A DNA stretch of 64,000 nucleotides from positions 33,914,001-33,978,000 of the forward strand of contig NC_047027.1 of NCBI RefSeq assembly GCF_902652985.1, written 5' to 3'. The DNA comes from Pecten maximus (lineage: Eukaryota). Below are positions 1-64,000 of the stretch, one piece after another; position 1 is the stretch's first letter, and every line of letters begins with the position of its first letter. Below the pieces are notes generated by a model. That model ran no database searches, was not told where the DNA came from, and saw nothing but the letters and a program-made list of their open reading frames with translations. A program made the translations under genes and the position numbers.

Positions 1-424
1 CGAAAAGTTCATGAACATTCAAATATTGATTTCAGGATTCATGAATGTCCATGAAATATTTCATTCATGAGTATTAATCATTGTTTACATTTCATGAAAA
101 TTCATGAAATCATCATAGTTTATGAATTTTCATGAAGGAAAAAAAAATTCCTACAAAATGCATGGATCTCCATGAACATAATTTGAAAAAAAATATTTAT
201 GAAGTTTTAAGTTCATGAATTTCATGAATGAAACAGTTCACGAACATTCATGAACGAACTATAAAGATTTTATGAATGAAAAACTTCATGAACATAATTT
301 GAAAACAAATATTCATAAGTTTTAAGTTCATGAATTTCATGAAAATATTCATGAATAAATCAAAATTAATCATGAATTTTGTTCATGAATAATTCATGAA
401 CTATTCATAATCATTTGACAGGGT
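1..424. repeat. TTCATGAA-rich repeat, probably the subterminal region of a DNA transposon cut by the window edge
   Basis: More than 20 dispersed TCATGA/TTCATGAA motifs ending abruptly at CATTTGACAGGG. Confidence 0.55.
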
Positions 425-752
425 AAACCCCGCGTAAATAACCACGTTAACATTATGTTGATATGATAGAATTGTATATTTAGGGTGTATAACAGTTAAA
501 CGTTCCAACGTATCTGGTTTATAAAGTTTAACATATGTATACATCTGATTCATACCAGTTCACACGTGTGTGCTCACCTGATGTATAATAGTTACATGGT
601 AGACAGTTTTACATTCCTTATTTCTAATACAGTAGTAAGATACATATTGAATTACACAGACTTGGAAAAAGGGCTTAATGGGCGATGGTTAAACTGTTGT
701 TAGGGCTCTCCCATACATAGTAGTTTGTATCAGCTTGAATTGTTTTGATAGT

Positions 753-3700
753 TCAACGAGGTTTACTAAACGGGGAAGTGTTGATGTAATCTCGCATTTC
801 CTCATAAACGTCACCGTCACCATCTTCATCAGCATGATCCGTACAAGGACGCGATTCACTTCCTTGATCTCCATTAACTAAATCTGAGTTTTGATATATT
901 TCATCATCCCGTGGAAAATTTGACCCACTCATATCTAAATAGTACTCTGACTGCTGGTTGTCGTCAATAGTATTCGGAGCTTCTACTTCTTCATACAGAT
1001 CACCATGAGTTGTCTCCCCTCCTTTTCCAGACCACTCGGACCTGGTTCATCCATATCAATGTATCTGTAAAAACATTGAATCGATTATATTTATCAACAT
1101 TTATTAAAGTATAAACCGTATTTTTTTTCATAAAGATGAGTTTTATTAATATGTGAGGTTGTTATTTTTACAAGCAGTTAAAAAAAATCAGAATTAAGTT
1201 GTTGAATTTAAAGCAATCTGTAAGCAGAAAGTATAATAGATAAGAAGAACAATTGATTCAATGAAAAAACAAATCACACAAGTAGCATCGATTCAGTAAT
1301 TGAAAAAGGAAGGGAATAAATAGTTTTTTTCCCCGATAAACTCAAAATATATATATGTATAATTATATATATCGCTGCAATTTCTCTTTACAAAATTGAA
1401 TACTTTATTTTTGGAAATGAAAAGTTATGTATGCTGTTCTGTGTACAAGGACGCGGTACTACATTAGTGACAAAGGCCACACACACATGACAAAATGCTA
1501 TATCACAATGAAAACAAATGATCAATATATTTTAATGAATATAATGTCAAATCAACAGATTGAAAACACAGGAAAATATACCAATGAAACAAATAATAAA
1601 CATAAAAAACGGAAAAAACCCCGAAAACCCACCAAAACTAAAAAAATCAAACTCAGCCAGGATGAACAAGGCGTGAAGAAATAAATATAATTTGAGATGA
1701 AGATAAACATGGCGTAGGAGGTTCTATTATTTCCCCCCAAACCAAACCTATACTCACCGTTGCGGTTTGTTTTGCTGCTTTATCGACTGTCGTGTTTTCC
1801 TTTTCATTTCGATGGTGTTCACTGAAAACAGAGTGTAAAATCTATCAAACCATGATAATTAAAATGGAAACAAAAATAAGATAGCTAAAAGAAGTGTAAA
1901 TAAATAAATAAATGAACAGATAAATAAAAAAAATCATATTAATATATTTATATACGCATACATATTCCAACCTATCATATCTGTTTTAAAACCAGACCCT
2001 GTGTACAAACAGCGTGCACTGTATAAATCCAGGTATTCAATGACCTTTTAGCTGTACCTTGTTTAGGAGGCGTGTCTATTGATTGGTGTTTTCGATAACT
2101 ATATTTGTATGTCTGTCTATTGATAAAAATATTTTATTGATTATTTTGGAACAAATGATAATATCTATTATTGTCTTGAAGAATTAATTGTATCAATACC
2201 ATTCTGTAAACAAACTGAAATTTACATGTTAATGTTTTTTGGCGCGTACCAATATAAAGTGATTACCACAATTTTTAATTAACCTGCAATGCTTGCATGA
2301 GAAAATATAACTCAGAAACCGCAGTAAGCGTGGACATCAATACATGATTGTAACACAACCATCATATGAAGTTTGAAATGCGTTTAAAAATGCTAGATTT
2401 CCGCGAGATTTCCCTCAATACCAATGGTGTCCTTGACCTTGACAATTCTTTTGAGGTGTACTCATACTTGACCAATTTATGAAGTTTATTTGGTATCCGA
2501 TTAAATACGTAGTCACTAGATCGCCGACGACGATTTCCTGTAACTAGCAACGGTGGCGCCGCCATCCGATCGAGGTATACTGACTTCCCTAACTAGTCAT
2601 GGGCAAAATACATCAAAATTTATTCGAAAATGCCCAGTTACCTCCCCTTTCCTCAAATCTGTTTAGACTTCTTCATTACAAGCCAAATCTACCTGTATTT
2701 TTGGTGGACTCAGCCAATTCCTCGGATGTGTTAGGAAACATGTCGAGGGTGTTTGTTTTTATGTTTTATAAATTTTAAACAGACAGCTGATGATCTGGCA
2801 ATTGACACGAGGACAAATGCAAATAAATTTAATGCATGCATATGATTATAAACAGGTAGACACATTATTGATAAATATTACATTAATAACTTAAATGTCG
2901 TTGGAGACATTTACCTGACGTTTTGCTCATGCGTCGTTTTTGATAATTCCGGCAGACCAGCACATGTGCAATGATACTAATGAAAAGGAGGCTACCAAGT
3001 GAAGATGTTGAAGCGATCCAATAAGTATATTGGCAGGATTCCAGAGATTCTGTAATTGTAGACAATGGATACAAATTGTTGAATTAGCGAACTTGTTATC
3101 TACCGTACACACATTACCTAAAGGTTTTATATTTTTTCAATAGTCAGAACTTTTATGAATATCTGTTCAACATCCATCTCAATCAGTTAACGAGTTTGAA
3201 TTATATATATATATATAATATAACAAACAAGTTTTTCGATTAATACCAACATACTGAATTAGTTTATTTGTTTTTGTTTAACGTCCTATTAACAGCCAGG
3301 GTCATTTAAGGACGTGCCAGGTTTTAGAGGTGGAGGAAAGCCGGAGCACCCGGAGAAAAAACACCGGCCTACGGTCAGTACCTGGCAACTGCCCCACGTA
3401 GGTTTCGAACTCGCAACCCAGAGGTGGAGGGCTAGTGTCAAAGTGTCGGGACACCTTAACCACTCGGCCACCGCGGCCCCCTGCCAGCATACTGAAACAC
3501 TGATGCATAAATTCTCAAAACATCCCCATGTTACCCATGAGACTTTGATCAATGGTCACAGTTATTCATTTAAAAAATATAAGTAAAATAAAAATAAAAA
3601 TAAAAATAAAACTTTACAACCTTTCATCAAACCATGCTTATGGCCAAAACACAACATATGCCTGCTGGTAAATGAGAATCGTTCATGTACAGACTTAAAC

Positions 3701-4575
3701 ATACTTCAACCTAGTCACATTGAATGCAGGTCAAGATAATTAATTTGAACAAATGTGGTAACCTGGTATCATGACCCTGTATCTTTTGGACGACGTTTAC
3801 AGTAGGTTAATGCCATCTATATGATCAAACTGGGTAGAAATAAATCCTAGCACTTTCTCTTAGTTATTCACAAGGTATGAGAAGATTTTAAATAGTTTGA
3901 TTCTTGTGACCTTGAAGGAAGATAAAGAATGTACATTTAACAACCATGATAGCCAGGGCCCTGGTATTCCAAATATCAGAACTGTAGACCTTGTAAAACT
4001 AGACGATACAAATAAAACACTTTTGAACTTCGACCCCCTGTTGAAGAACATAATTTGACCTGTTACCCACGAAAACTTTTGTTTTGCAAAACGCATCCAA
4101 AAAAGAATTCCTACTAGTCATCAAAGAAATATTTGCGATTTAGTTAAAAACTTAATCATCACTGCGACCATTTTGTTTGAACAAAGAACACACAGAGAAA
4201 CTTTTACAGAGAAACTAAATGAAAAAAAAAAGAAAAGAAAATTTCTCACACATACTATGTTAAACACACTGCCTGTATTTTAAAAAGATGAATGGGAATG
4301 TTGATAATTGTATCAGGGCGAACAGGAAATCAAATTCAACAGGATGACATAATGCACAAAATGGTTACCTGGTACCCGTTAATGAGGACTTGGTTTGTAC
4401 AATAATGTAATAATATATAACAGGAAAACGTTTTCTCAAATCTGTCTCTACATATGATGTAATTGCATGGATGCTGTATATTTAATGGTTTTAAATTAAG
4501 ATAGATTTTTGAGGTATACTAATTAGTTTACCCTCTTAACATTTTTACAATGACCCCTCATGCAATAATCTTATG

Positions 4576-4615
<40 letters not shown>

Positions 4616-7600
4616 TTTGGATGGTAAATTGAACTAGATAGATTGCACTCTGTGACCCATCTTCGCTGATTACGTTCGTGCAGTATAAGGTAATCAGAAA
4701 CCTTGGCTAGCGAAGATATCTTTGACCAGACTCATTACATCATTCCATGCTATCAAGACATTTCATTTACACAGCCATTACATGTTTTCATTTTTAAAAT
4801 TTCGAGATGTATAACAAGGGCACTCACTATATTGTGGCATCTGTCTGATATAACATTTTGATATACCAGAGTTATTTCCTTTCGTTTAAATAGAGAGTAG
4901 TTACAACCTCGACAGCTGATGGGAGCAGCCATTGCTACATGTAAAAACCTAAACGATTCCCTTATTGGCCCTGTTTAGACAAACAAAACAAGCTGTTCTC
5001 ACTAAATGTACAAGCAAAGTGACGAAATCCCCGGAACCTATCTATGGATCAATCGAATAAATTGTTGTATGGACCTCAATGTCAAATTTCATTTAGATTG
5101 TTGATGACAAATGTACTTACCAGTTAGAACTTTGTATGACATTTTAATTGCAGAACTCTCGCTGAAATGACGAATGGTAATCAGAACAAATCTATTTACG
5201 GATACAGTGAAGTAAAGAGGACGTCCAATCAAAGCCGATTCCTGGGAAATTTCAATCCGTTTCTGATCTGTGGATTCATCTGTGAAATAATAAATTAACA
5301 TTTAGATAATGTGTTTTGGTCACGTTGCGCTATTGTAGTCTTTCACTAGCGATCTTAGGAGAGAACTCATATGCTTTGCCTGTTATACAATTCTTTAAAC
5401 TTATAACAACGAATATCATTACAATTTTTTGAAATGAAATGTGGTGTATCAAAAGGGACATCAACCCTGGAAAATGTCGAGCTTTGTCGATCCCGTGGAA
5501 TTAAATTCCTCCACGACAAGCTGTAGTTCCTGGCTGTTGTCTTCACTTAATGTCAAACAGGGGTCTGTAACAAATACCATCCACTCGCAGATACCATCAC
5601 TGAAACAATGTATTTCACACCAGTAAAACATTACAACTGAAATAATTACAACATTTTGTCGCCATGCAAACTTTGTGAAATTATATTTAACGATTTCATA
5701 ATTTCTTGAGATAGCCTGGATGAAAATTGTTTTTGCTGAAATCTTCTATTTGACTTTTGTAGGTAATTTAATGTATTGTATTTTTTAAGAAAACCTTTAA
5801 GTTTGCTAGCATGATATTCCTTGCTTATGTCTTAAATACATGATTTTTATCTATAAAAGTAATGTGTATATTAGAGCATTTACAATATCTGGAATATTAC
5901 AGGGCGGTACCTGTTGTATTCCGGATAGCTGGACGAATATATGTATTTAGATTCCTCTGATGCAACGAGAGCAAAATCTTGACAACCGAACACTGATGTT
6001 TTGTTTGTGACACACAGATCTGAAAAGAAGAATGCATAAATAAATAAAAAAAGGTATGAAAGCACTTATGTAAAAACGTACAATTGGAATTTTCGAAAAA
6101 AGTTGATTAAAAAAAAAAAACAAAAAAAAAAACAACAACACCAACGCCATATTTATAGACCACATACATATACCATGGTTTGTTGATTATTGTGGTGAAT
6201 TTGCGTCCACTTCACAACCGGATATATAGCTCATCCAGAGGGCGACTGTACGATTCATTACACACATACAGTGTATACGAATTTACATCATGAGTAATGC
6301 ACGACAGACGTGTTATAGCTTTTGTGTCAGTCTGTATTGTACATTTTACATATGTATGCATCAACTCACCCATAGCTGAGTATGAAATATTAAATCCTAT
6401 TCCGCTTTTTGAGGAATCTGATTGAAATCTAAGACCTGAACTTATACCAGGGATATGATACACATTTCTCGGCAGCAAGTCAATGGTTCCTCGATCTAGA
6501 TAAAAAACCAAATAGATTTAACAAATTAGGTTGTATTTTGTAAATCTGAATAGCATAACAGCACGAGACGAACAAAGGCAAATAATCAAATAAATTTAAT
6601 ATTTTTGATGCAGCATTTATCTTTTTATAAACATGTAATGGGAACAATTCATCAGCAAATGTCAAAGAATGTGTTTTAAAAATTATGATTCATAAAAGTA
6701 TACAAATAAATTAGAAAACTGCACACTCATTGATTGTGCGTGTTTGTTTTGGTTAAGGTTCGACATATTAGAAAACTATATAGTCAAAGTTGGACTGCAA
6801 CTGTATATATACTAGCAGTAATTTAGTTAAATACCTTTCCCTGTTGTAAACAACGCAATATATATGTGAATATATATAAAACATTATTATAGAGCAATTA
6901 ATGGTGTACTAAAATGATTATTACCGTACAGCAAAGTTTGACTCTGATATACTCTTCAAGTTAAGTGCGCCAATTAATTTGCCGTAATGGTAAGTGGAAA
7001 ACTGATACAAATCTTGATACTCCAGGAAAAATTGAGTTTCTATAACTTTCAATGGCAGTAAAAAACTCATGTTCTGCAAAATATTTCTTATCAGTCACTT
7101 TCAAAGTAGTGTCTGTTGGCATATTGCCTGCTACACTGGGATTTGTATGTAAAATTTTATTCAGTATAGCATGACCCCGTTATGTACATGTAAATAATAT
7201 TTATAAATGATATTAACTGATACTCTGCACCAGGAGAAGAAATGAGGAGTAGCTATTTCAATCAACTACATTACATCTCGACACACAACAGGAATGTACG
7301 GCATCACGACAAAAATGAAACCAAAGCTACTATACCGAATATGTCCCTACCTTCCGGTTTGGCGGGCTAGCTCCACCATCAAAAGATGAAATACCTATTT
7401 TAGTCCAGTACAAGTTTAATGAGGTTGTCCTTATTAAAAGAATTGCATGTACACTAATTTGGAAGACGTCTTCCAACAATTTATCATCATCTTAGATAAT
7501 GCTACAAGGCAAATGTTTATGTTTTATAATTATAAACAAATTTTAACAAACCGTATGCCAATGTCAGATTGTCTCTAGGCTCGATTTCTAGATTGACGAC

Positions 7601-10600
7601 TTCCAACCTCAGAATACTACACGTTGTAGACAACGTGAAGTTCCATCTGCATGTAATACTTCTGGAGCGAAGAACACAATGATCTTTACTTATACATGAT
7701 AATATGATAGTTTAATGTTGCTTGTAACCAGCATTTTCACTGGTTTGAAAAAAATGTTTCAACATTTACGCATAAAATGATATTGTCGTTTGTAACGTCA
7801 TTTTTGATGGGTGATAAAGTGGCATGATAATTTCTAAGAGAAAAAGAGTCCATTAATTAAGATAAATGTCATCGGAGTTTTGTAGAGAAGATCATGTCAC
7901 AACAAGTTGTAATTAATTAGCTGTAAAGCTAATGTTGGGAGTTAAAATCGCACTCACCTTGGGTAACTGTATGGATATCCAGGTGACGAGAGGTATTGTG
8001 TAGTTTCCGTAGCGATGATGTATATCTCTGATGCTTCATCACATATACAGTCTGCAAAACGGCAGTAAAATATAACAACGTTAATCGAGACATAGGGTTG
8101 TAATTATTCATTTTACCTGTATATCAATATCTACATGTTTGTAGGTGAATACGATGATTTATCAACCTGATTAAAATTTTATTTCCTTATGCCGAAGGTA
8201 GCAATAACAATGACTATTGTTTTATTATATAACATATCTTATCAGTCCCTAACCTTAGATTGGATAGACGTAACAGAAAAAATGGCGTATGATTGAAAGT
8301 TTGAAGTGAGAATTACAATAACATAATTTTAAACAAGCTCAGTTATAAATAATTCATTCATTTAAATCAATATTGTCTTAAAATCAACTAAATGGTTATA
8401 TGTAAATTATGTGTAACATGATTTCAAATGGAAGTTCATTTTGAAGCATGACGCTGTCAATCACTGTTTCATAAGACTCGATGTTGCAGCGCTTGGTTTT
8501 TAGGTAATTCCGGACAGTGAATAAAATCGATGTCGAGGAAAAGGGAAAAACACAGACGTATAATGATATGTTGTATTATGTCTTGCAAACGACATTTCTC
8601 CCGAATCATGTGAAAATCCCCCAAGGTGAAATATTACTTGAAAAGAATCCCTGGTATTCCAGTTTTCTCGATGGCAGGTAGTGTTGTTTACAATTATGTT
8701 TTATCCAATGCCTGCTTGCTTATTTAATCTATTTTACTAAGGAAACGGAGATTCCGGGACCTCGCATACACCCAACAATGATAGAGCATTTGAGCCGCCG
8801 GCTGGCATTTAGGTCCTTAAGGCATAAAAAATCAAAATTGAGTTTTTGGTATTTTCATAATTTAGAGATAATGGCGGTTAAATTGGTGTAAAAATAACTT
8901 TGGTGTGTCAATAACTGACGATTTGACGCTACATTGAATATATGTCGCATTTGGTATGCTAGATGACGTTGGCGTTAATAACGACGTCATTTTACCAGTG
9001 CCATTTTTGACGTCATTTTTTGCAACGTCATTTATCACAGACAGTTGCATAATGCTTTGCTGTTACAGGTCTTGAATTGAAGACTGTTATTTTGTAATTG
9101 TTATTATTATAATAATATATAATTTTTATCTATAGTCATTTAAAAAGAAAAAAGTCCTTTTTCAGTTGTCATGATTCATTTATTTACAAGGATAAAATTT
9201 GTGATTCACATATCAACTTGAACACAAACAAGTATCTTGCAATAAACAGGTAACATCCCTTGTAATTACACACAAAAACAATCAGTCACATCCCTTACAC
9301 ACAAAAACAATCAGTCACATCCCTTACCTAATACAAAAACAATCAGTCACATCCCTTACCTAATACAAAAACAATCAGTCACATCCCTTACCTAATACAA
9401 ATAACAATCATTTTATATTTTATTTGGTAGAAACAGATTGCAAAGTGAACTCCAGGACTCCATCAGGATTATATTGTTACAATTAATTACATGTAGTGTA
9501 AGAAGATAAAACATTTATTTTGAAATTGTATTTAACTGTATCCTAACAAGCAATGCTCATTTCATAATATAAAATAAAAGCATGAGTACAGTATTTAAGT
9601 TTTCATCAATAACAATTTTGATCTCAACTTTCAGTTCATTCTTCTGTGTGGGTGGGTCTAGAGGTGGGCTGTGGGACAGTGGGCAGGGGACATAGAAGGT
9701 CCTTAGACGGATCCTTTACAAAAGGCCTGATATTTTTGTACAGGTACCATGCACGTTCTGCGGAAAAACCTTTTGCCTCCAGTCTCACTGGCAAACCCTG
9801 TGGAATAATCTTTCCCCTCTTCACAAGCCTCACTGGCGTTGTCTCCCCGTCAACACCTTTTTTAACAGTAACCATTCCTGAAAGAAAGAAACAGGAATGG
9901 CATGTTGTAATTGAACTTAGTTTTGAAAGGGATACACATAAAAATCAAAAAACCTGTACAAAACCATTTTATTTTTAAATCGGATAAAAATTCTGCATGC
10001 CCCACATACCAAATACATCATTAGAATCAGACTCATAAATCTAGCGGAATTACCCATGGAGGTAATTGATAATGAAAGCGCAGTACATTATATAAATTAA
10101 ATGGATTGAAATATGTAAATATAGCAGTACATGTACCTGAAGTGGTGGAAGCAAAGTGAAAGTGATGGTATTTCCCAATACCAGGAACCGCTCTAAATAC
10201 AGGCTTGAAGAATTGTTTCCAGTCTCTCCAGATCCACGAATTTGGTGACATCTCACTGTATAAATCTGCCTGGTTATGTGTGGATGAAGCATGAATTGTC
10301 ATCTTCAGGTCAGACAAACTATCCACATCATTGCGTCTGATTTTCCTTCGGGCAATACCAAACATCCCATCCACAAGACAACGGGCATGATATGGCTTCA
10401 TGAAATGAAGATGGATGTCTTCATGATATCCATTTGCCACTCTCCAAGCCAGATAGCTTGTGACAACCTGAATCATAAAAAAATAAAATTAGGTTCATTG
10501 TATAAAGCAGTGTAAGAACCTGTATTATTAAGTTTATTATATTACTGGCCTGCTTTCTACTAGCATGTCAAAAATAAGACACCTGTATAATAACACTATT

Positions 10601-13600
10601 GTGACTTCACAATTACAAAATTTTGGAGAAATCGGAGATGAGTGGGTATCAACATTCAACAGCTTCAAAAATATGTAACTTATAATTTCATAATGATTAT
10701 GTAATGCTGAATAATTGTTTCAGTACAAAGAAACATACAGCCTGCTCCTTATATTTGCATAACTACCAGTTTTGTGATAAACAGAAACTTACACTGCTGA
10801 CTTTTTTGAATGAATTCAGTTCAACTTGGCAAATGATCTTAACTGATGTGCCACACTCCTTTAAGGTGTTTTCTTAACTCAACAACAAATATTCCATACC
10901 TGATTCTTATTTTGGCCACCACAATTGTCTGCATTCAAGTACACAGTTTTTTCTCCTTCCCCATGGTATTCGAAGAAGTGGTGTAACATAGATACAACAG
11001 CATTGGCCGAGTGGCTCTGGGCACCATCCAGACCAATGGACTGATCCTCGCCAAACAAATAATTTGTTTGCAGGGACCGACCATCATTGCAAATACCAAA
11101 TAGATTAGCTTTATATGGTGACCTGAAAGAAAAAGCTGTACAATATCAGAGAAGCATAGTGTTCAAGATCATTTCTTTTAATTTCAATCCGATATTTTTT
11201 TATTCTGATATTCAAGATTGAAACTTTACATCTTTAATACATGAATTACATTTTATGAAATATGATCCAATACTACAGAGATTTAATGGTTTTAAATGTA
11301 ACCTGTTTTACCTACTGCTTCTCCCTTTTAACAGACTTAAATTGTTTTTTACCTGAAGTACAAAGCTCCTTCCTGTCTGCAATGACTGGGCAGAAGTACA
11401 CTTTGAGCATAATCAAATGTGTAGTGGACATCATTTAGGTCCATGGAAGTTGGAGGAACAGGAACAGTAGACTTTGGATGACCCTGAAGACCTGCAATAG
11501 CAGCATGACATTTTTGTCGATAATGGTCTCTCTCCTTTTGGGCTGATGAAATGTGTTCTGCAAAGTCTGTGCTAGCCTCCATTTTATCTGCCTCAGTGAT
11601 GGCCTAGATACAATATATGTACAAAAATCTTATCTTAACATGTCATCAAAATGTTCTATATACATCGTACATACAAAATGTATATAATGAACCTATAAAA
11701 ATGTATAACAAGATGTTTAAAGCAATAAAAGTTTTCTTTGTAATTTTACTAATAAATTCATACCATTATTGTTATGAATGAATATGAATGTAGAATTATT
11801 ACAATATCACTATCTGTTTATCTAAAATTAGAACACAAATATATTAAGATATTTTGGTTTTAATGTCCATGGATATTAAATTAGACTTGTTTTGATTAGG
11901 TTCTTACCTTCTGTATCCGATTCCTAAAGGATTCACATTTGTGACATACATCTGTCTTGCAGGACATGAACTGGATGTGTGGGAGACACTGGTGCCATAT
12001 TCTTCTGAAAGTGGTCTCAGATAGGCATCGGTTTTCTGTTTCACTGTTGAAAATAGATATGTCACTAGATCATAAAATTGGAGGGTGACGATTATAAACA
12101 ATACTAAAACCAAATAATTCAATGTCATTTCCAAAGTTTGAAATATATTATTTTCATTTTAACAAATAATTTGGACAAATTCTAAGATATCTAGTGATGG
12201 AAGATAATTTATTAGCAGCTTGTTTGTGTTTATAATTAAAGCATACATAGTTAAAAAAAATATTCTTATAGCTAAACCAATTTATAAAGGCATTATTTCA
12301 AATGTTTTATGATTATAAATTAAATGTATCTGTAGACAATATTTAATTCATAACAGTGAAAATTGACACTGGTGTATCATGGATTGCTGTATGAATTGAT
12401 TACCAAGTACTTTTTTCATTATGAGGATAATACTTACATACATACTTGGCTGTATTTCTTATGGACAGATAGATAGGTTTCACTTCCAGGTAAATATATT
12501 GGTGGAAAGCTGTCCCGTCCACGTGGTGCAGCAGGTTGGGGCAATCCCATCTCATCTGCATACCTAACATATAAATGTAACTGCATTAAAAAATAATTAA
12601 CATCAAAATTCATTTCCAAATATCTCATTGTGCTGATAGTAAAATATGTATAATGGAAATTTCGAAACAGACAAGGTCTGTATCAAACTGTGACCTATTA
12701 CAATTGAATGTATGTAAATAAATAATATAGCTATTATACTTCAAAATACATGTACCCGGTATGTTTATATTTAATCAAGGTGACTTGAGATGATTTTTTT
12801 AAATTAAGTTTTGCACATGTTAAGTTAAATTACTAACAGTTGTATTATTTATTTATTTTTCCCCAGCAAAAGAGAACAAAATACAGACTGCACAGATAGT
12901 TTGATGTTAATCATGACATGCACGACAAGTATGAATATTCTACATACAGAACTATGGGTTTCATTTTAATTTTTTTTTTAATGTTAAATACCTGTGTATA
13001 AGTATACATACGGCACAGCACTTACCTTGAAATAAACTGGACAACTTGTTGAACATTATCATAGGTCACTGCATTTTTGGGTTTTTTCCCTGTATTTCCA
13101 TGTATCCGTGGAACAGCACCATTCTTGACGAAATGGGCCCTGATGTTTTTCAAGTAATGTGCATTTATGTTATTAACATAAAGGAAACAAGCCTTGCAAA
13201 CACTTGTGTTCTGGAATTGGTAGTCAAAGCGATGCCGTTTGACGTTAGTTTGACCATGTATTCCCCTTGTCATGCCACATGCCTGGAGCTGTCCAATAAT
13301 TAACATGTCCCTGCCATCTCTCTCCATTCCCTGCACATTCAATCTGTTATCTTTGATATCCATATTGGGAAATTTGGACAGACCCCTTCTTACATTTACC
13401 GAGTTATTTTCGTCGTCATCATCATCATCATCAACCTCGTTGTCATCACTACGTAGTGTGTCTTGATCAGAATCATTTTCTGTGTCCCTTTCAACGTCAT
13501 TTCTGATAAAAACTCTCATCCGAGTATGTAGAATCGGCGAATTAATAACGCTAATGCCGTTACTCACATCATCATCATCATTATCACTCTCGATGTCATA

Positions 13601-16600
13601 GTCAAAATCAACATCTTCATCCTGATTACCGGAGACAGAACTCACCTCTTCAGCTGTACCACAGGTGCCTGACTCGTTTTTATAAAATAATAACATATAG
13701 AGTACATATAAATGAGAAAGGTTCTGAACTCCCCCAGGCTTGAAATCTGATGTATTTATTTCTAAGTACCGTAGCTTCGGTTGTATTGGGTGGATTTTTT
13801 CGAAGTAGGACTTAAATTGAAGAGAAATGGTCAATCTTTAAAATAAGCCATAACATGTTGTCGATTTCTCGATATTAATTTACCAAATCGGGCGTGAAAC
13901 TTCAAAATCCCCTCGATTTTGTTTAGTCGGACAAGTTGACGTAACGGGGTCACCACACTTTGACTCTATTGGACATAGCTTTAAATACGAAGTCCATGGG
14001 TTAATCACGAGGTACGCTTCATCAGATCACCGAATACAACTATTACATACACTTACTTTATGTATACGAGCACCCTATCGACGGCCCCGGGACATTTTAT
14101 GCATACTGATAGCAGATTTTCCACTTGAGTAGCCATGTTGTGTCAGCCGCGGTAAATTTGAACAAGCATTCTGATTGGTTATAGAAAATGTGTTGAACCA
14201 ATCAGAATGCTTGTTCAAATTTACCGCGGCTGACACAACATGGCTACTCAAGTGGAAAATCTGCTATCAGTATGCATAAAATGTCCCGGGGCCGTCGATA
14301 GGGTGCTCGTATACATAAAGTAAGTGTATGTAATAGTTGTATTCGGTGATCTGATGAAGCGTACCTCGTGATTAACCCGTGGACTTCGTATTTAAAGCTA
14401 TGTCCAATAGAGTCAAAGTGTGGTGACCCCGTTACGTCAACTTGTCCGTCTAAACAAAATCGAGGGGATTTTGAAGTTTCACGCCCGATTTGGTAAATTA
14501 ATATCGAGAAATCGACAACATGTTATGGCTTATTTTAAAGATTGACCATTTCTCTTCAATTTAAGTCCTACTTCGAAAAAATCCACCCAATACAACCGAA
14601 GCTACGGTACTTAGAAATAAATACATCAGATTTCAAGCCTGGGGGAGTTCAGAACCTTTCTCATTTATATGTACTCTATATGTTATTATTTTATAAAAAC
14701 GAGTCAGGCACCTGTGGCTGTACCACTGTTTACCCGACTTGTACACGGAAAGAAATGGCTAAAATCATCGTCTATCTCACTTGCTAAATCGTTATCACAC
14801 CCGACTACGTTAAAATTTGGCGGAAGAGACATCATATACGATTTCTTGATGCGTTAGACCTAAACACTCCCATCTGCCATCTTCGTAGCGAATGTAAACA
14901 ACTACGTAAATACCGGAAGTGTGTTCGGCAGAAAACGGGGAAACCCCATTCGCGTCAATATTTTTGTTGAATAAACACTTTTATTTACATTTACCGTTAA
15001 TGTTATTGAATGGAAAATTAACAGACATATCTAAAGTTTAAGGACAGGTATTTAAAGTTCATCTATAACAAAGTATATCAGCTGCATTTTGTGTTTTTGC
15101 AACGCAAGTGGGATTCCCGTTTTCGCGCGAAACGGAAATAGAATGGAAATAATAACTCTGACGGAATTCCCTTTTTTCTCCGTTTTCATTGGATAGAACT
15201 TAAGGACCTAAATGCCAGCCGGCGGCTCATTTGTGGCCCAACTAGCTTTCAAGCTTATCACTATACTGACAGAGTGAAAAGGGAGGTAACTCTGTTGAAT
15301 GAGCATATCCGTAGGTGCTGATTAGATAATTGTTTAATATCATCACGAACCCATACCTATTCCTTTTTTAATAACATTTTTTTATAGTGTAAGATTGACT
15401 TTATTACTATTCAGTAATGCCCTAAATCAACGGCATCATTTTGATGATTCTTGAATTAAAAGATGTCCATCTGTCACCAGAAATGCTAGCTACTGAGAAC
15501 ATTGATAGACTCAATTAGTTAATACAAAAACAATTAAGAATATCGACATGATAACAATGGTAAGAAGTAAATATCGATGTTACATATCATTTGTATGGCA
15601 AGATTTGCTTCATTTGAATATGGATATTGTTCGGAATATGTAATTGATGCTCTGTCGAAACCTTAAATTGAAAATTCTGAAAAATAAATTTATGATCTTT
15701 TGCAACTCCTGATGAACATTTGGACATTTCTTTGGATAATCTAGTCTATATAGTTACGAACGCCTCCTAGGCTTCACAACTTTAGGCCCTTAATATTACT
15801 GAATGATTCCATGATGACAAAACAACCGTATGGTGCAGTTTATTTCAATTTTCGCTCTTATGTTTATACAGTATCAAACTCCAAATTTATACTGAAATGA
15901 GATAATGTATTGTTTTTTCTTCAATATATTTTAAAAGCACGAATAGAAAAATATCACAGTGAAATGAACCAAACATACCTTCCTCCTCATATGATATGTT
16001 AAAACCTCTGCCGACGATACCGCCATCTGATGTGAACAAGATTGTAACGTCCTTGCTTGGAATTACACGTACTTTAGGGGAAGACATTTGAAGGATTTCT
16101 CTCTCGGTATCTAGTAAATATTTGAAGACTTATTTCGATAATAAATATATCTACTTATTGACAGTCTTAAACTTTATGCACAGAATAATGTGAAATATAA
16201 AAAATGAATTCTGTAGAATTAATCATTTCCGATTGCAAATCGTGCCAAAATGCTGATTATCCAATAACGAGCTCACGAAAACTGGTACTACTGTCGTGGC
16301 GTTTTTAACGTTATAACGATTTTGATGCAAAACAAAATCAGCATGGACCTGTATATAATGTTGGTGGGATTAAGACACAACATTGCTTATAATAACATTG
16401 CCTAGAAGATTTTCGGAGAAACCCTTCTTTTTTTTTTTTTTTTATTATTTTCAAAAATCATCATTACATACCGTATGTTAATATGGCGTGGTCGTAATTG
16501 TGTTCGAGATCAAATGACATGATCTCAATGCGTATCAGGCCACAAGCATTTTTGTCGGATATTCTCCAATAACACTGGCGATTGCTGTTGATATATATAT

Positions 16601-19600
16601 TTTATACAGAAAATACAGAAAATTAATGAGCATATCAATGTTATCACAGAAATAGAAATACATAAAAACAGGCCTTGAGAAAGCCTTGAATTTCACCTTG
16701 GGTCTTAAAAAGCCTTGAATTTCATTCTAGGCCTTGAAAAGCCTTGAAAATTGGTTTACAGCCTTGAAAAGTCCTTGAATATTAAGGTTTCATTAGGATA
16801 AGAGAAACTCTAACCACTGATCAATTGGATTCAGCTTTATCTATGCCGCCTCCTCTATAGACGTTAATAATTACCATGTCATGTTGTATTTTGATCAAGT
16901 GGATAATTATAAGTTGCTTTTATGTTCTCTGGTTCCCTCTCAAGATGACTTCGATGACGGGTAAAATGGGCCTTGGATATTTAATTAAGACATTGGAAAA
17001 GCCTTGAAATGGCCTTGAATTTGGTTTGACTTAATCCGTATGAACCCTGTATTATTGAGGACACTATTTGAAATTAGCTGTTTAAGCGTTAATGGAGTTA
17101 TCCAGAATCACGTTATACTATGATAATTCAAATAATGGCTGATAATTTGTGGTATATATTGGAACATGTTAACTTTGTCTTTACATGTGAACTCCTGATT
17201 AATCCGCTACTGTGGTTTAATCTATGTAAAATGTTAATGGACTTCTTACTCATTTACATGCTATTAATGATATAGGCTAGCAACAATATATAAACTCTTT
17301 TTAGATTTCTGAAATATGACCTCTACTGTCTCATTCATGCTAAGTTGGTATTATGTACTGAAATAAAGGAGAAAAATAGTCCTAAAGTTGGAAGTATCAG
17401 AACGACAAACGAAAAACAAACAAAAAACAACCAAACAAACAAACAAAATGACAAACAAATGCTTTGATCATTGTTTGATTTTAATAATCCTCTTTCTTGA
17501 GTGATTTTTTATATGAATTGGGCAAGGTGATAGAGTCATTTATTGAATAGCTACATGTTTTATGGTTGTATTTATCATAAAAACACCGACTTGTTACTAT
17601 GGTAAAATAGGCTGTGTAAAAAAATGTCATATTTTGGCCAAACCGATTTAAATACCCAGACAATTAAAAGTTTTAGTATTAATATCTTTTGTGATTTGGT
17701 GGGTTGTTACACCCCCAACGCCCCAACATTACGAAAGTACGTTAGGGAGTATCATTTTTCTATCGGTATTGTCTTAACAACACTATCAATAAGCTTAGTT
17801 TGGCGACTAAAGTAGCAAAAACATCCAGGTGCAAATGAATATAATCTAATAAAATCATTATACTAGATATTTATTCAATTGAAACAGTAGCAAAGAACAT
17901 ATATACCATCCTACAATGTATTCAAATCGGATATACAAACTTAGTATAGTTGTAAGGAAATCCGGGTGAAGAAATGAACTGCTTGTTAGAGTTCGCTGTC
18001 AACTGTTTCCCTGGCGGAAAACGATTGCATTTGTCCTGAGAAACTGAAACATCATAATATAGTCAATGACGGAATGGACAGTTCATCACATGCATGAACA
18101 ACACCAATAATGTCTTCGCGCTATGTACTACAAGCAATTGTTCGTTATTTATGTCTTCAGTCCATACGGCAACTTAACTGTTGTTTAGCCAGTTTGCGAT
18201 TTTCTGTAATATTTCACCAATTAAGCATTGATGTAAATTTTTTTTAGTTTCATACCCCGATGAAACTAAAAAATAATTGACATCAACGCTTATAATCAAT
18301 TTTTGAAAATTATTTTCTAATTCAAAACATGTTTAATGTACAATTTTACTGGTTTTAAATGGGATTCTTTTTCTCAAATCAATACGCAACGTCAATTGTC
18401 GTATTGTGACGTCACATTTTTCGCGCCATTCTCGGAATTTCTTTCATAGAAGAATGAAAAGAATTTGTCATTCACAATTTGAGTATTTACCATGAAAACA
18501 AAGAAAAATTAATGATTTTCCATATATTCAACGCTAGTATCAATATCGAATCATGACAACTGTATTCAGCATACACTCTGTTTATTACAGTATCCGTACT
18601 GAACTAAATCTAGAAATACACTATAATTTGTCAATATCCTAGTTTTGGCCATAAGATAAATTGAAAGAACATACAAATCAATACGTGTGCATATTTATGT
18701 GTCACAACAGCAAGGGATACTTCAATTATGTCATACCACGATATATAAGTCATACATAAGACATGGCAACGTATCCTAGACTTTAGAATAACTAGCCCTT
18801 TTCTCCAAACGATCATTGCTATAACAAAACTACATATCTAATGGTATAATGCATATGCCAAACAAGAACAGGAAACAAACCTATTTCATCAATATGACTG
18901 AACATCTAAAATGTCAAATAAGACGATCTATTAATTTATAACAAAGATAAGAGGAAGAAAAATGAATATATCAAATTATCTAGATAAATATTTAAATGGT
19001 AAATATGGCATTGATCATTATCCGCCATTCTGTTTGCTGTACGTCAGTTTATCTAACGTTAAAAATTTGAATAATCTAAAAATATAGCATCATTACATGT
19101 TACAATCAACCTATTTATAAAAGTTGTATGAACAACGTACGAGGAAATATTTGTATAGAAACAGACACAAGAGCGGAAGTAGCGTTTTAGATGTAGGTCC
19201 CTACCACGGAATACACAAATTCAGTTGATACATATAAATATATGTGTCACGGGTCAATAGTCCCTTGTAAGTGTTTTCATATTACTCATGTATTTTAACA
19301 AATAACTGGTTCGTTCTGCCATACCATACAGCCATGTGATACATATGTCTGTGATAACACTAATAATTCTTAGCATAGAACTCACTATTTTGTCTTGTAC
19401 AACTCCATTTAAGGGGTTGACACTGACAGTATTTTGGGCTGGTATATCACTCAGTATGTGCTTTAAACATCGAAGTGAAATCACAAAGTTGCGTTATAAG
19501 GTTATAATATGTTGATGCATTTCGGTAACCGATTCTGAAATAGGCAATATCATTTTGATTCGAGTTTCTATCAAATTTGGTTGTTAGTTTAAACTTGATG

Positions 19601-20720
19601 TACACACCGAGTCATATAGCCGAACTTCATAACCTCTACAATGCATATAATGGCGTCGGTGGACCAAAGCAAAAGTAAACAGTCACAAAACGGCAATGCA
19701 TCACAACTACAATGTTTATATGACGTCGACTGTAAGTTATGATAGACCAAGGCTACAGTTAACTGTAACAAAACTGTAATTCGTCACAACAACAATATAT
19801 ATCATGGCGTCGACTGTAAGTTGTGATATTATTACTTACGATTTAAGGCTACATGCAAATATCACTTGTTTTAAAAAATAGTATGAGACTTGATGAATGA
19901 TAATTCATAAGGAGAGGAGAAGATTCAGTAATTATAATGAAATATTTGATTCTCATTCAAAATCACTGTAAGGATCTGATCTTGTACCTATTGCTATTTT
20001 TATACATTTTCATTTCTTTAAAGGTTGAATATATATAGGGAATTCAGTGTCACTAAATCACCTAAATCACCTAAATCACGTTTGTATTGATCTCAAAGTG
20101 ATTAATTACATATATGTTTACTTTCATACGTTCAGGAGTTCGCTTGTTAGTTATATCGATGTTATAATATATTCATATATTACTGAAAGTATTATCATTT
20201 AAAATTTATCACATTTTACCATTTTAAATGGAACAAAGACTTTTGCTGTATTTGATATATCAGATTATAAATGAAAACCAACAAATAACTGCGTCCATTA
20301 AACATGAACCCCCATTTAGTGTTACATAATAGCATAACTGACTGAAAACCGGTACGTAAACAAAGTCCTGATTCTAATTCTAAAAGGACAAAAGTAGGAC
20401 CAATTAATACCAATGTAAAGATTTATATTACATCGGCAAAAACCAAGACCAAGTGTCCAGGAATCATCAATGACATCCGTCAACAGAGTGTAGTTAAAAT
20501 CGACGTGGTGCCATTGTCATAACATCACAACCAGTGTTTTGACAAGCGAACCATCTTGTTCATATACCATCAAATACCACATACAAATAACACAGTATTA
20601 CTTATATACTAAATAAGTAGCTCGCTTCGAACATGTACATCAACATCATGCACATATATACTTACCAACGTATCCGAAACAAGCAAAAAGAAGACAGATA
20701 ACCGCGCCAAATGTAGTCAT
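753..20720 (-). CDS. Multi-CUB-domain type I transmembrane receptor (signal peptide, 3 CUB, TM, Tyr-motif cytoplasmic tail), 13 coding exons
   Basis: Manually spliced GT-AG exons with consistent phases: 20720-20666 (MTTFGAVICLLFACFGYV), 18043-17941 (FISSPGFPYNY), 16584-16472 (CYWRI..FDLEHNYD), 16110-15979 (LFTSDGGIVGRGFNISY), 8051-7958 (YLSSPGYPYSYP), 7661-7552 (CRWNF), 6495-6370 (FQSDSSKSGIGFNISY), 6019-5911, 5599-5466 (CEWMV), 5279-5121, 3049-2915 (TM YWIASTSSLGSLLFISIIAHVLVC-RNYQKRR), 1821-1758, last exon 1064(or 1041)-753. The SPGyP / CxWxI / FxSD..GF motifs are CUB hallmarks; the third CUB is divergent. Confidence 0.88.
3259..3481 (-). mobile_element. tRNA-derived SINE (V/Meta-type central domain)
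   Basis: Minus strand: A-box TGGCCGAGTGGTTAAG, B-box GTTCGAAAC, core TTTTCTCCGGGTGCTCCGGCTTTCCTCC, (AAAC)n-like tail; TSD-like CCA(A/G)CATACTGAA at 3246-3258 / 3484-3496. Confidence 0.88.
4577..4615. repeat. (AAC)n microsatellite
   Basis: Direct reading. Confidence 0.9.
9270..9410. repeat. ~32-bp subterminal tandem repeat inside the Sola element (about 4 copies)
   Basis: ACAAAAACAATCAGTCACATCCCTTACCTAAT repeated. Confidence 0.8.
9636..14835 (-). CDS. Sola1-like DDD transposase, 7 exons, 684 aa once the nested palindrome is removed
   Basis: Exons: 14835-13026 (interrupted at 13660-14716), 12563-12438, 12043-11908 (TFRRIWHQCLPHIQF..KTDVCHKCE), 11603-11353 (HYTFDYAQ), 11122-10900 (LNADNCGGQNKN), 10467-10137 (HARCLVDGMFG), 9877-9636. 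Total 2055 nt, all phases compatible, no internal stops seen. The three catalytic Asp motifs are present. Confidence 0.87.
13660..14716. mobile_element. Foldback (palindromic) non-autonomous DNA transposon, P-superfamily/Galileo-like
   Basis: 521-bp inverted arms 13660-14180 and 14196-14716 (2 mismatches spotted), 15-bp loop; termini CACAGG...CCTGTG; 7-bp direct repeat GCTGTAC at 13653-13659 and 14717-14723. Excision restores the transposase frame (RVNS-GTAEEV). Confidence 0.9.
16668..17049. mobile_element. Truncated hAT-like MITE with GCCTTGAA subterminal repeats
   Basis: Right end CCGTATGAACCCTG (= CAGGGTTCATACGG); about 10 copies of (G/T)CCTTGAA; left TIR and TSD not found. Confidence 0.5.
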
Positions 20721-20936
20721 TGTTAATCTCCTGTCCACACAATGTTAATGTTCTGATGTTATATATCCCTGTTGCAGTTCGAAACAAGTGATGATAATAT
20801 GCTAATAGGTTGAGGTGTTCGTATTTTCCGAAAACGGAAATGAAATATTTTCCGCTCATTAGAAACCTGCACTATCTCTCCATGTCATCACGTTGTATTC
20901 TATATACACTGTTATACATATTCAAAATTGAGTTTG

Positions 20937-20938
<2 letters not shown>

Positions 20939-20995
<57 letters not shown>

Positions 20996-21068
20996 TGTCT
21001 GTCTGTCTGTGTAATGTCTGTCTGTCTGTCCACTTGTTTGTCTGTCTGTCTGTCATATTGTTTGTCTA
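20939..21068. repeat. (TATC)n/(TGTC)n microsatellite abutting assembly gap 21069-21233
   Basis: Direct reading. Confidence 0.9.
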
Positions 21069-23349
21069 NNNNNNNNNNNNNNNNNNNNNNNNNNNNNNNN
21101 NNNNNNNNNNNNNNNNNNNNNNNNNNNNNNNNNNNNNNNNNNNNNNNNNNNNNNNNNNNNNNNNNNNNNNNNNNNNNNNNNNNNNNNNNNNNNNNNNNNN
21201 NNNNNNNNNNNNNNNNNNNNNNNNNNNNNNNNNNTGTCTGCCTACTTATCTATTTGTCAATCTAATTTCTGTCTAACTGCTTGTCTGACAGTCATTCCAT
21301 CTTCTAGTCTGCTGTCTTTATATTTTTTACTTTACAATATTTCCGTCTATTTGTGCGTGTCTGTGTATGTGTCTATGTGACTTTGATTTTCTCTTTTAAT
21401 CTGCGCGACTGTCTGTGTGTCTGCCCAATGTTTGATTGCATGTCTGACGTTATACCAGAAAACATATATAATCAACAAATATTTATACCAAAGACCAACT
21501 AAACGTCATGGTTTAGACTGGCTGTTTATCAAAAAAGGGTAAAAGAGGTAAGAGACAAAACAGTTGTATGATAAGAATGATTCAAAATGTTTTGCAATAA
21601 GACACAACAACGATCAATTGTGTTAGCATTTAATGCTACCAAATGATAGCATACAGCCGATATAAATACAATTTGGGTGAAAGATCAATAGATTGTCGCC
21701 CGACTATTTCTTGCCACCCAAAAAACATTCATATCGACTGTATACTATAATTTTGTAACATTCCATGCTTATATTTACATTGATTATGTTTGTTTTTATG
21801 TAATGCACCTGATGACGAGTTTAAATATGTCGCTTACACTATCACTGACGTCATCAAGCTAGAATACCGGAGCTACCGAAGTTTCCAGAAGGAATAGTAT
21901 AGTTCCTTATGTCATTAATAATAACAAGCACATGCAATGGTTTTTGCACATATTTGACTTTATATCATATTTCATATACGTTTGCAGATATCGTAAAATT
22001 GTTCACAATGAATTTTTTAATTGTGAAAAATCAAAGCTGTTTTTCTGCGTAATGATATACGGTTATCATTTAGGAGTAATGCGACGTTGAAAGGATATTG
22101 CTACGGAGGGACTGGCTTCCTCGGAAGCTCTTATGTTTCTATTGACCAGATTAACGTCATGTTCCGAAGAATATCAGTTTAAAAAACTAAATCAAGGTCT
22201 CATAACTACAATTTAGTTTACTCACGACATATAGGCAAATACAACACAGAATGTTAATATACTTATTGATAAGAGTGAAATAGTTTTGTAATAAGTTAGT
22301 CTTAATGTAAACATTGCGTTCTGTCATGCTATTAATAGTTATAACCGTGGGATGATGTGTATCGCATGTATATATAAATACACCGACTGACTGTTTACAT
22401 AAACGCAAAGGAGTGTAAACAATTACCTTTTATAGTGGAAATACCAGGAGGGACGGAAATCTGAGGACTTCTGCGAACTAGTTTTACTATGACATAAACC
22501 TTATTTTATGAACGCCCACCACATAGAAAGCCCGGTGATAATGTTTGAAGTGATGTTATTGATTATCATCAAAGACAATGAATTACGCAAAAGGAGTAGT
22601 GTTGTTCCAGGTAAAAGAAGTTACTGACGTCAGGCCAGTTCTAAGCAGGTTAATGATTTCATGAATCGAAAAAGATAATAAAATGCGTTATATTTGTTCA
22701 TTATGATTAATACAATTAGTTTCTGATGGTGTGTGTTCCATCCATTTTAATATCTTTGTTGATATATATTTATTACAACGTTATTTTAAGACATGCTAAA
22801 CATCATAAGCGTTACAAATTACACTCAATCGCTCTGAAGTAAAATGACCATTCCTAGATTGTAATATTCCTGTTTCCCCCACCTATACTATGCAGATGTC
22901 GCTGTTCATTCATTCGATAAATAAGGGCTAATGTCATATACCAAAGATATCTCTATTAATGTACAGTATCGATAGAAGCGAAATAGAACACATTGAAACC
23001 ATTAAATCAGGTTATATTTACTTGTGCAATATGTAAACAATGTTTGATAACCATCTATATACTAGGTGGAGCCGTTCTTACCACCAGGTGCTCGTTATGA
23101 GAACGTGATATTGCCAGGATGTCACAAATTATAAAAGAATTAGTGTATTGAATGCATTTTAATGAAATTGTTTACTTTTAATTGTGTTATCAAATATTTA
23201 CAAATGCTTCATCAAGAAATTTCGTCCTAGGTCAATATTTGTTTCAGGTTAATAAACCCATGTATCAACCTACTATTAATATTTTACATTGAATATATCA
23301 TGCAACTGTATAATATAAAACCTGGCAATGCAATTTGATGCTGTAGGTC

Positions 23350-24077
23350 ATTACATCAAAGCCTTGATATTGACAAGCCTTGATATTGACAAGCCTTGAT
23401 ATTGACAGGCATTGATATTGACAAGCCTGGATATTGACAGGCCTTGATATTGGCAGGCCTTGATATTGACAAGCCTTGATATTGACAAGCCTTGATATTG
23501 ACAAGCCTTGATATTGACAGGCCTTGATATTAACAAGCCTTGATATTGACAGGCCTTGATATTGACAGGCCTTGATATTGACAAGCCACGATATTGACAA
23601 GCCTTGATATTGACAGGCATTGATATTGACAAGCCTTGATATTGACAAGCCTTGATATTGACAGGCATTGATATTGACAGGCATTGATATTGACAAGCCT
23701 TGATATTGACAAGCCTTGATATTGACAGGCCTTGATATTGACAAGCCACGATATTGACAAGCCTTGATATTGACAGGCCTGATATTGACAGGCCTTGATA
23801 TTGACAGGCATTGATATTGACAAGTCTTGATATTGACAGGCCTTGATATTGACAGGCCTTGATATTGACAAGCCACGATATTGACAAGCCTTGATATTGA
23901 CAAACCTTGATATTGACAGGCCTTGATATTGAAAGGCCTTTATATTGACAAGTCTTGATATTGACAGGCCTTGATATTGACAGGCCTTGATATTGACAGG
24001 CCTTAATATTGACCGCCTTGATGTTGACAGGCCTTGATATTTACAGGCCTTGATATTGACCGCCTTGATGTTGACAA
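23350..24077. repeat. 16-bp minisatellite (about 45 units)
   Basis: GCCTTGATATTGACA(A/G) tandem. Confidence 0.95.
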
Positions 24078-25426
24078 GTGTTCGTATCTAATTATAAACA
24101 AACAATGCATCATATAAACAAAGAGGGGAAATCATGTGACTTATAATAATTGCACATTGTTTGGGTCAAATATTACACTGCCGTGACTCAAACTTCCGTT
24201 TATAATACGACAATTGCATATTTATGTCTCTTATGACGGAAATGTTAAACAGAATGAACTCGTCTATGTCGTTGTGAACATGATTGTAGCAAGCACTTTA
24301 ATATCCATTGTTGTATATTACTGAATGACGCCGGCGGGCGGCTGGGAAACTCCTTCAGACCGATACTCAAATATACTGCAATGCCAGATATTACCAATGA
24401 AGTCTAGAGAGAGTAATAAATGATTACAAATTAGAGAAAAAAATTCTAAAATTAATAGTGATTGATAGAACCCCCCTCCCCCCCCCCCCCCAAAAAAAGC
24501 AAAAAACTTAAGCAGATAACTTTACTAGTATTCCACGCTCACCTTGAAGCGACGGTCTTCGGCGACAAATCCTCTCATGGCAACCCTCGCGAATCTCAGT
24601 TAAAATTGGTACACACATAACGTTATGCTGTGAAGAGTAGGGATGTAGTTGAGTAAAGTAGGACAAACAGTCACTGCTCTTTGTTCGCATATAGATAATT
24701 CGATTAATTAAATTATTCCCCTATTGTATATCTTTATTTGTTTAAGATATTGGTGTCGTTATACCTACAGTATATAATCTATGTTTAAAATAACAAATTA
24801 TATATGGAAATAACAAACAAATAAAAAATAAAAAAACAAAAAAAAAAAAAAAAAAAAAACCCAAAACCCCCCAAAACCCAACAAGCAACAGAAGAACTTA
24901 AACAAATAATTTGACTAGTGTTTAACGCACACCTTCAAGGGACGATTATCGGCACACAATCATTTGAGAGAAATCCTCGTAAATCACATTGGAAATTGTA
25001 TAATTGTTTTGTATATATCGAAATAATCAAATATATCACCTGAATACTAAGGGGCTACGACAGCGACATTAAACAAATTTACTTCCAAACCCCTTTGGCT
25101 TGACTAGACTTAATTCATTGCGTTTTGTTAATGATACATTGCAATGATAAAAAAACGACCATCTCTCGAACAAACTGATATAAAATATCATCTACGCTGT
25201 TGTAGGCAGACATCCGTATACCTATCATAGACCGATTACCATTGTACATCCAAGGTGTAACACTACCGTTGTTTACCTATAAGCAGTACCGAACAATCCA
25301 ATGATCAGATGAGGTGAATGCGAGCCGTGCGGAAGCAGAGAAAAATGACTGCTAAGGAAATGAGTTGATAGTTTAGCATAAGTATTTAAAAAGGAGTTCA
25401 GTCGGGGAATAGCGACCATTTTGAAC

Positions 25427-28400
25427 ATGCATATAGGGACAGTTTTACCTGTAATAATTTTCGGCTGTTCTTGTACAGGTAAGTGAAATCTGAATAAGTG
25501 TTCTTCCGCAGTGACAATTTTACCTGCCATCGTTTTAGGCTGTTCTCGTACAGGTTAGTGAAATCTGAATCATTGTTATTCTGGAGTGACAATTTACATA
25601 TCACAATTGTCGGCTGTTCTTGTACAGGTAAGTGAAATATTAAGCATACTTATTCCGGAGTGACAGTTTTACCTGTCATAATGGTCGCCTGTTCCTGTTC
25701 AGGTAAATGCTATCTCTGTTATTGTAATTCCATGTGTTTTGCAATTTCGTCAATGTATTTTTGCATACTAAATACCCCTGTGTCACGTGTAAATGTTTCT
25801 GGTGATAACAAAATATATACAGACAGTATTGGCGTTATTTTCATACGGTACTGCTATATATGACAAAGTAATGTATGCTATTTTTACGTATAAACAGCAA
25901 ATGTATACCCATGTTTCCCTTCTCATTGTTATTCAACAGACGTGCTTTCTTTATTTTACATGTTATTATTGTTTATCAGTTACAGTTTTATCGATAATTC
26001 CTATTATTATCATGATTATGACAGTGTACAACGACAAATTTGGAATTTTCCTCGTCATTTTATTTGAATTATGACTTTATCATGATTTATTTATACATTT
26101 TATATAATTCTTATCTATCAACATCGATTGTTGCATGTTAAATTTCATAGTTCATCCCCAAGGATGGATGTGTTGTGTAGTGAGGAAACACGCTATCTAA
26201 GAAAATCATTAGTACCCATTAATGTACAAGGATGTGCTATAATCTATATTTTCTTTGTCTACAGGTCTCCGGGAAGATTATTATAGAGCAGATGAAAGAT
26301 ACAGCGGCGTTTTACCCGTGTCTGATATACTCTGGACCAAACCTGGGAACCTACTTCGCTGTGGAATCGAATGCTTCAATGATGCAGACTGTGAATCTAT
26401 CTTCTATGGCAATGGCCAATGTCACGGATACATCCGTAAACTCCACGACATGGTGACCACAACAGCTGCTATTGGAATAAAGTATTACGAATCGGCAGGT
26501 ATGACACCGTCATATAGTCAAATATTATACAAATATTGTTTATATGAAGTTTTATAGCACACACATGTAAACATGTTATCATTCAATTGTTAGAATTCAT
26601 GAGGTAATATTTTGCTGTTGTCCTACTTAGAGCTTGTCTTTAAGTATTACATTACGCCCATTTGGTTTGGTTTTTTAACGCCCTATTAACAGCCAGTGTC
26701 ATTTAATGACGTGCCAGGTTTTGGAGGTGGAGGAAAGCCACCGGCCTACAGTCAGTACTTGACATCTGCCCCACGTAGGTTTCGAACTCGCAACCCAGAG
26801 GTGGAGGGCTAGTGATAAAAGTGTTGGGACACCTTAACCACACGGCCACCGCTGTAAACAAGTATTCACAGTTGCTTACGTAAATTTAGATTTTCGCCGA
26901 GTAATCATTTGACGCTATGTCTTACTAACCCGTAAAAGCAAAATAAAAATCTCGGCGGAAATTACCAACTATATTTTAACATACTGCATATTTACTACAC
27001 GATGGGATTTAAACCGAGCTGCTTAAAAACATCAGAGAATATCCACATATTAACAAAACCGTACTTCTTACTCAAAATAAACAAAACAAATGCAATAAAC
27101 AAACACTAAGTATAGATTTTCAAGGAGGCCATTGAGAAAATTCAAGTAGAGAATAGTCGCATGCAGACCGGTAAACCATAAAAGTGCATAGGAACAATGT
27201 TAATAATGTAAACATGCGTGGTATTATCATTATATATTATCAATAAAATCATTTAACAGATCAAAGTCATTTGTTACCTTTTGTTTTATTTCTTTTTTTT
27301 CAAATTTTTTTACGCACAAAAAAAAGTTTTTGATAAATACACTATACACCGTCAAGCCGCCATTTGTATACGACCGCGAAGATTTTAGAATTTTAAAATT
27401 GCAGCTTGAAAACGCAAGCAAACAGACAAACAAACATAGTTTGAACTTATTCATGTAATGTATACAGGCATTTGTCAGCTACTAAAACAGTTCGAATTTT
27501 AGACAATAAGCGAGGAACGCGGTCCAAATGATCCGGGATATCGAGATAGACTGAAACATTAGTAACGGGCGGAACACAGGGACCCGTAAACTTAACATTC
27601 AATTGAGTTGTCTGTTTACTTTATCACCCAAACGTATGCAAAGCAAGACGATAACACGTGTCCCTGTGATACGGTATAATTTTATGTGTTTTCATTTATA
27701 TGTCGGGTCTCAAAATTTCGTCTATTCAATTATTGAACAGTTGAATGATCATGTACGTTTAAATAAAATATACCATGCATGGAATGATATCACGATACCC
27801 GTTCTGCTGTTTAGCTAGTTTAGGCTGTAAGGGAAAATATTGTTAAAGCAAAAAAAAAAAAAAAAAATAATAATAATAATAAAAAAAACCCGAAAAAAAA
27901 GATGTTCTTTCCGTGTTAATTCCTTTTCCTTCGTTTTCATTTTAATCAAACTGTTCCTACAAAGCCGCCAGATTCAACCTTAATCTGTAAAAACAGATTG
28001 AAAATAATCGTGGATTACCGTCATATGACTGGTATTTTGAACCCTTTCAATTTAACAGAAAGGGAACAGAAATGTGACCATTTGTATATAAAGACACAAT
28101 AATCTGTCGAGAGCTCTGATATATGTAACTCATCCCGCTTTTCGTCATGGTCATTTAAGGATTGAATAAAGTTATGTTGAGGTGTTTAGGGGAATAAACC
28201 TCAACATAACTCTATTCAATCATTATATTTATATATTTTTTGATATTTTGGTATAATATTTTTGCCCTTGACAAATAGGGACTTATGCAAGTCTACCACG
28301 GAACTTACCGAAATGTACGTCATCACTCTTTGTCTAACATATGGTTATTACTTTCAGGATTTCTTTGGTGAACAAACTTAAATACGAATTAAAACAAATA

Positions 28401-31400
28401 TTATTTTTAATGAAGAGAGAATTTATTTCATATAAATCTGATCACTTTTGAACAGGAATTAAAAAATATAGTCCGAGCTCGACAAATGTATTCCTACGCC
28501 GGACTTGATATAGTTCATTGAAAAATGACTTGAGTTAACTGTGGTGGGTTCATTGAGTAATAAGTATTACAGTTTATCTTTATGAATCACATGCACGCTC
28601 ACAACATTGTAAACAGTATGGATGGGTTATTTAGATTTTGTTATTACGACATTTATACTAAGCCGGTATCATCAAGTACGTTAAACACGTCCCGGTAGCA
28701 GTGATGGATATTGATGAAAACTATTTATGGAAACTAAGTTCAGTTTGTTTAGCAGTAGGTGCATATGTATGCATCTTTTTTCGCTGTAAAGTTAAAATAT
28801 AAAAATAATTCAAAAGTCATGCAAAATATTTTAAATTATCAAAATTGACGATTTTATTTTAGAGGCAAAATCAGTCCACATGACAGAAGAAGGTATTGAT
28901 TTCATTGTTTTTATTTTGCCTTTACATCTTTTTTACATACCTCCAATTTTTGTGACGGTTAATAAAATCACTCAGGTTCTGATATTCAGACACATAATTT
29001 TTGGTTTTCGCAGGACCAGTTGGTAATTTAGCAGCAGGCAAACCAACCACTCAATCATCAAACCTTGACAACGATAACTTCGGGTCAAGTTTCGCCGTTG
29101 ATTCGCGCCGCTATTCTCTCCAGAATACTCCAGAGTATCTTCGTTCCTGTTCACATACCGAGGTTGATGGACGAGGAGATGATACACCCTTCTGGGAAGT
29201 TGATTTGATATCTCGTCATCAAATTAACGCTGTGTCTTTTCTGAGTCGACAGGAATGTTGTGGTGAGTGTTATTTCTGATAATACCGCATTATGAGTATT
29301 TTAAACGACAGAAAAGACTGATATTTAAAAGAGACCATCATTCGACCTCAATATCGACATAACGAGTACAAAATAACAATCGATGGCGATGACTCTTTAA
29401 AAATAAATGCTAATAAGATCAGGTAGTCCGGAAAAGTTTTTGTTGCTTCATTGATGACGTCCGCCATTAACATAGGTAAAACCCAGGACAAGTAAAGCTC
29501 TCTAACTGAGAACTAGAGTGCTGGAAACGGAACTACCAGGCATATAGGGTATCACCATAGACATCTGTATATTATTGTTATATTATGCGATGATGTACAT
29601 TCACATTTCATTGAAATGCATACTATCCAATTATACCAATCTCATTAAAATATAGATGGTCATTCTTACTACGTTACATGCACATCTAACGACATCGCAT
29701 AAGGGGTCACGTTGTGGTGACCATTGTTATCTCAATATTTCACTTTCAGGTCTAATTGTCATTTTTTCGATGTCACCGATCTCGCTCATTCGTCACATCA
29801 TGCATCTGAAGCTAACCATTTCGATACAAAATGCATATAGCTATATGCGTCGTTGAAAGAAGTGACTTAAAATAGATGGACAGATTATGCAAGCTATGCA
29901 CTCTAGTCATGCCATTTCGTACATACGGAATTCACTTCCAAGATGATGTAAGTAGTAATTTGATTAATTAATCGATAAGTTCTTCCTGACGTGACCCCTT
30001 ATGGGATGTTGTTAGATGTTCATGTAACATAGTGAGAATGACCATCTTTATTTAAATTAAATTGCAACTATGCGCCTTTGACTTATTATACTTCTGTTAT
30101 TTCAGGGTCCATATATATTATCCATATATAAAGTCAAAAAGTTGTCTTCCTTCGTCATTTTTGTTTCTATGATTTATATCTAATTATAACATTTTGACCA
30201 CTGAAATATCGAAAATTATTCTTTCAATAGAAGTAATATCTTTCACTAGTGATTTAACAAATGAAAACATTGCTTGCTGTCGACATAAAGCTTACCCATT
30301 TAATTCGCTATGAAAATGTAATAAACAGAATATCTTACAGTATTTCCGATAAAGCCAAATATGTTTTTATTCTTGGGGCTTATGTTTTGATATTTTCTCA
30401 CGAATGCGCATTCATTAAGCTTTGCCTTCATCATTGTTTGGATTATTGTTAGAAATCAACATACGAACCCATTGTACGGTGCATCGAACTTTTAACAATG
30501 GTCTCTGATAAGACAATATCGATTGCAACAAATCCAATATAAATGTCGTACACAAGAAAACATACCATCGTGTTGTATTACACGGACATACAAAAGTAGT
30601 TATTGATTTCATTAATGCCATGATAAAAACTTGTAAAAAAACACCTCGTATCCCGCTTCGACAGTTCATTATCTGAACAAGTAAAATAATTAATCTTAAG
30701 CTTGCCACAAGCGAAATTTTTTATTTTTTTTTTTATATAAAAAATAGAACAACTTGTATGAACATCATGATCATTTCATGGTCATATTGATTTTAAGATA
30801 TACATATCATTTTTGCCTGTATAAGTAAAACTTAGTCATATTCTTTATAAAGGGGCGCATTAGACGTTAATGATATTGAACAAAACTATGTTTGTTTGTT
30901 TTTTGTTTAAACATATGTCAAATATGATTTCCATGCTCTATAACTGTTTTACATCCTCTGTGCCAATGGTAAATAAGGTTAAAAACAAATTGAGATGAAA
31001 TATTCAAATATCAGTCATTTGATCGGGTACCAGTTAATATTGAATGCCCGAAAACTTGAACCCGAGGGTAGTCGAGTGGCACAGTATGAAAACACTTGCC
31101 TTTCACCTAGGCGGGCGTGGTTTAATTCCCCGATCGGACGTTAAACGTTAAGGTGTCTCATGCCCCACCACGTGGGTTTTCCCCGGGCATACATGTTTTC
31201 TCTCTCAGTAGGACCCACGGCGCGCTTCAACACGCGTGTTAAAATGATTTGACATAACTGTTTCGCAATTGTTGTATGAATAGATAAGATATTTATATAA
31301 ATAAAAAATATATCAAAACAAAAAAAGATCGTAATTACATGTATGCCTTAAGTGCATTGGAAGACAGTACCATCGATCATATTATGACGTGAACAGTCAT

Positions 31401-32222
31401 ATTCGTATAAGGAAAATTGATCATTATTATGCAAAACCAAGAATCAAGCTTATTGACAATGAGCCTAAGGATCTAGCGGTTACAACGTTAACGATCTTAA
31501 TGAGGATTTGCTATCAGATCCGCCGCTTTCAGATAAGATACTGTCATCCCTTACATACAGAATCATTTTTTTTTATCTTTATGAAAGGTGAAATATATGC
31601 ATAACGGAAATTGATTCAAACTAATCCCAGCTATAGAAATGACACAAAAACTGGTCAATGATACAAGGATTTGCTATGACTGCAAGACACTGAGCATTGT
31701 GAATATACTTTTATACATGTTCAGGAGTTTAAGCATGACGTTTCAGAGCCTTTATTGTGCTCCATTTTTCACAGAAATGATATAAACACTGTGAGGACCT
31801 GGTTAGTGAACGAGTCATAAAATGATCATACTTCGTCATTTATATTACTATGTTATACAAAAAATACTTTTTTTGTATTTTATTTGGTTAAAAACTATAC
31901 TATCAGCCCAGAACAAAAAGATGACATCGCCTTGTGTGGGCGTTCTTCCCACTATCTTAGCTGTACATCCTTAAAACCGATATCATGCTAATTTGTCTGT
32001 GTTGTAGGTGAACGTAACACTGGACTAACTATAACTGTGGCAGAAACATCATCAGGGCCATACCTCTTGTGTTACTATTATCCACCTGGACCCGGCTTTG
32101 TTAATGAGATGAAAACCTTCTACTGTACACAGCCATTAACTGGACGGCTGGTGCGGATATCACGTGACCTGCCAATCATAAATGCGTGTGAGATCGAGGT
32201 TTATGGGTACCCACTAAGCTAA
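25427..32222 (+). CDS. Secreted PAN/apple-like + F-type (fucolectin, F5/8C-fold) lectin, copy 1, 249 aa
   Basis: Exons 25427-25478 (signal MHIGTVLPVIIFGCSCT), 26265-26498 (C-x3-C-x5-C-x9-C PAN-like), 29014-29262 (NLAAGKPTTQSS..AVD..CSHT..PFWEVDL..RQECCG), 32008-32222 (ERN..GRLVRI..CEIEVYG). All introns phase 1, 750 nt, open frame. Confidence 0.9.
25436..25708 (+). repeat. 75-bp tandem array of signal-peptide exon end + 5' splice donor (4 units, copy 1)
   Basis: Exon-end G before GT donors at 25478, 25553, 25627, 25702 (spacing 75/74/75); unit like TGACAaTTTTACCTGtCATaaTttTCGGCTGTTCTTGTACAG|GTAAgT. Confidence 0.85.
26661..26852 (-). mobile_element. Same SINE family, internal deletion
   Basis: Aligns to 3259-3481 and lacks about 20 bp of the core. 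Confidence 0.85.
31064..31290 (+). mobile_element. Old, different tRNA-derived SINE
   Basis: Degenerate A-box (GTGGCACAGT), B-box-like GGTTTAATTCC, core GTGGGTTTTCCCCGGGCA. Confidence 0.5.
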
Positions 32223-32334
32223 TTATGAAGATCATATATGCTTACTGACATTATTTTATAGATCATATTTATCAACGAAGACTAATAGCTTAAAGTACAA
32301 ATCATATTTCTAAAGTAAGCTAATTGTAAAGATC

Positions 32335-34860
32335 ATATGTATCCACTAAGCTTATTATACAAAGCATATGTATCCACTAAGCTTATTACACAGAGCATAT
32401 ATATCCACTAAGCTTATTATACAAAGCATATGTATACACTAAGCTTATTATACAAAGCATATGTATCCACTAAGCTTATTATACAGAGCATATGCATCCA
32501 CTAAGCTTATTACACAGAGCATATATATCCACTAAGCTTATTATACAAAGCATATGTATACACTAAGCTTATTATACAGAGCATATGTATCCACTAAGCT
32601 TATTATACAGAGCATATGTATCCACTAAGCTTATTATACAAAGCATATGTATCCACTAAGCTTATTATACAGAGCATATATATCCACTAAGCTTATTATA
32701 CAAAGCATATGTATACACTAAGCTTATTATACAAAGCATATGTATCCACTAAGCTTATTATACAAAGCATATGTATCCACTAAGCTTATTATACAGAGCA
32801 TATGTATCCACTAAGCTTATTATACAAAGCATATGTATACACTAAGCTTATTATACAAAGCATATGTATCCACTAAGCTTATCATACAAAGCATATGTAT
32901 CCACTAAGCTTATCATACAAAGCATATGTATCCACTTAGCTTATTATACAAAGCATATGTATCCACTAAGCTTATTATACAAAGCATATGTATACACTAA
33001 GCTTATTATACAGAGCATATGTATCCACTAAGCTTATTATACAAAGCATTGTATCCACTAAGCTTATTATACAAAGTATATGTATCCACTAAGCTTATTA
33101 TACAGAGCATATGTATCCACTAAGCTTATCATACAAAGCATATGTATCCACTAAGCTTATCATACAAAGCATATGTATCCACTAAGCTTATTATACAGAG
33201 CATATGTATCCACTAAGCTTATTATACAGAGCATATATATCCACTAAGCTTATTATACAAAGCATATGTATCCACTAAGCTTATTATACAAAGCATATGT
33301 ATCCACTAAGCTTATCATACAAAGCATATGTATCCACTAAGCTTATTATACAAAGCATATGTATCCACTAAGCTTATTATACAGAGCATATGTATCCACT
33401 AAGCTTATTATACAAAGCATATGTATCCACTAAGCTTAGTATTCAAAGCATATGTATCCACTAAGCTTATTATACAGAGCATATGTATCCACTAAGCTTA
33501 TTATACAAAGCATATGTATCCACTAAGCTTATTATACAGAGCATATGTATCCACTAAGCTTATTATACAGAGCATATATATCCACTAAGCTTATTATACA
33601 AAGCATATATATCCACTAAGCTTATTATACAAAGCATATATATCCACTAAGCTTATTATACAGAGCATATGTATCCATTAAGCTTATTATACAGAGCATA
33701 TGTATCCACTAAGCTTATTATACAGAGCATATATATCCACTAAGCTTATTATACAGAGCATATGTATCCACTAAGCTTATTATACAAAGCATATGTATCC
33801 ACTAAGCTTATTATACAAAGCATATGTATCCACTAAGCTTATTATACAGAGCATATGCATCCACTAAGCTTATTACACAGAGCATATATATACACTAAGC
33901 TTATTACACAGAGCATATATATACACTAAGCTTATTATACAAAGCATATGTATCCACTAAGCTTATTATACAAAGCATATGTATCCACTAAGCTTATTAT
34001 ACAGAGCATATGTATCCACTAAGCTTATTATACAAAGCATATGTATCCACTAAGCTTATTATACAGAGCATATATATCCACTAAGCTTATTATACAAAGC
34101 ATATGTATCCACTAAGCTTATTATACAGAGCATATATATCCACTAAGCTTATTATACAAAGCATATGTATCCACTAAGCTTATCATACAAAGCATATGTA
34201 TCCACTAAGCTTATTATACAAAGCATATGTATCCACTAAGCTTATCATACAAAGCATATGTATCCACTAAGCTTATTATACAAAGCATATGTATCCACTA
34301 AGCTTATCATACAAAGCATATATATCCACTAAGCTTATTATACAGAGCATATGTATCCACTAAGCTTATTATACAAAGCATATGTATCCACTAAGCTTAT
34401 CATACAGAGCATATGTATCCACTAAGCTTATTATACAGAGCATATGTATCCACTAAGCTTATTATACAAAGCATATGTATCCACTAAGCTTATTATACAG
34501 AGCATATGTATCCACTAAGCTTATTATACAGAGCATATATATCCACTAAGCTTATTATACAAAGCATATGTATACACTAAGCTTATTATACAGAGCATAT
34601 GTATCCACTAAGCTTATTATACAGAGCATATGTATCCACTAAGCTTATTATACAGAGCATATGTATCCACTAAGCTTATTATACAGAGCATATGTATCCA
34701 CTAAGCTTATTATACAAAGCATATGTATCCACTAAGCTTATTATACAGAGCATATGTATCCACTAAGCTTATTATACAAAGCATATGTATCCACTAAGCT
34801 TATTATACAGAGCATATGTATCCACTAAGCTTATTATACAGAGCATATGTAGCTACTAAG
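32335..34860 (+). repeat. 31-bp satellite downstream of lectin copy 1 (about 80 units)
   Basis: Unit GTATCCACTAAGCTTATTATACA(A/G)AGCATAT; degenerate units continue to about 35830. Confidence 0.95.
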
Positions 34861-35030
34861 TGTATTATATAGATTATTATATATTCGATATATATCATTA
34901 TAGCTTATTACAAATATTAATTGACAGCTTAATATACAGATGATATGTAGCAACTTAGTAAATTCTACATATCATACTTATCCACTAAGGTAATTATACA
35001 GATCATATATACAAACTAATCTTATCATAC

Positions 35031-35510
35031 CACAGGCGTCTGCTTCTGTTTAGTAGTCATAGAAAAATATTAGACTCTACTCATACTATATGAACAAGGT
35101 GTAACACTCAAAGATCTACGATGCATCGACTGTCGAGCGGATGTACACTTGATTGGTCGACAATTATAGTATTGTTAATTGAGCGCCCCCTGCATACCAC
35201 TCTGAAATATACATACTACTTCCGTTCAACAGTCGATACATCGGCGGCTATCAAGATCGCTTTTGATCCATCTTCTAATCTTTAAATCGTGGTCATACGA
35301 CAAAAGAATAACATGTATTTACATTTAGGGTCCTAATCCAAGGTACGTTACTTAAGTTTACGTGTATTTGATATTTTAATCGGATTTAACTTATATTAAA
35401 ACTGAATCAACGCTCACCCCTACTTCTGGGTTTTAGATTGTTACACCTTGTTGATATAATATGAATAGGGTCTAATCTATGTTTCTATTAATACTAACTA
35501 GAAGCCTGTG
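35031..35510. mobile_element. Decayed MITE with CACAGG termini and 7-bp TSD (P/Galileo-like)
   Basis: CACAGG...CCTGTG ends; ~80-bp imperfect TIRs (TTAGACTCTACTCATACTATATGAACAAGGTGTAAC vs GTTACACCTTGTTGATATAATATGAATAGGGTCTAA); flanks ATCATAC (35024-30) / ATCATCC (35511-17). Confidence 0.7.
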
Positions 35511-37072
35511 ATCATCCACTTCATATATATCAACGAAGCCAATTGTACAGATGATATGTATCTGGTAATCTTAATAGCTTAATAAAAAGATCATATGTAC
35601 CATCTAAGCTAACTATACATATAATACATATCCTATAAGCTTAATAGCTTAATAAAAAGATCATATGTACCATCTAAGCTAATAATACATACCATATGTA
35701 TCCATCAAGCGAATTGTACATATCATTTGTATCCGCTGTTCTTTATAGCTGATATATACAGATCCTAAGCTAATTATACCGACCATATATAACCGGTAAG
35801 CTTAATAGCTTAGATGTACAGATCATATACGTGATTTTCCAAAGTGTCATTTATTTGTATCCCAAATTTAATAGGTTATATTGATTTTCTTAATTGTGTT
35901 GTTTGCATTGTCTTTACATTTTCATTAAATTTGCACGTGTTTTAAAAAAAAAATTGTATGTATATGAGACCGTCTGTAAATTACCACAGCGTTGAAACTT
36001 CAGACCAAACTACACGTACAATTGTATTAATCCCTTCTCATTTAATATGATGATTAAGCCGATTAAAGACTTAGTGTAACCTTAACATCTATGACACCAC
36101 AAACTTGTCAACATCAGCCGCCTATCTTGATCTGCACTTATATTCATTAGGGTTACCTATAGCAGAAATTTGGGGACTTTCCATGGTATCCTACAGGGAT
36201 CGTTAAACTGTATAAAAAGCGTGATGATTTGAATAGGGTAATTTTCCAATTCTTGATAGTAACATACTTTTTCCCCGGCCTGATTTGTTTCCCCATCACA
36301 TGCGATTCGATATTGAATATATGTATCCCAACCTCACCNNNNNNNNNNNNNNNNNNNNNNNNNNNNNNNNNNNNNNNNNNNNNNNNNNNNNNNNNNNNNN
36401 NNNNNNNNNNNNNNNNNNNNNNNNNNNNNNNNNNNNNNNNNNNNNNNNNNNNNNNNNNNNNNNNNNNNNNNNACCACATGTGGGACCAATGGCGGAAAAA
36501 TAGCACGGAGTTTCGTGAGAAACAGATGGATGTAGATTATAAGAATGTCCAATGATAGCCTCCATGATCTCATTCATTACTTTTTATCTTCTATGACATC
36601 AATAGAGCTTGTGCAATACTCGAAAATATGACTTATGCTATGTTGCAACAACTGATTTTTGTTCTTATTATGGGTTAATCATGACAACTGTATTTTTTGT
36701 CCTAGATCGATGTTAGCCACAGGTCCTTCAACAAAAATTTAACAAAACATACAATGAATATATGGACCCCTGGTAGGGTATTCACGCCAAAGTGCTGTAT
36801 CTGTAACAGGAGATAACCAATTGAGATATGTGGTACATGTAGGTGTCAAGGACTTGTTCCTGTTCTAACGATTTCCGTGTCGCCCACTGACGGAAATACT
36901 AACAACACACGGTTTCGGGAGATGAAGTTTGATGAAGATCATTGTGAAGTTTAATGGCCGACATATTTGGAGATAAATTGTCTTTTGCGATATGACGTCA
37001 GAGGTTGACGATGTTTGTTAATATGCCATGTGGATCCATTGTTATCATCCTACCTCACATTTTGGGGATTCT

Positions 37073-37298
37073 TGGTTTGTTTGGTTTGGTTTATTTTCTT
37101 TAACGTCCTCTTAGGACCAGGGTCATTTAAGGACGTGTCAGGTTTTGGAGGTGGAGGAAAGCCGGAGTACAAGGAGAAAAACCACCGACCGGTCAATACC
37201 TGGCAACTGCCTCACGTATGTTTTGAACTCGCAACCCCGAGGTGGAGGGCTAGTGATAAAGTGTCTGGACACCTTAACCACTCGGCCACCGCGGCCTC
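37073..37298 (-). mobile_element. Same SINE family
   Basis: Aligns along its length to 3259-3481. Confidence 0.85.
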
Positions 37299-39932
37299 AT
37301 ACAATGGAGATGCATCTTAACCAGAATTTAACCAGGATCTATATGGCTGGTGAAGTCGATGAAGCAGAAGACACTCATGGATCACCTAGTATTATTATCA
37401 TTGAACTTTTACAAAGACCTCCACGCCAATATATGTTTTGTCCTATTTTGCCCTTGTTTTAGAGAATTATTTTGTCGGTAATCTCTGTTATTTGGCTGTA
37501 AACGTGTTTTATGTTGTTAACTGAATAACAATGAATAAAAAGATAGGGGTGCCCATCAAAGGCAAACTTTTTTTTTTTTATTTTGGTTGGTGCGCTAATC
37601 TGTTGTTACAGTAAAACTCGGTTATAACGAACTTCAAGGGACCTGGATATCGAATTCGTTATACAAGTAGCACGTTTTATAGATAGAAGAAATGGAAATA
37701 AAAATTGATACATATTTCGTTTTACATCTATTTTCAGTGCCTTATAACGGTTTGGGAGATAACTATCATACATTAAATATTGCCCGATTTAAATCTCGAT
37801 ACCTTGTTTGTTTGCATTCTATTGTAAAGCACTTTAACATATAGAACATGTCTACAAACTGTAGTTGAATCGTGCTTAAAATGGAAATTTCAATATAGTT
37901 TCGCATGAAGACACCAGCTATATACATTGATTTACGTAACCTAGTTTTACTTCCTCGCAGTTATTAAACGAAATGAATCACAAAAAGTATTTATAGATTT
38001 ATAAACGTGCCTATAAACGCAGGAGATAAAATTTAAAAAAGTGTATGGAGACTCTTGACAAAGTACATTGAGAACCAAACCAGTTTTTCCTGAAGGGACA
38101 TTGCATTACATTTATCAATAGTTTGTTCCGGAAGGGACATTGCATTACATTTATCAATAGTTAGCTAAATAAAGACTTCAGTGTTGATAGTGATGTTCTT
38201 GTTTATATTTACAATGCTATTCAATCCAGTATTGTTGTTTAAACTTGCTAATGGAATAGATAAAACGATATACTAATGTAAACCTTCTTCAAATAAAAGA
38301 TTGAAAAGGGATATTTGAACACAAATATGAAAGGAGAGTATTAATAGAAGTTGTCGATTCTGTGAAATGGTCAAAGGGAGACAATGACTTCAAGTACCTA
38401 GTGTTACATGTAAGTAGTTAAAGCGAATATTATCTATAATGTGTCCACATGCTATTGTTTTATCTTTGTATTAATATGATGTATACCTGATACAATAATA
38501 GAAATTATAAAAAAAACAATTAGAAATGAAAAACATTAACATCAATGAAAAAAAGCATTAGAAATAATTATAAAACAAGGAAAAACATTAAAATCAACGG
38601 GGAAAAAAGCATTAAAAACAATTACAAAACAATGAAAACCATTAAAACTAATGATAAAATTAAAAAGCATTAATAAACCAAAATGAAACAATGAAAACCG
38701 ATGAAAAAAGACAAAACAATGAAAAAATAAGATCGGCATATAAAAAACATAATGCTGACATATTGATGATATAATACAGACAAATGCTATCAATAGATAG
38801 AAGTGAATATGTGAATCGTTGAATTTCGAAATAGCAATAGGCAGCCACGAAGGCAACATTCTCTGATAAGTAACCAACATTTCACTTCAAAGAAATTAAT
38901 TCTGATAGTTTTTGGTATTTTCTATAAAAAAGAATTTAATAAGAGATTCACCTGAAACTCTATCTTCAAATAAGTCTACTTTTAAATATTTTTTCAAAGA
39001 TTTCAGGTACGTCCTCAAAAATCAAAAACCTTGTATCGTTATCTTGTTAATGTTAGCCACAAAACAACAAGTTACATATGACATATTTAATTTATCGGTG
39101 TAAAACACTTTTGCTTTGCTTTCTTCCTTTGTTCTTTCTCGTCAACCGTCTTCAATTGACACTGACGGGGACGTAAAACCCTAAAACAGAATTAATCATC
39201 ACACACAATTCATCATACACACCAACTGTTGTTGATCTGAATGTTTCCATAGCAACAATATGTAAGTATAATGCAATAGACAATGGATTGACCTGGAAAC
39301 CCCCTATACCTCAACAAGATAGGACCTCCCTAGAGCCCAATTTCGGACACTAGATAACTTAATAAGGCACTTACATGAGTCAGAGGGGATATGACCACGC
39401 TAACATTGTGGACAACACATACAGAATGTAAACAGACTTAGTGTTTCTTTATTGGGTTCATACAAGGTGTACCAAATAGGTCCCGTATCATACACTAAAA
39501 TGCAATTGAATTTCATGCATTTTTCCATGATGGTGGCCTTTACTTCTATACTTCTAACATAAGACAAATATTATGTTCCCTTTCTACAGCGTACCAGATG
39601 TAAAATCAATAGTTGAATAGTTCAGGCAAACATAGATATATACAATTTTATCGCAAATCGAGAGTCCCCGTCGCATTTTAAACAAAATGTACATTTGCAG
39701 GATAAATGATGAATCACTGTTCCGCCATTTGGATCCCCAAATGGTACCTGTAAAAAAGCGATCCGCGAGATTACGTTCGGTTCTGCTGCTACAGCGCGTT
39801 GCATTATGAGTACAGCAGATTCGTATCGGTAAACGAGTAAGAAAAAAAATGTGCTCAAATGTTTGAAACTTGGATAATCCTTTCACAAACACATTTTTAT
39901 TCAGTGTGACGAAGTTGACTTTTTGTCTGGCT

Positions 39933-40147
39933 GTTTATTTTTGTTTAACGTCCTTTTAACAGCCAGAGTCATTTAAGGACGTGCGAGGTTTTGGAGATGG
40001 AGGAAAGCCGGGGTACCAGGAGAAAAAATACCGGCCTACGGTCAGTACCTGGCAACTATCCCACGTAGGTTTCTAACTCGCAACCCAGAAGTGGAGGGCT
40101 AGTGATAAAGTGTCGGGACACCTTAACCATTTGGCCACTGAGGCCCC
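39933..40147 (-). mobile_element. Same SINE family
   Basis: Aligns along its length to 3259-3481. Confidence 0.85.
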
Positions 40148-41257
40148 TTGGATTTGACTACCATGAAGTCTGCCTAAATTTCTCAATGAACAGACATATT
40201 TCTATCAGATTGTAAACCCTGGAAAACAGAATCGCCTTCTACATGTAAATACCCTAGATTGGGGAATTAATTTTACACTATCAAGAAAAGGAAAGTTCAA
40301 ACAAATCAAAGGACATCATCTGTTTTTGAGATATTTTGTGATAAAGTATGAGCTAGATATTTGTAAAAGCAGCGTATTTTTCATTTGATCAATTAAACTA
40401 AATCATCACATTTAAAGTCAATGTAGCTTATACATTTTTCATCGTAGCTAATACTTAAAGTCATCTTTGTGGACTTTAACATCCATCTCAAACTGCGGAT
40501 ATTAGTGTAGAACGATTACAGAAAAGTAACATGATGTATTTTTCACAAGTTATATAGTCATTTATCAGTATTTACAATTTCTCTTTTGAATATTGGGAAA
40601 AAATCCTTGTTAGCGGTGATGTTAGTAGTGTGGGAATAAATAGGAAATTAATGAAAGAGAAATTATATATGATTAAAATAATAATAAAAATAGAAATAAG
40701 CACTTAATGCTTTAAACTGAAACGCACGGAAACAATCTAACACAGTTTCTGGTTTCATGTTTGACTTATGCATCGCGCACTGATCTTGTGACTGACTATT
40801 AGCGATACTGAAATAAAACAAATAAAAGATATGTCCAGCAAAAAATAAAACAAGACCTCCACGATGTCTTAGCATCGTTAGACGGGACAATGAGATTTGT
40901 TTTGCATTAAATGAGTCAAATAACTTAAGATAATAGAAAACAAAAAGATATATCAAACTTATACAATATAAAGTTCGAACCTGATAGCTCGAAAGATTCC
41001 CTTAACTCGAGAGTATTTTGAGAACCAAACTGTTTTTGAGATAAAGAGGTTCAACTGTATTCAGAATTGATAAAGTGTTTTATGCATTCCAAGGTACGTT
41101 GTATTGATGATATGATGAAACTAGGTTCATAAAATACAAGGATTGTACAGAACACAAAAACGGGATATTAAAACCTTCTGAAAAATGAGTTCGATGGAAT
41201 GAAAAATAAATAATAATAATAAAAAAAAACCACAAAAAACCCCCCAAAACGCAACAG

Positions 41258-41478
41258 CATTAAACACCTGGTTGGTCCGTCTAGGACTCGCTAGTGATGT
41301 TTTGGACATTAAACAGCTGTTTCGTCCATCTAAGCCTCGCCAGTGATGTTTTTTGACATCACAGAGCTATTTAGTCATTTTAAGTCTCGCGAGTGATATT
41401 TTGGACATTAAGCACCTGTGCCGTCCGTCTAAGTCTCGCCATGGAAGTTTTGGACATCACACAGCCTGTTTCGTCCTT
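41258..41478. repeat. Degenerate ~48-bp tandem repeat (4-5 units)
   Basis: GTCCGTCTAAGTCTCGCNAGTGATGTTTTGGACAT units. Confidence 0.7.
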
Positions 41479-42157
41479 ACATGGACACGTTTTAATCACC
41501 AACAGTTAGATTAATAATTACTTTGTTGGCCTTGGCAACAGTTCTTCTATTTCTTTTATTAACATGTCATTGTATAGAAACATCCTTGAAAATAAATTAA
41601 TCTTTCCCATTTAACGACATGCCGCAAATCGGTGCAGTTGTCAAGTGTAAACACGGACCTGCTGTGCTTTGTTACCATCAATACTTTTTTGTAAGTTTTT
41701 CACTGCTTTTTATTGTATTAACCAGCGGTAAAATTTCCAAAACACAGCTGAAGTCTCGAGTCCAGAAATAGAAGCAACTAAGAGGACTGCAAAATATCAA
41801 CAGAGGTGTTAGATCTGATGACATTTCATTTAAAACCTGCCTACAATCTCTGAGGACGGTCATCTTCAGGATGGAGGAAAGTCATTTTTTAATGTAAGCC
41901 ATTCTATGCCGGTAAGGGAAATAACACGTCCCAAAATACGAAGTCATAATAAAAGAAGATATCAGTACAAGCGTCATTGCGTATTAATGTCGGCAAAACT
42001 CTTATCACAGATAAGAAAACTGATGACGAAATGCTGCTAATACATTCGTTATCTCCCTTCCCCAACATTTTAACGGTGGGGTGAAATTGTGTATCCCGAG
42101 CAGAGCCCGCGTTTTAATTGTTTTCGTTTTTCTCCTCAATGACTGAATTGATTAAAG

Positions 42158-42862
42158 TCACCGTTTCACATCCTCCTCTACTTCTGTACTATTGTTGTCC
42201 AAAACTTTAGTGTCAATATCCATTATGGCAGCATATATATGCTTCATGCCCCTTGAATCGTTCACCGACAGTGAACGTTTGTCAATAAAACCATGTGTGT
42301 TGAAAACTGGCACTGCCTTGACAGAGGTAGAACTTGTGGCATGGACTATATCCTCGAGCTCAGAATTCGATGGTTTCATGAGCTCCTGTTAAACTTGGCT
42401 GACTTTTCCCCGTGTTCAGTGATGGCCTAGATCACACATTAACAATGTTTCCCCTTTCTTGACCATTTGACAACGGCGATGACGACATTTGACACTCGAT
42501 CTTCCACAGAGAATCGAAAACTCATCCGTATCCCAATCATAACCACAACCAATGTCTGTGTTGACTGGGACCAGGAGTAACGACACATTGACAGAGTTCA
42601 TCATTTGACTTTGACTGGCTGAATTATCGTCATGTGTCAACTTACCACAGGTAGGACTAGTAGAGTATTTAGCACTGTCTCTATTACCTAGTAAAACTGC
42701 CATTTTTTGACCATTAGGGAGTCGAATGTATCCAGTGGGATCTGGTTCATATGCAAAATGATGATCTTCCTCATCATGAATTTCACATTTGCCATTATTA
42801 AACAGAATGAACTCGCCCAAGTCTGTGACGATGATTTTAGCAGACCCTTGAGTATGCATCAT
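42158..42862 (-). pseudogene. Unidentified ~235-codon reading frame with two in-frame stops
   Basis: ORFs 42416-42862 and 42158-42379 are in one frame, joined by *TRGKVSQV*QEL; a degenerate homologue (DIDEFILFN vs DLGEFILFN) lies at about 24245-24310. Confidence 0.5.
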
Positions 42863-43065
42863 TGTATATTGTCAAAGGACTCCAGTGGGCGGGCGCGGAA
42901 ACTCCTCCTGACTGATACTCAAATCTAACGCAAATCACCAATGAAGTCTTAAGAGACTAATAAATAATTACGAATTAGAGAAAATATCATACTTTAAATC
43001 TCCTAATCTGTAAAATCTGTAAAAGACCACGAAAGTCAACTTATAAAAAATCATACATAAAAGAA

Positions 43066-43068
<3 letters not shown>

Positions 43069-43110
<42 letters not shown>
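43069..43110. repeat. (AG)n microsatellite
   Basis: Direct reading. Confidence 0.9.
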
Positions 43111-43111
<1 letters not shown>

Positions 43112-43649
43112 AAAATACCTTAAGCAGATAACTTGACTAGTGTTTCGCGCACACCTTCAAGCGACGATTTTTTGCCAAAAATCCTCTCTTAGAAAACCTT
43201 CATAAATCACAGAGAAAATTGTATAATAATTTTTTCATATATCGAAAGACACAAATATATTACCTAAATACTGAAAGAGCTACAATTGCGACATGGAACG
43301 AGTTCATGTCCAAACCCTTTTGGCGGAACTTGTCCTAATTCAGTGCGTTTTGTTAATAATAACAATAATGAAATAACGACCACCTCTAAAATATACTGAC
43401 ATATGGTTTTCATCTACGCTGTTGTAGGAAGACATTCGTATGCATATCATAGACCGATTACCACTGTACATCCTAACTGTCATATTATATATGTGTATAT
43501 ATAGGTAATGCTGAACCATTCAATATTCAGATGTGTGTGAGCAGCGCGGAGGCGAGGAAAATTACTGCTAAAGAAATGAGATCTTTATTTGACACAATGT
43601 TTTGAAAAGGAGTTCATTCGGGGAAAATCATCATTTTGAACATGCATGT

Positions 43650-44055
43650 AGGGATAGTTTTACCTATCATAATCTTCGGCTGTTCTTGTACAGGTAAGTT
43701 GAATATTAATAATTATTATTCTGGAATGACAATTTTACGTGTCATATTTTCCGGGTGTTCTTGTACAGGTAAATGAAATCTTAATCATTGTTATTCAGGA
43801 ATGACAATTTTGCGTGTCATATTTTCCGGGTGTTCTTGTACAGGTAAATGAAATCTTAATCATTGTTATTCTGAAATGACAATTTTGCGTGTCATATTTT
43901 CCGGGTGTTCTTGTACAGGTAAATGAAATCTTAATCATTGTTATTCTGGAATGACCATTTTACCTGTTATAATTCTGGACTGTTCTTGTACAGGTAAGTA
44001 AAATCTTAATAAATAAACCTGTCATAATTTTCGGCTGTTCTTGAAGAGGTAAATG
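43650..44055 (+). repeat. 75-bp tandem array of ATG-bearing signal-peptide exon cassettes + donors (5 intact, 1 degenerate, copy 2)
   Basis: Donors after 43693, 43768, 43843, 43918, 43993; units 2-5 begin with in-frame ATG at 43726, 43801, 43876, 43951. Confidence 0.88.
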
Positions 44056-45206
44056 AAACCGTAGTTATTGTTATTCCACCTGTTTTTACGCTTAGTCAAT
44101 GTATATCTGTATATCCCTGTGACACGTGTCATTGTTCCTTTTCAGTGTTATTTAACAGAAATATGTTCCTTTATTTACGTTTTCCATGTTTACCGATATC
44201 TGTTTTGTCGGTAATTCCAATTATCTTTATAGATTTAACAGTCAACGACCAATTTCAAAATATCCCGTATGATTTTGTTTATGTCGTTTTCATTAAAATT
44301 TTGACTTCTTAATGAATTCTTTATATATTTATATAAATCTTATCTATCCGTAGGAACTGGTCTAATTTTTCTTTTTTTTTATATCGAGAATTATTCATTC
44401 TATAAAAGTGATATTTTTCACTAGTGTTTAGTTTTTATGATTTCACCAATCAGAACATTGCTTACGAACGGCAACGGAGAAAGTTAAAATTTGCATATAT
44501 CTCTCCGTCAGGCTACATGACGTCACAATGAAAGATAGAATACATAACGTCACGATTTCGCGTATATTCGTGAGCCGTTGACAGAGGACCGCATTGAATT
44601 CAGAGAGAGAGAGAGAGATTGAGCTGCCTCGGTATATTGTGCTATATATGAATAGAATATTAACAGTATCTTCAGTAATACCAAATATATTTCAGCAGTG
44701 TGGCTAATATTTTGATAATTTTCACTCGTGCTATGCAATTGTGAAAAACATAATTTTAGCCATACTCGTGAAATATATTTGGTGTAACTGAAAACACTGT
44801 TAGATATCCTCTATATCTTAGTAACTCGTAAGAACGCATTATTGTACCAGAATGTGTTATAAACTGTTTTGTCTTTTTCTACAGGTCTCCGGGAAGTTTA
44901 ATACAGGGCAGATGAAAGATACAGCGGCGTTTTACCCGTGTCTGATATACTCTGGACCAAACCTGGGAACCTACTTCGCTGTGGAATCGAATGTTTCAAT
45001 GTTGCCAAGTGTGAATCTATCTTCTATGGCAATGGCCAATGTCACGGGTACATCCGCAAACTCCACGACTTGGTGACCACATCAACTGTTGTCGGAATGA
45101 AATATTATGAAATGGCAGGTATGAAACTGTGATAGTATACAAATACATATATAAACCGGTACTTTACAATTGTTACAGTTCACGGGCTTACATTTCGTGG
45201 GAATCA

Positions 45207-45585
45207 AATTTCGCGTTACACCGTCTGATAAACATTCATTGGGTAATAATTTCGCGTTACACCGTCTGATACATATTCATTGGGTAATAATGTCGCGTTA
45301 CACCGTCTGATACATATTCATTTGGTAATTATTTCGTGTTACACCGTCTGATACATATTCATTGGGTAATAATTTCGCGTTACACCGTCTGATACATATT
45401 CATTGAGTAATAATTTCGCGTTACACCGTCTGATACATATTCATTGGGTAATAATTTCGCGTTACACCGTCTGATACATATTCATTGAGTAATAATTTCG
45501 CGTTACACCGTCTGATACATATTTATTGGGTAATAATTTCGCGTTACACCGTCTGATACATATTAATTGAGTAATAATTTAGCGC
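45207..45585. repeat. 41-bp minisatellite (about 9 units)
   Basis: AATTTCGCGTTACACCGTCTGATACATATTCATTG(G/A)GTAAT tandem. Confidence 0.92.
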
Positions 45586-46509
45586 TGTATCCCTGCGAAA
45601 TTAAAAAAAGAACATTTAAAACTAAATTAATCTGCTTACAAAAACATCAGAAACCGAAATTCTCACTCAAAATCTATAAAATTAATTTATACATAAACAC
45701 AACATATCGATTTGCAGGAATAGCATTGGAAATAATCAAGTATAGTATAGAATAGTTGCATGCAGATTGGTAAACAAAATAGTACATGAAAATAAAATAA
45801 ATATATATATATATAAAATGTGGAATAAACCAAGGATTTTTTTTATCATCATTTATTATCAATGGAATCATGTCATATATATATATATCCTTTGTTTTAT
45901 TGAACATCGTGATGATATTTAAAAAACGTAGATTTTGTTTGAGCTATTATCCGGAACAAAGTTTCGCATGGACGGATACGCTATTCACTGCCAAGCCGCC
46001 ATCTGCATACGACTGCGTCGATTTTAGAATACTAAAAGTGTAGATTGAATAAGCAAAGCAATATGGCGTGAATAATTAATCTACTGCACTGAGGCACGAC
46101 GTCAGTTTCATGGTTTTACAACAGTTCAATATTTAGACAATATGCCAGAACCATGATCCGTTTGATAACGAATACATTATAAGCCTTTACATTGCTACGT
46201 GAAAGTACACGTCACTATCGTAGTCTTTGTATTTCGCTTGAGTTATCCGTTTTCGTTGTCACTATGCCATACAATATTTATATTGTCATATTTTGTGGCA
46301 GTTATTGGCTGATAACGCCAACTGGACAAAGGCAAATTTAACGATTCGCACTAGCGCTTCATTTTAAAGGTGCGTTTTCAAGCAATGTAAATCCCATAGG
46401 TGTCGACCAGAATAATGTTTACAGATAGAAACTACTCACCGTTACATTGCTTTGTTCCGTAACCGTGACTCTACATTTAACTCAATTTAATCGATAATGC
46501 CATTGCCTT

Positions 46510-47607
46510 ACTAACTAATAACGTAACTTAAATACTAAACTAATAACGTAACTTAACTACTAAAATAATAACGTAACTTAACTACTAAAATAATAAAACG
46601 TAACTTAACTACTAAACTAATAACGTAACTTAACTACTAAAATAATAACGTAACTTAACTACTAAAATAATAAAACGTAACTTAACTACTAAACTAATAA
46701 CGTAACTTAACTACTAAAATAATAAAACGTAACTTAACTACTAAACTAATAACGTAACTTAACTACTAAAATAATAACGTAACTTAACTACTAAACTAAT
46801 AACGGAACTTAACTACTAAACTAATAACGTAACTTAACTACTAAACTAATAACGTAACTTAACTACTAAAATAATAACGTAACTTAACTACTAAACTAAT
46901 AACGTAACTTAACTACTAAACTAATAACGTAACTTAACTACTAAAATAATAACGTAACTTAACTACTAAAATAATAAAACGTAACTTAACTACTAAACTA
47001 ATAACGTAACTTAACTACTAAATAATAACGTAACTTAACTACTAAACTAATAACGTAACTTAACTACTAAACTAATAACGTAACTTAACTACTAAAATAA
47101 TAACGTAACTTAACTACTAAAATAATAAAACGTAACTTAACTACTAAACTAATAACGTAACTTAACTACTAAAATAATAACGTAACTTAACTACTAAACT
47201 AATAACGTAACTTAACTACTAAAATAATAACGTAACTTAACTACTAAATTAATAACGTAACTTAACTACTAAAATAATAACGTAACTTAACTACTAAACT
47301 AATAACGTAACTTAACTACTAAACTAATAACGTAACTTAACTACTAAAATAATAACGTAACTTAACTACTAAACTAATAACGTAACTTAACTACTAAACT
47401 AATAACGTAACTTAACTACTAAAATAATAACGTAACTTAACTGCTAAACTAAGAACGTAACTTAACTACTAAACTAATAACGTAACTTAACTACTAAACT
47501 AATAACGTAACTTAACTACTAAACTAATAACGTAACTTAACTACTAAACTAATAACGTAACTTAACTACTAAACTAATAACGTAACTTAACTACTAAACT
47601 AAGAACG
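46510..47607. repeat. 25-bp minisatellite (about 43 units)
   Basis: (C/A)TAATAACGTAACTTAACTACTAAA tandem. Confidence 0.95.
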
Positions 47608-48276
47608 CAGACTGTCACAAAACAAATAAAAAGTAATCATATATTTTAACGAAGTAGGAAACTAAATACAAAAATGCTAAAACATTAAATTTTGTGAACA
47701 CATGACATTTTAAATGTTTCCCACATTCAGCCAATTCAAAATTATCAAGTGAATAGAGATCTTAGATCAAAGCTTTACCATTTGTTCAAAGTGTTGCTTG
47801 TTTGGCTTTGATGTGTGTCATCCCAAAGATATGACATCAATTCGGATCTATCCAAGCGTAAGTTCAGGGCCTCTTGTGTGTTATTCAATGAGGTAGTCAC
47901 CAACCACTACAAGGAGATCAAGCCTCAAAATGATCCTGACTGAACCATATACACGTGGTGATAAATCAAGCAAACAAACCTAAGTCTCAAAATAATCCTA
48001 CATGACTAAACCGTATATGTGGTGATACAACCAGCAAACACACCAAACTAAGTTCAGCTTAGGAACAAATGCAGTATTCTAATCCATGAACAGTGACATA
48101 CCATCAAAGTTTTAAAAATGTCATGCATCATTTGAGGTCAAAATCATCCAGAGCAATAAGGGTAAAGTGGTCTTGCCCAAAGACACAACCACGCCAGCAC
48201 ATACCGGCCTGATTGTCAGCTTCTCTTTTTTATGTAGGATAATTGTTCAAACTTTTCTATACTTCTTATATATATA

Positions 48277-48470
48277 CAGTGGGCCCGCGATAATCCGGAC
48301 GCCGATAGTCCGGAAAACTCACAGTCCGGACGGAAATGCACGGGAACGGATTTCCGTAACGTTATTTGTACTCACCAGTCCGGAAATTCGGATTCCGATT
48401 CCGGAAGCCCATTTTGGGAACGGAACGTACTTTTCATTAGTAAATTTCCCTCAATAATCCGGACGATTTT
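48277..48470 (+). mobile_element. Tc1/mariner(pogo)-like terminal sequence
   Basis: TA|CAGTGGGCCCGCGATAATCCGGAC with repeated TCCGGA subterminal motifs; partner end not located. Confidence 0.45.
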
Positions 48471-48785
48471 TTCACCACGAGGAGAAAAAAATGTCGGGGC
48501 AAGTCACCCGTGTCGACAGCTGTACAGACTATCGCTTGACACTGTGCGTAGTCATAGCGACCGCTGCCAGGTCATAGCCCCGGATGTTTACCTGTGTTAC
48601 AATGTGTAGCTTTTGTTTTTATAACGGTACATTGCTTTTTCTCTACGACCTAAATGTTACAGAATTTATGCACAAACATACTGTACGTGATACGATAATT
48701 AATCAATCTCAAATACATGTAATAAATTTATGATCATTAACATTTGTATTGGGTAAACACGGATATCGGCTTTGTAACACCGTTA

Positions 48786-48867
48786 CGTGAAACTGCTCCA
48801 TATACGTTTCGAACTCGCAACCCAGAGTTGGAGGGCTAGTGTTAAGGTGTCGGCCACCGCGGTCCCC
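48786..48867 (-). mobile_element. Same SINE family, head fragment
   Basis: TTTCGAACTCGCAACCCAGAGTTGGAGGGCTAGTG..GGCCACCGCGGTCCCC. Confidence 0.75.
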
Positions 48868-48949
48868 GTTAGGAAGCACATTAACACCAAGAAAGCTGCT
48901 AGAGTCCTATATGATAAGGAGTTTTTCTTTAGTCTGCGTTTGTCCTCTG

Positions 48950-49915
48950 TGGATCATCTATATTTTACAGTCTTGACAGGTTGGAAAAAAACACAGAACC
49001 ACGAGAATAGTCTGCTGTTGTTCTGTGTAAAAATGTAGACGGACATATCATTGAAACAGTGTTCAACTCTTTTTGACATGTCAGTTTCCAATATATCGTA
49101 AACCTTTCATTGCATAATAAAACAATACACTTATCTTTATTCCAAATAGCTCTGATCAAAAGCTCCATAAAATCTCCTACTGTGGCTAGAAGAACCGTAA
49201 TTATTTGAAGTACATGAGCATAGCTCAACCTAATGGTTATCTTTTGGACACTATTTCATTAATGTCATCGAGGCACTTATTCCAATTGTAACAGCCTGTC
49301 TGTATGGAACCTGAGGACCCATATTTGTTAGAACACCAGAGCGAGACGCAAAGGATAGAGCGCTGGAGGACAAAATGAAAGCCCCTTAGTGTTCACAACG
49401 CCTTAGCTCAGCTCGTGAAAGATGAGCCAGATCTTACCGGAAAGGCCAAGTCATTATTTGTCAAACTAGATGCAACTGCGGATAATTATGACTTTTCAAA
49501 GTTAGACATGGAATACCGTCGGACAATCTTCTGTGGTACCAACCAAATATCACTGGCAGCTGGCTACATTAGTGAGTATCTCAGTGATGATGATGACTAT
49601 AAGATCTGGATCTATCGGCACACACAGGAAATTAAGCGATGTCAGATTCACTCGAGGCATAAGAAGAGTATGAAGTACAAAATTTGTATCCAGTATGACA
49701 ACTTCGACATCATTAATTCCATAAAAAAGATTATTATTGCTAGTGTCCTACTGGACAGAGAACCAAGGGGTTCTGTCCCCACGTAGCCAGAATCAGATCA
49801 GTATACCAGTATGTACCAGTAAGCCTTTGAATCCAAAAGTCAAAAAGGTTTAAGACAAACCTCAAGTAATGTAGATTTCTCTACCAAGTTCCATCTTCCT
49901 GGTATTAGGTATGCT
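48950..49915 (+). pseudogene. Decayed ISL2EU/IS4EU-type transposase remnant
   Basis: LLLFCVKM*TDISLKQCSTLFD (HTH-like) near 49010; RCQIHSRH..KYKICIQYD followed, after a frameshift, by SWIM-like YYC*CPTGQRTKGFCPHVA at about 49730-49790. Confidence 0.55.
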
Positions 49916-49945
49916 CGACTAGGACAATTTAACTACGGTGTAAAC

Positions 49946-50166
49946 TGTTTGGTTTGTTTTTGTTTTACGTCCTATTAACAGCCAGGGTCATTTAAGGACG
50001 TGCCAGGTTTTGGAGGTGGAGGAAAGCCGGAGTACCCGGAGAACAACCACCGGCCTACGGTCAGTACCTGGCAACTGCCCCACGTAGGTTTCGAACTCGC
50101 AACCCAGTGGTGGAGGGCTAGTGTTAAAGTGTTGGTACACCTTAACCACTCGGCCACCGCGGCCTC
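49946..50166 (-). mobile_element. Same SINE family
   Basis: Near-consensus copy with A/B boxes, core and tail. Confidence 0.88.
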
Positions 50167-53133
50167 AATTCTCAGGGAACATGGTGGCCATTTTGACAGT
50201 GGAAATTTTACATTAGATGGTTGTTATTGTAGGTGTCAGTCCCTGCATACGAATAACACCAAGTATCAACATTTTATTTCAGTTCACTTAACAATATTTC
50301 AATGCTAAAGAAAATTTCAATGTTCTCGTTATTCTTTTCAAAATCAGATATCAATACACTATTGTTTATTAGATAAACGAATAATTGTTATCAGGTACAA
50401 TTCATTTCTTTGTTTCTTTGTTATTATTTATTGTTTATTTTCGACCATGTTATCAAGCACTTATTTGGCATACAGCCGATGATACTCGGGTATTTTGTCT
50501 CCGTTTACTAACGAACACGGATAAGTCGAACCATCGGATAAGTCGAATATTTTGCTTGGTCCCGTGGACTTTGACTTATCCGACTTTCAATGTATTGTCA
50601 ATCAATTTTAATTACATTTCACAAAACTCCTAATTATTCTTTTTGTGTAATGTATTTTATACTGTTTGAAGATGGCTTTTAAACACATAATTACGAATCG
50701 ACTGCAAGAGGAAGTTGTATTTTTTGACCTTCAAACATTTTCGCTTTATGAAAAAAAGAGCACGTTCTTACTCAAAATCCATCACATTTTTATTCTCGTA
50801 TTTCATTTTTTCCCCCCAAAATTGCAATATCTTGCTTTGCATATGCGATATCTGACAAGTTAATAACAACCTGTCGTAGTTAGTTATCTTTACAAAAATG
50901 AAAATTTGATAATTAGCATTTACACCAAAAACATGCTTTTTTAACTTAAAAATTAGAAAAGGCGCTGTATTCTTGCTTATGTACATGTTTGGACATAAAT
51001 CATTTGAATACCAAAATCGAAAACTACCTAGAAAGCAGTTGCAATTATTGTTTATTGTGAAATTGACGTTTTGTATCTTAAAGACAAAATCATTTCGCCT
51101 AAAGGGTGACAAAACAAAATCTAGATTTTTTGTTTTTGTTTGTTGTATTTGTATGCTTGTTTTTTTCCCAATATAACAGATGAGACAAAAAAATAATCAC
51201 GTTCTCATTTTCAAAGGCACAATCATTTGATTTTTGCAGGACCAGTTGGTAATTTAGCAGCAGGGAAACCTACCACTCAGTCTTCAAACCTTGGCAACCT
51301 TGACTTCGGGTCTAGATTCGCCGTTGATTCTCGTCGTTATTCTCTCCAGAATGCTCCAGAGTTTCTTCGCTCCTGTTCACATACCGAGGAGGTTGGACGA
51401 GGAGATGATACACCCTTCTGGGAAGTTGATTTGATATCTCGTCATCAAATTAACGCTGTTGCTTTTCTGAGTCGACAGGAATGTTGTGGTGAGTATAATT
51501 CATGATTACACCGTTTTGCATTTGTGTTTAAACAACAGGCGATATCGACATTTAAATCAGACCGTATCTCTAACTCAATGTTACATAGTGTACTTATTGC
51601 AATATGTCACACATGTTTGTGTCGTCTTGCATGTACCCGTGTCACCACAGGTATATCGTGTGCTGCGAGAGAGCGAGTTGCACGTGATTTCAACAGCACA
51701 CGTCACTAGCGTGTCGGTCTCGTTTATCCCCGTCACTTATCGCCTAGCTGTCAAACAGGAATGATCTAAACGTTCTAAACTCCCTCTTTGGTCTCTGGTA
51801 TATAGCCGCCTCTATGTAATGTACACATTCTTATAATGTTTGTCCATGTATAGGGAACGTTTAGGTAGTAAGCTTCAGATTTATATTCATATATATGTTC
51901 CGCTATTTATGGCAAGCCAAACTATATCCCATGTATATATTATCAGTGATAGTTTCGTATGATTTATTGCAGGTTTCTTAAAATGCAAATATTTTTTTGA
52001 AACCATATTTACTCTTCGAGTGATGATTGTCAAGGGCTGGCTAAGGGTTACATCAAAATCGACATCATTAGGATGAAACACGAACGAAAATTTACATGGT
52101 CACACTTGAAAAAGTAAAATTTGAAAAAGACCAGGCAGTCCGGTAGAGTAAGCGTTTTTTGTTGTTTCATCTATGACGTCAGCCATATAAATCTGGTAAA
52201 AGCCGGGTAACATCCTCTAAATAAGAGCTTAAATGGTGGAAACGGAAGTAACAGGCATTTAGGGATTCACAATAGACGTATGTACATTTTATATCATTGT
52301 TATACATTGTTGTACATTCGTGTTTCATTGATATATATGTATTATACAGATACACGCATTTGACTTGTTATAATTCTGCTATTTTAAGGTCTCAATTTAT
52401 ACATGTATCGATATATTGTCCATATATCACAGGTAAAATACAGTACCTTAGCCATATTCTTTATGGCTTGGCTCAGTATGTGGATAATGGTATTAAACAA
52501 AATTATGTTTGTTTGAAAGATATATATTAAATATGATTTACATAATATAAAACTGAATAGTTTATTGTTCAAATACATCCGCTGTTTCTGGGGTTGATAA
52601 AGATAAACGCAACAAATCGAGATAAAATGTTCAACATTTGTTTATTTGATTGGATCTTGATCATAGTCATACATGACCTAATTGAATGAGCACTTCATTT
52701 CATACACGAACACTTTAGCCCCTCAAAAGTATGTACATGACTGAAGTGCAAGACAATACAGTACTAGTAATCATTTCATTAAGTAAAAAATGATCTCAAT
52801 AATGCGTTCCCACTATTCAAGCTTACTGACAATGAAATCACGGATCTAGCGATCTGAAACTTCACCATCTTAATGAGGAATGGATATCAGCTCCGCTTTT
52901 GGACACGATGCTGTTATCCTTATATACATAATCAATTTTTATCCTATATATGAAGGTTGACTGAAATATATATGCAGAAAGGAAATTGATTGAAACAAAT
53001 CCCAGATATAGAAATGACACCAAAACTTGTCAATGATACCAGGATTCGTTATGATTGCAAAACATTGAACATTGTGAATATACTTTGATATATGTATTGA
53101 AGTTGATGCTTAGCGTGTCCATGGCTTTATACT

Positions 53134-54020
53134 GCTTCGTGTATCAGAAAAATAACAAATCAGATTTATATACACCAATGAAAATGCGGTTAGCGCACAA
53201 GTCATGAAATTGATTTCTTTTGTCATTTTAAGTTACTGTCTAAAATCAAATATTACTTGTATTTTATTATCTTACGCACGCACGTAGTGTACCACCATTA
53301 TAAACCGCTCGGCGATAATTTAGTCTACACTACGTTTTCTGTGTTTCATATCTATAACATAAAAATATATTCAAGTTGATCCATACAAATGTATTGAATT
53401 GAATTCCTGTCGCAAGAGTACTGTTCTGAATATATACACACATATATATGTATGTAAAGTATGTTATTGAATATGAGGCTGTAAGCAGTGTACTATACAG
53501 CTTCGTGTATCAGAAAATAACAAATCAAATATTTATACACCAATGAAGATACGGTTAGCGCACCAGTCATGAAATTGATTTGTTTCGTCATTTATGTTAC
53601 TGCTATAATGAAATCTTGCTAGTATTTTATTGTCATACGTACGCACGTAGTGTACTGCCATTATATACCGTTTCGTGGTGATGTAGTGTACACGCTTTTT
53701 GTGTGTTACATCTCTATAACATAAAAATATGTTCAAGTTGATCCATAAAAATGTTTCTTGTCATTGACACAATGTATCATATGACATTTTTGGTGTTTAT
53801 ATGAAGGTTAAAGACTTAAAATAATGTATCATATGCACTATTTCTTGTTTATCTGAAGGTAAATGAGTTAAAGCAATGTATCATATGCACTTTTTGCTGC
53901 TTACCTGAAGGTTAACAAGTTAAAAAATGTAACATATGCACTATATATTGTTTATCTGAAGATTAAAGAGTTAACACAATGTAGTATATGCACAATTTGT
54001 TGTTTATCTGAAGGTTAAAT
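53134..54020. repeat. Local ~365-bp tandem duplication followed by ~59-bp degenerate repeats
   Basis: GCTTCGTGTATCAGAAAA.. block at about 53134 and 53500; AATGTATCATATGCAC..TTTATCTGAAGGTTAA units at 53770-54020. Confidence 0.8.
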
Positions 54021-54062
54021 GATTGAATTCCTGTCGTGAGAGTACTGTTCTGAATATATATA

Positions 54063-54451
54063 GAGAATACATGGTCAGTGTCCTAAAATATAAGCTGTAT
54101 TTTGGCGAGGGTAAAGAAAGACAAAAGTGGCGAGCCTTGGCGAGCCACTTTTGTCTTTCTGTCCCGAGCCAAAAATACAGCTTATATTTTAAGACACTGA
54201 CCATGTATTCTATTTATCCTGCAACATACATCAAAATAATCATCAAAAATAATTATTTTGAAGTGAAACGGTGTCAAAAATGACAGAAATATATTCGCCT
54301 TTTAAACGTAGTTTCACTTTGAAGTAGGTCAGTCGAACTGACGCACGTGCTAAGATTCCAAAATACAGCTGTTTTCCGTCACTGCCGTATACAGCAAAAA
54401 TATATACGGTGGGTGTATTCCGACAATGCGGTGGCAGTTGCAGGATAAATA
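54063..54451. mobile_element. ~390-bp hairpin-bearing insertion in a (TA)n tract
   Basis: 148-bp hairpin 54064-54211 plus inverted pair TATTTATCCTGCAAC 54211-54225 / 54437-54451; absent from the paralogous local duplicate at about 53397-53495. Confidence 0.75.
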
Positions 54452-55349
54452 TATATATATATACACACACACATATATATATATATATTATGTATGTAAA
54501 GTATATTATTGACTATGAGGCTGTTTAGCAGTGTACTAGTGGATGTCTGATGAAAGTGTAATAAACGGGTCGACAATCGAATAAAATTCACAACTGCGAT
54601 ATACGAACGTGTATAAACAAACTGTAAATGTTTTTATCAAATATCAATTGTATCAATATTTTAGCTCACAATGACAAACTGGCGTACCAACTTAACTACA
54701 TATAGAAATCATACGCAGACAGCATGATTAGCGCATTCATAATTTAGCATACTGACTTATATGTGGGAATGTTAAAGTAAGATAACCGCTAAAATAAGAC
54801 TACCGCTTAAAAATACAACTGAAATAAGATTACCCCTAAAAATATACATTTATTGAATAAAGTACGTACATACCAACCAAGGAAAAACATATGATAATAA
54901 ACATTGTATTGCTAAAAAAGATGCGAGCAGGTCTAACAAAAGAATAGCGATATTGTTTTTCTAGTAATTAATTTTAATATTAATTAATCATATACATGTA
55001 TGTCCTTTATGTTATGCCTCTTAAAATATTCAATAAAAAAGTCAAATTAATGATTTTTTGGTTCCCTCCCACTACCGTAAAACCGATATCATGTTAATTT
55101 GTCTGTGTTTCAGGTGACCGTAACACTGGACTAACTATAACTGTGGCAGAAACATCATCAGGGCCATACCTCTTGTGTTACTATTATCCACCTGGACCCG
55201 GCTTTGTCAATGAGATGAAAACCTTCTACTGTACACAGCCATTAACTGGACGACTGGTGCGGATTTCACGTGACCTGCCGGTTATTAATGCGTGTGAGAT
55301 CGAGGTTTATGGGTACCCACTAAGCTAATTATGAAGATCATATACATGT

Positions 55350-56670
55350 ATACAGATCATGTGTATCCAATAAGCTTATTACACACATCATATCATATGT
55401 ATTCAGTAAGTTTGATATATAGATCATATGTATTCAGTAAGTTTATTATATAGATCATACGTATCCAGTAAGTTTATTATATATATAATATGTATTCAGT
55501 AAGTGTATTATATAGAGCATATGTATTCAGTAAGTTTATTATATAGATCATATGTATTCAGTAAGTTTATTATATAGATCATATGTATCCAGTAAGTTTA
55601 TTATATATATAATATGTATTCAGTAAGTGTATTATATAGAGCATATGTATTCAGTAAGTTTATTATATAGATCATATGTATTCAGTAAGTTTATTATATA
55701 GATCATATGTATCCAGTAAGTTTATTATATAGATCATATGTATTCAGTAAGTTTATTATATAGATAATATGTATTCAGTAAGTTTATTATATAGAGCATA
55801 TGCATTCAGTAAGTTTATTATATAGATCATATGTATTCAGTTAGTTTATTATATAGATAATATGTGTTCAGTAAGTTTATTATATAGAGCATATGTATTC
55901 AGTAAGTTTATTATATAGATCATATATATTCAGTAAGTTTATTATATAGATCATATGTATTCAGTAAGTTTATTATATAGATCATATGTATTCAGTAAGT
56001 TTATTATACAGATAATATGTATTCAGTAAGTTTGTTATACAGATCATATGTATTCAGTTAGTTTATTATATAGATCATATGTATTCAGTAAGTTTATTAT
56101 ATAGAGCATATGCATTCAGTAAGTTTATTATATAGATCATATGTATTCAGTTAGTTTATTATATAGATAATATGTGTTCAGTAAGTTTATTATATAGAGC
56201 ATATGTATTCAGTTAGTTTATTATATAGATCATATGTATTCAGTAAGTTTATTATATAGAGCATATGCATTCAGTAAGTTTATTATATCGATCATATGCA
56301 TTCAGTAAGTTTATTATATAGATCATATGGATTCAGTAAGTTTATTATATAAATCATATGTATTCAGTAAGTTTATTATATAGATCATATGTATTCGGTA
56401 AGTTTATTATATAGATAATATGTATTCGGTAAGTGTTTTATATAGATCGTATATATTCAGTAAGTTTATTATATAGAGCATATGTATCCACTTAGTTTAT
56501 TATATAGAGCATATGTATTCAGTAAGTTTATTATATAGATCATATGTATTCAGTTAGTTTATTATATAGACCATATGTATTCAGTTAGTTTATTATATAG
56601 ACCATATATATTCAGTAAGTTTATTATATATATCATATGTACCCAGAAAACTTATTATACATATCATATA
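55350..56670 (+). repeat. 31-bp satellite downstream of lectin copy 2 (about 40 units)
   Basis: Unit GTATTCAGTAAGTTTATTATATAGATCATAT, homologous to the copy-1 satellite. Confidence 0.95.
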
Positions 56671-57032
56671 TATTCATGTATATTTTTTCGTATCCTCTTT
56701 TGTTTTAGCGAGTAATCATCTCGGTATTTTCTGCTTTTTTAACCGTTTACCTGGTATCTGTTGTGAACTGGATTTTTCTTTTACTCCTTCATCCGTTATT
56801 ATTTTGTCAATGCCTTATAACGATTTTTACTTTAAAATATTGCTTGGAGATTAATATGATGCATGACATATTGCCTGAATGAATATCTTGGCTGTTGTCT
56901 GTTGGTACTATCACATGGTATAACATCGTGACAATTAAAACATGTCTACAAACTGTAGTCGAATCTGTGCTGAAAATGGAGAACTCAAATAAAAAGTCTC
57001 GCATGAACATATTTATATATATTATGACTGTT

Positions 57033-60000
57033 AGGTTGCGCATGCGCTACTTGACGGACGTCTTTCTCTTCCTGCTCGGTAAGGTATCTGTTTTCTAACC
57101 AATTTAACGCTTTCTACTTCGTATTTTTTCTCCACACTTCGCCACCATCAATTTTACATCCCCAACAGCTCTACTTTATCTACTTATACCCCAACCCTCC
57201 CTGCCCTAGCTACTCGAAATCCCCTTTCTTTCGTCTCTGAACCAATTCATATTTCCCGCCATCTTCCTTAGGTATTCTATCAACATCCGGTTTACCACCG
57301 CGACTCCCACACACAGGTAAGACCATGAAAATTGCATTCAAAACATTCACCACAGCTCTCTTTATTTTCTGGTTAGTTAACAAAGCATCACAACTTCACA
57401 CAAACAAATTCCACACATACAATGACGCAACTACATCTCAACCCGACACACACGTAACGCTAGCAATCTGTCCGACACTCACCACTAGACTAAAACACAA
57501 AATAATAAGACCTAGCTGCAACTACCTATTCATCCTCCTACTCTCCATATCTGCAGACACTGAATCAAACCCCGGTCCAAGGGCTCCCAGGTACCCCTGT
57601 GGGTCGTGTGGGAAGGCAGTCTCTTGGAAATCCAGCGCAATATGCTGTGATACATGCAATACTTGGTTCCATGTAGACTGCCAAGGAATGAATAGGTCAT
57701 TCCTTAAGTACTACACGCCCATTGATGTGTCCTGGGAGTGCCTGAACTGTGGCATGCCAACTTTATCATCGACACTCTTTGACAACAACACAACAAACAC
57801 ATCCAACAGATTTAAAAATCTTAGCACCATATCAGACGACCCTACCAGCCCAGGAATACACACAGCATCCTCATCCCCCATAAAAACCCATACTAACTGT
57901 ACACAAACCAACAAATTCACAACACCAATCAGAATAGCTACAATCAATTTCCAATCTATATCAAACAAAAACATGACCTAGACGAACTCATACACACACT
58001 CAAACCAGATATGATAATTGGTACAGAAACATGGTTAAACAACTCCATATCTTCACACGAGTACTTCCCAATCGATCAGTACAATGTTTACATGGGCCAG
58101 CATCACAATGTCCAACTCACATAACCTCATAATAACATCATATTATAGGCCACCTTCAGACAAAGGCACCTCACCCCAACAACTAGAAATTTCCATGCAC
58201 AGACTCAACGCAAACAACAACAACAACAACACAATCACATACATCGGTGGTGATTTTAATCTCCAACACATAGACTGGCAGTCACACCAAACCATAACAG
58301 GTAAACCAGACCAAATCCAACACCAACACTTACTTGACATCATAGCTGACAACTCGCTCACCCAAACCACAAACATACCTACACGTGGTGACCACATACT
58401 TGAACTCGGACTAACTAACAGACCATCTAAAGTAAACAAGACAGAGACAGCACCACCCATTGGCAAAGCAGACCACGACATAATATACACAGAAATAGAT
58501 GTAAGACTGAAAAGAACATGCAAACAACCACGACACATATACACCTACCACAAAGCCAATTGGGACAACATAAAAGAACTTGATATTACACTTAACCAAC
58601 AGACTGACAAAACAGCAAACGACATGTGGAACACATTTAAATCGACACTCCACGAATCAGTAAGCAAAAACATACCTCAAAAACTCCTGACCTACGAATA
58701 CCGACTTCCATGGATGACACACCCCCTCCGTTGCCTCATAAAGCAGTCCAAACGTCTACACTCTAAAAGCCGCACTAACTACCATCTCACACAAAAATAC
58801 AAAACCATAAAAGCAGAAGTACAGAAACAAACACGCAACGCATACCTAAACTACATAGAAAAAATGATCAAAGACATACCCATAAACGAACCAGACTCCC
58901 CACACTCCAACCGAAAATACAACCCCAAAACACTATTCTCTTACATCAAAACCACAAGAAAAGAAAACACCGACATCACATCCCTTCGTAAAGACGGACA
59001 TCTCACTACAGACCCAACCATAAAAGCAAACATTCTCAATCATGAATTTCAAGCCGCATTCACAACAGAACAGAACAACAATATACCAGACAAAGGACCA
59101 TCGCCAAACCCCACCATGCCATAAATCCACATTACACGCAACGGAGTAGACAAATTACTAGGATACATAAATCCCCACAAAGCGACAGGACCTGACCAAA
59201 TACACGGCACAATTCTCAAACAGCTCAAAGACTCCATAGCACCCATACTCACAAAAATCTTCAACACTTCACTCAGCTCAGGGACACTACCACACGACTG
59301 GAAACACGCAAATGTAAACCCAATATACAAGAAAGGAGACAAACACAACCCCACTAACTACCGCCCAATCTCACTCACCTGCATTGCATGCAAAATCATG
59401 GAACACATCATCACAAGCGCTACAATGAAACATCTAGAGGACAATAACATACTCTACAACCTCCAACACGGCTTCCGCTCCTCTAGATTATGTGAAACAC
59501 AACTCGCCACATTCATACACGACCTAACACTAAATAACAATACAAACAAACAGACAGACATTGTCATAATGGACTTTGCCAAAGCATTTGACAAAGTCCC
59601 ACACAAACGCCTCCAGTACAAACTCAAATACTACGGGATTACAGGGAACACACTCACATGGATTACAGACTTTCTAACACACCGCACCCAAACAGTATTA
59701 CTTGAAGGGAAACAATCGGACAAAGTCCAAGTCACTTCAGGAGTACCTCAAGGAACCTGTTTGGGCCCCATACTCTTCCTCATATACATTAACGACCTAC
59801 CAGACTACATCAAACACAGCACTCTCAGACTCTTTGCCGACGATAGCATCATCTACAAGACAATCCACAACACAGACGACGCACACAAATTACAACAAGA
59901 CATAAACGCAGCAGGACAGTGGGAACAAGACTGGCTCATGAAAGTTCACCCAAACAAATGCAATATCATATCCACTTCAAACAAATGCACCAAAACAACA

Positions 60001-60827
60001 TACAACTACAAACTTCACGACCACACACTGCAACAAGTCGACGCCAGCAAATATCTAGGACTCACATTACAGAAAAATCTCAAATAGGACACACACATCA
60101 ACAACATCACTGAAAACGCCAGCAGATCACGAGGCTTCCTAAAACGCAACCTGAAAATAAACTCACAACATATAAAAGAACATGCATACAAAGCCCTAGT
60201 GAAACCCAAACTGGAATACTGCTCTTCCATATGGGACCCGCACAACACAAACCAAATCAACCAGATAGAAAAAATACAACGCAGAGCAGCACGATACGTA
60301 CAAAACTGATACCACAACACAAGTTCAGTACAAGACATGATGGATAAACTCAACTGGCCCACACTTCAAACATGCAGACTCAAGACCAGACTTATACTAC
60401 TATACAAAATCATTCACCATCATGTCGCAATAGACCCACACGGCATCATGCACCCAGCAGACCCTAGGACAAGGCAAACACACCCCTACACCTTCAGACA
60501 CCTATCTGCCACCAATGACATATACAAATACTCCTTTTTCCCACACACAATAACACAATGGAACCTCCTCCCAGTGGCAGCAGTACAATGCACTACACTA
60601 GAGATCTTCAAGGCACATACACACAATGCAGCCCTTGATGATCTCAAGCATACACCGTAAACACACCCTCATGTTTTTATCTTATAGTTTCCACTAAAAA
60701 AAAAACACTTAAAAAAAACCCCTCTCACTGTAACTAAATTCCCTCACTTTTTTAACAGCATCCAACCTAGCTACAAACTAACCGTAATCGTCATTTTTGA
60801 CGGAGGTTGTACCAAGAAAAAGAAGAA
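57033..60827 (+). mobile_element. Full-length, inactivated APE-type non-LTR retrotransposon (CR1/L2/RTE-X-like): leader-2A-PHD-endonuclease-RT
   Basis: TSD GACTGTT (57026-57032, 60828-60834); (AAG)n tail; ORF from 57325 with PHD (CGSC..CCDTCNTWFHVDC..WECLNC), APE (GTETWL, YRPP, GDFN, DHD) and RT (DFAKAFDKV, GVPQG, LFADD). Broken by frameshifts near 57980 and 58090 and in-frame stops at 59122, 60085 and about 60308. Confidence 0.93.
57325..60660 (+). pseudogene. LINE polyprotein (PHD, apurinic endonuclease, reverse transcriptase), disrupted
   Basis: ORF-track pieces 57325-57981, 58084-59124, 59398-60087 and 60337-60660 are consecutive parts of one polyprotein. Confidence 0.9.
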
Positions 60828-61338
60828 GACTGTTTGTGACCAAATTTTGCTTTCCGGTGGATATTAAACGGATACAAAGCAGAAAATAACATTCATAGAT
60901 TAATAAACGCACCTATGAACGCAGAACATTAAAACTGATAAAAGTAAGCGTTTTTATCGCTACGTTTTGTTTGATAAAATGACTTTTATTGCATTAAGTA
61001 GTTGTTATGGTTAGTATAATAAAGATAAATCATTTAAATAAGCGTTGTGATTGTGTTCAAATTACAGATACTGTAACAATACGATAGTGTATGTTTCCGT
61101 CAAGATTTGACAACAACGTCCCAAAAGTAGTCACATTCTTGTGTAACTGGAAAAGACAAAATTATATAGCGGTAGCAAGACATTTTACTATAACACATTC
61201 TAAACAAGCAGATTATTAGGTTGAAATCGGCGTGTGTTCGCTTGGTCGGGTTGTTGCCCCAATGCAGTAAAGCGATATTTTATTGGCTAAAACTGAAACC
61301 TGCTACAAGGCGATGACCATGCTTAATACGAGTGAAGT

Positions 61339-61630
61339 TGACGTAGTACGTGATGTACTTTGTGACGTAGTACGTGATGTACTTTGTGACGTAGTACGTG
61401 ATGTACTTTGTGACGTAGTGCGTGATGTACTTTGTGACGTAGTACGTGATGTACTTTATGACCTAGTACGTGATGTACTTTGTGACGTAGAACGTGATGT
61501 ACTTTGTGACGTAATACATGATGTACTTTGTGACGTAGTATGTGATGTACTTGATGACGTAGTACGTGATGTACTTTGTGACGTAGTACGTGATGTACTT
61601 TGTGACGTAGTACGTGATGTACTTTGTGAT
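61339..61630. repeat. 24-bp minisatellite (12 units)
   Basis: GACGTAGTACGTGATGTACTTTGT tandem. Confidence 0.95.
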
Positions 61631-62355
61631 CCGACAGATCAGCCAAAAAAGAGCAAAGGACAAAGAGAGATTCTATAACACTGTAAATACGTTTTATGGA
61701 ATCAACGTCTGGTTAGCCGATAGAATACTTCATCATTGAAAGTAATGACAATATAGCCTAACAATCCGAACATGCTGTTTGAAATCTTGCATATAGTCCC
61801 GAATTTTATTTGCAATTCACTAAATAAAAAGACGAATTAAGGGTATAAAGACAACCAAAAAAACATTATTTTGTAAAACATAGTTGTTGATTATTAAATT
61901 AATTTGATATTAATAATAGAAAATGTGAATGATCACTTTTAAATACTAATAAGCTTCTTTTTCATATGGGTCATATCACTACGCCTTTTTTGCATATATT
62001 GTATGTGTATTCAAACCACAAAACAACACTGACACTGCCGACTTAATACTATTGTGGTAAAAACAGTGGGTATTGGATACAGAATTTACAAAAAAAACAA
62101 AAAAAAAAAAAAAAAAAAACGTTCAGTAATACCTTCACCCGTTACCATTTTAGATGTTTTACAAAATGTATTATTCCAAAAAGGCACCTTGATTTGGGAG
62201 ACAAAATCAATGAGATAATCACAAGATTGGAAAATTAAAGAGAATGTAGAATGATTTCTTAGAGAAAAAGAAAAATATGAAAACGTTGTGATGATACTGA
62301 AGCATGTGCAGGTGAGATGTTCGTTCTGTTAATTGATGAGAGATATGGTCACATC

Positions 62356-62760
62356 GGTCGGATGTAGGGGATATCCCGGTCAATCAGTCTGGAGAGCCTA
62401 ACGACTATCAGGAGACATGTGAGCAGATCGGAGGAACCTGATACAGGCGAGAAGTAGGCAGAGGTTGCTTCCAGCTGGATTTGGAGGAAGAGGGAGGAAA
62501 GATGGGGTGCTCATCAGGCAAAGTGCTAACCACAAGGTGACGAGAGACAGGTAGGCATCACTGCCCGAGGTGATGTAGCAGGTGACAAGATGTTGCAGAA
62601 ACAGCAAGGTCAACACGCCGCAGTACCAGCAAGCGGCGACAAGAGCCGACCGGTCCCTGGTTGGACCTGATCAACCCAGCCGGCGAACCTCTGGAGGACG
62701 TCGTGGAAAGCGCCGGAACGTCTGAGGAAGGAGGATGCACCTAATGATGTGCCCGGCCAG
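62356..62760 (+). mobile_element. 3' fragment of an RLE-type non-LTR retrotransposon (HERO/NeSL-like)
   Basis: VGCRGYPGQSVWRA*..RRNLI..AEVASSWIWRKREERW (stops and frameshift) matches the EVGCRG..ASxWLW C-terminus of these elements; GC-rich 3' UTR follows. Confidence 0.62.
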
Positions 62761-64000
62761 TATTGGATTCAGTTATTCAGTGTATTCAAGGTATATTACT
62801 CTTCTAGAAAAGGAAAATATTTAACAATTGGTATTATAGAAATAAAGAAATCAATTGAATGTTTATCTACTATCGCTATCTTCAATATCTTACTTGTAAA
62901 CCTTATCCTCCTAAACAGATTCCTACATAGGTTTACGTTTAAAGGGGCATAACCTCTTCCAGACATCAGAAACATGCACAATTTCTATTGATGAAATCTA
63001 CGTCCGAACGATGATTATATGAGAGTTTGTGCCTTCAAGTAATGGAATTAACACCGCGATGTACATGAAATAGGGGTATTGTATACACATACCGTATGTC
63101 TTTGCGGTAATCAGTGACAACTTCGGGTCGAATTAATAATTTTAGGACCTAATACACGAAGAACTCTGGTTTATCGTAAGAGAAAAACTGCAGTTTTAAT
63201 GTAAAGATTATTACTTTCAGTACTTGGGAAAAATACATGTTTTCCATTAAGTTTAATTTTGACAACCTAAACTTTATTCAAACGAAGATATGCCCCTTTA
63301 ACTGTCTTATATAAATTAACCAACGCATATTTTCCAAATAAAATCTTTATTCATTGTAAAATATTCATCTACTTCAGGATAAGTGCAAGCAGTCATCATT
63401 TCTTCTCATCTTCTGGATTTTTACATAAACGCTTTTTGCATACGCACTTAACTACGAAAGTGTCAGTACTGATCTTTAACTGTTCGAAAACTTACACAAA
63501 TTAGAAATTATCTTTAAATACGTATAATAGTCTGTTCCGCTTAACTGCTCAGTGTTTGAGATTACTAGCAGATGATGGAATATCAAATATCTCATAAAAA
63601 GAATAAGATTACAAGTTGTAAATGATGAAATATATTTATACAGATAATAGTTAGGAAACATTCCAATTATCTTTGTTTCTAGCACAAGCTGGATATACAC
63701 AGCTTAGGATTAATTTGCGAATGCCCTTCAAAGAATTTAATTTCAAAATTGAAACAAAAATAATGTGAGTTTCCTAGTTTGTATATGATGTTAACCACCC
63801 TTTAGCAAATCAAAACATTCATGTACGGAGATGTACACGGATAATAGTTCTGCTCAGCGGTCAAATTTAAAGTGACCTCACAGAAATATCGGCGATATTG
63901 TTACACTTTCCGAAAGGTCAAATGCTCCAACCTTTCGATTTGATTCTTTCTGTGAAATACAAGGAAGCAACGTGGTATGAAAGCTGCGAAGAGATACGAA

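What the first reader, a model, noticed from the sequence alone, without database searches (positions are those of the whole stretch)
8788..15232. Young, complete, intron-containing Sola1 transposon invisible in the ORF track
Seen: perfect TIRs and TSD, and seven exons that splice to an unbroken 684-aa DDD transposase. Established: Sola1 has AWWT TSDs and DNCxGQNKN-type motifs. The third motif is atypical (PYHARCLVD rather than GHxxxxxD) and the GAG..CTC ends resemble Sola2/3. Inference: a possibly undescribed, recently active subfamily that could be reconstituted directly.
Basis: partly seen in the sequence, partly recalled or inferred. Interest (0 to 1): 0.7.

Follow-up and report, generated by a model that had tools for sequence, protein, structure and literature searches.

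The report
Young spliced Sola1 transposon, disabled copy
This is one broken copy of a young family of cut-and-paste jumping genes in a scallop-type genome: a second small element has landed in its enzyme gene, but four near-identical copies elsewhere are intact, the family's gene is spliced in RNA data, and those copies likely still move it.

Summary
The element is real: perfect 30-bp TIRs, an ATTT duplication and seven exons, with all six introns seen as joints in public run contigs. This copy is not complete. A 1057-bp palindromic MITE with a 7-bp duplication sits in coding exon 1 and stops the frame at codon 44. The 684-aa protein appears only once the MITE is skipped, and two private deletions also remove conserved cysteines. 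The family is young: eight copies differ by 0.1-1.1%, and four sisters carry intact 690-692-aa ORFs. Sola1 is well supported: AWWT duplications in 10 of 11 two-ended copies, a DDD RNase-H fold, Sola2 motifs absent, and TIR homology to curated bivalve Sola1 elements. No Sola1 reference protein could be scored directly. Both 'atypical' features are ordinary. PYHARCLVD changes only G to Y, keeps H-x5-D and is shared by 11 of 166 homologues. GAG ends occur in a curated Sola1. The 684-aa protein is already on record as an uncharacterized Pecten maximus protein; the family is absent from the one bivalve library checked. The scan noted intron-rich Sola-like elements before in other genomes. Verdict: new member of a known kind.

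The parts
8788..8791 (.). Left 4-bp target-site duplication ATTT
8792..8821 (+). Left TIR, 30 bp (3' end of the gene)
   Evidence: 30 of 30 identical to the right TIR
9243..9410 (.). Minisatellite of 29/32-bp units downstream of the stop codon; expanded to 2-3 kb in sisters L010 and L011
9636..9877 (-). Exon 7, with stop codon
   Evidence: joint 9876/10136 in 2 of 8 runs
10137..10467 (-). Exon 6: PYHARCLVD, third catalytic Asp D527 (10369-10371); DUF7869 hit
   Evidence: joint 10465/10898 in 8 of 8 runs
10900..11122 (-). Exon 5: ADNCGGQNKN, second catalytic Asp D485 (10927-10929)
   Evidence: joint 11120/11351 in 4 of 8 runs
11353..11603 (-). Exon 4: HYTFD, first catalytic Asp D400 (11412-11414)
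   Evidence: joint 11602/11907 in 7 of 8 runs
11908..12043 (-). Exon 3: conserved DVCxxC
   Evidence: joint 12043/12438 in 6 of 8 runs
12438..12563 (-). Exon 2
   Evidence: joint 12560/13023 in 3 of 8 runs
13026..13659 (-). Exon 1, 3' part: acidic tract and Cys-rich helical domain; carries two window-private deletions (19 nt near 13400, 2 nt near 13381) that remove conserved cysteines
13653..13659 (.). 7-bp duplication GCTGTAC of the MITE (repeated at 14717-14723)
13660..14716 (.). Nested 1057-bp palindromic MITE (521-bp arms, 15-bp spacer, CAC..GTG ends); puts a stop at codon 44 of the transposase
14724..14835 (-). Exon 1, 5' part, from the ATG
15199..15228 (-). Right TIR, 30 bp (5' end of the gene)
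15229..15232 (.). Right 4-bp target-site duplication ATTT

Best explanation
This is a disabled copy of a young, spliced and transcribed family of cut-and-paste DNA transposons, likely Sola1, whose intact sisters would supply the transposase. Shown: 30-bp TIRs, 4-bp AWWT duplications, a six-intron gene, near-identical dispersed copies and four intact ORFs. Predicted: an RNase-H fold with the three Asp at the canonical positions. Inferred mechanism: the spliced transposase binds the TIRs, probably through its N-terminal Cys-rich helical region. It excises the element and inserts it with a 4-nt stagger into AT-rich, often ATATAT-centred targets; repair of the donor site raises the copy number. 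This copy first lost 21 nt including two conserved cysteines, then took a 7-bp-TSD MITE into exon 1. It keeps perfect ends and could still be moved in trans.
For: TIR and TSD. Thirty TIR matches in the genome form 11 two-ended copies and 8 lone ends. Exact 4-bp TSDs, all AWWT, in 10 of 11 two-ended copies. Eight copies differ by 0.08-1.14%, and 4 of 11 modelled sisters have open 690-692-aa ORFs with the MITE site empty. All six introns appear as joints in runs from 6 studies. AlphaFold model pLDDT 90, with D173, D258 and D300 of P0001 at the end of strand 1, the end of strand 4 and the start of the last helix; best structural matches are integrase and mariner cores (Z 10.0, rmsd 3.0, 133 aligned). 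Between families in the genome pS is about 0.8 and pN 0.21-0.30. The TIR of sister family L046 (19 of 30 identical to ours) shares a 17-mer at the same offset with curated Sola1_A.kagoshimensis_21 (compared by eye). L001 and L002 share a stop yet differ by 0.08% and each has its own TSD, which fits mobilisation in trans. The run X7 contig carries the window's deletions without the MITE, which orders the two lesions.
Against: No Sola1 reference transposase or HMM could be scored; the link between the DNCxGQNKN and GH-x5-D motifs and Sola1 is recalled, and Bao 2009 and Yuan & Wessler 2011 were not readable. AWWT duplications also occur in some Sola2 families. Only 2 of the 8 runs laid are on record as RNA, and all are contigs. 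Present-day activity rests on one contig at depth 3.3. Intact sister L004 has mismatched TSDs. The N-terminal domain has only weak structural matches (best Z 4.4), so its role in DNA binding is inferred.
Confidence: 0.85

Rival explanations
1. The window copy is itself functional because the MITE is removed as an intron (an introner-like or non-canonical splice).
For: The identical 684-aa protein is on record. Contigs in 7 of 8 runs skip exactly 1064 nt. Several in-frame GT..AG pairs exist near the MITE ends.
Against: The exact skip has no GT..AG ends. In six of the seven runs that skip it, the contigs carry sister-type bases and the 21 nt that the window lacks, so they come from MITE-free copies. 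The seventh (X7) differs from the window at 14792, on the same contig 75 nt from the joint, so it is likely another allele. None of the in-frame GT..AG variants was seen as a joint. The lost cysteines would remain lost.
Confidence: 0.05
2. The element belongs to a distinct new Sola subgroup, or to a Sola2/3-like lineage, defined by the YH motif and GAG ends.
For: Nine of 10 YH-x5-D proteins form one well-supported branch (SH-aLRT 100, quick tree). It includes bivalve proteins of Pecten and Tegillarca.
Against: The branch is one of many among 5956 representative proteins with E<=0.001 and differs by one non-catalytic residue. Sola2 signatures are absent. Curated Sola1 elements begin GAC, GTG or GAG, one of them GAGCCGC. 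The tree has no named Sola references and no true root.
Confidence: 0.07
3. The family is recently extinct: the copies are young but no longer transpose, and the transcripts are read-through or residual.
For: Seven of 11 sisters and the window copy are broken. No direct test of mobility exists.
Against: Four intact ORFs; spliced transcripts in several studies; a slight synonymous excess among young copies (10 of 24 variants, p=0.02, weak); a candidate insertion absent from the assembly.
Confidence: 0.3
4. It is a domesticated host gene family, as the 'uncharacterized protein' annotation might suggest.
For: Eighteen named records in the cluster; introns; transcription.
Against: Each copy lies between TIRs and its own TSD at unrelated sites; introns vary about as much as exons among young copies (2.4% against 2.1% variable columns); many copies are broken.
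Confidence: 0.01

Closest known systems
Curated bivalve Sola1 families (PMC10294476, Additional file 31; e.g. Sola1_A.kagoshimensis_21, Sola1_S.grandis_34). Seen: passages, section 23, and the first few hundred bases of each library entry.
   Same: Length (5373 bp without the MITE; their mean 5445 bp); termini (GAGCCGC in S.grandis_34; a 17-mer shared at the same offset between kagoshimensis_21 and sister family L046); bivalve hosts.
   Different: None of the 22 P. maximus entries is a Sola, and our TIR start was not found in the visible text. Their pipeline needs a 300-aa ORF, whereas here the catalytic core is split over three exons. Internal sequences were cut from view and could not be compared.
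Sola superfamily / Sola1 (Bao et al. 2009, not readable; described in passages of PMC3845634 and PMC10741241)
   Same: DDD transposase, 4-bp TSD, AWWT preference, 2-9 kb size, short TIRs.
   Different: G to Y before the conserved His of motif 3 (the motif as a Sola1 mark is recalled); six introns.
Pfam DUF7869 (PF25273) proteins, including XP_033758564.1 (P0199) and Argopecten irradians P0216
   Same: P0199 is letter-identical to the 684-aa model; P0202, P0209 and P0210 equal sisters L004, L003 and L005; P0216 is 80% identical.
   Different: They are annotated as uncharacterized host proteins, not as transposases; no held paper contains 'DUF7869'.
Galileo / P-superfamily foldback elements (PMC4168063, passages), for the nested MITE
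   Same: 7-bp TSD, very long TIRs, TSD profile with T at position 2 and A at position 6 (30 of 42 in both orientations), resembling GTANTAC.
   Different: No coding partner was found, so the assignment is by structure only.

Membership tests
Sola1 | 4-bp TSD with AWWT preference (PMC3845634) | tested here: met
   10 of 11 two-ended copies: ATAT x8, ATTT, AAAT; L004 mismatched
Sola1 | Terminal inverted repeats | tested here: met
   30 bp, perfect
Sola1 | DDD triad in an RNase-H fold | tested here: met
   The three Asp are 98%, 91% and 98% conserved in 50-53 aligned rows; predicted fold and matches
Sola1 | Termini homologous to curated Sola1 elements | tested here: met
   L046 TIR shares a 17-mer at the same offset with Sola1_A.kagoshimensis_21; ours is 19 of 30 identical to L046 and shares its first 7 nt with Sola1_S.grandis_34 (compared by eye)
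Sola1 | Best hit or tree placement with reference Sola1 transposases | not testable with these tools
   No reference sequences were available
Sola1 | DNCxGQNKN and GH-x5-D motifs (recalled signature) | tested here: inconclusive
   Motif 2 is exact; motif 3 is YH-x5-D; the signature itself comes from recall
Sola2 | DFxENY, SDGxxxQYKN and SHGKxxCD motifs (PMC3627910 Additional file 10, part 1 read) | tested here: not met
   Ours reads TFDYAQ, ADNCGGQNKN and PYHARCLVD
Sola3 | TTAA TSD and long TIRs (recalled) | tested here: not met
   0 of 11 copies have TTAA; the TIR is 30 bp
Autonomous element (window copy) | Uninterrupted transposase gene with conserved residues | tested here: not met
   Stop at codon 44 inside the MITE; conserved cysteines deleted
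P superfamily / Galileo-like (nested MITE) | 7-8-bp TSD and long TIRs | tested here: met
   18 of 20 fetched copies had both ends, and all 18 have 7-bp TSDs; one long copy has 8 bp
P superfamily / Galileo-like (nested MITE) | Cognate P-type transposase between the same ends | tested here: inconclusive
   Three long copies hold nested retroelement or helicase pieces or no long ORF; 12 of 44 PF21787 loci, with about 1.5-kb flanks only, showed no MITE match

The most novel reading that the evidence does not exclude
The four intact, spliced sister copies are a currently active Sola1 family that is still inserting in the population, giving a ready natural substrate for a first functional and structural study of a Sola transposase. 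My searches found no excision or transposition assay of a Sola element, and the fold searches found no close solved relative.
Probability: 0.3. Interest if true: 0.55.

Novelty: new member of a known kind. Interest (0 to 1): 0.3.

Why it matters
Sola transposases appear to lack mechanistic study in the literature I could search. A compact family with four intact, spliced, near-identical copies and a defined AT-rich target is a practical starting point for one. The case also shows how intron-split transposases escape ORF-based transposon curation and end up annotated as uncharacterized host genes (DUF7869). This locus itself is the wrong copy to study: it is a nested, twice-damaged member.

Tried and rejected
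Bao 2009 and Yuan & Wessler 2011 were not held. The Majorek 2014 supplement file 2 (cut when stored; file 1 not searched) had no Sola1 entries. The bioRxiv supplements of 2021.09.26.461848 are closed and may hold Sola reference sets. Library entries in PMC10294476 were visible only in their first few hundred bases. MITE-as-intron was rejected. The search for the MITE's autonomous partner failed. The N-terminal domain fold search gave only weak helix-turn-helix-like rows (best Z 4.4; SETMAR DNA-binding domain Z 3.9, rmsd 2.5, 55 aligned; no Foldseek hit with E<=0.001). One loose-end flank in runs X1/X2 was simply the end of L004, not a new insertion. No empty-site joint was seen for the window insertion, but the runs barely cover the flanks. 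The careful tree did not finish, so the quick tree was used; 67 of 197 proteins were left out for lacking a motif or enough flank. The look-up of earlier findings by sequence returned nothing.

Full report
Observation. The element spans 8792-15228 between identical 30-bp TIRs, with ATTT on both sides. Seven minus-strand exons with GT..AG introns give 684 aa and one stop, but only if 13660-14723 is skipped. That stretch is a 1057-bp near-perfect palindrome flanked by a 7-bp duplication, inside coding exon 1. Read as it stands, the frame ends at codon 44.

Splice model. Eight runs from six studies were laid on the element, all as contigs; only two are on record as RNA. The six introns appear as joints in 3, 6, 7, 4, 8 and 2 of 8 runs for introns 1 to 6. 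The model protein is letter-identical to P0199 (XP_033758564.1, on record as an uncharacterized Pecten maximus protein), and P0202, P0209 and P0210 equal my models of sisters L004, L003 and L005. Pfam gives only DUF7869 over its cut-off.

Family. The genome holds 30 TIR matches with up to two mismatches: 11 two-ended copies and 8 lone ends. Eight copies differ by 0.08-1.14% and three older ones by 2.4-4.3%. Of 11 sisters modelled, four (L003, L004, L005, L009) have open 690-692-aa ORFs. L001 and L002 share one stop and are 0.08% apart, and the rest are frameshifted, interrupted or truncated. None of the nine that cover the site carries the MITE. Ten of 11 two-ended copies have exact 4-bp TSDs, all AWWT and mostly ATAT within ATATAT; L004 has ATAT/AATT. 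One is a 624-bp non-autonomous derivative (L071).

Damage to this copy. Besides the MITE, the window copy lacks 19 nt and 2 nt that the sisters have. The frame is restored after a few codons, but CKKGC is lost. These cysteines are present in 96% and 85% of 27 aligned rows. A contig of run X7 carries both deletions and four of five nearby window-private bases but no MITE, so the deletions came first and the MITE is likely polymorphic. The other six runs that skip the MITE show sister-type sequence. MITE splicing is therefore not supported.

Protein and mechanism. The AlphaFold model of P0001 (pLDDT 90) places the three conserved Asp at the end of strand 1, the end of strand 4 and the start of the last helix of an RNase-H fold. 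The best matches are integrase and mariner cores (Z 10.0, rmsd 3.0, 133 aligned) and TnsB/IstA. The N-terminal Cys-rich domain folds confidently (pLDDT 90) but has only weak matches, so TIR binding by it is inferred. Related families in the genome show saturated synonymous sites (pS about 0.8) and pN of 0.21-0.30. I infer ordinary cut-and-paste transposition with a 4-nt staggered cut at AT-rich targets, supplied in trans by the intact copies.

Current activity. One contig (run X9, depth 3.3) joins 169 nt of the element's end to a repeat flank. That flank occurs at 10 places in the assembly, none next to a TIR, and one of three fetched shows an empty ATATAT target. This suggests an insertion absent from the assembly, but it is a single contig.

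Classification. Sola2 motifs, read from a published alignment (PMC3627910 Additional file 10, part 1), are absent. AWWT is called a Sola1 hallmark (PMC3845634 passage), though it also occurs in some Sola2 families. A second family in the genome (L046, about 56-64% aa identity) has TIRs 19 of 30 identical to ours. It shares a 17-mer at the same offset with curated Sola1_A.kagoshimensis_21, and Sola1_S.grandis_34 begins GAGCCGC like ours (PMC10294476 Additional file 31; compared by eye). Curated bivalve Sola1 elements average 5445 bp; this element without the MITE is 5373 bp. No reference Sola1 protein could be scored, so membership is well supported but indirect.

The 'atypical' motif. Among 197 proteins, 166 had motif 2; of these 141 have GH-x5-D and 11 have YH-x5-D. 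Nine of the 10 YH rows in a 130-row quick tree form one branch. It is a small subclade with one non-catalytic change within a large family (5956 representatives with E<=0.001).

Novelty. None of the 22 P. maximus entries in the curated bivalve library is a Sola, and that pipeline requires a 300-aa ORF. Repbase and Dfam could not be searched. Paper searches found nothing on DUF7869 and, from the listings, no functional assay of a Sola element; subscription papers are not covered. Earlier notes of this scan report intron-rich Sola-like elements in other animals (not checked). PMC12477816 (passages) describes a giant Sola1 with an accessory gene, unlike this compact element.

Nested MITE. It is a separate young family: 18 fetched top hits are 98.8-99.4% identical to the window copy, and its 14-nt end occurs 751 times against 4 for the control. 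Its 7-bp TSDs resemble those of Galileo (PMC4168063 passages). It is likely of the P superfamily; no partner was found.

Verdict. A real, young, spliced, likely Sola1 family that seems uncurated, represented here by a twice-damaged copy. New member of a known kind; interest 0.3.

Noticed in passing
window 13660-14716: Young palindromic 1057-bp MITE family with 7-bp TSDs, Galileo/P-like, with hundreds of ends in the genome and about 100-bp short derivatives; autonomous partner not found.
   Followed up: partly
L046:1950-7311 (G000:C16:13931949 onward); L072 with L045; L047: A second Sola1-type family with AATT, AAAT and ATAT flanks. It lacks our introns 4 and 5 and has an extra intron near residue 312, so introns are gained or lost between related families. 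L048 (73% in exon 6) appears to keep our intron positions.
   Followed up: partly
L004:401-6000: Intact sister with mismatched TSDs (ATAT/AATT), a possible recombinant or adjacent deletion; truncated copy L006 lies 2 Mb away on the same contig.
   Followed up: no
window 9243-9410; L010, L011: The minisatellite inside the element's 3' region expands from about 5 units to 2-3 kb in some sisters and is far deeper in run contigs than the rest of the element.
   Followed up: no
L054 (G000:C2:50586458): Empty ATATAT site in a repeat that matches the flank of a possible non-assembly insertion seen in run X9.
   Followed up: partly
window 57241-60657 (+): Broken LINE-type endonuclease and reverse-transcriptase frames (motifs recognised by eye).
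   Followed up: no
window 23359-24078, 32334-34869, 46509-47607, 55392-56641, 61339-61629: Several long tandem arrays (16, 31, 25, 31 and 24-bp units), and a dispersed repeat of about 210 bp with at least five copies (3259, 26661, 37081, 39934, 49948).
   Followed up: no
L041, L043: Long MITE copies carry nested inserts in their centre: a two-ORF LINE-like element (L041) and a Pif1-like helicase fragment (L043), both recognised by eye.
   Followed up: no

What the first reader, a model, noticed from the sequence alone, without database searches (positions are those of the whole stretch)
13653..14723. 1.06-kb near-perfect palindrome is a nested Galileo/P-like foldback transposon
Seen: 521-bp arms, 15-bp loop, CAC..GTG ends and a 7-bp TSD GCTGTAC; precise removal restores the host transposase frame, which shows it is an insertion. 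Established: Galileo (P superfamily) has long TIRs, CA termini and 7-bp TSDs near GTAGTAC; this site matches 5/7. Three-level nesting (foldback in Sola in host intron). Inference: any transcript through it forms a 521-bp dsRNA stem (siRNA/ADAR substrate) and the DNA can extrude a cruciform.
Basis: partly seen in the sequence, partly recalled or inferred. Interest (0 to 1): 0.78.

Follow-up and report, generated by a model that had tools for sequence, protein, structure and literature searches.

The report
P-type foldback transposon in scallop
The 1-kb palindrome is a real, recently mobile, non-coding leftover of a P-element-type jumping gene (just its two long end repeats joined head to head) that landed inside another transposon's gene in the great scallop genome; it is a well-documented new family of a known kind, not a new kind of element.

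Summary
Window 13660-14716 is a 1,057-bp palindrome with 521-bp arms (2 mismatches) and a 15-bp spacer, flanked by a 7-bp duplication GCTGTAC.

It is a true insertion. Four of 4 paralogous copies of the host element carry the uninterrupted site with one GCTGTAC.

It is one copy of a young family: 72 forward and 68 reverse termini in the genome. Of 45 two-ended copies, 40 have identical 7-bp flanks and one has an 8-bp repeat.

The same termini bound a 6.7-kb copy. Its interior matches a truncated chromosome-10 copy that encodes a P-type transposase.

A sister family (10.9 kb, 604-bp perfect inverted repeats, CACAGGT ends, 7-bp duplications) has an intact 785-aa transposase. Its predicted fold matches Drosophila P transposase far better than anything else.

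So "P-like, Galileo-like in architecture" is supported. Membership of Galileo itself is not: no THAP domain was found in 0 of 30 clade members.

The only cognate transposase gene in the assembly is broken. The host being Sola is consistent but not directly tested, the intron location is untested, and dsRNA and cruciform formation are predictions only.

The genome is Pecten maximus. Other first-stage notes on this genome mention foldbacks, but none could be tied to this family.

The parts
13653..13659 (.). Left copy of the 7-bp target-site duplication GCTGTAC
   Evidence: It is present once in 4 of 4 paralogous empty sites.
13660..14180 (.). Left arm, 521 bp (one long terminal inverted repeat, terminus CACAGGT...)
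   Evidence: It is 97-100% identical to copies at 40 scored places of 617 candidates. Its first 80 nt are identical to the terminus of the 6.7-kb copy L045.
14181..14195 (.). 15-bp spacer. Read on the minus strand it continues the inverted repeat of the longer relative, so the element is repeat positions 1-536 joined to repeat positions 521-1.
   Evidence: the inverted repeats of L045 run 577 bp, and their continuation after position 521 is homologous to the reverse complement of the spacer. No spacer variants were seen in 18 copies.
14196..14716 (.). Right arm, 521 bp, reverse complement of the left arm except at 14379 and 14449
   Evidence: Three further differences from the family majority are mirrored on both arms (13878/14498, 13884/14492, 14094/14282).
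14717..14723 (.). Right copy of the 7-bp target-site duplication GCTGTAC
14724..14835 (-). 5' end of the interrupted host ORF: 37 codons from the first ATG, then the codon that spans the insertion site
   Evidence: frame with lowest codon coordinate 14725.
13022..13659 (-). Continuation of the host ORF downstream of the insertion (acidic region, then a conserved part). It is in phase with 14724-14835 once 1,064 bp are discounted.
   Evidence: No Pfam hit for this exon. A later exon at 10036-10476(-) hits DUF7869 (PF25273) at 1.5e-9.
8792..15228 (-). Host transposon (Sola1-like by structure). It has about 30-bp inverted ends and is flanked by a 4-bp duplication ATTT at 8788-8791 and 15229-15232. 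It is 5,373 bp without the insert.
Evidence: One search, using a 500-bp probe from its interior, gave 18 further matches in the genome besides the window's own: 10 cover the probe at 93-96% identity and the other 8 are weaker or partial.

Best explanation
The palindrome is a non-autonomous 'two-repeat' deletion derivative of a P-superfamily DNA transposon of the scallop Pecten maximus. Everything between the two long terminal inverted repeats of the parent was lost. What remains is repeat positions 1-536 on one side joined to positions 521-1 on the other, which gives 521-bp arms and a 15-bp spacer.

It moves by cut-and-paste. A P-type transposase (RNase-H fold with an insertion domain) supplied in trans recognises the CACAGGT... 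termini and integrates the element with cuts staggered by 7 bp. It has a weak preference for a palindromic RTnnnAY target.

This copy landed near codon 38 of the transposase gene of a Sola1-like transposon and interrupts it.

Shown here: the insertion, the 7-bp duplication, family membership, derivation from long inverted repeats, the link of those repeats to a P-type transposase gene, and the homogenisation of the two arms within copies.

Inferred: which transposase mobilises it now, since the only cognate gene in the assembly is broken and a 50%-identical sister family has intact genes. Also inferred: that central deletions arise during gap repair or by palindrome instability, and that transcripts would fold into a 521-bp duplex.
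For: Insertion: 4 of 4 paralogous host copies read through the site with a single GCTGTAC.

Family:
- 72 forward and 68 reverse termini in the genome.
- 22 copies of 1,055-1,059 bp among 30 loci fetched.
- Copies differ by about 3 per 521 bp.

Target duplication: 40 of 45 two-ended copies have identical 7-bp flanks and one has an 8-bp repeat. T stands at position 2 in 26 of 40 and A at position 6 in 29 of 40. Galileo makes 7-bp duplications, rarely 8-bp, with consensus GTANTAC, and P makes 8-bp ones (PMC4168063, passages).

Link to a transposase:
- L045 (6,697 bp, duplication ATCCAGT) has the same first 80 nt and 577-bp inverted repeats.
- Its interior is 98.5% identical to a chromosome-10 copy on both sides of a 5.67-kb segment. 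That segment has no inverted ends or duplication of its own, and L045 replaces it with short filler.
- The segment encodes ORFs of 495 and 285 aa, collinear with residues 1-476 and 496-769 of the sister transposase. PF21787 matches at 4.7e-15.

Sister family:
- 10,923 bp with 604-bp, 100% identical inverted repeats.
- Termini identical to the window element at 14 of the first 18 nt.
- 7-bp duplications at 2 of 2 copies examined.
- Seven two-ended copies in the genome.

P-type transposase:
- A profile of 30 clade members hits Drosophila P transposase 6p5a at 4.6e-8 in three collinear stretches that include the DEM, D..H..K..RN and NSDxxE motifs.
- The AlphaFold model (pLDDT 76.5) hits 6pe2_A at E 1.3e-19 with target TM 0.72. 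The next best fold is at 1.5e-4 with TM 0.39 or less.
- PF21787 is found in 30 of 30 members and the GTP-binding insertion domain PF21788 in 9 of 30.

Not an assembly artefact: short-read contigs from independent runs cover the element, including its centre (record 6 of X1, 14151-14225).
Against: - The cognate transposase is a single copy, lacks its left arm, and has a frame break. No working partner is demonstrated in this assembly.
- The arms of L045 and the chromosome-10 copy are only 95% identical to the foldback's arms. They are cousins of the direct parent, not the parent itself.
- No THAP domain was found in 0 of 30 clade members at E 0.01, although THAP is described as typical of P-superfamily transposases (PMC4168063, passages).
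- Single-sequence searches of the PDB found nothing. PF12017 found nothing in the genome, though the control rang nowhere either.
- Five of 45 copies lack a 7-bp duplication.
- 7-bp duplications also occur in some hAT families (PMC4455052, passage).
- The sister family's terminus has 3 mismatches in positions 1-11, so it fails Repbase's shortcut rule for placing the two together (for the rule, for the sequences).
Confidence: 0.88

Rival explanations
1. Assembly or long-read artefact: the palindrome is a chimeric 'foldback' read product and not real DNA.
For: Foldback artefacts of long reads exist (PMC12870357, title and abstract start seen in the listing). The assembly is PacBio-based (PMC7191990, passages).
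Against: The same 1,057-bp structure sits at 22 of 30 fetched loci with locus-specific 7-bp duplications. The ends are precise and paralogous sites are empty. Contigs from independent runs cover the arms and the centre.
Confidence: 0.01
2. The element belongs to another cut-and-paste superfamily (hAT with 7-bp duplications, Transib/RAG-like because of CACAG...GTG ends, or Foldback/MuDR). On this view the P-type gene inside the chromosome-10 copy is an unrelated passenger.
For: Some hAT families have 7-bp duplications (PMC4455052, passage). The termini resemble a CACAGTG-type heptamer (recalled). Only one transposase-bearing copy exists and it is truncated.
Against: - The 5.67-kb coding segment has no ends or duplication of its own, and L045 lacks it with a filler junction, which marks a deletion and not an insertion.
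- An independent sister family with an intact gene inside 604-bp repeats shares the CACAGGT terminus and the 7-bp duplication.
- Both families keep the same gene order: Pif1-like, transposase, PHD.
- The transposase model matches P far better than Hermes (1.9e-4), Transib (6.4e-4) or RAG (7.5e-4).
- Transib's 5-bp and Foldback's 9-bp duplications (both recalled) do not fit.
Confidence: 0.04
3. Same element, different driver: the foldback copies are mobilised today by the intact transposase of the sister 10.9-kb family (cross-mobilisation), not by a cognate enzyme.
For: - The sister family has seven two-ended copies at about 100% identity with 785-793-aa open frames.
- 14 of the first 18 terminal nt are shared.
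- The cognate gene is broken and single-copy.
- Foldback copies are 98-100% alike, so movement was recent.
Against: The transposases are only 48-62% identical. The repeats diverge completely after about 18 nt. About a third of the genome is not in the assembly (C-value against 918 Mb, PMC7191990 passages), so an intact cognate copy may simply be unassembled or segregating.
Confidence: 0.3
4. Beyond being a transposon, this copy acts as a hairpin-RNA source (siRNA or editing substrate), or re-wires the host transposase through the outward-reading frame in its arm.
For: The predicted RNA fold is -978.2 kcal/mol with 520 of 521 arm positions paired. Contigs of one RNA-seq library cover parts of the family (X17).
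Against: There is no evidence that this locus is transcribed. RNA-library contigs may be DNA carry-over and cannot be assigned to one of more than 70 copies. No excess of A>G was seen (X17: one A>G and three T>C among 11 changes), and contigs hide rare variants in any case. The arm's frame starts with TTG in the tool's bacterial table; the only ATG is 13 codons from the end.
Confidence: 0.1

Closest known systems
Galileo (Drosophila; P superfamily, foldback-like)
   Same: Long terminal inverted repeats of hundreds of bp. 7-bp (rarely 8-bp) target duplications with a palindromic T..A core. Many copies consist of the two repeats only. Other elements are often nested inside. The transposase is of the P type. 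(PMC4168063 passages; here.)
   Different: The host is a bivalve, not a fly. No THAP domain was detected (0 of 30). The arms here have no internal tandem repeats. The autonomous relatives are 10.9 kb or longer and carry two extra ORFs, a PHD protein and a Pif1-like helicase. The target consensus is weaker (RTnnnAY against GTANTAC). Clade membership was not tested because no Galileo protein was at hand.
P element and its MITE BuT5 (Drosophila repleta group)
   Same: A non-coding derivative of about 1 kb mobilised in trans by a P-type transposase (PMC3698922, title and abstract start in the listing). The fold and catalytic motifs of the transposase match Drosophila P.
   Different: P makes 8-bp duplications (PMC4168063 passages) and has short inverted repeats (31 bp, recalled). 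Here the duplication is 7 bp and the whole element is inverted repeat.
Foldback (FB) elements of Drosophila and Mutator/Foldback elements such as Tm1
   Same: Near-complete palindromes that can form hairpins, with many internally deleted copies.
   Different: FB elements are allied with MuDR and make 9-bp duplications (recalled; PMC3169594 seen only as title and abstract start). Here the duplication is 7 bp and the linked transposase is P-type.
THAP9 / Pdre-type P-like elements of vertebrates
   Same: P-type transposase outside insects (PMC10983969, abstract start in the listing).
   Different: Those proteins carry THAP, which this clade does not show. No long-repeat foldback derivatives were seen in the abstract start of PMC10983969, which was all I read of it.

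Membership tests
P superfamily of DNA transposons | Transposase with the P-element-type catalytic core (RNase-H fold split by an insertion domain, DDE motifs) | tested here: met
   For the cognate chromosome-10 ORF, PF21787 matches at 4.7e-15. For the clade: the profile hits 6p5a at 4.6e-8 in three collinear stretches; the model hits 6pe2_A at E 1.3e-19 with target TM 0.72 over 504 columns, and the next fold is at 1.5e-4; PF21787 is in 30 of 30 members and PF21788 in 9 of 30.
P superfamily of DNA transposons | 7- or 8-bp target-site duplication | tested here: met
   40 of 45 two-ended copies have identical 7-bp flanks, 1 has an 8-bp repeat and 4 have none. For the sister family, 2 of 2 copies have 7-bp duplications.
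P superfamily of DNA transposons | The non-autonomous element shares termini with an element that encodes the transposase (Repbase rule: same duplication length, positions 1-11 with at most 1 mismatch; PMC4455052 passage) | tested here: met
   The first 80 nt are identical to L045. The interior of L045 equals the interior of the transposase-bearing chromosome-10 copy at 98.5%, and that copy ends in the same right arm. Against the sister family there are 3 mismatches in positions 1-11, so the two are separate families.
P superfamily of DNA transposons | N-terminal THAP DNA-binding domain (typical of P, Galileo and THAP9; not the classifying feature) | tested here: not met
   0 of 30 clade members hit THAP at E 0.01. 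There are weak RFX-type winged-helix hints instead: PDB 8zjr_M at 0.0019 and PF02257 in 1 of 30. The upstream exon structure was not examined.
Galileo family (Drosophila) | Transposase falls in the Galileo clade on a tree with P, 1360 and THAP9 | not tested
Galileo family (Drosophila) | Long inverted repeats, 7-bp duplication near GTANTAC, two-repeat copies | tested here: met
   The repeats are 521-604 bp. The duplication is 7 bp with T at position 2 in 26 of 40 and A at position 6 in 29 of 40. The window element itself is a two-repeat copy. The consensus is weaker than Galileo's.
Foldback (FB)/MuDR-type foldback elements | 9-bp target duplication and a MuDR-related transposase (recalled) | tested here: not met
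   The duplication is 7 bp and the linked transposase is P-type.
Transib / RAG-like | 5-bp target duplication (recalled) and a Transib-type transposase | tested here: not met
   The duplication is 7 bp. The model matches Transib only at E 6.4e-4 with TM 0.39, against P at 1.3e-19.
Sola superfamily (for the host element, not the palindrome) | 4-bp target duplication (recalled) and a Sola-type DDE transposase | tested here: inconclusive
   There is a 4-bp duplication ATTT and about 30-bp inverted ends. The length without the insert is 5,373 bp, against a Sola1 mean of 5,445 bp in bivalves (PMC10294476 passage). The protein hits only DUF7869. No Sola reference protein or profile was available.

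The most novel reading that the evidence does not exclude
The foldback is the visible tip of a mollusc-wide, undescribed branch of the P superfamily. Its autonomous members are 10.9 kb or longer and have 500-600-bp perfect inverted repeats. They encode three co-diverging genes: a P-type transposase that has swapped THAP for another DNA-binding module, a PHD-finger protein, and a Pif1-family helicase. The helicase may be what lets an element with kilobase-scale hairpin-prone ends be cut, repaired and kept symmetrical. That would explain the mirrored variants on both arms and the series of mini-palindromes.
Probability: 0.3. Interest if true: 0.6.

Novelty: new member of a known kind. Interest (0 to 1): 0.4.

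Why it matters
The practical yield is an annotated, very young P-type transposon system in Pecten maximus, with several parts.
- A foldback family whose termini occur 72 (forward) and 68 (reverse) times in the assembly.
- Its mini-palindrome derivatives.
- A decayed cognate autonomous copy.
- A sister family with seven nearly identical long copies and intact open frames, which may still be active.

A curated survey of bivalve cut-and-paste transposons listed no P elements in its manual library (PMC10294476, passage). These families therefore fill a gap and give a candidate active transposase from a mollusc.

The copies also offer a natural data set on how kilobase palindromes survive in an animal genome. 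Arms within a copy differ by 1.2 per 521 bp on average, against 3.1-3.3 between copies. There are 12 mirrored variants against 20 single-arm ones. Two single-arm copies break within 2-3 bp of the arm-spacer boundary.

None of this overturns current views of P or Galileo biology.

Tried and rejected
- Searching the genome for PF12017 (Tnp_P_element) gave nothing, and the control rang nowhere, so the result is uninformative.
- Single-sequence phmmer of the two chromosome-10 ORFs and of the 785-aa sister protein against the PDB gave no relevant hit. Only the profile and the fold search reached P transposase.
- L043 and L044 (7.4 and 6.8 kb between family termini) looked like autonomous candidates, but their interiors are unrelated to each other and to L045. 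L043 is a foldback with a nested insertion of about 6.3 kb flanked by an 8-bp duplication of element positions 475-482.
- L003 and L017 (one arm only) are not longer elements. Their downstream sequences are unrelated.
- The skip of 1,064 bp seen in read contigs (X1, X6, X5) is not evidence of an empty allele at this locus. Those contigs carry the variants of paralogous host copies (14792 T>C, 14800 C>T).
- Read depth and base changes from contigs were not used to argue for expression or editing.
- No repeated motifs that could mark transposase-binding sites were found in the arm (0 direct families, 4 weak inverted pairs).
- Literature searches for a described bivalve or mollusc P-like foldback element and for P-superfamily elements carrying Pif1 or PHD genes found nothing relevant. 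Repbase itself and the papers' supplementary files could not be seen, and they may hold such entries.
- The intron claim and the Sola claim were not pursued further.
Full report
WHAT IS THERE

One search reports one inverted repeat in 12500-16000, with arms 13659-14180 and 14196-14717 and 15 nt between them. My own comparison shows two mismatches, 13927/14449 and 13997/14379. It also shows that the outermost pair belongs to the flanking duplication. The element is therefore 13660-14716 (1,057 bp): 521-bp arms, a spacer at 14181-14195, and ends CAC...GTG. GCTGTAC stands at 13653-13659 and at 14717-14723. The 17-nt terminus occurs twice in the window, against 0.01 expected by chance.

IT IS AN INSERTION

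On the minus strand, a 37-codon ORF starting at the ATG at 14833-14835 runs to the right-hand junction. The ORF 13022-13657 continues from the left-hand junction. The two are in phase once 1,064 bp (the element plus one duplication copy) are discounted. I read the frames separately and built no joined sequence.

The host element is itself a repeat. A 500-bp probe from its interior gave 18 further matches besides the window's own; 10 of them cover the probe at 93-96% identity and the other 8 are weaker or partial. All four copies that I could still fetch read straight through the site with a single GCTGTAC.

THE FAMILY

One arm plus the spacer finds copies at 97-100% identity in 40 scored places of 617 candidates. 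The 30-nt terminus, allowing up to 2 mismatches, occurs 72 times forward and 68 times reverse. The reversed control pattern occurs 0 times.

- Among 30 fetched loci, 23 have both ends and 22 of those have a perfect 7-bp duplication.
- Adding 3 long copies and 19 short copies gives 45 two-ended copies. Of these, 40 have identical 7-bp flanks.
- The five exceptions are L043, which has an 8-bp repeat, and L021, L059, L060 and L061, which have none. L060 and L061 share their flanks and lie 2.5 kb apart, so they look like a local duplication.
- The target is weakly palindromic, RTnnnAY: T at position 2 in 26 of 40, A at position 6 in 29 of 40, a purine at position 1 in 28 of 40, and a pyrimidine at position 7 in 27 of 40.

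Size classes are as follows.
- 22 copies of 1,055-1,059 bp.
- A few copies of 637-825 bp.
- 16 mini-palindromes of 77-137 bp, each with its own central junction and 30-60 bp kept from each end.
- Three long copies.

Independent DNA runs show many skips of about 950-996 bp, that is, more mini forms.

ORIGIN OF THE PALINDROME

L045 (C11:39320795-39327491, 6,697 bp, duplication ATCCAGT) has the same first 80 nt and inverted repeats of 577 bp at 99.5% identity. After position 521 its repeat continues with a sequence homologous to the reverse complement of the window's 15-bp spacer. The 1,057-bp element is therefore repeat positions 1-536 joined to repeat positions 521-1. It is a two-repeat deletion derivative of an element with longer inverted repeats.

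THE TRANSPOSASE

A genome search with PF21787 gave 44 matches. One lies 7 kb from an unpaired right terminus on chromosome 10.

- The chromosome-10 copy ends in a right arm that is 95% identical to the window's.
- It matches the interior of L045 at 98.5% on both sides of a 5.67-kb segment that L045 lacks.
- That segment has no inverted ends and no duplication of its own. At the junction L045 carries a short AAT-repeat filler. L045 is therefore an internal-deletion derivative.
- The segment holds minus-strand ORFs of 495 and 285 aa and a plus-strand 618-aa ORF with a PHD finger.
- L045 also has a Pif1-like ORF next to its left repeat.
- The 495-aa ORF carries PF21787 at 4.7e-15.
- The gene is single-copy in the assembly, and the copy lacks its left arm.
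- The two ORFs align to residues 1-476 and 496-769 of the sister protein, so the frame is broken between them.

A SISTER FAMILY CLINCHES THE LINK

The nearest paralogues, at 48-62% identity, are intact 785-aa genes. They sit in a 10,923-bp element (C1:29543249-29554171) with 604-bp inverted repeats that are 100% identical. Its terminus shares 14 of the first 18 nt with the window element. Both copies checked have 7-bp duplications, GTCAGTG and GCCTAGC. Seven two-ended copies exist. The gene order, Pif1-like then transposase then PHD, is the same as in the L045/chromosome-10 composite.

IS THE TRANSPOSASE OF THE P TYPE?

- 56 homologues were found. The named ones come from bivalves and a gastropod.
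- PF21787 is present in 30 of 30 aligned members, PF21788 (the GTP-binding insertion domain) in 9 of 30, and THAP in 0 of 30.
- The profile's best PDB hit is Drosophila P transposase, 6p5a, at 4.6e-8. It aligns in three collinear stretches covering the catalytic motifs.
- The AlphaFold model (mean pLDDT 76.5) hits 6pe2_A at E 1.3e-19 with target TM 0.72. ISCth4, Hermes, Transib and RAG follow at 1.5e-4 or worse, with TM 0.39 or less.

COMPARISON WITH WHAT IS KNOWN

The following comes from passages of PMC4168063. Galileo belongs to the P superfamily and has long, foldback-like inverted repeats. It makes 7-bp (rarely 8-bp) duplications with consensus GTAGTAC, GTANTAC or GTATTAC. It includes copies made of two repeats only, and its transposase has a THAP domain.

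The scallop family shares the architecture, the duplication length and part of the target motif. It differs in four respects:
- no detectable THAP domain;
- the extra ORFs of its relatives;
- a weaker target consensus;
- its host.

I did not test clade membership. I therefore file it as a P-superfamily element that works like Galileo, not as a Galileo.

ARM HOMOGENISATION

In 18 copies of exactly 1,057 bp, the two arms of one copy differ at 1.22 positions on average. Arms of different copies differ at 3.1-3.3 positions. Twelve distinct variants are mirrored on both arms, and 10 of these occur in one copy only. Twenty variants are on a single arm.

The window copy has three mirrored pairs and two single-arm changes. 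Some process copies one arm onto the other about as often as mutations arise. My inference is heteroduplex repair between arms, either during gap repair after excision or in a hairpin or cruciform. This was not tested.

READS

Only contigs were available. They confirm the family, its centre and its mini forms in other data sets. They say nothing firm on transcription, editing or polymorphism at this locus. The computed RNA fold is -978.2 kcal/mol.

HOST AND GENOME

The host element spans 8792-15228. It has about 30-bp inverted ends and a 4-bp duplication ATTT. One exon hits DUF7869.

The assembly statistics match Pecten maximus xPecMax1 exactly: 918,306,378 bp, 3,983 scaffolds, a largest scaffold of 60,076,705 bp, and another of 44,824,366 bp (PMC7191990 passages).

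VERDICT

This is a new member of a known kind and of moderate interest, mainly for the likely active sister family and its unusual gene content.

Noticed in passing
L071/L067/L072 = G000:C1:29543249-29554171 (also C11:569689-580613, C2:21873956-21885066, C4:32443905-32455239, C35:20834-32803, C17:30081254-30097234; 4.2-kb derivative at C5:19013401-19017587): Sister P-type family: 10.9 kb, 604-bp inverted repeats 100% identical, 7-bp duplications, and copies about 99.6% alike over 10 kb. Intact ORFs for a 785-aa transposase, a 617-aa PHD protein and a 356-aa Pif1-like helicase. It looks currently or very recently active.
   Followed up: partly
L045 1620-2639(+), L046 5084-6940(+), L067 1638-3491(-) and 8259-9329(-): Both P-type families carry a Pif1-like helicase ORF (PF05970 at 2e-28 and 1.5e-29) and a PHD-finger ORF, in the same order around the transposase. 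The three genes have co-diverged, which suggests accessory genes and not captured passengers. No report of this was found in print. Repbase and supplementary files were not seen.
   Followed up: partly
L050-L066 (e.g. G000:C2:43945511-43945619, C16:18237857-18237972): Sixteen mini-palindromes of 77-137 bp that keep 30-60 bp of each terminus. Each has a different central junction, and 13 of 16 have a 7-bp duplication. They may be independent central deletions or aborted gap repair. Many more such junctions appear in read contigs.
   Followed up: partly
L003 (G000:C4:17550893...) and L017 (G000:C8:438734...): Single-arm copies that stop at element positions 538 and 534, within 2-3 bp of the arm-spacer boundary at position 536, and continue into unrelated DNA. 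This is compatible with breakage at the palindrome centre or with rearrangement there.
   Followed up: no
L043 = G000:C7:37011182-37018569: A foldback copy with an insertion of about 6.3 kb in its left arm, flanked by an 8-bp duplication of element positions 475-482. The copy itself is flanked by an 8-bp repeat and not a 7-bp one.
   Followed up: no
window 13022-13834 (-) and 14542-14787 (+): Each arm contains a stop-free frame that reads outward through the terminus. On the minus strand it runs in phase into the host ORF. The only ATG in it lies 13 codons before the end.
   Followed up: no
proteins P0016 and P0020: Two homologues at 47-49% identity are labelled 'MAG: hypothetical protein [Sedimenticola sp.]' and sit on contigs of 10 and 7 kb. 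A P-type eukaryotic transposase in a bacterial bin probably reflects animal-host DNA binned with a symbiont.
   Followed up: no
L045 4686-5238 / L046 7864-8438: Tandem repeats with a period of about 145 bp inside the long element, next to its right inverted repeat (offset matches). They recall the internal repeats described for Galileo (PMC4168063 passage).
   Followed up: no
window 8792-15228: The host transposon family is young. A 500-bp probe gave 10 full-probe matches at 93-96% identity. The window copy differs from four paralogues at 14792 and 14800.
   Followed up: partly
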